This document shows, one piece after another, positions 1-64,000 of a stretch of 64,000 nt of DNA. Made by a program: the position numbers and the translations under genes. Under the pieces are notes generated by a model, which had not been told where the DNA came from, did not search any database, and saw only the letters and a list, made by a program, of their open reading frames with translations. How positions within the stretch are numbered: the first letter of the stretch is position 1; each line of letters opens with the position of its first letter. The DNA comes from Ruditapes philippinarum (Eukaryota): the NCBI RefSeq assembly GCF_026571515.1, contig NW_026862309.1:186001-250000 (forward strand), given 5' to 3'.

Positions 1-1354
1 AAACTATTTCACAGAAATGATCACCATATGAGACGACGTGTCGCGCGCAAACATTTGGGTCACTACCTTGAAGGTCAAGGTCATAGCATGACCTTGCATC
101 AAAATCGTGTCCGGTCCATAACTCTTTATTTGAAGTCGGATTTTAAAACTATTTCACAGAAATGATCACCATATTTAAGACTTCGTGTTGCGCCCAACAT
201 TTGGGTCGCTACTTTGAAGGTCAAGTCACAGCATGACCTTGCAGCAAAATCCTGTCCAGCCCATAACTTCGTTATTTGAAGTCAGATTTAAAACTATTCA
301 CAGAAATGATCACCATATTAAGACAACGTGTCGCGCCAACATTTGGGTCGCTACCTTGAAGGTCAAGGTCACAGCATGACCTTGCATCAAAATCGTGTCC
401 GGTCCATAACTTCTTTATTTGAAGGGTCGGATTTTTAAAACTATTTCACAGAAATGATCACCATATTTGAGACGACGTGTCGCGCGCAACATTTGGGTCA
501 CTACCTTGAAGGTCAAGGTCACAGCATGACCTTGCATCAAAATCGTGTCCGGTCCATAACTTCTTTATTTGAAGTCGGATTTTTTAAAACTATTTCACAG
601 AAATGATCACCATATTAAGACTACGTGTTGCGCCCAACATTTGGGTCGCTACTTTGAAGGTCAAGGTCACAGCATGACCTTGCAGCAAAATCCTGTCCAG
701 CCATAACTTCGTTATTTGAAGTCAGATTTTAAAACTATTTCACAGAAATGATCAACCATAATTAAGACAACGTGTTGTGCCCAACGGCATTTGGGTCGCT
801 ACTTTGAAGGTCAACAAGGTCACAGCATGACCTTGCAGCAAAATCTTGTCCGGCCCATAACTTTGTTATTTGAATTTAGATTTTAAAAAATATTTTACAG
901 AAATGATCACAATATTGAGAATGACGTGTCTTCGCGCGCCAACATTTGGGTCGCTATCTTGAAGGTCAAGGTCACATGACCTTGCAGCAAAATCGTGTTC
1001 GGCCAGTAACTTCGTTCCTTGAAGTCGGATTTAACAACTATTTCACAGGGATGATCACCATATTGAAATCGACGTGTCACATGCAACATTTGGGTCGCTA
1101 CCTTGAAAGGTCAAGGTCGCAGCATGACCTGCAGCAAAATCATGTCTAGCCCATAACTTCCTTATTTGAAGTCTGATTTTTACAACTATTTCACAGAAAT
1201 GATCACCATATTGAGACAATGTGTCGTGCACAACATTTGGGTTGTTTTTACACTTTGAACTTTGCCTGTGACATAACTCTGACACTAAAAGAGGTATACC
1301 TACCTGTGTCCAAAACCTATTCGGGGAGCATCACCCGGTTCAACCGGCTCTTGT
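1..1354 (+). mobile_element. Non-autonomous Helentron/HINE-like element carrying about 8 tandem ~148-bp repeats (5' end outside window)
   Basis: Monomer marked by GAAATGATCACCATAT recurs about every 148 bp from 14 to about 1196. Ends in a short hairpin (CCGGTTCAACCGG) plus CTTGTT, like the three similar elements later in the window. Confidence 0.7.
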
Positions 1355-2052
1355 TTTGTTATGTCAACAGCCGAGTCTCTTTCCATAACCTAATTTTAGG
1401 CAATTTTTCGTTGTTCGTCTACACTATCAAGTTAGCCCAAACTTTTTACTAAACGCTTGTCGATACATGTTTTGTTTTTTCTTCAGAGATTTGGTAGAAA
1501 CATTCTGCTTTGATTACCCGACGGCTGATGTTTGCAAGATTTTTGATACAACAAGTTCGTCATCTTTACCAGCCTCTGTTTTATCAACAACCCTTGTGTC
1601 TGTGTTTATATCGCGTGTTATATTTATAGAATAGCCCGTGCAAAGTGAAAGACATGATGAAATGAAATAAAATAATAATATATCACCCATACAGTCTGAT
1701 TAAAGTTCAGATCTACTTATTTCTTACTACCTGATGCGTAGCGTTATTTAGAGACTGATTTTAATCGGATTGATCACCCATATGAACATATACATGAAAT
1801 GTTAACTAGACTTTCTAATGATTTAATACAAGCTCTCCGTGATACTTCATTTTTTCTTAATTATGAGTAAAAATGTCCTCTTGGCAAAATATCTTGGAAT
1901 TTTAGTCTTTAGTATATGGACTTTTTAAGAAACAAAAAAAAATTTTTAAAAAAAAACATGATGATAGATGTGATATTGTCATTGTTTTTTAAATATTATT
2001 CGTAAAAAACATTATCATTTGATCGTGTTAATTATGATAATGTACAAAAAAG

Positions 2053-5000
2053 TCAGTTGGTTCACTCCAAAATTTCATTTTACCATGAAGTGTGTGTATT
2101 CTCACCAGGACGCCAATATGCTACTCGGAAACTTTGGCTGAAATAAAAGGAACGATTGTTTTACCAACAGCAAAACAGGATTAAATCAATTTCAACTTGA
2201 AAAAAATCCACAGAGTTAACTATTAAACTATATATTTAAAACATTTTTGACACGATCTTTCTGTTGGAAAAGGAATGTATTCTTTCCAAAATTATTCAAA
2301 ATAATCACGCTATTATACATGTGTTTTAACAAATTTGTGCATTTAAACGAAAATAACAAACAAGTCTACTTATTTGTAATTTAATGGCACTTACACTTTA
2401 AAAGAAGCTGGTGCCTTAGGCAAGAAAAAACCCTCCACTCTTTTTATAAACAACACCGTCCCCTTTCATTTGGGAATCTTCCAAGAATCTAAGTAGAAAA
2501 AGCTATATGCAATAAAAGAGTTTTTAGTGGAAAACTTCAATAAAAAGCCCGAGGTGGGGAACCGCCCTGAAAGAACCTTTTTTTTCTTTTTATCAAAGAA
2601 TGACTCGTTTAAGCATTTCTAAAAATAATTCACACAAAAAGTGTTAATTATTTTATAAATCGACGTTCAAAACATTAAATACATCAATCTTTCCAAGTTT
2701 ATACAAAAGGTATTATAGGGGGGAAAAAAATAACTTTTTGGTGGAAAATGAAAAAAGATTTTTTTGCTTTTTTTATTTTTTGGTTGCTAATTTGTTACGC
2801 TTACAAATCCAGATAAAAAGTATACTTTACTTGAGAATTTATCAATAAAGTTATAATAAGTGGTAATTAGCATTTTAAGTTAATAAACAGCTTTAACAAA
2901 ACATACTTAGCAACCATTTCTTCTCCCTTTGGCCCCAGGTAAGATAATGCCAAGTGGAGACCATCTTTGCCAGGCATTTTATCAAGAACATCGTTAAGGA
3001 CTGTTGGTTTCTGGAGGTCATACATTGTTCCTGATACATTAGATATCGTTCCTGAAACAAATTCCCAAAAATAACATAATTTTCTCATTATCCTGTGACA
3101 AACCTGACCAATGCCAAAATGAATGTTAAATGCGTTTCATCTTTAAAGTTCTTGTAAAGATTTAAACATATATATTATAGTTTATAAAAGATATAGTGGC
3201 ATCAATTAACTATATAAGCAATATATACAATAACTTTAAAAGTGTGTGTTGTTTGTAAAACCTACCTGTTGGTATAAATTTTTCATTGAATTCCAGATAT
3301 TGAGATGCATTCATGTTCACTACATGATCACCAATATATCCACCATCCTGTAATACATTTAATAATTTCTGTAGTTTGTAAAGTTTTAATCACTAAAAAA
3401 ACTTTTTTTTTAAATGGGGAACATGTTTCTCTCAAGAAAATTGCAAAAACTAGCGATGAACCATATACTTAAAAAAATTGTTGCTTATTGTTTTATAAAA
3501 AAATATTTTCCATTGGTTTAACTAGCCTTATTCCAGCTTAGATTTTAAATCCTTTTTCATCCAACGTTACTTAAATATCATGCCAGACTTTATAAAGATA
3601 AGCACGGTGCCTATACCCATTGACATTTAATGATTAAAAACCCAAAATACTAAAACGGTCTAGATTTTATTTGTTCTACCATAACAAATTTTTCTTTTTT
3701 ATATATAGATTGAAGAAGTGTCGAGTCCGTCAAAAGTTCTAGTGAGGAACCCTTATCATGTTCTAACCTAAACTAAAAGTGAAAGTATGTTGTTCAAACA
3801 TTACGGTTTCACTTTCTGTAAAAGAAATACATTTTTGTTTAAATTTACAATTTATCCAATTAAATATAAGGAACAATTAAAAAAGGTAACTGAAGAAAAC
3901 AAAAACAAACAAAAAACAGACAAACAAACTCTGGGTGTATTAATTGTATTGTTTTTGTTTTTTTTGCCCCGCGCAAATCACAAAAAGCCACTGACCAGTG
4001 AATACAGTATTAAACATTTTCAGAATAGGTATTGTTTTTTTAGAAATAAACAATTAAGGATTATTTCACTTATCATACAGCATCGTTTGTATCATTTCAA
4101 TGAGGATGTCGATAATTAATATTTTTAATCTTACAATGTCGGAAAGGTTTTTAACCATGAAATGGTTTGATATATCTACAGAGGTGTGGGCTTGTTAGTT
4201 GTTGCCTTGTATCAATCATGAGACCGGGACTCTTCAGTTAGTTCATACGTCACGGTGATAGTTTACATCTCCAAAGGAAAAATCACCTCCGAACAATCCG
4301 TGTTTCAACGTACTGGAGGCGGGTTTTTTGTACCGTCTTATTGTCCCAATCAAAGTATCTCTTTGAATTTTAAAATAATTACACAATGCATATGCTATGA
4401 TGAGTTGAAGGTTATTTCTGTACTTATCCTAATGGGTTTCAAATCAAAGAAAATGATGCAATATCTTGATTTATCACACACCCGTGACGATTTTGCGACT
4501 CCGTAAATATGGTATTGCACGGCCGTCAATTTAAACGGTCTTTATTTTGGGTATGTGATAAATATAATATTAAATTCATGTAAGTTCCATACTGAATTTA
4601 TTGCACTCGTTGAATAAAATAGTATTATGCTCGCCAGAGGCTCGCATATTATAATTTTATTCAACTCGTGCAATAAATTCAGTATTGAACTTACACTCAT
4701 TCAATATACTCTATTTAAAACAAAATTTTTAGTCTGTATATGAGTGTTCTGTATTACAATACCGTTAGTCAGTTTTTTTATAATAAACTATCTCCGGAAT
4801 TAAGAATATTTGCGGTTTTCCCAGCTACTAGGGTTTTCCCAGCTACTAGACTAATGAATCGCATGTTTAATGCTACTAATGTCATTTCTTTATTCACAAA
4901 AAAATTCATATAAATTAAAATCAAGTGTTCCCTCTTAGCTCCACAGTCAAAGCATTGGAGAAGTAATTTCCTCTTGAACATTGGGTTTAATGGTCATTTG

Positions 5001-6135
5001 TCAAAATTGAGGTGAGATTAATAGTTGGTCGTTTGTGTAGAAATTGGTAATTACGGATAAGTTATCCAGGACAGCCAGTTAGGTTGGTCGGCCGCCGAGA
5101 TCGATATGTCCAAAATATTTTTTTGTTTCAAAACTGGCGTATAAACCAGGAAAAAAACAAGCAAAGAAATGAAATCATGCAAATATATTTCACAAACCCT
5201 TGTTAGACCTGTGAAACCCCCATGACACATATTGTTTCCTAGCGGATCATTCTTTGAAACATCATACTTAGTACCGTCAAGTTCAAATGTCGCACCATCT
5301 ATACGGTTAGCTACTCTACCACATATGGCGCCCATAAATGCTGGATTCGTTTCGTATCCTAAAATTTGAATTTGTGTAAAGTACATTTTTTAATGATGAA
5401 TAGAATACAAAGTGTTATTTTCATACTGATTTTGACTAAGAACGATTATGTAGCTTACTATATATATATACTAGTATTTTGCATGCATACTTAACTTCAT
5501 CTAGAGTATCAGCATCTGGATATGAGGCTATTCCTTGCCATTTTAATGTTCAAGCATAAAAGATAAAAGATCTTGATAACGCATCAATATAATATTATTA
5601 TTATTATTATTCTAATGGCATTCTTAAATTATTTTTCTTAGATAGATCTAAAGTTGTGATGCAAGTAGCTCAAAGTTGTTGGAGACGGGTGACCAAATTT
5701 GGACAATTGATAAATACAAGCAACTAAATACTTCACCATCAAAGTTGTCATATCCAAGGCATACATCTACTACTTTTCCATTTCTATCTGGTACCAATAT
5801 ATCTTTTAACTACACGCCAAAGTTAAGAATATTCACTGATATTTTTCCTGCTTTCAATGTGAACCTGTAAAGAATCAACACGCCTGTAAAATCTTGCTAA
5901 CAGGCATATATGATATGTGTATGAACTATCGCTATTTACATATTATATTTAACTACTTACAATTAAATTATATGTTATATTTATGTAAAGTCTATACAAT
6001 ATTTTTATGCTATGTAAACTGAAAGCACGCATGAATAGTTAAATAGGTTGAATAGTCTGACTCACTTGTAAACATCTTTTCCATCTTTTCTGTCGTTCCA
6101 AATTTCTCTTTAACAATATCGTGTGCAGATGACAT
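2053..6135 (-). pseudogene. GALM: Aldose 1-epimerase (galactose mutarotase)-like copy 1, 8 exons, frameshifted as assembled
   Basis: Collinear with copy 2 (ATG at 6135, TGA at 2053-2055). Exon 3 is clean (GAICGRVANRIDGATF...CHGG), but exons 1, 2, 4, 6, 7 and 8 have 1-2 nt indels, many in homopolymers. Either a pseudogene or consensus error. Confidence 0.7.
4579..4695. repeat. Long palindrome inside a ~240-bp insertion (about 4471-4713) in intron 3 of GALM copy 1; probable foldback/Crypton-like MITE
   Basis: TGTAAGTTCCATACTGAATTTATTGCACTCGTTGAATAAAAT pairs with ATTTTATTCAACTCGTGCAATAAATTCAGTATTGAACTTACA. Absent from the matching intron of copy 2. Confidence 0.65.
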
Positions 6136-6725
6136 AGTGACAGTAATTTTTAACGGTTAACCTTCAAATCCTCCCGCATGCGTTTGTTTAAATTGTAAAA
6201 CTAGTTTATCTTAATGGGGAGAAAAATAACGGTATCTTATCAGAGAGTTCATTGTCGGTCTGCTTCGGTCAGGTAAATGTCGATTATCAAATACATACAC
6301 TCTGTAATTGTAGACTTGATACAACATGTCAAACCATTACTTGATATATAAAGATGATTAGTGAATAACTATAAAGAATAAATAAATTGTTTTGCTTACC
6401 CTACTTTTAAAGTTATAAAACTAGTTTTGTCAATTCATTTAAGTATGTAAATATTGTCGTTATGAAATGTGGTCAGCCATGTATTCGCCTGTCTAAAATG
6501 AAACATCCATAAAGTACTGAACGATTCTAACTGAGATGAAGTTGAAAAGATTCCTAAGTAAACTTTAAAAAGACGTTTAATTTAGAATTCCCCGTCAAGT
6601 AAAATTTAAACCTTTTTTAAATTAAAAAAACATTGCCAAAACTCCGTTTCCAATTTTTTCATTGGACCTTCCCAAAATGGTTGGCAAACGACCCTAGATA
6701 GAAAGCTACTGAAATTTAAAATTTT

Positions 6726-8160
6726 CAGCCAATTGTTAAAAAACGATGGTTAAAAAATTTTCCACGGTTAGTTAAATTTCCGCCCGGGATATATTGTGGT
6801 TAGGTTAAACCGGGGCGGTTTTTTTCCCTTTGTTTTAAAAAAATTTTAAACCCCCAAAAGGTTTCCTAACCAGCAAAACTGAAAAATTTAAACCCTGGGA
6901 ATAAATTAAACCCAAAGATTGCACCAGGGGTGTGGTAATTTTGCGGGCCCAAATTTAGACCCTTCGTTTTTCTTGTTGAATAGTGCTTTTTTTATTGTCC
7001 CCTGCTTGACTTTTATATTATGAATTAAATTCTTTTGCTTTATTTACTGCTAGATAATGATGAGATGGAACAAAAATGATTAAATTCTAATTTATTTTAT
7101 CATTGGCCTAAAATGTGAAAAGATATACCGCGGGAAATTTAAAAAACAAACAATTAAGCCATACTGTAGGCCTACATTATTTAAATAAATAAAAAATATG
7201 CTGTAGATCTAGATCTACTGAACAAGTTACATAATTATTCAATACCTGTATGTCATATATGTATGTATGCTCTGCAGAGATCGTGTGCTTGTTGAACAAT
7301 AATTATGGCGAAACCTGTCTTCCATACACAAAGCTGTGATGTAATCAATATTATTGATGTCATCGTGTACAGTACACTATGACGTAGAAACTTCATTCAA
7401 GTTTACAATGTAGTTTATACATTGACTAATATAAATATAAAAAAGAGATTGTGGATAATGTTTTGATATATTACATTTATTTGTGGCTTGTCTCATAAAG
7501 GAGTGAATCCGAGGGATATTATTAATCTATACATGTACTGTAGATAGAATAAACTTTTGCAGAGACAGGTAAGATCTTTCTAAAACATGTAGACTGTACA
7601 TAGATCATAAATATGCAGTTGTTGAAATGCATTGTGATCACAAGCTGCCCGAAAATTAATGCTGTGTTTAACAATAGCTGCTTTGTCTGGTTGTCCTTGC
7701 GATTGTATTTTTACATGTGTGTCATCATAGATGCAGATGAAAAACCGCGTATTGTGTAATTAAATCCACAATGATTAAAAATAGTCGTGGTATCAGCGCT
7801 TGGTTCCGTCGTGTATTTCTTTCCAAAAGAACGGTCAAAGAAGTCTAACATGTTTTTTTAATGTTGTCTGCAGGAAATCTATATCTTTTCTGTAACTCCT
7901 TGTCTGTCAAATCAGTCAACTATCTGTCAATTCGTCCGAATTGTGGGGTTGTCTGTGCTTACACGTAAAATGTCCGCCATTTTTGTTTTGGTTACCGTGC
8001 AGTTACCAAGCTTCAGTACCTTGGTTAAATTTAACCGTGGTTAAAGCGCGGTTACTGCTTTTGATGTTTTTTATACAATCGCTTACCGCGAGGTTACCGG
8101 GCTGGTCACCGTAACTGTGTGGTAACCGCGCGGTTAAATTGTTTATACAATTGGCTGCTG
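6726..8160 (-). mobile_element. Degenerate, internally deleted PIF/Harbinger DNA transposon
   Basis: Imperfect TIRs (CAGCCAATTGT.. / ..ACAATTGGCTG). Minus-strand relic peptides LTDKELQKRYRF, LERNTRRNQAL and CIYDDTHVKIQ...HSINFRAACDH resemble HARBI1-type transposase motifs. Confidence 0.65.
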
Positions 8161-8371
8161 AGTGTTTATAATGACATCACGGATAAGCTATATTATAAAT
8201 CTATTTAGTCATGACTTTTTTCAAACCCTTATCATTGACATACATATATACGTGCATATATGCACTACATTTGCATTAAACATGTCTGATTCGAGAGAGA
8301 TAAATAAAAAAAAAAATTTATTAAACAGTCTGTTGTAAGAAGGATACACATATAACTTATGTGTCCAATAG

Positions 8372-11300
8372 GAACAGAACAGATCAGAACATATCTTTTA
8401 TTAGATTTTAGATTTAAACATAGTTTATCATCTATACATGCATTACATTGAATATAAAGGTCATGTCAAATAAATAATAAAATTAATATGAATATAAATA
8501 TTATTTACGTAAATGAAGGTATGTGTTGACAAGCAAATTAATTAACTCATTAAACAGTCGGCAATAAATTTAAATATAAAGTTTATGATAAGTCACTTTG
8601 TCGTAGCATATTCTCTCGAATTTTAAGTGCTCATTTGATGAACATCACCAAATTTGTCATTGTCTTGTGATTCACAGATCTTAGCTAGCAGTTCAATTAG
8701 CTTAAACATACTTGGTCGAAGTGTAAAATATTCATTAATATATCGTTTTCTAATGACTCTGTATCTCGCACATTTAAGCTTAAAGTGATATTCGTCCTCT
8801 ATCTCGCCATTTTCACAAATTTGACACAGTCTATATTCCCTGTCTATTCTATTATTTCCATAACGCCCGGTTTCTATGCGTAAACAGTGCGCAGATGTTC
8901 TCATTCGTGTTATGAAAAGTCTCTATGATTTGTTCAACAAGTCAGTCTAAATAATTAAGGTTCATATTCGAAATTCTCTTAAACATGTTTATATACCAAT
9001 AATACAGGTTTGCTATCAATATCACTTCTCCATTCCTGAAGTAAACAGTCAATCACTCTTTAATCAAACTTGTACCGTCAATAATACTGTCCTGTATTTC
9101 CCAAAGATATCCATATCCATAGTTTTCTAATAAAACTTTTAACTTATATGCCCAGTTCTTTTTACCATGAATAGCATCATTTAACAGCTCCTAATAAACG
9201 TTTTTAATGATACAATTATTGGAATTTAAAACTTTAATCAAGAACTTGAATATCTTAACAAAACGATTTATATAAAGCGGATAGCGCCCTAGCTCTCCAT
9301 ATACAGACACATTACTTACTGACATTTTAACATTAAGAAGTCTTTTACAAAACTTTAACTGCACTCGTTCAATTTCTTTAGCTTTTGAATTACCCCACAC
9401 TTCTGCTGCATAACTTAGTATAGATGTTACAAATGAATCAAACAGCTGACATTGAACTTTTAGAGTAAAATCAAATTCACGGATATTATAGTTTAACAAA
9501 TTCATAGCTTTCATTGCTTTACCAATTAACAATTGTTGATTGCAGTTAAAATTACCATTTGAACCAAATACAGTTCCAAGATAATTAAATGTATCTACAA
9601 TATCCAACGTTTTCCCGTCATACTCCCATTTCTCATCGTCTCTCAATGCACCTTTACGTCTAAATACCATTTTGTTTTCTCTTCATTAATCTTTAAACCC
9701 CAACGATCACAATAAATTCGTAGATTGTCTAAATCGCCATATTAAAGCAGAAAGGTACCAAGTGACATTTTTATGTTTTCGAGCAAATCGCGTTTAAAGA
9801 TTTGAAGTTCCATATCAAATCAGGTTTTTACAACATGGCAAAGAAACTTTATATTTAGATAATATTTGAATGTACATGCTCAAAAAGTTGGAAAGCTTAT
9901 ATATTACTAATAAGTGATAATTAATCAATTAAAGGAAATGGTTCCTTTTTGCACTAATAAATATTTTGACCGACAAGTGCAAGAAGGTACCATATGATCG
10001 CTTTTTGCATTGTATTATTTTTAACGTTTGCTGTCGAATATATCAAAAAAGGTACCATAATTATGGCAGTTGGCACCTTTTTGTCCCAACAATATTAACA
10101 AAAAGCATCATTTGTTTACAGTTTTATTCTACAATGATGCAAATAAAAATATTAAATTCTTGTGTTTTCAGTAAATGTCTGATACAACTATCACACTGCA
10201 TGTTTTGAAAGTCTTCCTCTGTGATAAATCTCAATGCATATGTCAAAATCTCTTACATTGTTAGTCAAAATCAGAATCATTCTCATCCGATTCCATCGTG
10301 ACATAACCCTTTTCTTTCCTGTATGTTGGCTAAGTGGCATTATAATTATGGAACTCTTTTGGGATAATTTCCTTTGCACACAAAGTAACCAAGTCATTTT
10401 TCTTTTGAAAAGAAACTGGCGGTTTGGTATCATAACTTCATATCTTGTTCACCATTTGTCCACTGATACTTTCTTTCTGTCTAGATTCTGTATTCTGAAC
10501 TTCTATTTCCATAAAATCTTCAGCATTGAAGCTGTAATTTACAAATACTGACTTTGGGTTATCCTTTGGTACCTGTATCCATTTCACATGTAGCCGGTTT
10601 ACTCTTTGTCCGTCAATGGATGTTTAGAGTCTCGGACACTGTTTTAATGAAGTATTTGAAATCAAAAACATGGTTATATTTCATTTCCACATCAATGTAT
10701 AGCTGTGATTTTCTGGCCAGTGATATAAGAGAACACAACTGAATGAAACATAATTATACAGGAATTATTTTCTTTGCCCCTTCAAGAGTCAAATTGTCAC
10801 TCAATCTGTGAGTGACCCGATACAAGAAATTTGTGATGATCAATCTTAAACTTGGAACTTGTGATAATATAAAAGAAGAGGCGCAGCTATGAACCAATTT
10901 CTGTTTTGTCCCCCGTATGAATCTGAAAAATATATTACTTATTTGACATTACCACTCTGGCAGGAAGCTATTTCACATGCCTCTCTTTGCAGTTGGTTTT
11001 ATCCCATACATGACATACAACATTTTTGTCTCATAAGGAATATACTGTCAAGTTGTGTAGCAACAGAGTTTTATTGAATAGTAAAGCTCACTCACTAATG
11101 AGCAAGGGGTTGGTACAACGGCCTTGAGATCAAAACATGCAACATAAACGCATGTGTCACCTTTTGCCCCAACTTTATTTTTAACCTTTTCTTCTTGTGA
11201 ATTTTCTTTCTGTTTTTGATGTTCAATATATTGTTCCTTGATCGTGCCATCTAGTGTGCCTACTGCCTTCCTATACGTATGTTGCTTAACAGATTTTATT

Positions 11301-13160
11301 TCCTTTTTTGACTGTCAATAGTTTACAGTTTCAACATCTTTTTAATGTTTAAGTCATAGTCATGAGATAGGTATTGTTTCTTTCAGTTTTTTTCTTGTAT
11401 AATGAGATTTCATTTTAGGAAATTACTCTATGCTGTTTCACCAATTAAACTGTATCATAATCTAGTTTATTTGTAGATGTACGCTTCCCTATCATACTTC
11501 TCCTTCCATATATCCCATGTATCTTGTTGGCAAGAGTATAGTCAATTACTTTTCTTTTTACGTCTACGTTTTTGTGAAGAAGTCATTTATACACTATCAC
11601 TATCTTCACATTGTTATCATTCCTCAATTTAAAACAGAAACAATACTCTGGGATATATTGTTATATTTGGTGTCCTTATCAACATCTAGATTGTGTATTC
11701 ATTAAAAAGCTAAAAGGTACCAAGCAAACAATTTAATATATAAAATAATCTTAAGGGTCGTAAATTCTTTGTGTGCAGAAAGGGACCATATGACACATGG
11801 TTCCTTTTTGCATTAAAAGTGCTCAAAACTTATAATAGTCATTCAATGAAAAAAGGTACTTTGTGACACTTGGTACCTTTTTGCTCAAACTGGTATACAT
11901 ATGGTACCTTTTTGCATTACTAAATGGGAAAATATTTACATTGTACCTTTTTACATAACCTTATATGTCTGTAAATAAACATGATACTACAGAGATATTA
12001 CAGATTAAAGATAACATTAAAACAAAATGAAAAATGTTAAAAAGTCATTTTTGGCCAAAATGTTGCTTGGTACCTTTTGCTTTAATGGGGCGAAATGTGA
12101 CTGCAAACCCTGAACTGTTTCAGACAGTAGAATCATATCATCAGCGTATAAAAGCAATATAAGTGTCAAGTCTGCTATATTTACACTACTATCAATATTT
12201 GAACCTAAATACAATTCTAAATCTTCGATGAAAATTGACCACAGCAGTGGCGAACATATCTCTCCTTGCTTTAGACCTACCGCTACTTCAATGAATTCAG
12301 AAAACGTATTACAGTGACGAACTTGACTTTTCACGTGCTCATACATCGACCTCACTACACGTAACATTTTTCCAGAAATTCCAAGGCCATAACGCGTTCC
12401 TATAAACGCTGTCGAAACATTTGCTCATATCAAGGAACGCAGCATACAAACGAGAGCCATTTCCAAGACATTTTTGTATTAATCCGTTTAAACAAAATAT
12501 AGCATCGACTGTGGAAAACCTTTTTTAAATCCAAACTGAGCGTCGGAAATAATTTTTTTTTCAAACGCTTATTTAACACAGATGTAAACAGCTTTGCTAG
12601 GACGCTGATCAATGTTATTACACGATAATTGTTCACATCATTTTCGTTTCCTTTTTTGAATAATGGAATAATTATACCTTACGACCATTTATCCGGGCAA
12701 AAAACCGGTATCGATTATAAGATTAAAAAGATCTGTTAAATGGCCTGTTAATATATCCCCAGATTCAATGAACAATTCATTGATTAAGTTATCAGTAGAG
12801 CCTACCTTTCCACATTTTAAAGTTTTCAAAGCCGCTAAAACTTCTGTCTCTGATATAGTATTATCTAGTTCTGAGAAGATAGGATTATCCGAATTAATGC
12901 CTTCCGACGCAAACCGTTCGCTTTCAACCTCAGTTGTGATATTAATTTCATTACTCAAGTTTATAAAATACTGGTAGAAATCACTTGTTGACAAGGAATT
13001 TCCGCGCATCCCTTTGTTTTTTTAAAAAGTACTTCCAAAAGTCTCGAGGCTTTTTCTTGCGCAAACCTTCTATCTCCTTTGATTTCGTGCTTTTATAAGC
13101 TAGTTTCTTACGATTTACGAGTCGCTTATATTCCCTTTTAAAAGTTAATAACGTTAATAA
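8372..13160 (-). mobile_element. 5'-truncated, frameshifted non-LTR retrotransposon (RTE-X/CR1-group-like), interrupted by a Sola1 element
   Basis: RT fragments NYRVITLISVLAKLF, GLKQGEICSPLLW and LLYADD; FNYLGTVF; C-terminal HCLRIETGRY..C..C..EDEYHF..C motif. The 3' end has AATAAA followed by a (TGTTC)n tail at about 8372-8403. Absent from the paralogous site near 21740. Confidence 0.85.
9735..12092 (-). mobile_element. Sola1-type DNA transposon (decayed transposase) nested in the LINE
   Basis: About 38-bp imperfect TIRs CGCC...GGCG; 4-bp TSD AAAT (9731-9734 and 12093-12096); subterminal AAAAGGTACC repeats. Relic motifs FDLKAVVPTP..YY, EIASC, SDSYGGQNRN and HKFLVSGHS. Confidence 0.8.
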
Positions 13161-13394
13161 TTTACAATCCAATTTTCCTGCAACAATTGATCTCGGACAT
13201 TGAACATTACTGGTGAGTAATCAATCAAAACAACAGATCGCTTGTGATTATGTATCAAAACTATCTTAGTTGTTTCAAACATTTCACTCATCATACATAT
13301 TCTTTTATTGTTTACATTTTGGGCTAGGCTTAACGAAATGGAGTTATATATCTATTTCCACTTTCATGCAAGCTTTACCAAAGAAGATTATGAA

Positions 13395-14370
13395 CAGCTT
13401 AGACAAAGGTCAACAGACTGATGTTATAGTATTGGACACCTATCTATCTCTACAGCATTTGATAAGGTAGGTAAACTAATGTATGAACTACCCACATATA
13501 GTAGTAACTCTGAATTAGATTTATTCTATTTAACAGCTCGGTAGATCAGCAAAGGTACGGGGAACTCCCCGTACTTTCTGGTGTCCTCTGATAAATTGGT
13601 CATCTGTTCCTTTCATACATCAACGATCTTCCTAAATTAATCAAGGGTAAGGCTCTTTGTTAAGTTAACCTAGTTTACATAACCATCATTTCTTCGTCAG
13701 ATTCTTAACTCTTACTATATTATTAACTCTGAATTGGATTTATTTTATTAAACGCTCTCAAATGGTAGCGGTAGAAGGTCACCTAGCAAAGGAACTCCCC
13801 GTACTTTCTGGTGTCCTCTGGTAAATTGGTCACCTGTTCCTTTCATACATCAACGATCTTCCTAAATCAATCAATATATAAGTTCAATGTATAAGTTCAA
13901 CCTAGTTTACATAACAATCATTTCTTCGTCAGATTCTTAACTCTTACTAAATGATCTACATCAGTTAGAAGTTTGTGAGAGAATGGGGTCATGGAATTTA
14001 ATACTGTTTATTATTACCTGTCGTAAGAATGGTCCTGAATTTTGTTCTTAGTCCTTAAATATTTGTAATACAACATTAAAAACATCAGATTCTTTTGAAA
14101 TACCTTAGGAGGACCATTTAAATAGATTTAAACTGGACCCAACATATCAATTATGTAACATTCTTTGAAGCAAACAACTGCCTCCGCTATATTAAAAGAA
14201 ACATAAAAGCATCATATAAATGGGTCAATGATGCTGCAAACACAACTTATGTAAGACCACAAGTAGAATATTATTAAAAATTCGGCATCCTTGGCAAAAA
14301 CATCTTGCCTATAAAGTAGAAACTGTACAATATATAGAGCTGAAGCCATGTACATACATGTATGTCTGGA
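13395..14370 (+). mobile_element. Old CR1/L2-type LINE RT relic (copy 1), with an internal ~220-bp tandem duplication
   Basis: SLDKGQQTDVIVLD..AFDKV and YINDLP-like relics; paralogous to 22020-22780. Confidence 0.6.
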
Positions 14371-15319
14371 ACAAAGTTTTATGTTCATCAATAAGTTGAG
14401 GAACTGTATGTATATAGTGGGATACTTTATAAAAGTAAACTTAATCTTACTCTAATGCACAATTATGCTCTGTGCTTTTGCTTAGTGTTTGACTGATTAA
14501 TAGCATTATATATTCCCAGTTAAGGTCTCTCGTGGATACCTTATTGAAAATATGTTGGTAATACGTTAATTAAGTGTTGAAATAGTTAAAATTTTGTTTA
14601 TTTAGATTTATTTGTATTTATTTGCCTCACTACTCTATGTTACTTGTGTCTATCTTATATCAATTAAGCCTTGGTAAATTGAATATCCTAACTCACTTTT
14701 GATCTCATTTGATTACTGTTGATCTCATTATGTTTTATACTGTGCATGATATGTGGCACAAAATCACAATTATTTTTCACCCCCACATGACAAGGGATAC
14801 AGGGATACAAGGGTTACACAAGGTTACAGTGGGATACAGTGAATTTCCATCATGTAACAGATATTTTTAATTCATTAATTTTTGACTTTTTTGTTATTTG
14901 TTTCACCTAGAAATATTATTTGAATTAAAAAAGAGATCTAATTTTACTTATTATCGATAATCCATTAACATCACCCAATCAAAGGGGCTTATTAGCTGAG
15001 TAATTAGTGAGCAACGGCCTTGGTGGATACTAATTATTTATTGAGAAAGATAACAAAAAATTGATGTTTTGTGACTAACGTTATAAAATTATTTTTAGAC
15101 TATGCAGTCAGCATAAATTTAATTTTAATCTGGTGAAACATTGCACTGATTTTTTTCCTTTGCTAAAACATACTTCAATAAGGCACATGTAAGTTGTATT
15201 ACAAAAGATAAAAACCTTTTCCTTCCATATATCAATGTTTATTTCTGAATAATTAAAGTTCAACTTCATATGAACATATTTATTATAATTAGAAAAAAAG
15301 ATCATATTTTATTTGGAAA

Positions 15320-15535
15320 TACATCTATTTTGTTTGTTTGTAGGGTTTTTTCTTACTTTTTTAGTCATATCAATGTTTATTTAGTGATATACACGCTTGT
15401 TTATTGAAATTCTTGTGACCATAGATCATAAACCAAAATTTCATAAAGTACTTCATAAGCTGTCGAATAAAACATCTATTTTGTTTGTTTGTAGGGTTTT
15501 TTCTTACTTTTTAGTCATATCAATGTTTATTTAGA
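15320..15535. repeat. ~65-bp direct repeat pair at the left junction of the second duplicated GALM segment
   Basis: ACATCTATTTTGTTTGTTTGTAGGGTTTTT...CAATGTTTATTTAG at about 15321 and 15472. Homology to about 1787 onward begins right after it. Confidence 0.7.
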
Positions 15536-15760
15536 TCATATACAAGAAATGTTAGCTTTTACTAATGATTTAATACCAGCTCTTCGTGATACTTAATTTT
15601 TTTCTTAATTATGAGTAAAAATGTCCTCTCGGCAAAAATATCTTGGATATCTTTAGTATATTGACTTACTAAGAAACAATATATTTGATATTGTCATTTT
15701 TTACATATTATGTAAAAAAAACATTATCATTTGATCGTGTATATGATATGTACAAAAATG

Positions 15761-18700
15761 TCAGTTGGTCACTCCAAATTTATACCATGAAGTTGTGTGG
15801 TATGTCTCACCAGGGCGCAATATGCTACTTGGAAAACTTGGCTGAAATAAAAAGGAACGTATTGTTTACTAACAGCAGACAGAAGGAAATAACAGTGACT
15901 GAAGAAATCCACAGTGTTTACTATATAATACTATACATTTAAAGTCTTATTTACCCTTTTATGGCACGATATTTCTGTTGCAAAGAAGAGATGTATTTTC
16001 CAAAAGTGATTCAAAATAATCAAACTTATCTTACTAAAACGCTTATTATACACGTGTATTTAACAAATTTGTGTATCAAATGAAAATAAAACAAATTATA
16101 CGTGGCACTTACTACATTAACAGAAGCTGGATAGCCTTGAGGCATGAACAAAATCCCGCCACTCTTTTTATATACAACACCGTCCTTGCATTTGGAATCT
16201 TTCAGCAAGAAGTCTAAGTAGAAACAGCTATATGCAATAAACGCAGGTTCGGTAGTGGATACTTCAATAAAACGCCCCGAGGCTGGGTGAACCGCCCTGA
16301 AGAAGAACGACTTTTTCTTATTATCAATGAATGATTCGTTAAGACATTTCTACAAAATGCTGCAAAAATGCACACAAGTGTGTAAATTACAATTATCGAT
16401 GTGTCATTAACATTAAATACATATTAATCATGCCAAGCTGATATGTAAACGGTATTTTAAAGAAGAAATCAGCTTGACTTTTTTATTTAATTTTGTATGC
16501 TAATTGTCTTACAGCTTTAAATATATATTTACAAAACCACATCAAAAACGTGTACTTGAGAATTGATCATATATGAGCTATATAGTGGTACATTAGCATT
16601 TAAAGTACATATTCAGCTTAACAAAACATACTTAGCAACCATTTTCTTCTCCCCTTTGGCTCCAGGTAAGATATAGGCCAAGTGGAGACCATCCTTGCCA
16701 GGCATTTTATCAAGAACATCGTTAAGGACTGTTGGTTTCTGGAGGTCATACATTGTTCCTGATACATTAGTTATCGTTCCTGAAACAAATTCCCCAAAAG
16801 AACATCATTTTCTCATTATCCTGTGACAAACCTGACCAATGCAAAATTGAATGTTAAGCTATATATATATATAGTTTATAATAGATATAGCGGCATCAAT
16901 TAACTATATAATCAATATATACAATATCTTTTAAGTGTGTTTTCTTATATAGTAAAGTTCGGAGCCTTTAAAGCATACCTGTTGGTATAAAGTTTTCATT
17001 GAATTCCAGATATTGCGATGCATTCATGTTCACTACATGATCACCAATATATCCACCATCCTGTAATACATTTAATAATTTCTGTAGATTGTAATTTCAA
17101 AAAATTAAAAAAGGGAACTTCTTTGTAAGCAGCGGTCTCACTTACTCCCGGCAGAGCCCAGGACCACCACGGTAAGTTACTGGGATGATCCGGGGCGATC
17201 CGGGGTGAAATTAGTGTTGCGGTCACACTTACCCTGTCAGCACTACGGTAATACGCAACTAACCACCCAGAATGCGCTCCGGACCTTCCAGGTATAGCCC
17301 AGGTGAAGCTACGGTTCATGCCGGTGCTTCCCCGGTGGTTCCCGGATGACGCAAGAAGAGCCCCGGTTGACCCAGGCAGAGCCCCGGTCGATCCAGGCAG
17401 AGCCCAGGACAATCCAGTGCAATCATCGCAAATTGTCGTGATTGTTTTGAAATGAACCGGGCTTTGCCGGGGCTCTATCGGGATCAACCGTAGCTCCATT
17501 GTCATCCTCCGGGGCTCTGCCGGCATCCTCCGGGGCTCTGTCGGCATTCACCGGGGCTCTGCCAGGATTCACTGGGGCGTAGATACCGGCTATATCATAC
17601 CTCGGTTCATCCTCGGTTTGTGCCGACAGAGCTACGGTGCTTCATCGGTGTAACCCTGGTCGTCTTTGCAGAGCTAAGGATGAAGCCCACAAAGCTTTAC
17701 TTCGCGGATCACCCCGGACCACCCCGGTGATATTAAATATTTCATTCCTTCCGGGATCGAATGCAAGATGTTCCCGGACATTCACAGACGTTGCACTGAT
17801 GTACTCCGGTTCCCGGCCGTACCCCGGTCGTTCCAAGATCACCCAGGACGTCTTTCGGGGCTCTTCCGGGGTTCTGCCGGGATTTTAGTGAGCCTGTAGC
17901 TTTAGGCTACTGCTTAAATTTCTTTAAAATGGAGCATGTTTTTCTCAAGAAAATTGCAGAAACTTGCGATGAACTATATACATTGTTTTATAGAAAAACA
18001 TATTTTCATGTTAGCTAGCGATTCCAGCTTAGATTTTATCATTTTCATACAACGTTAACTTATATCATGCAGACGTTATAAAGATAGCACGGTGCCTATA
18101 CACATTGACATTTAATTATTAAAAAACCAATACAAAAGACGGTCTAGATTTTATTTTCTACCATACAAATTTCATTTTTTATTAGATGAAGAAGTGTCGA
18201 GTCCGCTAAGTTCTAGTGAGGAACCCTTATCATGTTCTAACCTAAACTAAAGTGAGGTATGTTGTTCAAACATACGGTTTCACTTTCCGTAAAAGAAATA
18301 CATTTTAAAGAAATATATATTTTTTATTTACACTTTATCCCATTAAATATAAGGAACTATTAAAAAAGGTAACTGAAGAAAACAAAAAAAAAACAGACAA
18401 ACAAACTCTGGACGTCTATTAATTGTATTGGTTTTTGCCCCGCTTAATTCACAAAAAGTCACATGGTGAATGCAGTATTAACATTCCAGTATATGTATTG
18501 TTTTTGTAGAATAAACATTAAGGATTAATCTATGTATCATACAGCATCGTGTATCATTTCAATGAAATGTCGATATTAATATGTTAATCTTACATGTCCG
18601 GAAAGGTTCACCATGAAATGGTTTGATATATCTACAGGTGTGGGCTTGTTAGTTGTTGCCTTGTAATCAATCATGAGACCGGACTCTTCAGTTAGTTCAT

Positions 18701-21488
18701 ACGTCACGGTGATAGTTACATCTCCAGGAAATCCCTCCGAACCATCCGTGTCAACGTACTGGAGGCGGAGTTTTGTACCGTCTATTGTCCAATCAAAGCA
18801 TCTCTTGAATTGAAATATACATAATGCATATGTTATGATGAGTTAAGCTAGGTTATTTTTGTTCAAATCCTAATTGATTTCAAATTTAAAAAAATGATGC
18901 AATATTTTGATTTCAAACAAATTTTGATTCTATATAAGAATGCTTTGTATTACAATATCGTTACCCAGATTTTTCTTTATAATTTAGATGGTCGTTTTAA
19001 TGAATCGCATATGTTCAGTGCTAATTTAATTTCTTAATTCCCAAAGAAATTCATACAAATGCCCACTTTGCTCAATAGTGAGAACATCGGAAAAGTAATC
19101 TTGGGGTCACTGGACGAAATTTCCCCGTGACAATTAATTTCTAACATTGAGTCTAATGGTCATTTGTCAAAATTGTGGGATTAATAGTTGGTCGTTTTCG
19201 TAGAAATTGGCAATTACTGATATGTTATCCAGTAGTCAAACTAATTATCCAGGAAAGCCGGTTAGGTAAGTCGACCGCCGGGATATGTCTAAAATAAAAT
19301 GTGTTTTCAAAACTGGGGTATAAACCAGAAAAACAAATAAATAGATGAAATCATGAAAATATGAAAACACAAACCCTTGTTAGACCTGTGAAACCTCCAT
19401 GACAAAAATTGTTTCCTAGTAGCGGATCACACTTTGAAACATCATACTTAGTACCGTCAAGTTCAAATGTCGCACCATCTATACGGTTAGCTACTCTACC
19501 ACATATGGCGCCCATAAATGCTGGATTCGTTTCATATCCTAAAATTTGAATTGTGTAACGTACATTTTTAAATGATGAATAGAATACAAAGTGTTATTTT
19601 CATACTGATTTTGAGTTAGAATGATTGTGTAGCTTACTACTAGTATTTTGCATGCATACTTAACAAAAGTTGTTGCTTCATCTAGAGTATTAGCATCTGG
19701 ATAGGAGGCTTTTCCTTGCCATTTTAATGATCAAGCATAAAAGATAAAATATCTTGATAACGCATCAATATAATATTATTATCATTATTCTAATTGCACT
19801 CTTAAATTTATTTTCTTAGATAGATCTAAAGTTGTGATGCAAGTAGCTCCAAGTTGTTGGAGACGGTTGAGCAAATGTGGGCAATTAATAAATACAAGCC
19901 ACTATATACTTCACCATCAAAGTTGTCATATGCAAGGCATACATCTACTACTTTTCCATTTCGATCTGGTACCAAGATATCTTTTACTACACAGCCAAAG
20001 TTAAGAATATTCACTGATATTTTTCCTGCTTTCAGTGTGAATCTGCAAAGAATCAACACACCACATTTTATCTGTTAGTAAAATCTTGCAAGCAGACACA
20101 TATGATATGGGATGTGTATTAACTATCGACTGTATTCATGAACATGTCGCTATTTACATATTTTATTTTTTTTAATTTTTTATTTATACATTTTAGGAAC
20201 ATAGCACATGATACAGAATATAAAATCATACAGTTAAGAGTGTATTCATAAACATGTCGCTATTTACATATTATATTTTTTTTTATTTTTTATTTATACA
20301 TTTTAGGAACATAGCTCATGATACAAAATATAAAATCATACAGTTAAGAGATAACATATATAAATCATATATATAAAATGATATCATAAAATAAGAAGAA
20401 TAAAGATCAACAAGGCAAAGGCAACGTTCACAGGACGCCACCCCCGACACACCCAAGCAGGGCACCTAAACGGCACCAAACAAAAACCCGGAATGGACAC
20501 AGGGGCGAAAGTAGTGGGACATAAAACAGCATAAAAGAGCACACTGTTGTCATAAAAAATAATAATAATAGGTACTATGCACCTATGGATAGCCCATTAA
20601 GCAATGGGGTCCATAAAAATAAAAATACATATTTATAACCCTTTCCCCCCTAAAAAACAATGCAAATATGTAACTACATATGCAATTTTTATATGTTATA
20701 TTTATGTTAAGTCTATATATTCTATGCTGGTAACTGATCACACGCATGAATAGTTAACCCTTTCCCTCATAAGGATATTGTGAAAAATGGCCGTTTTCAT
20801 TGAAAAGCCTCCTGTTACAAGTTCAAACTGCTATGAAACTATGAAAAATGCTTAAATACTAATCAAACTTGGCACAAATTTTGACTGGACCATTGCCTTT
20901 GTAACGACATGCTCAGTCGTAAATTTTCTGTTACCATGGCAACGAGGGGACATCTCAAAATTGCCAAAAATCACTATTTTGCCTTGATTTTTTTTCATCA
21001 AAATTTATTTCAAAGTGCTGCAACTTCTCAAGGGATTGAGATAGAGTCAAAGGCTTTTCAGCGTTGGTTACACATTACCGTAGGATCAACCTGGGGTCAT
21101 TTTCAGCCTCTCAGAAGTCCAAAATTTTCTTGGCGATGACGGGGACTACCGCCCCCCTTCAACCCCCCAAACAGAAGGGGACACATCCCCTTCTGGCAAC
21201 CCCTTGATGTACCTTTTGGATGGGGGCCGCGCCGAACAAGTGATCACATTTTTTAGCAACATTTCTCAAACGAAAACATGTGTTTGGGCCCAAATAGAAC
21301 ATTTGTTTCACTATTTGAGGCCTGAAAGAGGGGGGGGGGTCAAAAGTGCGTTGTTTCGCGTATATATGAGGTAAAGGGTTAAATAGGTTAAATAAAAAGG
21401 TTTAATAAAGTCTGACTCACTTGTAAACATCTTTTCCATCTTTTGTCGTTCCAAATTTCTCTTTAACAATATCGTGTGCAGATGACAT
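15761..21488 (-). CDS. GALM: Aldose 1-epimerase/galactose mutarotase-like protein copy 2, 354 aa; exons 21488-21421, 20042-19915, 19538-19375, 18803-18594, 17060-16979, 16779-16632, 16296-16113, 15841-15761
   Basis: GT-AG exons join in phase to 1065 nt: MSSAHDIVKEKFG...GRVANRI...CHGG...EGFPG...SNHFMVNLSG...IPTG...HPASGR...LRPGETYHTTSWYKFGVTN*. Collinear with human GALM along its full length. Confidence 0.9.
17128..17901. mobile_element. GC-rich non-autonomous TIR element (PIF/Harbinger-like) in intron 4 of GALM copy 2
   Basis: Imperfect TIRs (AGCAGCGGTCTCACTTACTCCCGGCAGAGCCC / GGGTTCTGCCGGGATTTTAGTGAGCCTGTAGCT); internal CCGGGGCTCT repeats; absent from copy 1. Confidence 0.6.
20160..20665 (-). 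mobile_element. Probable poly(A)-tailed retroelement 3' fragment with a ~108-bp local duplication
   Basis: T-rich tract on the + strand (A-tail on the minus strand) and a duplicated block 20132-20350. Absent from copy 1 intron 1. Confidence 0.35.
20758..21378. mobile_element. piggyBac-type MITE, 621 bp
   Basis: TTAA-CCCTTTCCCTCATA...TATGAGGTAAAGGG-TTAA. The paralogous empty site in copy 1 (about 6039) has a single TTAA. Confidence 0.85.
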
Positions 21489-22019
21489 AGTGATTATTTT
21501 AACGGTTAACCTTCAAATCCTCCCGCATGCGTTTGTTTAAATTGTAAAATGACATCACGGATAAGACATGACTTCTTTTCAAAACCTTATCATTGACATA
21601 CATATATACGTGCATATATGCACTAGATTTGCATTAAACATGTCTGATTCGAGAGAGATAAATATAAAAAAAAATGTTTTTAATTAAACAGTCTGCTGTA
21701 AGAAGGATAAACATATAACTAATGTGTCCAATAGGAAGAACATTGGATTTACAATCCAATTTTCCTGCAACAATTGATCTCGGACATTGAACATTAATGT
21801 TCATTTGCCTCTCAGAAAAACAAAATCGATCATTGCTGGTGAGTAATCAATCAAAACAGCAGATTGCTTGTGATTCTGTATCAAAACTATCTTAACTGTT
21901 TCAAACAATTCACTAATCATACATATTCTTTTATTGTTTACATTTTGGGCTAGGCTTAACGATATGGAGTTATATATCTATTTCAACTTTCATGCAAGCT
22001 TTACCAAAGAAGTTTATGA

Positions 22020-22780
22020 CAGCTTAGACAAAGGTCAACAGACTGATGTTATAGTATTGGACACCTATCTATCTCTACAGCATTTGATAAGGTAGGTAGA
22101 CTAATGTATGAGCTACCCACATATATTATTAACTCTGAATTAGATTTATTTTATTTAACCGCTCTCAAATAGTAGCGGCAGAGGGTCACCTAGCAAAGGA
22201 ACTCTCCGTACTTTCTGGTGTCCTCTGGTAAATTGGTCATCTGTTCCTTTCATACATCAACGATCTTCCTAAATCAATCAAGGGTAAGGCTCTTTGTTAA
22301 GTTCAACCTTGTTTACATAACAATCATTTCTTCGTCAGATTCTTAACTCTTACTAAATGATCTACATCAGTTAGAAGTTTGTTAGAGAATTGGGTCATGA
22401 AATTTAATACTGTTTATTATTACCTGTCGTAAGAATGGTCCTGAAATTTGTTCTTAGTCCTTACATAATACAACATTAAAAACATCAGATTCTTTTGAAA
22501 TACCTTAGGATGACCATTTAAATAGATTTAAACTCGACCCAACATATAAATAATGTAACATTTATTGAAGCAAACAACTGCCTCCGCTATATTAAAAGAA
22601 ACATAAAAGCATCAAATTAATGGGTCAATGGTGCTGCAAACACAACTTATGTAAGACCACAAGTAGAATTTTATTTAAAAAAATCGGCATCCTTGGCAGA
22701 AACATTTTGCCTATACAGTAGAAACTGTACAGTATATAGAGCTGAAGCCATGTACATACATGTATTTCTGGAACAAAGTT
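22020..22780 (+). mobile_element. Old CR1/L2-type LINE RT relic (copy 2)
   Basis: Same decayed RT motifs as 13395-14370. Confidence 0.6.
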
Positions 22781-23408
22781 TTATGTTCATCAATAAGTTG
22801 AGGAACTGTATGTATATAGTGGGATACTTTATAAGTAAACTTAATCTTACTCTAATGTACAATTATGCTCTGTGCTCTTGCTTGGTGTTTGACTGATTAA
22901 TAGCATTACATGTATATGTTCCCAGTTAAGGTCTCTTGTGGATACCTTAATTATTGAAAATATGTTGGTAATACGTTAATTTAAGTGTTCAAACAAGATT
23001 TTGTTTATTTAGATTTATTTGTATTTATTTGCCTCATTACTCTATGTTATTTGTGTCTATCTTATATCAATTAAGCCTTGGTAAATTTAATATCCTAACT
23101 CACTTTTGATCTCATATTTGATTACTGTTGATCTCATTATGTTTTATTCTGTACATGGTTAACATGTCATCTAAACTAAATGACCCATGATTAGTAAATA
23201 AACTATATTTTATTCTATTCAGATCTAAATTCAAGTAATTTATCTTTATTAAAAGTATCTATTGGAGCAATACCTACTGGCACAGCCTAATAATATGTTC
23301 TCAGAAAGGTTATTAAATCCACTTTCAAGTGAATACTATGCTTTGTGGTTGTATAATACTCTTCTGTTTAGGAGATACACCGGTGGGTTTCACACGCCTA
23401 AATCTTAA

Positions 23409-26400
23409 ATGCAAAGGTTGCTTTTGCAGTTTCCAATTTTTCAACTTAGTTCAACCACTAAAAGTATTGCTAGGTCAATATCTACAATATTTTCCAGAAA
23501 AATGAGCGTTAAATCAGCACCTTATGGATCCTGGACATCCCCTATCAGCAGTAAACTTGTGTCCGAGAGTAGTGTTGGGTTTCAGGAAGTTCATGTTGAT
23601 TCACATCCTGATCACAAAGGTTTAGGAATAAATTAAGATTGTTTCTGATTGACAGTTAAGACAAAATATATAAAATACATTTATTATTATAGACATTGAC
23701 CATGCATTTGTTATGATCAAAATTTCTAACTTTTCTTTAGTAATAATAGGGCCTACGATTTATTCAATACAAAGTATTGTTAATTTGTTTTATTTGTTGT
23801 TTTTTTTTAACTTTGTTTAAACTAAAATAAAGATTCAAATGTAAATCACTGTTAGGCTAAGTTTAAACTAAAATGAAGATTCAATTGTAAATCACTATTG
23901 GGCTACAAGCAAACAGGACGTTTCGGCCCCAAACCAAATCGGCCCCTGGACATTTCGGCCCTTTTCCGCGAGACGTTTCGGCCCCACTTTAGTATATTGC
24001 TTGATATGTTAAAAAAAAAATGGTTTGCTATCATCTCATGATAATATTTTTAATTATTATTGTTATTAGATAATGATAGATGCTAGATGTAATAAAACTG
24101 ATTGAAAAACTGAAACCAAATTGTATTAAAATGCTATATCATATGTACCTGCTATAGATAAGTTATAACATTCGAAAATAAAGTGTTTGTGCGTATCATT
24201 GTTGGAATATATAAAATATATATAAAATTAAATTAGAGAAATTATTTGCTGGATATTAACTGTGATTTAATACTTACAATCGGATTTTAAGTGTAAATAT
24301 TATGAAATGTCCGATATAGGTATGCGATACAGGTAGGTCATTTTTGAATATATTAATTTAGATTTCAGGACTTTACACCTCCTGGACGTTTCACCTTTGG
24401 TCTTTACACCTCCTGGACGTTTCACCTTTGGTCTTTACACCTCCTAGACATTTCGGCTACTTTTTTTTATAAATAATATTGTATACTGTATGGATTAATA
24501 TCAGTAAACTTGTTTGACATACCTTAGTTGTTACACCTTAATTGGATTATATTGAGTGATAATTGAGATAACTCAATATCATATAAATTTGCATGATAGA
24601 CATTGAGAGAATATTTGTTTTTTGAAATTTATAATTAAGAAATTTTATTTTAAAAAATGACATTCTTGTTCAAATAAAATTTACCAAATATGTTTCAATG
24701 TATGAAAAACAGATAAAAACAAAATGATCAGATTTACTAAATTTTATTCAGAGTTAATTACTATATCTACAATGTATGCACTATACAATAACATAACATT
24801 AAAATAAACACTGTTATTTTCATCATGTAATTTTATTTCCTATTTTATAAAAACTAATAAGAACTATAAGTTACACACTTCTATAGGTGCTAATTTAGTA
24901 ATTAATTAACCAGTGTTTATAATGGCATTATAAACACTGGTTAATTAATGCTTTATTCAAAATTGTTTCACACTTCTAATTGTTCTTATCTGTTATATAA
25001 AAACATATTTTAGATTTAATTAATCAATATGTTTTATGGTTTTTAATTTTTGGATAACAAAAAAAAATGAAATAATATATACATGTAGACTTATAGCTGA
25101 TAATTCTTTCAGAGCTCATATTTATAATTATTTTCCCAGGGAAATTTTACTACGATATTTATGTCAAAAAAATCTTCTTTATTAGTTTATATCATGAATG
25201 TAATTGTTTGCAAGTATGTGTTATATTATATATAATATTATAACCCATAATGGTATTTATTTCATATATTTATCAAATTTAAAAAGTGGAGGTGAAAAGA
25301 CCAGGGTTTTGAGGGTGAAACGTCCAGGGATGAAACATCCAGGAGGTGTAAAGTCCAAACACCTTAATTTAGAAAGGATTTCCCAAAAATTAATATATTG
25401 CACCGATAGTTCATTTGTTATTGTTTTTTTTCCCATCAAACTGGTCACTGTTAAATAGTTGTTGATGATAATTTAATGTCTGTCTCGTGTATTGTTTTGT
25501 GTCTTGCTTCTTAATCTTTCAAATAAAATATTATCTATATATGTTGTAAATAATTGTTTGTTTGTGTATTATATTTTTTCAAATAAAGTTAATGTTCTGT
25601 TCTGTTTGTATTGATTACTTTTGGAACCCTACTACTATTATAATCTAGTTTTTATACAAAATGATTAAATATATATATTAATTGATTCATTTATTTATTA
25701 AAATGCTATTAATATAAATATATCGGTTTAAAATACAGTATTTATTCTGGGGCCGATTTGGTAAAGGGCCGAAACGTCTCGGGTAATTTGGGGCCGATAT
25801 GTCTTGGGGCCGAAACGTCTCGAAATCGGGCTACAATATGGTGTGTTATATAATTGTTAAAGGATCATTGAGTGACCAGTATGCCTCACCCTTTAAGGGC
25901 TGCTTTTCCTGGTTTCTTCCTACTGACCTGACTTTAATGCCTGTGTCAGTGGAACTAGCAATATCTTATCTCATTACAGGTTACCTAGCAGTTTCTGTTC
26001 CAAATTGCAATTTGTTAGAAATAAGAATCTGTCATCTGACGAGTACTAAACTATGACAGAACACAGTTAGGTACCTGCATGTCCAGCAATACAATGTTGC
26101 ACTTTCACTTTAGGCCAGGGTCTTGAAAGACCCTGTTTAGGCCTACTTTTTAATTGGAATATGGGCCTGAAATGCAGCACCTTTTCTCAATTTTATTTAA
26201 AATTTTAATAGCAGTTTTTTTAACTTTCTTTATTTTAAGTATAATTCAATACTAAAAACTAAAAAAGCATTGTTAATGATTTTATCAAAGAAATAGCATT
26301 TTTCAATCTTTTCCGTGTCGTCTGCAAATATATTGTTATACCTGGAATGGGGCCTCAATTATTGCACATGAGCCTTCAAACTGGCATTCTCACATGTTGC

Positions 26401-29400
26401 TTATTTTGTCTGAGGTAACTAACTAACAAACAGAGCTTAACAACATATACATTATGTAAACCCATGTACTACTAAAACTGCTGTGTTGCCTAGAAAACAA
26501 ACGTCTCTTTGATTTGATAAAGTAACATATTTGCTTTATCTGTAAAAATATACTGTACAGGACGAACATGATAAAGGGCCCGAAAACTGCCAAGGGTGAG
26601 AAACTGCTAGTAAACCAGTAAACTCTGATGGTATTTGCTACATTTGTAACTTCAATCATGAAACAGGAGGTCACTGTCTAAGACCCATAATACTAGCATG
26701 ATTTTTTGACAGAATTAGGCCGTCCTTAAAAAAATGTTTGTTTGCAGTTACCCGACCCAGAATTTTCAAGGTGGGTAGGTAGGTCGATTTTTTTTTTTTA
26801 TTATTTAACTGTACTCCCAAATAAACATGGAATTTCAAAATGCTGGACAATATATGCTTTGATAATCTGGTAACAATTAATAAATTGATAACTGAATTCT
26901 AATTTAATAAGAAGTACATTTTATTTCTTCTATTAACCTTAAAGCACAAGGCATAATTTTCTTATTCAAAAAAAAAATTTTTTATCCAGACCACGAAAAA
27001 AAATTTGAGTAGGGGCAAATTTTGTGAGTCGGTCGCGTTACTGCAAACAAACATTTTTTTAAGGATGGCCTTATGGCCCTTTTTGAACTTATGAATCTGT
27101 TTACTCTTTTGCAATGTTGGCCGGCTATATAAATCAAAAAATTAATGTATTCATTATTTAAAGATAAGATATTTTGTCTATACTGTGCTCCTCTTAGTTC
27201 ATGGTACTTAACGCTTTGAAACATGATAGAAAACAACAAATGAAACTTTTGGTAGAAAATTGTCATAAGCTGTAACATTTAGATATTTTTTGCTGTATGG
27301 CACAAGGAAACAACAATATTTTAGTCAAAATTAGTTTTAATAGGCCAGACATAGACCATATGTCGGCCATTTTGAAAAAGTATGTCATCATTTAAATCGC
27401 GGTAATGGTGTTTTATTTCAGTTTTTTTCATGTTTCAGTTAAAATTTCTAGATGTTATTTTGCATAATTTTAAATATTAAAAGTATCTTTACATTGAAAC
27501 TCAAAATTTATTCTTTCAACAAATAAGAACATTTAGAAAATGATAATCGTTTCAGACATATGCACAAATTTAATAGACTATTGTTGCTTTTTGCAGAAGT
27601 TTGTAAAATGTTGTTCTGTTTTACGTAAAAATCTATAGATTTTATTTTTTTCCGCAAAAAACTTTGTTGTTTAGGTGTTTGAATGAAATATGTCAATTCT
27701 GACGAATTTTAAAACTGGTGACATGAAAATATGCCATTACTTTGAAATAAATGATGACGCGGAATTAGTGATGTTGAGTATATTACACAAGTATATTTTG
27801 TATGTTTTCAGACACTGTATACTGGAGTGAGCTAAGATATGATGAAGGTGGAAGGTATGTCGTTTGTTCACACAAGGTTGGTCAGGAAGGCTTCCAAACA
27901 TGGACTCCAAAAGAATTCAATGCAAGGACAAGGGTACATGAGTATGGAGGTGGAGCTACTTGTGTATACAATGGGAAGATTTATTTCAGTGATTTCAGAG
28001 ACCAAAACATGTATACTCAAAGTTCTCCTAATGACTGTCCTATGATAGTGACAAATGATGGAACAGGATGGAGATATGCTGATGGCCAATACAGCACTAA
28101 GGTTTTTACATGATATATTACCTGGTCATGTAAAGTTTATTGTAAATTTAAAATAATTGACATTTTATTTGCCTTATTTTTTTGTACAAGATAAATTCCT
28201 ATATATATTTGACTATGCATGAATGTGATTGAAGAAAAAAAGTAGCATATTTCATTAAGTCTTTTGTATTTTTTTATGATTAGATGTAATTTATTGTTTA
28301 TTATCTACTTATTGTGGCATTTAGAACTGACAAGACTGGAGAATAACTGATAATTTTATATATCAGACTGGTCGTATTTACTGTGTACGTGAGGACCACA
28401 GTGGTGTAGAGAAAGGTGAAAGCAAGGAAGCAGTCAATACTGTTGTAACTATGAATGTTGACACAGGGGATCAAAATGTTTTGGTAAACTGTTTTATATT
28501 AATTTAAAACTACCAGATTAAGTAATTTTTGCTGTTTCATATAGCATAATCCATAGCTTAAAAGAATGTCAATATTAAAATAAAAATGTTATCTACTGAA
28601 TGTTGTGAGTAAATTAAGTTTCTTAAAGTTTATATGAATCATAGGACATCATGAATACCTTACCAGGTGCTAATACTGCCATGACTTTTTAGCTCACCTG
28701 TCACAAAGTGACAGGGTGAGCTTTTGTGATCGCTTTTCGTCCGGCGTCCGTCCGTCCGTCGTCCGTCCGTCGTCCGTCCGTAAACTTTTGCTTTAAATGA
28801 CATCTCCTCATTAACCACTAAGCCAATTTCATCCAAACTTCACAGGAATGTTCCTTTGGTGGTCACCTTTAAAAATTGTTCAAAGAATTTAATTCCATGC
28901 AGAACTCTGGTTGCCATGGCAACCGAAAGAAAAATCTTTAAATATCTTCTTTTAAACAACCCTAAGAGCTAGAGCTTAGATATTTGGCATGAAACATCTT
29001 CTAGTGGGTGTCTACCAAGTTTGTTCAAATAAAAGCCCTGGGGTCAAAATTGGCCCCGCCCCAGGGGGTCATTGATTTTCCCTATATGCATATAGTAAAA
29101 ACTTAAAAAATCTTCTTTTAAAGAACCCAAAGAGCTAGAGCTAAGATATTTGGCATGAAACATCTTCTAGTGAGTGTCTACCAAGTTTGTTCAAATAAAA
29201 GCCCTGGGGTCAAAATTGGCCCCGCCCTGGGGGGTCATTGATTTTCCCTATATGCATATAGTAAAACCTTAAAAAATCTTCTTTTAAAGAACCGTAAGAG
29301 CTAGAGCTTAGATATTTGGCATGAAACATCTTCTAATGAGTGTCTACCAAGTTTGTTCAAATAAAAGCCCTGGGGTCAAAATTGGCCCCGCCCCAGGGGG

Positions 29401-32400
29401 TCATTGATATTCCTTATATGCATATAGTAAAAACTTATAAAATTTTCTTTTAAAGAACCCAAAGAGCTAGAGCTAAGATATTTAGCATGAGACATGTTCT
29501 AATGGGTGTCTACCAAGTTTGTTCAAATAAAAGCCCTGGGGTCAAAACTGGCCCCGTCCCGGGGGTCATTGATTTTCCTTATATACATAGCAAAACCTAA
29601 AAACCTTCTTTGAAAAAACCCAAATAACTAGAGTTTAGATATTAAGCATGAAACATCTTTAAGTAAATATCTACAAAGTTTGTTCAAATAAAAGCCCAGG
29701 GGTCAAAACTGGCCCTGCCCGAGGGGTGTCATTGTTTTTAACTATATATGTATAGTAAAAACTTAAAAAATCTTCTTTTAAAAAAACCAATGAGCTAGAA
29801 CTTAGATGTTTTGCATGAAACAACTTCCTATGGGTGTCTACCAAGTCTGTTCAAATAAAAGCCCTTGGGTAAAAATTGGGCCGGGGGGGGGGGGGGCTAT
29901 ATACAGGTGAGCGACCTCAGGGCCATCATGGCCCTCTTGTTTCACTAAGTCATGCCCGAAACAGTTTATTTGTATAAAAAAATGATTTTATCCTTTTGTT
30001 TGAAGTACATGTAACTGGAATTTGAGTTATTGTGTGGCAATTTTATTGGCTTTAGCAAAAAGCTACTGCAATTTCCTACATGTATGTTAATGCATCGTAT
30101 TGTTTGTAATACTACTTATATATGATTACCATTACTATTATCTCAACACACTCTCTTGATTTGAATTATGACAATCTTTAGTTTATTAATAATTTAGGAT
30201 AAATGTTATTTTAGGATATAGGCAATAAATCAGTTTTGTTTTGATAAGAATGTTTTTTATTACTTACATTTATTAAAGTTTTGCCAATGCCATATGAAGA
30301 ATGTTATTTTAGACTTACAGCATACATACGTCATTGTGACATGTAGCTGTGTTCATATAGAAGTTTAGCTGTAATTGTCTACTGTGTTATTATTTGTATA
30401 TTGAACTAAACAGAGGTTTTCCTCTGTCATAAAAGCTAGAAAGAAACTGTATTACCTGTGGCTTGAAACCCAACAAAACAATCAATTAAAGCTGAGGCCA
30501 TTTGTATAATTTATAACTGTTGGCATGATCAGATACATATACAATGTATGTAATTTCTTTGAGGAGAAAAAGATAGTACTAGAAGTCAGGTCTTTATTAC
30601 TTAAACAATTCCAATTCAGGCATCAGGGTCAGATTTCTATAGCTGTCCTAGGGTGTCACCTGATGGTAAGAAGATAGTCTGGGTGCAGTGGAATCATCCT
30701 AACATGGTAACAGTTTGATTTCTTTACTTAAAAATTTCTATCAAGTTTTACTGATGAGTATTTGTGTTAGATGTGCATTTGTAAGTTGTTATCAAAAGTA
30801 AATTTATTTTTTGATTGTTGAAGTATCTTTAGGACATGTTGCAGTTTATCCATCTGTTTGTAGACAATTTTATTCTGTGCAGTAACTTTTATAGAACTCC
30901 ATTGCATTATTTAATTTATAAGTTTGTTATTTGATAAATCACAAAATTAATGTATGTATTACTAGAAGAATGCCTATAATAAGAATGAAATGGAAAGTAA
31001 AATATTGGTGTTTTATAGCCTTGGGATACAACAGAGCTCTGGGTTGCTGATTTAAATGATTCTGGAGATGCTGTTGTGGATGGCACAGCTAGAAAGGTCA
31101 GTCATCAAAGTAAATAAAACATCTTATACTTGGAAAAACATAGTATTACATATCTAATTTCCATTTTCTTGTGAGAATGTAGCCTGTGAATAAAATACAT
31201 TTCAGGTCCTTGACCCGATTGTTTGCTTGACATGTAATTTTCTGGTACCATGTAATTTTTTTTAATTCTCACACATGGCTAGAGAGTTATGGCTCTGTTA
31301 TACTGCAGGTTGCTGGTGGGGATGAAACCAGTGTGATTCAGCCATCTTGGACATGTGACAATGAGCTGTTATATATTAGTGACCAGACTGATTGGTGGAA
31401 TCTGTATCATGTGACTGCATCAGGTGACCATGTGAACCTGTTGCCTAGAGACAAAGAATGTGGAGGTCCTCAATGGGTGTTTGGAAGAACACCTTACATG
31501 GTAGATCCAAGGGGCAATGGGGACATTGTCACAGTCTATGGATCAGTATGTATGGTTTATTTTATGCTACATTTTAAAAATATATATAAAGATTTTAATA
31601 TGTGATGACCTATTTAAATTTCCTTCTTGATAAACTGATGATAAAACTTGACAAATATGAATTTTCTATTTTAGATATTATAAAACATAATTAAGTCTGT
31701 ACTAAAGTTGTATTCTATAGAATGATAAATCTGTAACACCCATTTTCAGGAGCTGGGTATATATAACATAAAGACAAAGAAATATCGAGCTGTGGAGACC
31801 GGTTTTGAAAGTCATGTATATGTTAACATGGCACAGAATGGCATGGTATACTGTGTAGCTGGTAGTCCAACCAAGTTCTCCTGTGTCATACAAATCAATA
31901 CTGACAATGGCAAGGTACATTGTAGTTACTTCTTTATTATTGAATTGTCTATATTTTGTATTGAATTGTCTATACATGTATTTTGTATTGAGTCGTTCAT
32001 ATTTTGTATTGAATTGTCTATATTTTGCGAAATTTTTATATCAGGTTTATGACCATTATGTGTTGATCAATACGCTATAAAAGTTTCTCTTTCACTGTGA
32101 AATTTTCAGTTTAAAGTCTATGTAAAAAGAGAGCCAATCCATCATTTAGGCACAAAAGCAGCTTTGCTGTTAGTAAGAGTCCCGTACAAAAAATGTAACT
32201 GATCTTATTTTATCATCATTAGAACACTGCATTAAATTATAAAAATCTGCATATTCAAATCTACCATTATACCAGCTTAGTAAAAATTGTTGTCGTTCAT
32301 GTTTATATTTGTAACATTTAAAGAACACATGAAATCAGGCTATGATGACTCTAAACTTGTGGCTTAGACAGGTCATTATCATTCCTAGCATTGTAAGAGT

Positions 32401-35400
32401 AAACTGTGTAAGAAAATACCTGTTCATGATTGTAGAGAAAGTTGTAGTGAAAGAACATGTATATCACAATACATTATTGTATATTTGTTGTAAAGGTTGA
32501 GGTATTGAGACAATCAAAGAAGACAACATTAGACACAGGATACTTCAGTATTGCTGAAGAAATAACATGGGCCACTACAGAAGGTGATATATCACATGGG
32601 TATTTTTACCCTCCAAAAAACAAAGACTTCAAGGCTCCAGGTATTTACTTTCTTTAAAGTGAAAATGTTAAGAAAATTACTTAAGTTTTTCATAATCTAT
32701 ATTCATTTATTACATGAAATATTGATATTGAATCCATCAAGGTTACCTGTCCAATGTCCATGCAAAAATGAAAGTGGTACTGGTTTTGACTGATTTACTT
32801 AAATGACTGTTAGAAAATATACATGTATTCCAATATTTCTATATTCATGAAAAAAATGGAACTTTCATTATCTATGATATAATTTTTGTTTGTTTAGGAG
32901 AATATATTATTGTATTAGGTTATTACCAATTTTTCTTTGTAATTATTTTACTGTACTACAAGCAGTTATTGTTATATTTATATAGAGGGCACACTACCAC
33001 CTTTACTTGTAAAGAATCATGGTGGACCTACATCACAGACATCTAGTACATTAGATATGAAGATCCAGTATTTCACAAGTCGAGGTATGGCCGTATTAGA
33101 TGTCAACTATCGTGGTAGTACTGGGTACGGCAAGAAATACAGACACAGACTACGCAGAAAGTATGGAATTTTTTGTTGTTTTAATAGACAAATATTTTCA
33201 AATATAATAATGGTTGTTCCAGAAAAATAAGTAGAATATACGATGAATTGCTATTTAATGTAAGTACAGAAACATGTTATAAAGTGACCCTCAGGTGAGC
33301 TTAAAATAACATTTATTCTGAACAAGTTTGATTATTTGAAGTTTATACAAATTTAAGGTCAGATTCTATTTATCACACAATGTGTGTTTACTTTAGTTAA
33401 AAACTTTTTTATTTTTGGTATCTTGTAAAAAAAATGTTACAGCTTTTAGAAAAATACTGATTTACCACATAGACTATCTTTTACTTCTTTTGCTTTGTTG
33501 TAAATGGGTATAATTATAGTGAGTGAGTATTTTGTATGGAAGTCAAAATACTTCTTTGTTTACATATTGCTACTTTATGACACATCACTGCCCATTCAGT
33601 CCACTTTGTTCAGTTGTTAAACATATAACTTGCTCTTAATCCATTATTAAAATATTATTAAACACGTTTCTAAATTTTAAAAATTAAAAAAAAAATGGAT
33701 TTCAGGCATAATGTGCCTTTAAATGACACAAGGAAAAATTATCAATTTTCTTAAACGTTTTACCTTAAATGTCATTAAAAAGTCTACAATTGTTTTGATA
33801 GTAACTTATTTTATTTTTAACTCCATAACTTACTTGGGTTCATTCAGGATTTAAGGGGAAATGCAACTTCTAATCAATATTAGCATATTTTAAAGATAAA
33901 CTATAGTCAAATTTGATATTAGAAAATAGCGATAATTGCTACACAGTCTTTTTGTAAACATAAACATGTTTTGGCTTGACAAAAAAAATGTTATGTTTAA
34001 GATCCTACACACTAATGGTAGTCACAATATGAATATATAATGTCATTAAATTAACTAGCAGTTTTTTTTTTTTTTAATAAAAGACCAACTTTACTTGGCC
34101 TGTAATATGGAACACAGCTTCCCATGCATAGTTTCTTCATTCTATTATTCAAACTAGACAAACATGTATTTAGTGATAATTTCATAGATTTCAATAAATT
34201 TCTGGGGGTGTCCGTGGCCGAGTGGTTAAGGTCGTTGACTTCAAACCACTTGCCCCTCACCGCTGTGGGTTCGAATCCCGACAGGGACTTTGGATTCTTT
34301 CATGTGAGGAAGCTATCCAGCTAGCTTACGGAACGTCGGTGGCTTACTCAGGTGCCGGTTCGTACCTGAAATAATTGCACGGAAGGGCACCTGAGGTCTT
34401 CCCCCACCAGTAAAAAGCTGGAACATCGCGATATGACCTGTACTATGTCGATGTGATATAAAACCCAAAAACAAATAAACAATAAATTTCTGAGATAAAA
34501 ATATTTTATTCAAGGGTGGGCATAGTATATCTTTAAAGGTTTATTTGGCTTATGTGAAAAAAAAAAGAATTTTTAAATTATATTTCTTTCTTTCCATGTT
34601 GAATCTATGAAACTAATTGTATTAAAGTGTTAAAGTACTTAATACAACCTGGTACTTTATTGCTTTATTTCAATTTATTAGATAGATTCAATATGAAGAG
34701 ACGCTCATTTAAGAATCTCTCTATATATCTTATTGCAATATTTTGTAGGTGGGGAGTATATGATCTTGATGACTCCTGTACTGGTGCCCAGCATCTAGCA
34801 GATACTGGAAAAGTGGATGGGAAACAGTTGTGTATAGATGGAGGGTCAGCCGGTGGATATACAACCCTCGCTGCTATCACCTTCAGAAATACCTTCAAAG
34901 CAGGTAAACTATATATGAGCCGTGTCACAACTAAACCAACGTAATGCGTTTGCGACCAGCGTGGATCCAGACCAGCCTGCACATCTGCGCAGTCTGATCA
35001 GGATCCATGCTGTTTGCTATCAGTTTCTCTACTTGTTATAGGGTTGGTAAGCGAACAGCATGGATCCTGATCAGACTGCACGGATGCACAGGCTGGTCTG
35101 GATCCATGCTGGTCGCAAACGCATTATGTTGGTTTTGTCATGACGCGGCTTATATATGTCTGGTATGGAGTCACTACGGTTTATTAAGTTTTATGTCACA
35201 TGGACACTGGTAAAGCTAAGCTTAAAGCTGCATGCCTCCAGATGAGCCAAAATAATTCAAGACTAAAATGTACTGAAATTTTAAGAAAAGTAAAATGATT
35301 CAAGATGAAAGTAATAATTTGGTAATGCTGTATTTTTCACCATATTTCTACTGCGTTGCTAACACAGTAAGGGCTATTTTTACATATTTTGACCTTGTTT

Positions 35401-38400
35401 TGGTAATTTCATGAGTTGTAATTGCTGTTTGCAATGTGAAAATTATTTTCTTTGTTCACTTCACAATATTTTACTTTTTCATTCTTTTTCGAAAACATGA
35501 AAATTAGCATGAATCTGGAGGTGTGCTTCTTAAAAAGAAAGTTGCTAAATATCTTTTATGTAATTTAGAAAAATAAAAAAGACATAACATGTATAAATAT
35601 ATGTATATTTTAACTACAGGTGCTAGTCATTATGGAATAGGAGATTTGGGTGCACTTGCATCAGATACCCACAAATTTGAGAGTCGTTACCTTGACAACA
35701 TGATAGGACCATATGTGACAGATGAAGATAAAGCTGTGTACAAAGAGAGGTCACCTATAAACTATATAGATAAGTTAGACTGTGCTCTTGCCTTGTTCCA
35801 GGGAGATGAAGACAAGGTAAAAAAATACAGCAATAATAGGTTTACAATGTCAGACTTCTACATTCTCACTTTCAAATCAAGTCATAAGGTTTCAAGGTTA
35901 CTGTGTGTTTTTGGATTTTCTACACTAAAGAAATATTCATAGTGTTAGAAAATTTTGTTGAGTGCAATGTGAACATGTATTTAAAGAATAAAAGCTTGAC
36001 TGTACTGAGAAGGGTTCCTTATACAGACTGTCCTTACTTGTGTACAAAAGAAAGTGGGAATATATAATTAAGAAAACAAGGAAGTAGTTCATTAAATGGT
36101 TTTTTACCCATTTGTACAAGTTTAGATAATAGCCTGTTATTAGGTAATCACATGAAATATTGGAACAGATTTACAATCAATGGTTGACTGAAGCAACATA
36201 AATGTGCAGATCTAATTAATGTGTCTTGTATAAAAGATGGAAAAATGTCATTAATTTTATTTTTAAAGAAAAAAAAATACATCAAATTAATAGTTTTGTG
36301 TAAATTGAATGAATGTCACAAATTACTTGTTACATGATATGGTAGATTTAGATTTCTGACAAATCTCTCCCTCTAATGTTTACCAGATTGTGCCACCAAA
36401 TCAGGCTGAGATGATGTATAATGCTGTGAAGGCAAAAGGTTTACCCACTATGTTTGTATTGTTTAAAGGTAGGTCAAATTCATCTTATTATTTACAACCT
36501 TACTTGAATGTTAAGTGTGTTTAGGTTAGTTTACCCTCGCCAAAGGAAAAAAATAGAATATGTGTTAGCATACACTTCTTTGATCACATTAAATGTTTTC
36601 TGATTTTATTAACCATATAGTAATATTTGTGTTTATGTATCATATATTCCATACCAAGGTCAGCTCTTATATGATTGCTCCCATGTTAAAAATTATTTAC
36701 TGAAATTTTATGTCAATTCTTCTACATGTATTTAAAATGGCCAAGATGTTTATATGTGTACACTTTTGTTTATAACAGGTCTGTTTAGAATAATTATAGA
36801 TGTGCTTACTTTAAAATTAGGGTTTACTGTAAACTTGTGAAAAAGCATGTCAGGGAAGTGTTTCAGATTTTTAGCTCACCTGAGCTTGCTCAGGTTGAGC
36901 TTTTAGGATCGGTTAATGTCCGTCGTCCGTCCACAATTGCTTGTGAACACACTAGTGGTCACACTTATGACTCAATCATCATCAAACTTTGTCAGGATGC
37001 TTGTCTAGTCAGTTGCTTGGATGAGTTCGAAACTGGGTCATTTCGAATGGAAAACTAGGTCACAAGAGCTAAAAATAGAACCTTGTGAACACTCTAGAGG
37101 TCACATTTTTGATCCAATCATCATCAAACTTGGTCAGAATGTTTATCTAGGTGATAGCTCGGATGAGTTCGAACATGGGTCATCTCAGATGAAAAACTAG
37201 GTCACAGGAGCTAAAAATAGAAAAACCTTGTTAACACTCCAGTGGTCACAATTTTGACTCAATTGTCATCAAATATTGGTCAGGAATATTGTCTAGGTCA
37301 TTGCTGGGAATAAATCGAACATGGGACATCTTGGATGAAAAACTAGGTCACAGGAGCTAAAAATAGAAAAATCTTGTTAACACTCTAGTGGCTACTGTTG
37401 TGATCCAAATATTCTGTTAATTGGTTTGAAAGTTTGTTATGATGATTTCTAAGTCAAGATCGAACATGGGTCATCTTGGATGAAAAACTAGGTCACACCG
37501 CCCAAATATGGAAAAACCTTGTTAACATTCTAGTGGTCACATTTTCGACTCAATTATCATCAAACTTGGTCAGGATGCTTGTCTAGGTAATTGCTTGGAT
37601 GAGTTCGAAATCGCATGTGAAACTAGGTCACCGGAGCTAAAAATAGAAAAATCTTGTTAACACTCTAGTTGCTACTGTTTTGATCCAAGTATCCTGGAAA
37701 TTGGTCTGAAAGTTTGTTTTGATGATTTCTAGGTCAAGTTTGAATATGTGTCACATGGGTAAAAAACTAGGTCGCACTGCTCAAATATGGATAATCCTTG
37801 TTAACACTGTAGTGGTCACATTTTTGACTCACCTGTCATGAGACTTGGTCAGAATGCTTGTCTAGGTAATTGTTTGGATGAGTTTGATAAGTCAGGTGAG
37901 CGATCTAGGGCCCTCTTGTTAATGTAGAATTTACTTAATTTATTGTACTATACATGTATCTAATTTGAAGTGTTACCTGCATACATTGTAGTGCAAATAA
38001 TGAATAACAAGTTTAAAATTAAAAAAGGAAAAAAAATTAACTTATCAGAGAAAATTCATTATATAAACTGAGTAGCAATGATTTCACAGACTGTTCTTTT
38101 ATTTGATATGTAATCTTTTCAAAAATTCTTATCTACTGCAAGCAGTGAGTCTAATACGGTAAGGTTATTGCAAAATAGTGAAACATATATTAAAGCATCT
38201 TAAGTAACCTCTTTAAAGCTGGTCAGTATATGTTTGATCAGAACTTATGAGCTTGTTAAATTTCAAATCTTCAAAAATCTCACAGAAAAAAAGAAATGCT
38301 AAATTGCTAATTTGTAATTTGATTGTTGCTATTAAATTTATGTTTCTTTGGGAATAATTGATATTGTTGTTGTAAAGAGGTAATTGCTCTTCAAAGGGTC

Positions 38401-39654
38401 ACATTACAGAAGTTTGTTAATTGTAAAATATGTAACAACTTATATATAAGAGTCCTGCTTTACAGGAACGTTGTTATCAACTATTGAGACAAGACTTGAC
38501 TGTTTAAATGTGTATTATTGTTTTCAGGAGAGCAGCACGGGTTTAGAAAAGCAGAGAACATTCAGACAGCTCTAGATGGAGAGTTCTATTTCTTCTCTAA
38601 GGTGTTTGGTTATGAACCGGCTGATAAACACATAAATGTAAGCTGAAACATATTTTCTACGGTTGATTTTTGTAAATATTAAAAAATTTCATTATGCTTA
38701 CTTTTTGGCTGTCATGTTGAGTTGAATTAGTAATATTTCTAAAGATTGACTTTTATAATGGTGATTGAATTGTACAACATAATGATTGAAATTTAACATA
38801 ATTGAAAATGAAAAATGATTATGATACAATATAAAAACTATCTATATTATAAAAAGACTTCTCCACTATTTTTAGGTATTGAACTGAAATATATTAAGAT
38901 TTTTCCATTGGTCATGTGGATTGTTGATTATTTTTTCATTGCAAAATATAAAATTGAACACAATTATGGCAAAATGTCAAGTTAATTTGATTTTACCTGT
39001 TCACTGACCATTTACACTTGAATGGGCATAATGTCACTTTAAGGTGAATGAATTACTTTGCAGAGGGGCAACTTTTATTATGGATGTTTAAATCATGCTG
39101 AATTTCTTAAATGGACTTTCAATCACCTTCAATCACCTTCCAATTTAGACACTGTTTATTACATTTGTCTATTGTAAGTTTTTGGAATATCAAGATGAAA
39201 CTTAAAAGTTGCCAAAAGTATAGAGCCTAGTGAGACAGCATGGATGTACAGTCAAGGCTGGCTCTATACTGTTGGTAAAGACTAATCACGTTTGGGTCCA
39301 GCAGGGTTAGTGTTAACATGAACAGTTTAAATGAGGTACAGACCTTGAACTGTTCCCAGCATGTTTCTCTTTGACAGTTTTGTGGAAGACCATAAATATT
39401 GAAGGTCATTTGTCCATTATTATTGGATCAAATGAGTTTTAATAGTTTCCTATTACATGTACATGTATTTGAAAAAGTAAATTAGTATTTACACAGAACT
39501 GGGGCAGACCAATTAAGCTTTTGTTTGCTATGGTGTCATTGAAATTCTGCTAATTCCTACACAAGTACATGTTATCTTTAGTTTTTAACTTTGTCATAAA
39601 GAATAAAGAAGTTATCTTTAAATATTTCAGCTTCCGATTGACAACTTGAAGTGA
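23409..39654 (+). CDS. S9 family serine peptidase (dipeptidyl aminopeptidase/acylaminoacyl peptidase-like), about 690 aa; exons 23409-23619, 27812-28101, 28367-28483, 30620-30706, 31019-31096, 31309-31545, 31750-31914, 32496-32640, 32986-33160, 34749-34903, 35620-35816, 36387-36468, 38528-38637, 39631-39654
   Basis: Phase-consistent GT-AG exons total 2073 nt. Motifs [33 protein letters not shown] and NYRGSTGYG; catalytic Ser (GGSAGG), Asp (QGDEDKIVPP) and His (EQHGFRK); ends LPIDNLK*. Confidence 0.9.
23909..25827. mobile_element. Mutator(MULE)-like non-autonomous element in peptidase intron 1
   Basis: 9-bp TSD GGGCTACAA (23900-23908 and 25828-25836); G...C termini; inverted subterminal ACGTTTCGGCCCC repeats. 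Confidence 0.8.
24361..25363. mobile_element. Second Mutator-like MITE nested in the first
   Basis: Inverted repeats GGACTTTACACCTCCTGGACGTTTCA / TGAAACATCCAGGAGGTGTAAAGTCC, flanked by direct TTAATTTA(G). Confidence 0.7.
26718..27070. mobile_element. Tourist/PIF-Harbinger-type MITE
   Basis: About 40-bp TIR GGCCGTCCTTAAAAAAATGTTTGTTTGCAGT; 3-bp TSD TTA. Confidence 0.8.
28688..29941 (+). mobile_element. Helentron/HINE-like element with about 6 tandem ~165-bp repeats
   Basis: SubTIR GCTCACCTG/CAGGTGAGC, 5' hairpin, (GTCC)n microsatellite, tandem core, 3' palindrome AGGGCCATCATGGCCCT, CTTGTT end. Confidence 0.8.
34204..34482 (+). mobile_element. tRNA-derived SINE
   Basis: A box TGGCCGAGTGG, B box GGTTCGAATCC, about 200-bp body and A-rich tail. 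A partial inverted copy lies at about 59104-59222. Confidence 0.8.
34916..35152. mobile_element. ~237-bp foldback MITE, copy A
   Basis: About 105-bp TIRs in a TA-rich site; same family at 44525-44744 and 54291-54527. Confidence 0.85.
35226..35529. mobile_element. Kolobok-like MITE
   Basis: TTAA flanks; imperfect TIR AGCTGCATGCCTCCAGAT / ATCTGGAGGTGTGCTTC. Confidence 0.5.
36869..37920 (+). mobile_element. Helentron/HINE-like element with about 6 tandem ~145-bp repeats
   Basis: SubTIR GCTCACCTGA/TCAGGTGAGC, GTCC microsatellite, AAACTAGGTCAC periodicity, GGGCCCTCTTGTT end. Confidence 0.8.
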
Positions 39655-40432
39655 ACAGTGAAACGTATACAGACCTGTGACTAAAATATGTTCAATAAAA
39701 ACTTTAAAAGTATTGTGCTGAAAGGGCTTGAACATTCAGATTGTGCCATTAGTGAAAACAATTATTCCAAATGAGATTCGCTGTAATTTTTATACTTGTT
39801 AATTTGTACTTTTGTCCATCATACAGGATTGAAAGATGATATAAAATATATAATGATGATTCTTTGTTAGACTGAACTATTTGTGTGAAATATAAATGTA
39901 TTCACATATACTGTTTTGTATAATCAGAAATGATTTTTGCTCTGATTTTTTATGCTGAAAAGTTTAACATGTCATTAATGACTTATGTAAATGGTTGTAT
40001 TGTTAAAGATTACATTTTTTAATATCTTGTGTATTGTGCAATTAGATTTATCGGATATATAAATATTATTAACATTTATATTGTGTTGTTTTACTGTATT
40101 ATCTGCTCTGACAGCTGAAAACATGTGCTTGAAATTTATTCTCAAGCTTCATTTAAAATTATTTTTTAACTAAACGTATGATCATCCTTGATATCTTAGG
40201 CTGACATGGTGTAAAGTCTTATTTGGCTATTTAAACAAACTGTGGTTTATCCGTCGGACTAGTTATCAAAGGATCTCTGGACCCAGTCACAGTCAAGCAT
40301 TTGTTTCAAGAAACTACACTCATTGCTTGACACAGGTTGGTTCAAGAGTTTGTCTATAAGGTTATATAGCTTGTCTTGCTTCATACCCAGCTGAACTAAC
40401 ATACATTCCGTATGAACTAACTAGCTTTATGT

Positions 40433-41833
40433 TTATTATCCCCCGCCGATGGAATCTCGGGAGGGGGATATAGTTTTGGCGTTGTCCGTCCGTCTGTCCG
40501 TCCTTCCTTCCGCCCGTCCGTCCGTCCGAATTTCGTTTCCGGAGTAGTTCTCTGCAACTACTGGCTGGAATTCAACGAAACTTTATGGGAATCATCAATA
40601 TCAAGAGGAGATGCGCATCTGACCGTCCATCCGTCCGTCTGTCTGTACGAATTTAGTTTCCGGAGTAGTTCTCTGCAACTACTGGCTGGAATTCAACGAA
40701 ACTTTATGGGAATCATCAATATCAAGAGGAGATGCGCATATCGTCGGCTTGTTCCGGTCAGACACTTTAACTCAGAGTTATTGCCCTTGATTAGTTATGT
40801 AGTATGCATATAGAGTAAAAATCGTTTCCGCGCTACTTCTCTGCAACTACTGGCTGGAATTCAACAAAACTATGGGAATCATCAATACCAAGAGGAGATG
40901 CGCATATCATCGGCTTGTTCCGGTCAGACACTTTAACTCGGAGTTATGGCCCTTGATTAGTTATGCAGTATGCATATGGAGTAAAAATCGTTTCCGCGCT
41001 ACTTCTCTGCAACTACTGGCTGGAATTCAACGAACTTTATGGGAAACCTTCAATACCAAGAGGAGATGCGCATGTCGTCGGCTTGTTTGGGTCAGACACT
41101 TTTACTCAAAGTTATGGCCCTTGATTAGTTATGCAATATGCATATGGAGTAAAAATCAATTCCAGAGTAGTTCTCTGCAACTACTGGCTGGAATTCAACG
41201 AAACTTTATGGGAATCATCAATATCAAGAGGAGATGCACATATCGTCGACTTGTTCCGGTCAGACCCTTTAACTCAGAGTTATGGCCCTTGATTAGTTAT
41301 GTAGTATGCATATAGAGTAAAAATCGTTTCCGCACTACTTCTCTGCAACTACTGGCTGGAATTCAACAAAACTTTATGGGAACCTCCAATACCAAGAGGA
41401 GATGCGCATATCAACGGCTTGTTCCGGTCAGACACTTTAACTCAGAGTTATGGCCCTTGATTAGTTATGCAGTATCCATATAGAAAAATATGTTCCTCAC
41501 TACTTCTCTGCTACCACCGGCTGGAATTCAATGAAACTTTATGGGATACTAAGAGGAGATGTGCATATAGTCGCCTTGTTCCAGTCAGATACTTATAACT
41601 CAGATTTATGGCCCTTGATTAGTTATGTAGTATGCATATATATCATTGGCATTTCCAGATTTTACTATTTAACACAAAGTTATGGCTCTGTTATTTCCCT
41701 GAATATTTATCAAGTTCAAAGAATATTACTGTTTATGCCATGATTAATATATAAATAAAGCCTTATGTCTTCAGTTGTTGTGTTAATAATAACCAGTACT
41801 CGGCGGGGGATTTAATTCAACGAATTTGCTTGT
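40433..41833 (+). mobile_element. Helentron/HINE-like element with about 6-7 tandem ~168-bp repeats
   Basis: SubTIR TCCCCCGCCGA/TCGGCGGGGGA, (GTCC)n, GGCTGGAATTCAAC periodicity, CTTGTT end. Confidence 0.8.
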
Positions 41834-42184
41834 TTGCATATCTATGTGTTAAACAATGAGAACTTGTATCACTTGACCATGGTCTTAAATAGAGAAAGAT
41901 TGTACATGTATTGACTTCTTGTTTTAATTTCTGTTTGGGCGAGGTCAAACATTAAAGGGAGTATAATACGAATTATACTCTAGCCCATCCTCTCAATAAA
42001 TGAAAATGTCAATCTACACACGTTCGTTTACTCTACTCTTAAAAAGAAATTGTTTGTATAGTCACAATATTGGTCATTACCGGTGTCATATCTGTCCAGA
42101 CAATAGATACTAATAACTGTTTGTGATATATTAGTCAATTTGGACAGTCTATTAAATCAATATAAGGTATTCCTGTTAAAATGT

Positions 42185-43830
42185 TCTTCTATACGCTTGT
42201 ACTACTGATATTTCACTAGTATATAAAATAATAATGTGATAATCGGCCCGCAAAATGAATAATGGCCCCCGAGGGCTTCAGCCCGAGGGCATTATTCATT
42301 TCAGGGCCGATTATCACCTTCCGGCCCTACTCTGACGTGTATTAATGTCTTTAATACACTTGATCTAATAGTAGCATTAAAAAAAAACAACAACAACAAA
42401 TACTTTGAAGTTCTTTCGTTGAAATTCTTGTCTACACTTCTGAAATTCTTGTCTACACTTCTAGAGTCACCGTACCAGTGCTCAACCAGTTTTTCACAAA
42501 ATCACATAAAAACTCTTTCAGAACAAAAGGTTTGCTGGGAAACTTATTTTTGTTACAAAGTTGGACCTTTCAAACTCACAATAAGCTAAAGCGTTTTAAT
42601 AAAACAGATTAGGATACAATTTACCACGGAGTTGTATATAGGGTATAAAACCACTATATTTTTCAGACAACCAAACCAGTGCTCGACCAGGTGGTTTTAT
42701 CTTTATCAGAACTTTTATTTCTTAAAAACAGATATGACTTTTTAAGTTCAACAATTCTATTTCAAAAATAGTTTGAAACATTTATGTTTTAGTGTCTATA
42801 GATGAAAATATGAGAGCAAATATGATACAAAGGAAATGCTATACATTGACAAATAAAATGTTTATAACAGTGTATAAGAGTTTTGGAATTTGCATATACT
42901 GGGGTGTTTGAGATTACTTATTCTCATATTTTTTTTTACTAAATCATTCTGCAAACATAGTTAAGTGTGATAATTGGTGTAATATACAAATTGTCTACGC
43001 TTTAAGTGGTGTGTTCCCGATTTTTTTCCGTACAGCTGCCATATTTGTTTACATGTTCATAGCCCCTGCCTTTTATGGAAAGCAGGGTTTTGATAATTTT
43101 TGAACACCTTTCCTATGGAAATCAATTGGAGTCATAAAAGTAAAGGCAATTTAACAAAGTATTGTCCACATTTGCCCTAAATTATCATTATTTCAGTGTT
43201 TTAAATAGTTTTTACTACTACTTGTATTATAGAATTGTATTTTTGTACTGTTTAATATTGTCTGAAAAATGGTCAATCTTCTACCAAACTTGGAGTACTT
43301 GTACATGGTGTAGAGGTTACAGGTCAGGTACAAATAGCACACACAAACTCCCAGGGTTTTTTCACTTTAATGCATAAATCATACACAAATAGAAGTATTG
43401 GTCGAGCACTGGGCTGGTCGAGCACAGGTACTGTGACTCTACTGTTCTGTACAGAGATGTTTACTGTTTGTATGTTCAAAGCAGTAGAATCTAGAAGCAA
43501 GTTTTATTTTCATTTTTTCGGAATGAATTTGTCGTATTATTTCTTCAAATTTCAATAGTAACAAAAATGTGTTTGTACTAAATACGCTTAAGCTCTCATA
43601 ATAAAAATAAAGCGATTCGTGCTGACAACCTACTTTCACTTTTACAGTTAACTGTTTGATGACGTAAAATATGACGTCATTGTTTCAGTGTGTGCACGTG
43701 CACATGTTCTGCGGGCTGATAACTAGTTCTCGGCCCCGGGCCGCAAACACATAATAGGTCACGTGACACTCATAATCAGTTGAAATCATGGGCAATTTTG
43801 TTACTATATATAGTAACAAGTGTAATAATT
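42185..43830. mobile_element. Possible Crypton-like non-autonomous element hosting the 42462-43441 MITE
   Basis: Weak terminal inverted similarity (TATACGCTTGTACTACT / TAGTAACAAGTGTAATAA) and an internal hairpin around CCCGAGGGCTTCAGCCCGAGGG. Confidence 0.3.
42462..43441. mobile_element. ~980-bp non-autonomous TIR DNA element (superfamily not assigned)
   Basis: 28-bp TIR TAGAGTCACCGTACCAGTGCTCAACCAG / CTGGTCGAGCACAGGTACTGTGACTCTA, with repeated CCAGTGCTCGACCA motifs. Confidence 0.75.
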
Positions 43831-44208
43831 ATCTTTTCTACCACTATCTGGCATACTAAATATCGTTATGTTCGAACATCATAATTAATTGATTACGGTG
43901 TAACATAATTTCATAAAATCTTTATTAAATGAGCTGGAACACTTTGTGTCAAGTTAATAACTAGTTTTCAACACACGGAAATGAAATATTTCAGTCAGCC
44001 AACTAACTCCAACTGTGCACCACACACAGTCCCCCTACAAAAGAAAACAGTGCAACCGGTTAATGTGAGGAATCTTTTTTAATTCGTGTACACTATATAC
44101 ATATACTGTAAAAACATTATTACATATTCAAATAATAAATATGATTTACAACATATACAGAATATTTAATTACAGTTTATCATCTTATATTTATATTCCG
44201 TGCCATGA

Positions 44209-47200
44209 CTAAATTCTGCTTCCTGCTTCACAAGTATTAATTCTTCTGTGTGTGGAATATCAAATAAGACTGGTGTCCGCCCTTTAAGCTCAATAGGGAG
44301 AGCATCGAATTTGTAATCTAGAGGTCGTTGGTCTGATCCTCTGTCTAGTCGAAACTTTTCCGTGATAATTGATCTCGGACATTGTTTCTAATGGCCATTT
44401 GTCTATTGAGAAATCATGTGGAATTTGGAGTTGCTGACTAGCGTAGAAATTGGTAATTAGTTATTAATTATTATTGGTTAGTTATTCAGTCTTAAATGGA
44501 CCGACCGGCGTTTTATGACAATAAATGATAAAACCAATATAATGCGTTTGCGATCAGCATGGATCCAGACCAGCCTGCGCATCCGCGCAGTCTTATCCGT
44601 GCTGTTCGCTTACAAATGCTATAACAAGTAGAGAAGCTAATAGCGAACAGCATGGATCCTGATCAGACTGCGCGAATGCGCAGGCTGGTCTGGATCCCTG
44701 CTGGTCGCAAACGCATTATGTTGGTTTTGTCATGGCGCGGCTCAAATGTGTTAAAATCGGCGTAAAACCAAAGCAAAAGATAGGACAAAAAGGCGTAATG
44801 ATACTTTGATGAGAGAAATATTCTTACCGTCTCTCGCAAATTGGATAGAAGTTACCTAAACAACTATAGTCTGCCCATTTAAATGCTAGTGGTAGCCAGA
44901 AAATAGCACAGTCTTCAGTTGTCGTTTGGTCTTGTCCTGGGTACCAGTCTGTACAAAATTTTATATGAAATCTTTCTCAGATAATTCAAATTTGTTTCTC
45001 TATACATATTTCAATAAATTCTTGTGAACTATTCTGCCAACTCTGAGATGGCAATATTTCTTCAGTAGTGTTTTTGTCACATTCTTAATTCATAAGCAGC
45101 GTATAGGAATTATAAGAAATGATTACATCATATTTCTTTGCTCTTAATGATTAAGTTCATGCGATTCTTTCTATATATGTTTTAGATTTACAAACCCGAG
45201 AAATGAACATATTCTTTCGTATCGAACCATATCCATGTTCCTTCTATTAGCTCATCAGACATACCAATCCACCAGTTTCTTACTGCAAGTAGTGCAACAA
45301 ATATTTACTAATAGAAGGTAGACAGTCCTTCAGTTTTCTTTAATATATGTATATATATTGTTTGATGCATTTGTTTATTTGGTCCCCTATATAGCTCTTA
45401 CATATACGTCCGGTGGTATACACACATACATTCATTTATACATTTAAAGTGGATTGGCCAATAATGGAGGTCTGTCATAAATAATTATGTTGATAGTATT
45501 TATAATAACTGATATTATTTTAAATTGTCTTAGAACTAAATACTATTATTACTCATATAAATCTTCATTTTAAATCACATAAACTTATCGCCATTTTTTT
45601 CAAGACGCATAAGAATATCCAAAATTTAATGATACATTTCTATTATTTTTCGCAATATTGATAATGTGCGCACTGCATCTAGACTAATCCACTTTAAAAT
45701 CTTTTCCTATCTTTCAAATCCCCCCTTAAAGTAATTAAATGTTTCAAATAATCATTGATAAACATGTATAACTTACGTTGTAGTTGTTTAAGATGATCTT
45801 TTATGAACTCATTTTCTCCTGAAGATTCTACATGTATCAAGTGACTGTTGTTTTGACGACAAAAGTTCTGTTAACATTGATAAAATAAGTCAAATACTCA
45901 ATACTGAATTTAAATAACATGCTGAAAGGGCTTAATTACACCAATAAGTCCACCTGTAGTTACCTGAGATAAATAATGCCTCAGTCAATTGTAAACTACG
46001 GCCCCAGTCCTCGGAGATTTAGCGGGATATTTGAATTTTGGATTTTAAAGCCTCTAGTAAAAGCCCCGTCCTGCGCGGGCATTGTATGGAAAAATCCCGA
46101 CAAAAAGCACGCGGACTGTGACTTAGCCATATCTGCGGCCATGTAAGTGTCAAAATAGTCCCTTCATCCCTCCCTGCTTCCTCACTGACTGGGGATACAA
46201 TTGCTAAGCGTGTTACCCCCCTCCCCCACCCGGTGATTTAGTGTGTTGAACTTTAATCATCGTCCCCTCATATCTGTTGAAATGAAGAACGCCTGATGAC
46301 TTCCTCCGCCTATAAAACTGTAACATCGCCATGTATCATTTCCTACTTTGCATTGTGTTACTTAGTTACTTAAAAACAGGGAGTGTAATATGTTAATTTC
46401 CGTTATGATAAAGGATTGCATCCAAATGTGTTTTCAATTAATGATTAATTTACTTAATGAAATGAAAATAGGATGTAAACCTCGGCTTCTGTGAAATCAA
46501 AGGCGGTCTGTCCAAACATGTAGCAGGATCCTTCAAACGGTAACCAACCATCTGTACAAGTGGTTGTACCTTAAACAGAGAAATGTCTGTCTTGTTTCGT
46601 GCTTACCTTGCTGTTTTTGTTTCTACTGTAATAAAAATTCCCGTTGAAAAACAAATTCATACTCATTTTTATAAACTTCCGAACAATAATAGCCCTGATT
46701 ATTAGAATAGATATATAGATTACAATATCAGGTTTTAACTTCTAAATACATTTTTGTATAATTTTGTCTCCTAGACAAATAAAATGCAAATTTTAAACTT
46801 TTAAATATACATTAAATATTCACTATGCACAAAAATAGGCCAATATAACTTTTACGACACTGTGTTTTATAAAGCCATTTGTTTTATTCTTATATATCAG
46901 ACTGGAATTCTTGACCCCGCGTGTAAGATGGCTTGCGTGCACCGACGGGAATATCTGATTTAACATTTTCCTACCCGTGGGCCTATTCCAACAAAGATAC
47001 TTATATGAACCGTTGAGTCGTTATTTTATCAGTCATGTTTTTTTCTGATATATTGTATAGTCGTGAAAATTAGAAATAATCTTACCAGGTATTTTCTCAG
47101 GTGGTTCTTGTGTAAAATATCTTCTTTCCAAACATTCTTTAATTAAAAAAATAATATTCTCCATCAGAACAACAACAACAAAAGCAAGTGGTTATATTAT

Positions 47201-47408
47201 GAGTAAGAACTTTTATGGCAAGTTTTCCGAATAGGTGGAAATCATATAAACATTCTTTTTATCTGTATTTATTTGTAGTTAATCATCTCTAGATTTTAAA
47301 ATGTGATCTGAAGATTTATAGTGAAATGAAATAAAAAGAAATCAAATGTGTCCTACCTTTGCCGATGAAAAGTAAGAGGAACAGTAAAGCTTTCAATATT
47401 AAAGTCAT
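44209..47408 (-). CDS. Secreted single-domain C-type lectin (perlucin-like), about 175 aa; exons 47408-47357, 47136-47086, 46569-46481, 45867-45777, 45282-45196, 44948-44828, probable last exon 44245-44209
   Basis: Signal peptide MTLILKALLFLLLFIG; CTDGWLPFEGSCYMF, FCRQNNSHL, WWIGMSD..EGTWIW, DWYPGQDQ..EDCA, WADYSC..PICE; all in phase with GT-AG. The last exon is uncertain. Confidence 0.85.
44278..44775 (+). mobile_element. Decayed tRNA-derived SINE (second family), interrupted by foldback MITE copy B (about 44525-44744)
   Basis: tRNA-like head AGCTCAATAGGGAGAGC..GGTCTGATCC. Body GTAGAAATTGGTAATTA is shared with relics at about 4930-5150 and 19060-19330. Confidence 0.6.
45448..45693. mobile_element. 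Kolobok-like MITE in a lectin intron
   Basis: TTAA-AGTGGATTGGCC...GACTAATCCACT-TTAA. Confidence 0.55.
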
Positions 47409-47547
47409 TGTTAATTCAACAAAATTTTAATCTATTTATTGTGCTCCATTCAAACAGGTCAGTTTGATAAGCAATATAATACCGAATTATCTACGAACAT
47501 ATATATGTTCATTTATGACCTGCCGTATGCATGGAATCTCTTACATT

Positions 47548-50500
47548 ATACCAGGACAAATACGACCCTCACTACATCAAAACAATATCTAACACTGGCT
47601 CGACTCTCACTACATCAGGACAATATCTAACACTGGCTCGACTCTCACTACACCAAGACAATATCTAACACTGGCTCGACTCTCACTACATCAAGACAAT
47701 ATCTAACACTGGCTCGACTCTCACTACACCAAGAAAATATCTAACACTGGCTCGACTCTTACTTCACCAAGACAATATCCAAAACTGGCGCGACTCTCAC
47801 TACATGAGGACAATATCTAACACTGGCTCGACTCTCACTACACCAGGACAATATCTAACACTGGCTCGACTCCCACTACAACAAGACAATATCTAACACT
47901 GACTCGACTCTCACACTACACCAAGAAAAATATCCAATACTGGCTCGACTCTCACTACATGAGGACAATATCTAACACTGGCTCCACTCTCACTACACCA
48001 AGACAATATCTAACACTGGCTCGACTCCCACTACAACAAGACAATATCTAACACTGGCTCGACTTTCACTACATCAAGACAATATCTAATACTGGTTCGA
48101 CTCTCACTACATCAAGATAATCTCTAACACTGGCTCGACTTTCAGTACAACAAGACAATATTTAACACTGGCTCGACTCTCACTACACCAAGACAATATC
48201 CAATACTGGCTCGACTTTCACTACATCAAGACAATATCCAACACTGGATCGACTTTCACTACACCAAGACAATATCAAACACTGGGCTCGACTCTCACTA
48301 CACCAAGACAATATCTAACACTGGCTCGACTCTCACTACACCAAGAAAATATCCAACACTGGCTCGACTCTCACTACATCAAGACAATATCTAACACTGG
48401 CTCGACTGTCACTACACCATGACAATATCTAAACTGGCTCGACTTTCACTACATCAAGACAATATCTAACACTGGCCTCGACTCTCACTACATCAAGACA
48501 ATATCTTACACTGGCTCGACTCTCACTACATCAAGACAATATCTAACACTGGCTCGACTCTCACTACACCAAGACAATATCCAACACTGGCTCGACTTTC
48601 ACTACATCAAGACAATATCTAACACTGGCTCGACTCTCACTACACCAAGACAATATCCAAAACTGGCTCGACTTCCACTACATCAAGACAATATCTAACA
48701 CTGGCTCGACTCTCACTACACCAAGACAATATCCAGCACTGGCTCGACTTTCACTACATCAAGACAATATCTAACACTGGCTCGATTCTCACCACACCAA
48801 GACAATATCTAACACTGGCTCGACTCTCACTACACCAAGACAATATCTAACACTGGCTCGACTCTCACTACATCAAGACAATATCTAACACTGGCTCGAC
48901 TCTCACTACACCAAAACAATATCTAACACTGGCTCGACTCTCACTACACCAAGACAATATCTAAACACTGGCTCGACTTTCACTACATCAAGAAAATATC
49001 CACCACTGGCTCGACTCTCACTACATCAAGACAATATCTAAAACTGGCTCCACTCTCACTACACCAGGACAATATCTAACACTGGATCGACATTCACTAC
49101 GCAAAGACAATATCTAAAACTGGATCGACTCTCACTACACCAGGACAATATCTAACACTGGCTCGACTCTCACTACATCAAGACAATATCCAACACTGGC
49201 TCGACTCTCAGTACACCAATACAATATCTAACACTGGCTCGACTCTCACTACATAAAGACAATATCTAACACTGGCTCGACTCTCACTACACCAAGAAAA
49301 TATCCAACACTGGCTCGACTCTCACTACATCAAGACAATATCTAACACTGGCTCGACTGTCACTACACCATGACAATATCTAAACTGGCTCGACTTTCAC
49401 TACATCAAGACAATATCTAACACTGGCTCGACTCTCACTACATCAAGACAATATCTTACACTGGCTCGACTCTCACTACATCAAGACAATATCTAACACT
49501 GGCTCGACTCTCACTACACCAAGACAATATCCAACACTGGCTCGACTTTCACTACATCAAGACAATATCTTAACACTGGCTCGACTCTCACTACACCAAG
49601 ACAATATCCAAAACTGGCTCGACTTCCACTACATCAAGACAATATCTAAACACTGGCTCGACTCTCACTACACCAAGACAATATCCAGCACTGGCTCGAC
49701 TTTCACTACATCAAGACAATATCTAACACTGGCTCGACTCTCACTACACCAAGACAATATCTAACACTGGCTCGACTCTCACTACATCAAGACAATATCT
49801 AACACTGGCTCGACTCTCACTACATCAAGACAATATCTAACACTGGCTCGACTCTCACTACACCAAGACAATATCTAACACTGGCTCGACTCTCACTACA
49901 CCAAGACAATATCTAACACTGGCTCGACTTTCACTACATCAAGAAAATATCCACCACTGGCTCCACTCTCACTACATCAAGACAATATCTAAAACTGGCT
50001 CCACTCTCACTACATAAAGACAATATCTAACACTGGATCGACATTCACTACGCAAAGACAATATCTAAAACTGGATCGACTCTCACTACACCAGGACAAT
50101 ATCTAACACTGGCTCTGACTCTCACTACATCAAGACAATATCCAACACTGGCTCGACTCTCAGTTCACCAATACAATATCTAACACTGGCTCGACTGTCA
50201 CTACATAAAGACAATAATCTAACACTGGCTCGACATTCGATACACCAGGACAATATCTAACACAGGCTCGACTCTCACTACATCAAGACAATATCTAACA
50301 CTGACTCGACTCTTAGTACACCAAGACAATATCTAACACTGGCTCGACATTCGATACACCAGGACCATATCTAACACTGGCTCGACTCTCACTACATCAA
50401 GACAATATCTAACACTGACTCGGCTCTCAATACATCAAGACAATATCTAACACTGGCTCGACTTTCACTACATCAAGACAATATCCAACACTGGATCGGC

Positions 50501-53215
50501 TTTCAGTACACCAGGACAATCTCTAACACTGGCTCGACTCACACGATATCTGGCAAATATCTAACATTGACTCGACTCTCAGTATATCAAGACAATCTCT
50601 AACACTGGCTCGAATCTAAGTACATCAAGAGAATCCCTACCACTGGCTCGACTCTCAGTACACCAGGACAATATCTAACACTGGCTCGACTCTCACTACA
50701 TCAAGACAATATCTAACACTGGCTCGACTCTCACTACATCAATACAATATCTAACACTGTCTCGACATTCACTACACCAGGACAATATCTAACACTGACT
50801 CGACTTTCACTACACCAGGACAATATCCAACACTGGCTCGACTCTCTACACCAGGACAATATCTAACACTGGATCGACTGTCAGTACACCAGGACATTAT
50901 CTTACACAGGCTCGACTGTCAGTACACCAGGACAATATCTTACACTGGCTCGACTTTCACTACACCAGAACAACTAACACTGGATCGACTCTCTGTACAC
51001 CAGGACAATATCTAACACAGGCTCTACTCTCAGCACACCAGGACAATATCTAACACTGGCTCGGCTCTTAGTACACCAGGACAATATCTAACACTGGCTC
51101 GACTCTCAGTACACCAGGACAATATCTAACACAGGATCGACTCTTAGTACACCAGGACAATATCTAACACAGGCTCGACTGTCAGTACACCAGGACAATA
51201 TCTTACACAGGCTCGACTCTCAGTACACCAGGACAATATCTAACACAGGCTCGACGGTCAGTACACCAGGACAATATCTAACACTGGCTCGACTCTCAGT
51301 ACACCAGGACAATATCTAACAACACAGGCTCGACTCTCAGTACACCAGGACAATATCTAACACAGGCTTGACTCTCAGTACACCAGGACAATATCTAACA
51401 CAGGCTCGACTCTCAGTTCACCAGGGCAATATCTGACACAGGCTCGACTCTTAGTACACCAGGACAATATCTATCACTGGCTCGACTCTCACTACACCAG
51501 GACAATATATAACACTGGCTCGACTCTCAGTACAACAGGACAATATCTAACACAGGCTCGACTCTCACTACATCAAGACAATATCTGACACTGGCTCGAC
51601 TTTCACTACATCAAGACAATATCCAACACTGGCTCGACTCTCACTAAATAAAGACAATATCTAACACTGGCTCGACTCTCACTACATCAATATAATATCT
51701 AATACTTGCTCGACATTCACTACACAAGGACAATATCTAACATTGGGTCGACTCTCAGTTCACAAGGACAATATCTAACACTGGCTCGACTCTCACTACA
51801 TCAAGACAATATCTAACACTGGCTCGACTCTCACTACATCAAGATAATATCTAACACTGGCTCGACATTTTCCTTTCACCCCGGAAAAATATTAAAAACT
51901 TTGGGTTGAAATTTTTGAAAAAAGGAAAAATCTCTTAACATGGCTTTGCTACAGAAAATCAAGGGGCCAAAATATAACATTGGCTCGACTCTTAGTACAC
52001 CAGGACACTATCTAACACTGGCTCGACTCTCAGTACACCAGACAAATATCTAACACAAGCTCGACTCTTAGTACACCAGGACAATATCTCACACTGGCTC
52101 GACTCTCAGTACACCAGGACAATATCTATCACTGGCTCGACTCTCAGTACACCAGGACAATATCTAACACTGGCTTGACTCTCAATACACCAGGACAATA
52201 TCTAACACTGGCTCGACTCTCAGTACACCAGGACAATATCTAACACTACCTCGACTTTCAGTACACCAGACAAATATCTAACACTGGCTCGACTCTCAGT
52301 ACACCAGGACAATATCTAACACTGACTCGACTCTTAGTACACCAGGACAATATATAACACTGGCTCGACTCTCAGTACACCAGGACAATATCTAACACAG
52401 GCTCGACTCTTAGTACACCAGGACAATATCTAACACTGGCTCGACTCTCACTACAACAAGACAATAACACTGGCTCGACATTCACTACACCAGGACAATA
52501 TCTAACACTGACTTGACTTTCACTACACCAGGACAATATCTAACACTGGCTCGAATCTCAGTACACCAGGACAATATCTAACACTGGCTCGACTCTCACT
52601 ACATCAAGACAATAACACTGACTTGACTTTCACTACACCAGGACAATATCTAACACTGACTTGACTTTCACTACACCAGGCCAATATCTAACACTGGCTC
52701 TACTCTCTGTACACCAGGACAATATCCAACACTGGCTCGACCTACAGTACACCAGGACAATATCTTACACTGGCTCGACTGTCAGTACACCAGGACAATA
52801 TCTTACACTGGCTCGAATGTATGTCAGTACACCTGGACAATATCTATCACTGGCTCCACTTTCACTACACCAGGACAATATCTAACACTGGCTCGACTCT
52901 CACTACACCAAGACAATATCTAACACTGGCTCGACTCTCACTACACCAAGACAATATCTAACACTGGCTCGACTCTCACTACACCAGGACAATATCCAAC
53001 ACTGGCTCGACTCTCACTACACCAAGACAAATCTAACACTGGCTCGACTCTCACTACATCAAGACAATATCTAACACTGGCTCGACTCTCACTACACCAA
53101 GACAATATCTAACACTGGCTCGACTCTCACTACATCAAGACAATATGTAACACTGGCTCGACTCTCACTAAACCCAGATAAAATCTAACTCACTATACCA
53201 GGACAAAATCTAACA
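47548..53215. repeat. 38-bp tandem satellite/minisatellite, about 149 copies (ACACTGGCTCGACTCTCACTACACCAAGACAATATCTA)
   Basis: Head-to-tail 38-bp period (for example 47592 and 47630) with no unique spacers. Confidence 0.97.
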
Positions 53216-53875
53216 TTGCCTAAACCGTCTATTTGCATTCCATCTTCAATATATACTTGTATTCTTATGCAAATTATAAATAACTCGATTGATATTTACA
53301 ATTATGCACGGTCGAATGTTCCTGGAAAATTGCAGCTGTGCAGTGTTAATTATATAATGTGTGCCTTTTAAGTTATTAAGTATGTGTGCCTTTTAAGTCA
53401 TTAAGTGATCCAAACTTAAATAACTGTTTTGAGTGGAGAGTGGGGTTAATTTAAGCAGTTCGAATCAGTTCGTATCGTAACAAATGCGTGATATTCATGC
53501 ATATACATGATCAAAAACGGATAATCAATTCAACCAATTTTACGTTTCTTTATCATTATTTGGCAAAATCATTTTCCATTTGCCATTGAACACCTGGAAT
53601 AACTTGTTTAAAAAGTATTACTAGATGTTACCTTGGCTTAGCCATTGATGTTATTTCGATCTTTTTATTTCATTATAGAATACAAACATGCTTACATAAC
53701 CAAGGGCAAGAGCATAAATATCGCAACAGGCATAGTTACTCGAGATTATACATGTATATATGACTCATATACTTTGAAGTATCAATCAATCACCCAGGAA
53801 ATAAATTTCCGCTCGTCAATGTACGAAAATAACAAAGAAATAAAACACAATGCTCATAACCATTTTTCTTAATAT

Positions 53876-57851
<3,976 letters not shown>

Positions 57852-59103
57852 CTACGTTAAAAAAATATTTTAATTGATTTTCAGGGCTGCATGTTTTAAA
57901 CTGATAGTAATTTATTAAAATAAAACTATACACTTCAGAAGGCGCTTAATTAATTCTGTTATAAATTGTAGCTCTGTATGCTTTTGTAAGAACACTTATA
58001 CGAATGATATAAAGAAAGGAAGAACAGATTCATTAGTAAATATATAAATGTGGAACATTTACATGGAATACATACTGTTATCAGGACATAACAATACATA
58101 TACAATTAAACAATACTTATAAAATATTGACCTTATGACACTCAAAACATGAGGTACGTGATAGTGGCTATGTAACTCCAAATCATTTGTCATTACAGCG
58201 GCATAAATGTAAGTATTCATGTAATACTATAATTATAGAAATAAAGATGTAAACTTATCCAACACTGCATTAAGAAGTTTCTACAAGATTATCAAACAAC
58301 AACCGTTATATTCTGACAATAAGATGACAACTTTGCAAAGAGGTTGAAAAAGAATGACCATTTAATAATATATACGAGTATAGTGAAATCATTGGTCATT
58401 TCAAGAAATGACTGCTGCAGGTGAAAAATGTTTATAGTTGTTAATTGTACTCTTTTCGACGATCTGGTGAGAGTTAAAGGATTTGAAATTGCCTTTAAAA
58501 TATACCAATAACAAACAAAACGTATTTGTCAAGTTTTTTTTTTCGTGTGGACGTATGATAATAAACTTTAACTTTGATTTCAACATTAATCATTACTGTA
58601 TGAATGTTGTCGTAACAGGTAACACATTTAATTCGTAATGTGCAGTATGCTTATCATCCACTGCCCGAAATAGATGGAGTATTTAATTTGTTACATTATG
58701 TATATAATATTACAAACCTGTATATACAACTACAATTAAACCATAAATTAACACTCCCATTTTCGTGTGACAGTTTCTCCCTTAGCACCCAATTTCTGAA
58801 CTGTCTCCCTTATCTTTTTATGCAGACAGATAAAATTTGCAAAACCGTGAATTTTATCTATGAGCACTGTCATAATACGTATTACTCCCTGAATAACTAG
58901 TGACTTCCCCTGTATGAATAGAAACATTGAAACAAAAATGCCGTTTTTTATACTTGTTGTAGCATCTTTCCTACTGTGATGTTTTATCTATATAACATTG
59001 GCTGGTAAAAATGGGGATACTTTGTCAAAATCAGTACTTACCCCTTGAACAAACAATAAATTCTGCCAATCATTTCGTCTTGATTTGTACATTATTACAG
59101 ACA

Positions 59104-59222
59104 CAAACGGGCACCTGAGTAGAACCCGCGACGTTCCGTAAACTAGCTTGATAGGTTTTTCATAAGAAAGAATTTTAAGACGCCGGCTCGAACCTACAGC
59201 AGGAGAGGTAAGTGATTTGAAG
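59104..59222 (-). mobile_element. Partial copy of the 34204 tRNA-SINE
   Basis: Reverse complement matches CTAGCTTACGGAACGTCG..TACTCAGGTGCC. Confidence 0.6.
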
Positions 59223-59411
59223 GCAAATGTGCCACTTTCTGGTATAAAGATCGCCCCACTTAGGTTTATCTTTGATGTCTATGACATTATATTCACGACC
59301 TATAGTCATATTATTTCTAGATACTAGTAATTTACTAAAAGAAAGCCAATCGTACTTACAGTATAGATAAGACAGTGAACTATGTTGAAAGTCTGTGACA
59401 AACAGAACAAA

Positions 59412-64000
<4,589 letters not shown>

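Follow-up and report, generated by a model that had tools for sequence, protein, structure and literature searches.

A clam paralog of galactose mutarotase with its catalytic base replaced and half of its sugar pocket rebuilt

Introduction

What does a protein with the fold of galactose mutarotase do when the catalytic base is missing? A His/Glu pair is taken as the defining machinery of the aldose 1-epimerases, and in human galactose mutarotase (GALM) Glu307 is the base and one of seven sugar-site residues, the others being His176, Asn81, Arg82, His107, Asp243 and Gln279, as described in the accessible part of PMC11441068. We analyzed a 64,000-nucleotide stretch of the Manila clam genome (Ruditapes philippinarum, NW_026862309.1; hereafter the window, whose positions are used throughout), in which a first-pass annotation, made from the letters alone, had reported an intact gene of this fold that would encode something other than an ordinary galactose mutarotase.

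Results

The window gene lies on the minus strand and consists of eight exons, which join into 1065 nucleotides encoding 354 amino acids and a stop codon. The frame is intact and all seven introns have GT-AG borders, which bears out the full-length ORF with clean splice sites that had been described. The product matches, letter for letter, RefSeq Manila clam protein P0234 (XP_060558308.1/XP_060558309.1), there named 'galactose mutarotase-like'. Of 24 sequencing-run entries listed for the gene, none was recorded as RNA; 14 were contig sets of presumed RNA origin with small matching shares (0.14–0.17), which we do not count as evidence of expression. Exon 1 (21421..21488) carries the start codon at 21488 and is followed by exon 2 (19915..20042). 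Exon 3 (19375..19538) encodes Arg80, Asn83, Arg84 and His112, which correspond to human Arg78, Asn81, Arg82 and His107, as well as Pro104, which is specific to the clade described below. In exon 4 (18594..18803), the counterpart of the acid His176 is kept as His182, Ser177 and Tyr178 are replaced by Phe183 and Met184, and Asp138 and Asp178 are fixed in the clade. Exon 5 (16979..17060) precedes exon 6 (16632..16779), where Asp243 has become His250 (codon 16684-16682). Exon 7 (16113..16296) holds the changes of Gln279 to Ile287 and of the base Glu307 to Met318 (codon 16145-16143), and exon 8 (15761..15841) includes the stop codon. The earlier placement of the base codon is thus best restated: the Met codon sits in exon 7 of a gene with eight exons. 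A crude scan of the protein detected no signal-peptide-like hydrophobic stretch, and the idea of a secreted lectin was dropped because the scan showed no hydrophobic N terminus.

We aligned the window protein to human GALM (1snz_A) with HMMER (E 2.8e-66) and recovered every motif change that had been listed by eye. The alignment is ungapped at the base site, which excludes a register shift there. The acid is present; the base is absent, with Met318 in its position, and so are the sugar ligands Asp243 and Gln279. The pocket therefore reads as two halves: one retained (Arg80, Asn83, Arg84, His112, His182 and Tyr289, the last equivalent to human Tyr281), and one altered (Met318, His250, Ile287, Met184 and Phe183) in a manner that is fixed clade-wide. 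Cys305 and Thr308, which flank the human base, are Leu and Pro in the clam protein, and there is a short insertion in the loop preceding His107. The pocket had also been called His-rich; it has gained one histidine, but the protein as a whole has 8, against 7–13 in four Glu-type proteins (those retaining the base), and we rejected a generally His-rich protein.

A profile search placed the protein in the aldose 1-epimerase sequence family. It matched Pfam Aldose_epim (PF01263) at 208.5 bits against a gathering score of 27, over profile positions 2–298 of 299. Against two bacterial models it scored below the cut-off, with 212 versus 398 bits for NCBIfam galM_Leloir and 188 versus 240 bits for PRK11055; a Glu-type mollusc-like control (P0152) was also below the galM_Leloir cut-off, but above that of PRK11055. 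The predicted structure (mean pLDDT 96) superposed on human GALM 1snz with a TM score of 0.93, a Z score of 52.3, an rmsd of 1.3 Å over 341 residues and 37% identity, confirming the beta-sandwich fold of galactose mutarotase, and it placed Met318 in a strand spanning residues 315–320.

To see how unusual the altered half is, we counted the base-site column over 229 proteins of 260–480 amino acids. Glu occupied it in 198, Met in 29 (a number that includes near-identical cluster members), Leu in one and a gap in one; among 147 further cluster representatives, 142 had Glu. All 29 Met rows kept Arg78, Asn81, Arg82 and Tyr281, 28 kept His107 and 28 kept His176, and none kept Asp243 or Gln279. At the Asp243 site these rows had His (21) or Cys (8) and nothing else. 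Glu-type proteins show Cys, Thr, Val and Asn at this site too, and molluscan Glu-type paralogs vary at Asn81, Asp243 and Gln279.

In the tree, the proteins with the rebuilt pocket formed one clade (16 rows, support 100/100, stem 0.47) that splits into subclade A, which contains the window gene, and subclade B, with Cys at the Asp243 site occurring in both. Met occupies the base site in all 29 clade rows that extend that far. Kinship of the clade with P0311, another Met-Pro protein, was considered and set aside, as P0311 sits on a long branch among bacterial-type rows. The rebuilt pocket was found in Ruditapes, Mercenaria, Mactra, Mya and Dreissena, genera spanning two clam orders; both subclades are present in Ruditapes, Mactra and Mya, and the same Met-Pro appears in intron-free Logan contigs. 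The ESM Atlas returned ordinary aldose epimerase clusters only, and 406 pattern matches in a metagenome scan reduced to one locus.

The subclades differ beside the base. In subclade A, the Cys305 site, a same-face neighbor of the base, is Leu in 18 of 18 rows, so that, by sequence, no nearby Glu stands in for the lost one; a carboxylate is absent both at and beside the base site, and the acids fixed in this subclade are Asp138, Asp178 and Asp247. Of the 11 subclade B rows, 10 carry Glu at the Cys305 site, two residues upstream of the base; the remaining one (P0142), without this Glu, has lost His176 too, a joint loss that hints that subclade B at least may be catalytic. The rebuilt pocket belongs to an old, two-branched clam subfamily, not a one-off, in whose sister branch the upstream Glu is a candidate relocated base.

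The window gene is under purifying selection and is not decaying. Against L011, where dS is close to saturation, the dN/dS ratio was 0.07 over 175 codons; the comparison with the sister copy L001, across 291 codons, gave 0.19. A ratio near 1 would have contradicted the earlier suggestion that the gene is maintained; these low values, with the clade-wide fixation of the changes, uphold it, and together with the 1snz_A alignment they support the view that the protein is no ordinary galactose mutarotase. Among 13 proteins of subclades A and B, 7 of 10 pocket sites were invariant compared with 79 of 354 sites overall, and selection therefore centers on the pocket.

In the same genome, two loci (on C3384) retain the complete set of seven sugar-site residues, and another locus has the His and the Glu. 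On the window's own contig, both sister copies of the gene contain frameshifting indels as assembled. One of them, the tandem copy 1 (2053..6135, minus strand), has many, including 19 gap columns in exon 4, and is either a pseudogene or uncorrected sequencing error. The GLHLA motif previously read in copy 1 is there, albeit in a copy full of indels.

Discussion

We tentatively favor, at somewhat below even odds, the reading that the window protein is a cytosolic sugar binder that does not mutarotate. Because the catalytic glutamate is lost, the protein is likely unable to open and flip the galactose ring. The kept residues would still grip a pyranose ring, and the altered half, the side on which Glu307 ordinarily deprotonates the free hydroxyl at the anomeric carbon, would have become a hydrophobic cavity, one suited to a sugar that is blocked or substituted at C1 or C2, such as a glycoside, an N-acetyl sugar or a deoxy sugar. 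On this model, a GALM duplicate underwent a single remodelling in an ancestral clam before splitting into subclades A and B, with the Glu-type genes retaining the Leloir-pathway job. Glu-to-Ala and Glu-to-Gln mutants of GalM are reportedly inactive. The closest engineered parallel comes from mutants of Lactococcus lactis GalM, which share the fold but lack the base or the Asp (E304A/E304Q and D243A/D243N; 1ns2, 1ns0, 1ns4, 1nsm, 1ns8). PDB titles list E304A/E304Q with galactose or glucose (1ns2, 1ns0, 1ns4), so sugar can occupy a pocket from which the base is missing. Those mutations are engineered and single, whereas the clam proteins differ by several natural substitutions that have become fixed under selection. 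We also note that the acid His is almost invariant, as an enzyme would require, which counts against a pure binder.

A somewhat less probable reading, yet one that we consider a serious contender, is a new enzyme whose substrate is not a free aldose, with His250 or its Cys equivalent serving as base or nucleophile opposite His182, or with a Zn or Cu ion held by His112, His182, His/Cys250 and Met318; subclade B may employ its upstream Glu. The restriction of the Asp243 site to His or Cys in every Met row, with Cys in both subclades, is what such an enzyme might show, and the swap is easier to explain by metal binding or catalysis than by hydrogen bonding to a sugar. The near or complete invariance of His107, His176 and the Met points the same way, as do the concerted losses in P0142 and the long stem leading into a clade that is again constrained, consistent with a new function having been gained. 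Retention of the Arg and Asn residues that grip the sugar nonetheless looks more like a sugar pocket, and the range of residues at the Asp243 site in Glu-type proteins indicates that this position is loose in molluscs. The specifically metal-dependent version, in which those four residues would bind Zn or Cu in the former sugar pocket for a reaction not known from the aldose 1-epimerases, with A and B as two specialized forms, seems unlikely.

We likewise doubt that the protein is a residual mutarotase, slow or directed at another sugar, with water or His250 replacing the glutamate. The intact fold and acid, the strong Aldose_epim score and the variability already present in Glu-type molluscan pockets would accommodate this. 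Met cannot accept a proton, however; relatives overwhelmingly keep the Glu, including molluscan paralogs with altered pockets; and the genome has Glu-type loci.

A structural or partner-binding role, with the pocket emptied of any small molecule, is very unlikely. The fold has been reused outside mutarotation in PnsB2, a subunit of chloroplast NDH subcomplex B (NDH-PSI supercomplex chains 9grx_2 and 7wff_b; Z 18–19), which is not known to be catalytic or to retain a small molecule in its pocket. Retention of both subclades in three genera would also fit. That subunit, at 10–13% identity, is far more diverged, whereas the clam protein keeps half of its sugar pocket invariant and its constraint falls disproportionately on pocket sites.

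Finally, the gene might be a copy in decay, or its changes errors of sequencing or alignment. One might cite the indels in both sister copies and codons taken from the assembly, but this reading is scarcely credible and already largely refuted by the recurrence of Met-Pro in five clam genera and in Logan contigs, the low dN/dS, the full frame and the GT-AG introns.

Mutarotase homologs with other roles have been described: the accessible part of PMC5622589 presents plant NbAELP, an aldose 1-epimerase-like protein, as having roles beyond the Leloir pathway and as keeping all five active-site residues and a signal peptide, unlike the clam protein, which has neither the Glu and Asp nor a signal-like stretch. 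In challenged Manila clam hemocytes, an 'Aldose 1-epimerase' probe that could belong to any of the paralogs was down 3.88-fold (PMC4234419, accessible part). Our search of the main texts of openly accessible articles turned up no account of a clam mutarotase lacking the Glu.

The database names 'galactose mutarotase-like' and 'Aldose 1-epimerase' given to members of this clade are probably wrong as statements of function. The clade represents a natural animal subfamily without the Glu, which rebuilt the anomeric half of its pocket, underwent duplication and has persisted in two clam orders. As the window protein is small, apparently soluble and confidently modelled, the choice among sugar binder, new enzyme and metal site is answerable at the bench, and the outcome would add to a textbook fold a new reaction or a role as a sugar sensor in the cytosol.

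A mutarotase-fold gene with a replaced catalytic base

The gene at window positions 15761–21488 lies on the minus strand and consists of eight exons, with all seven introns bounded by GT-AG and 1065 nt comprising 354 codons plus the stop. Its predicted product is identical to P0234 (XP_060558308.1 and XP_060558309.1), a 'galactose mutarotase-like' protein of Ruditapes philippinarum that we found in the cluster of a neighbouring copy, which bears out the intact frame and clean splice sites described in the first-pass annotation. According to PMC11441068, the sugar site of human GALM comprises Asn81, Arg82, His107, His176, Asp243, Gln279 and Glu307, of which Glu307 acts as base and His176 as acid. 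When the clam protein was aligned by HMMER to human GALM (chain 1snz_A, whose two-residue offset was used to pair residues; E = 2.8e-66), Asn83, Arg84, His112 and His182 matched human Asn81, Arg82, His107 and His176, whereas Met318, His250, Ile287 and Met184 replaced Glu307, Asp243, Gln279 and Tyr178; the earlier reading of Met for Glu307 and His for Asp243 was thus confirmed. The AlphaFold2 model (mean pLDDT 96.2), in which Met318 falls within strand 315–320, has the same fold as human GALM (PDB 1snz; TM 0.93; Z 52.3, rmsd 1.3 Å over 341 residues), with the pocket side-chain positions being predictions from sequence.

The gene is also maintained, as had been proposed. A comparison of exons 4–7 (175 codons, same intron sites) with metagenome locus L011 gave a pN of 0.20, a pS of 0.74 and a dN/dS of ~0.07, with dS near saturation, and a comparison over 291 codons with the sister copy in locus L001 gave 18 synonymous and 12 non-synonymous differences (dN/dS 0.19).

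Two subclades of Met-type clam proteins

In a 58-row maximum-likelihood tree, rooted at its midpoint only and built without the clam genome's Glu-type loci, the 16 rows of the two clam subclades, A and B, formed one branch (100/100, stem 0.47) nested in a mollusc-type group. This branch divided into subclade A (99/97; motif LFMPQ), containing the window gene, two Mactra antiquata proteins, one from Mya arenaria and four Logan clusters, and subclade B (100/100; motif IEFMPM), containing a Ruditapes gene, two Mercenaria proteins, one each from Mactra, Mya and Dreissena, and two Logan clusters. Sequence identity of the window gene's product falls from 73% with Mactra A to 66% with Mya A and 49% with Ruditapes B. 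Full 350–356-aa frames of A and B relatives were present on Logan contigs of 1,125–3,272 bases, which are likely spliced transcripts because they are shorter than a gene with these introns allows; one contig product differs from the Ruditapes B protein by two residues.

Eight of the 110 sites that are fixed in 13 or more of 14 A and B proteins are clade-specific (Pro104, Asp138, Asp178, Phe183, Met184, Cys303, Met318 and Gly321), and 7/10 pocket sites are invariant in 13 such proteins, versus 79/354 sites overall. Among 29 Met rows, the Asp243 site holds His in 21 and Cys in eight, with Cys present in both subclades. The Cys305 site, two residues ahead of the base and therefore presumably on the same strand face, is Leu in 18/18 A rows and Glu in 10/11 B rows, the exception being Mercenaria P0142, which also has Gln for His176. 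The Ruditapes B gene (contig C15357, L009:2512–8676, minus strand) combines Met at the base site with Cys at the Asp243 site and Glu two residues upstream of the base, a candidate relocated catalytic base. Separately, the Asp138 and Asp178 sites (window exon 4), both occupied by Asp in 14/14 clade proteins, carry mostly Ser (95%) and Asn (96%), respectively, across 340 Glu-type proteins; a putative cation site away from the pocket might arise from these two together with Asp140 and Glu143.

The base column of 229 aligned proteins of 260–480 aa held Glu in 198, Met in 29 (including near-identical cluster members, hence not 29 independent cases), Leu in one and a gap in one. When a profile of 11 Met-type proteins was searched against 1.84 billion 50%-identity representatives, the ranking was headed by two of Met type, at 645 and 639 bits, ahead of the next at 442 bits, and 142 of 147 newly returned proteins had Glu, with Ile, Met, Tyr, Gln and a gap once each. 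Given these counts and this ranking, Glu loss appears to be occasional elsewhere and, among these data, to have founded a lasting family in the clam group only. P0311, P0251, P0104, P0340 and P0373 represent separate losses outside the clam clade; P0311 and P0251 share with the clam proteins a Pro immediately after the lost-Glu site, and the Gln279 site of P0251 is occupied by Glu.

Sister copies, Glu-type loci and surroundings

Contig C10796 of the clam genome carries three tandem A copies: the window gene, copy 1 (window 2053–6135, minus strand) and the L001 copy (L001:3386–7050, minus strand). As assembled, frameshifting indels interrupt six of the eight exons of copy 1 and exon 7 of the L001 copy, reflecting either true pseudogenes or long-read errors; P0010, a RefSeq-type protein of 271 aa, is the L001 copy ending after exon 6. 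Two intron stretches of the window gene, ~17110–17920 (GC-rich, with short 21-base repeats) and ~20130–21390, have no match in the sister copies and are likely mobile-element insertions. In exon 3, Cys102, one inserted residue and Phe110 distinguish the loop ahead of His112 (residues 102–110) from that of both sister copies and the other aligned subclade A proteins, possibly a fresh divergence following tandem duplication.

Elsewhere in the genome, two C3384 loci keep all seven of the sugar-site residues listed above for human GALM, and one C5183 locus keeps His and Glu with Gly in place of Asn81; judging from these sequences, the clam would therefore not need the Met gene for mutarotation. 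Between copy 1 and the window gene lies a reverse-transcriptase fragment (PF00078; 12017–12424, recorded together with 9191–9682, minus strand, the second being without a Pfam match). A 38-base satellite (47563–53189, ~148 copies) accounts for strong GC skew there, and a 387-codon open frame at 55735–56898 (minus strand) matches alpha-amylase catalytic and C-terminal domains, placing a carbohydrate-digesting gene ~34 kb from the mutarotase-like gene.

Proposed function

In GALM, Glu removes the proton from the anomeric hydroxyl and His protonates the ring oxygen. Met318 cannot act as such a base, and by sequence the subclade A strand offers no adjoining carboxylate; the residues that would grip the ring are retained, and the replacements Met318, His250, Ile287, Met184 and Phe183 would make the anomeric side hydrophobic. 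PDB titles describe Glu-less L. lactis GalM crystallised with galactose or glucose. On these grounds we tentatively favor a cytosolic protein that binds a sugar carrying a block or substituent at C1 or C2, a reading that may well be wrong. The strongest objection is the His/Cys alternation at position 250, which resembles a metal ligand or catalytic group, along with the fact that a single B paralog has lost both Glu and His. A new enzyme, whether or not it uses a metal, is possible and somewhat less probable than a binder. A slow or re-targeted mutarotase is unlikely, a structural role is more doubtful still, and decay or artefact is scarcely credible. The gene is real, intact and conserved. 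Its product belongs to the PF01263 sequence family but lacks the base Glu, the catalytic feature by which a galactose mutarotase is defined, in keeping with the original view that this is no ordinary one.

The fold is likewise reused, at 10–13% identity, by chains of NDH-PSI supercomplexes. These chains have a non-catalytic role. NbAELP, a plant aldose 1-epimerase-like protein, retains all of its active-site residues (PMC5622589). Searches of open-access full text yielded no description of the Glu-less clam subfamily, and subscription papers or supplements may list members as differentially expressed or as proteomic hits. The clam proteins offer a clean, bench-testable example of a textbook enzyme without its base that may have been retained for another role.
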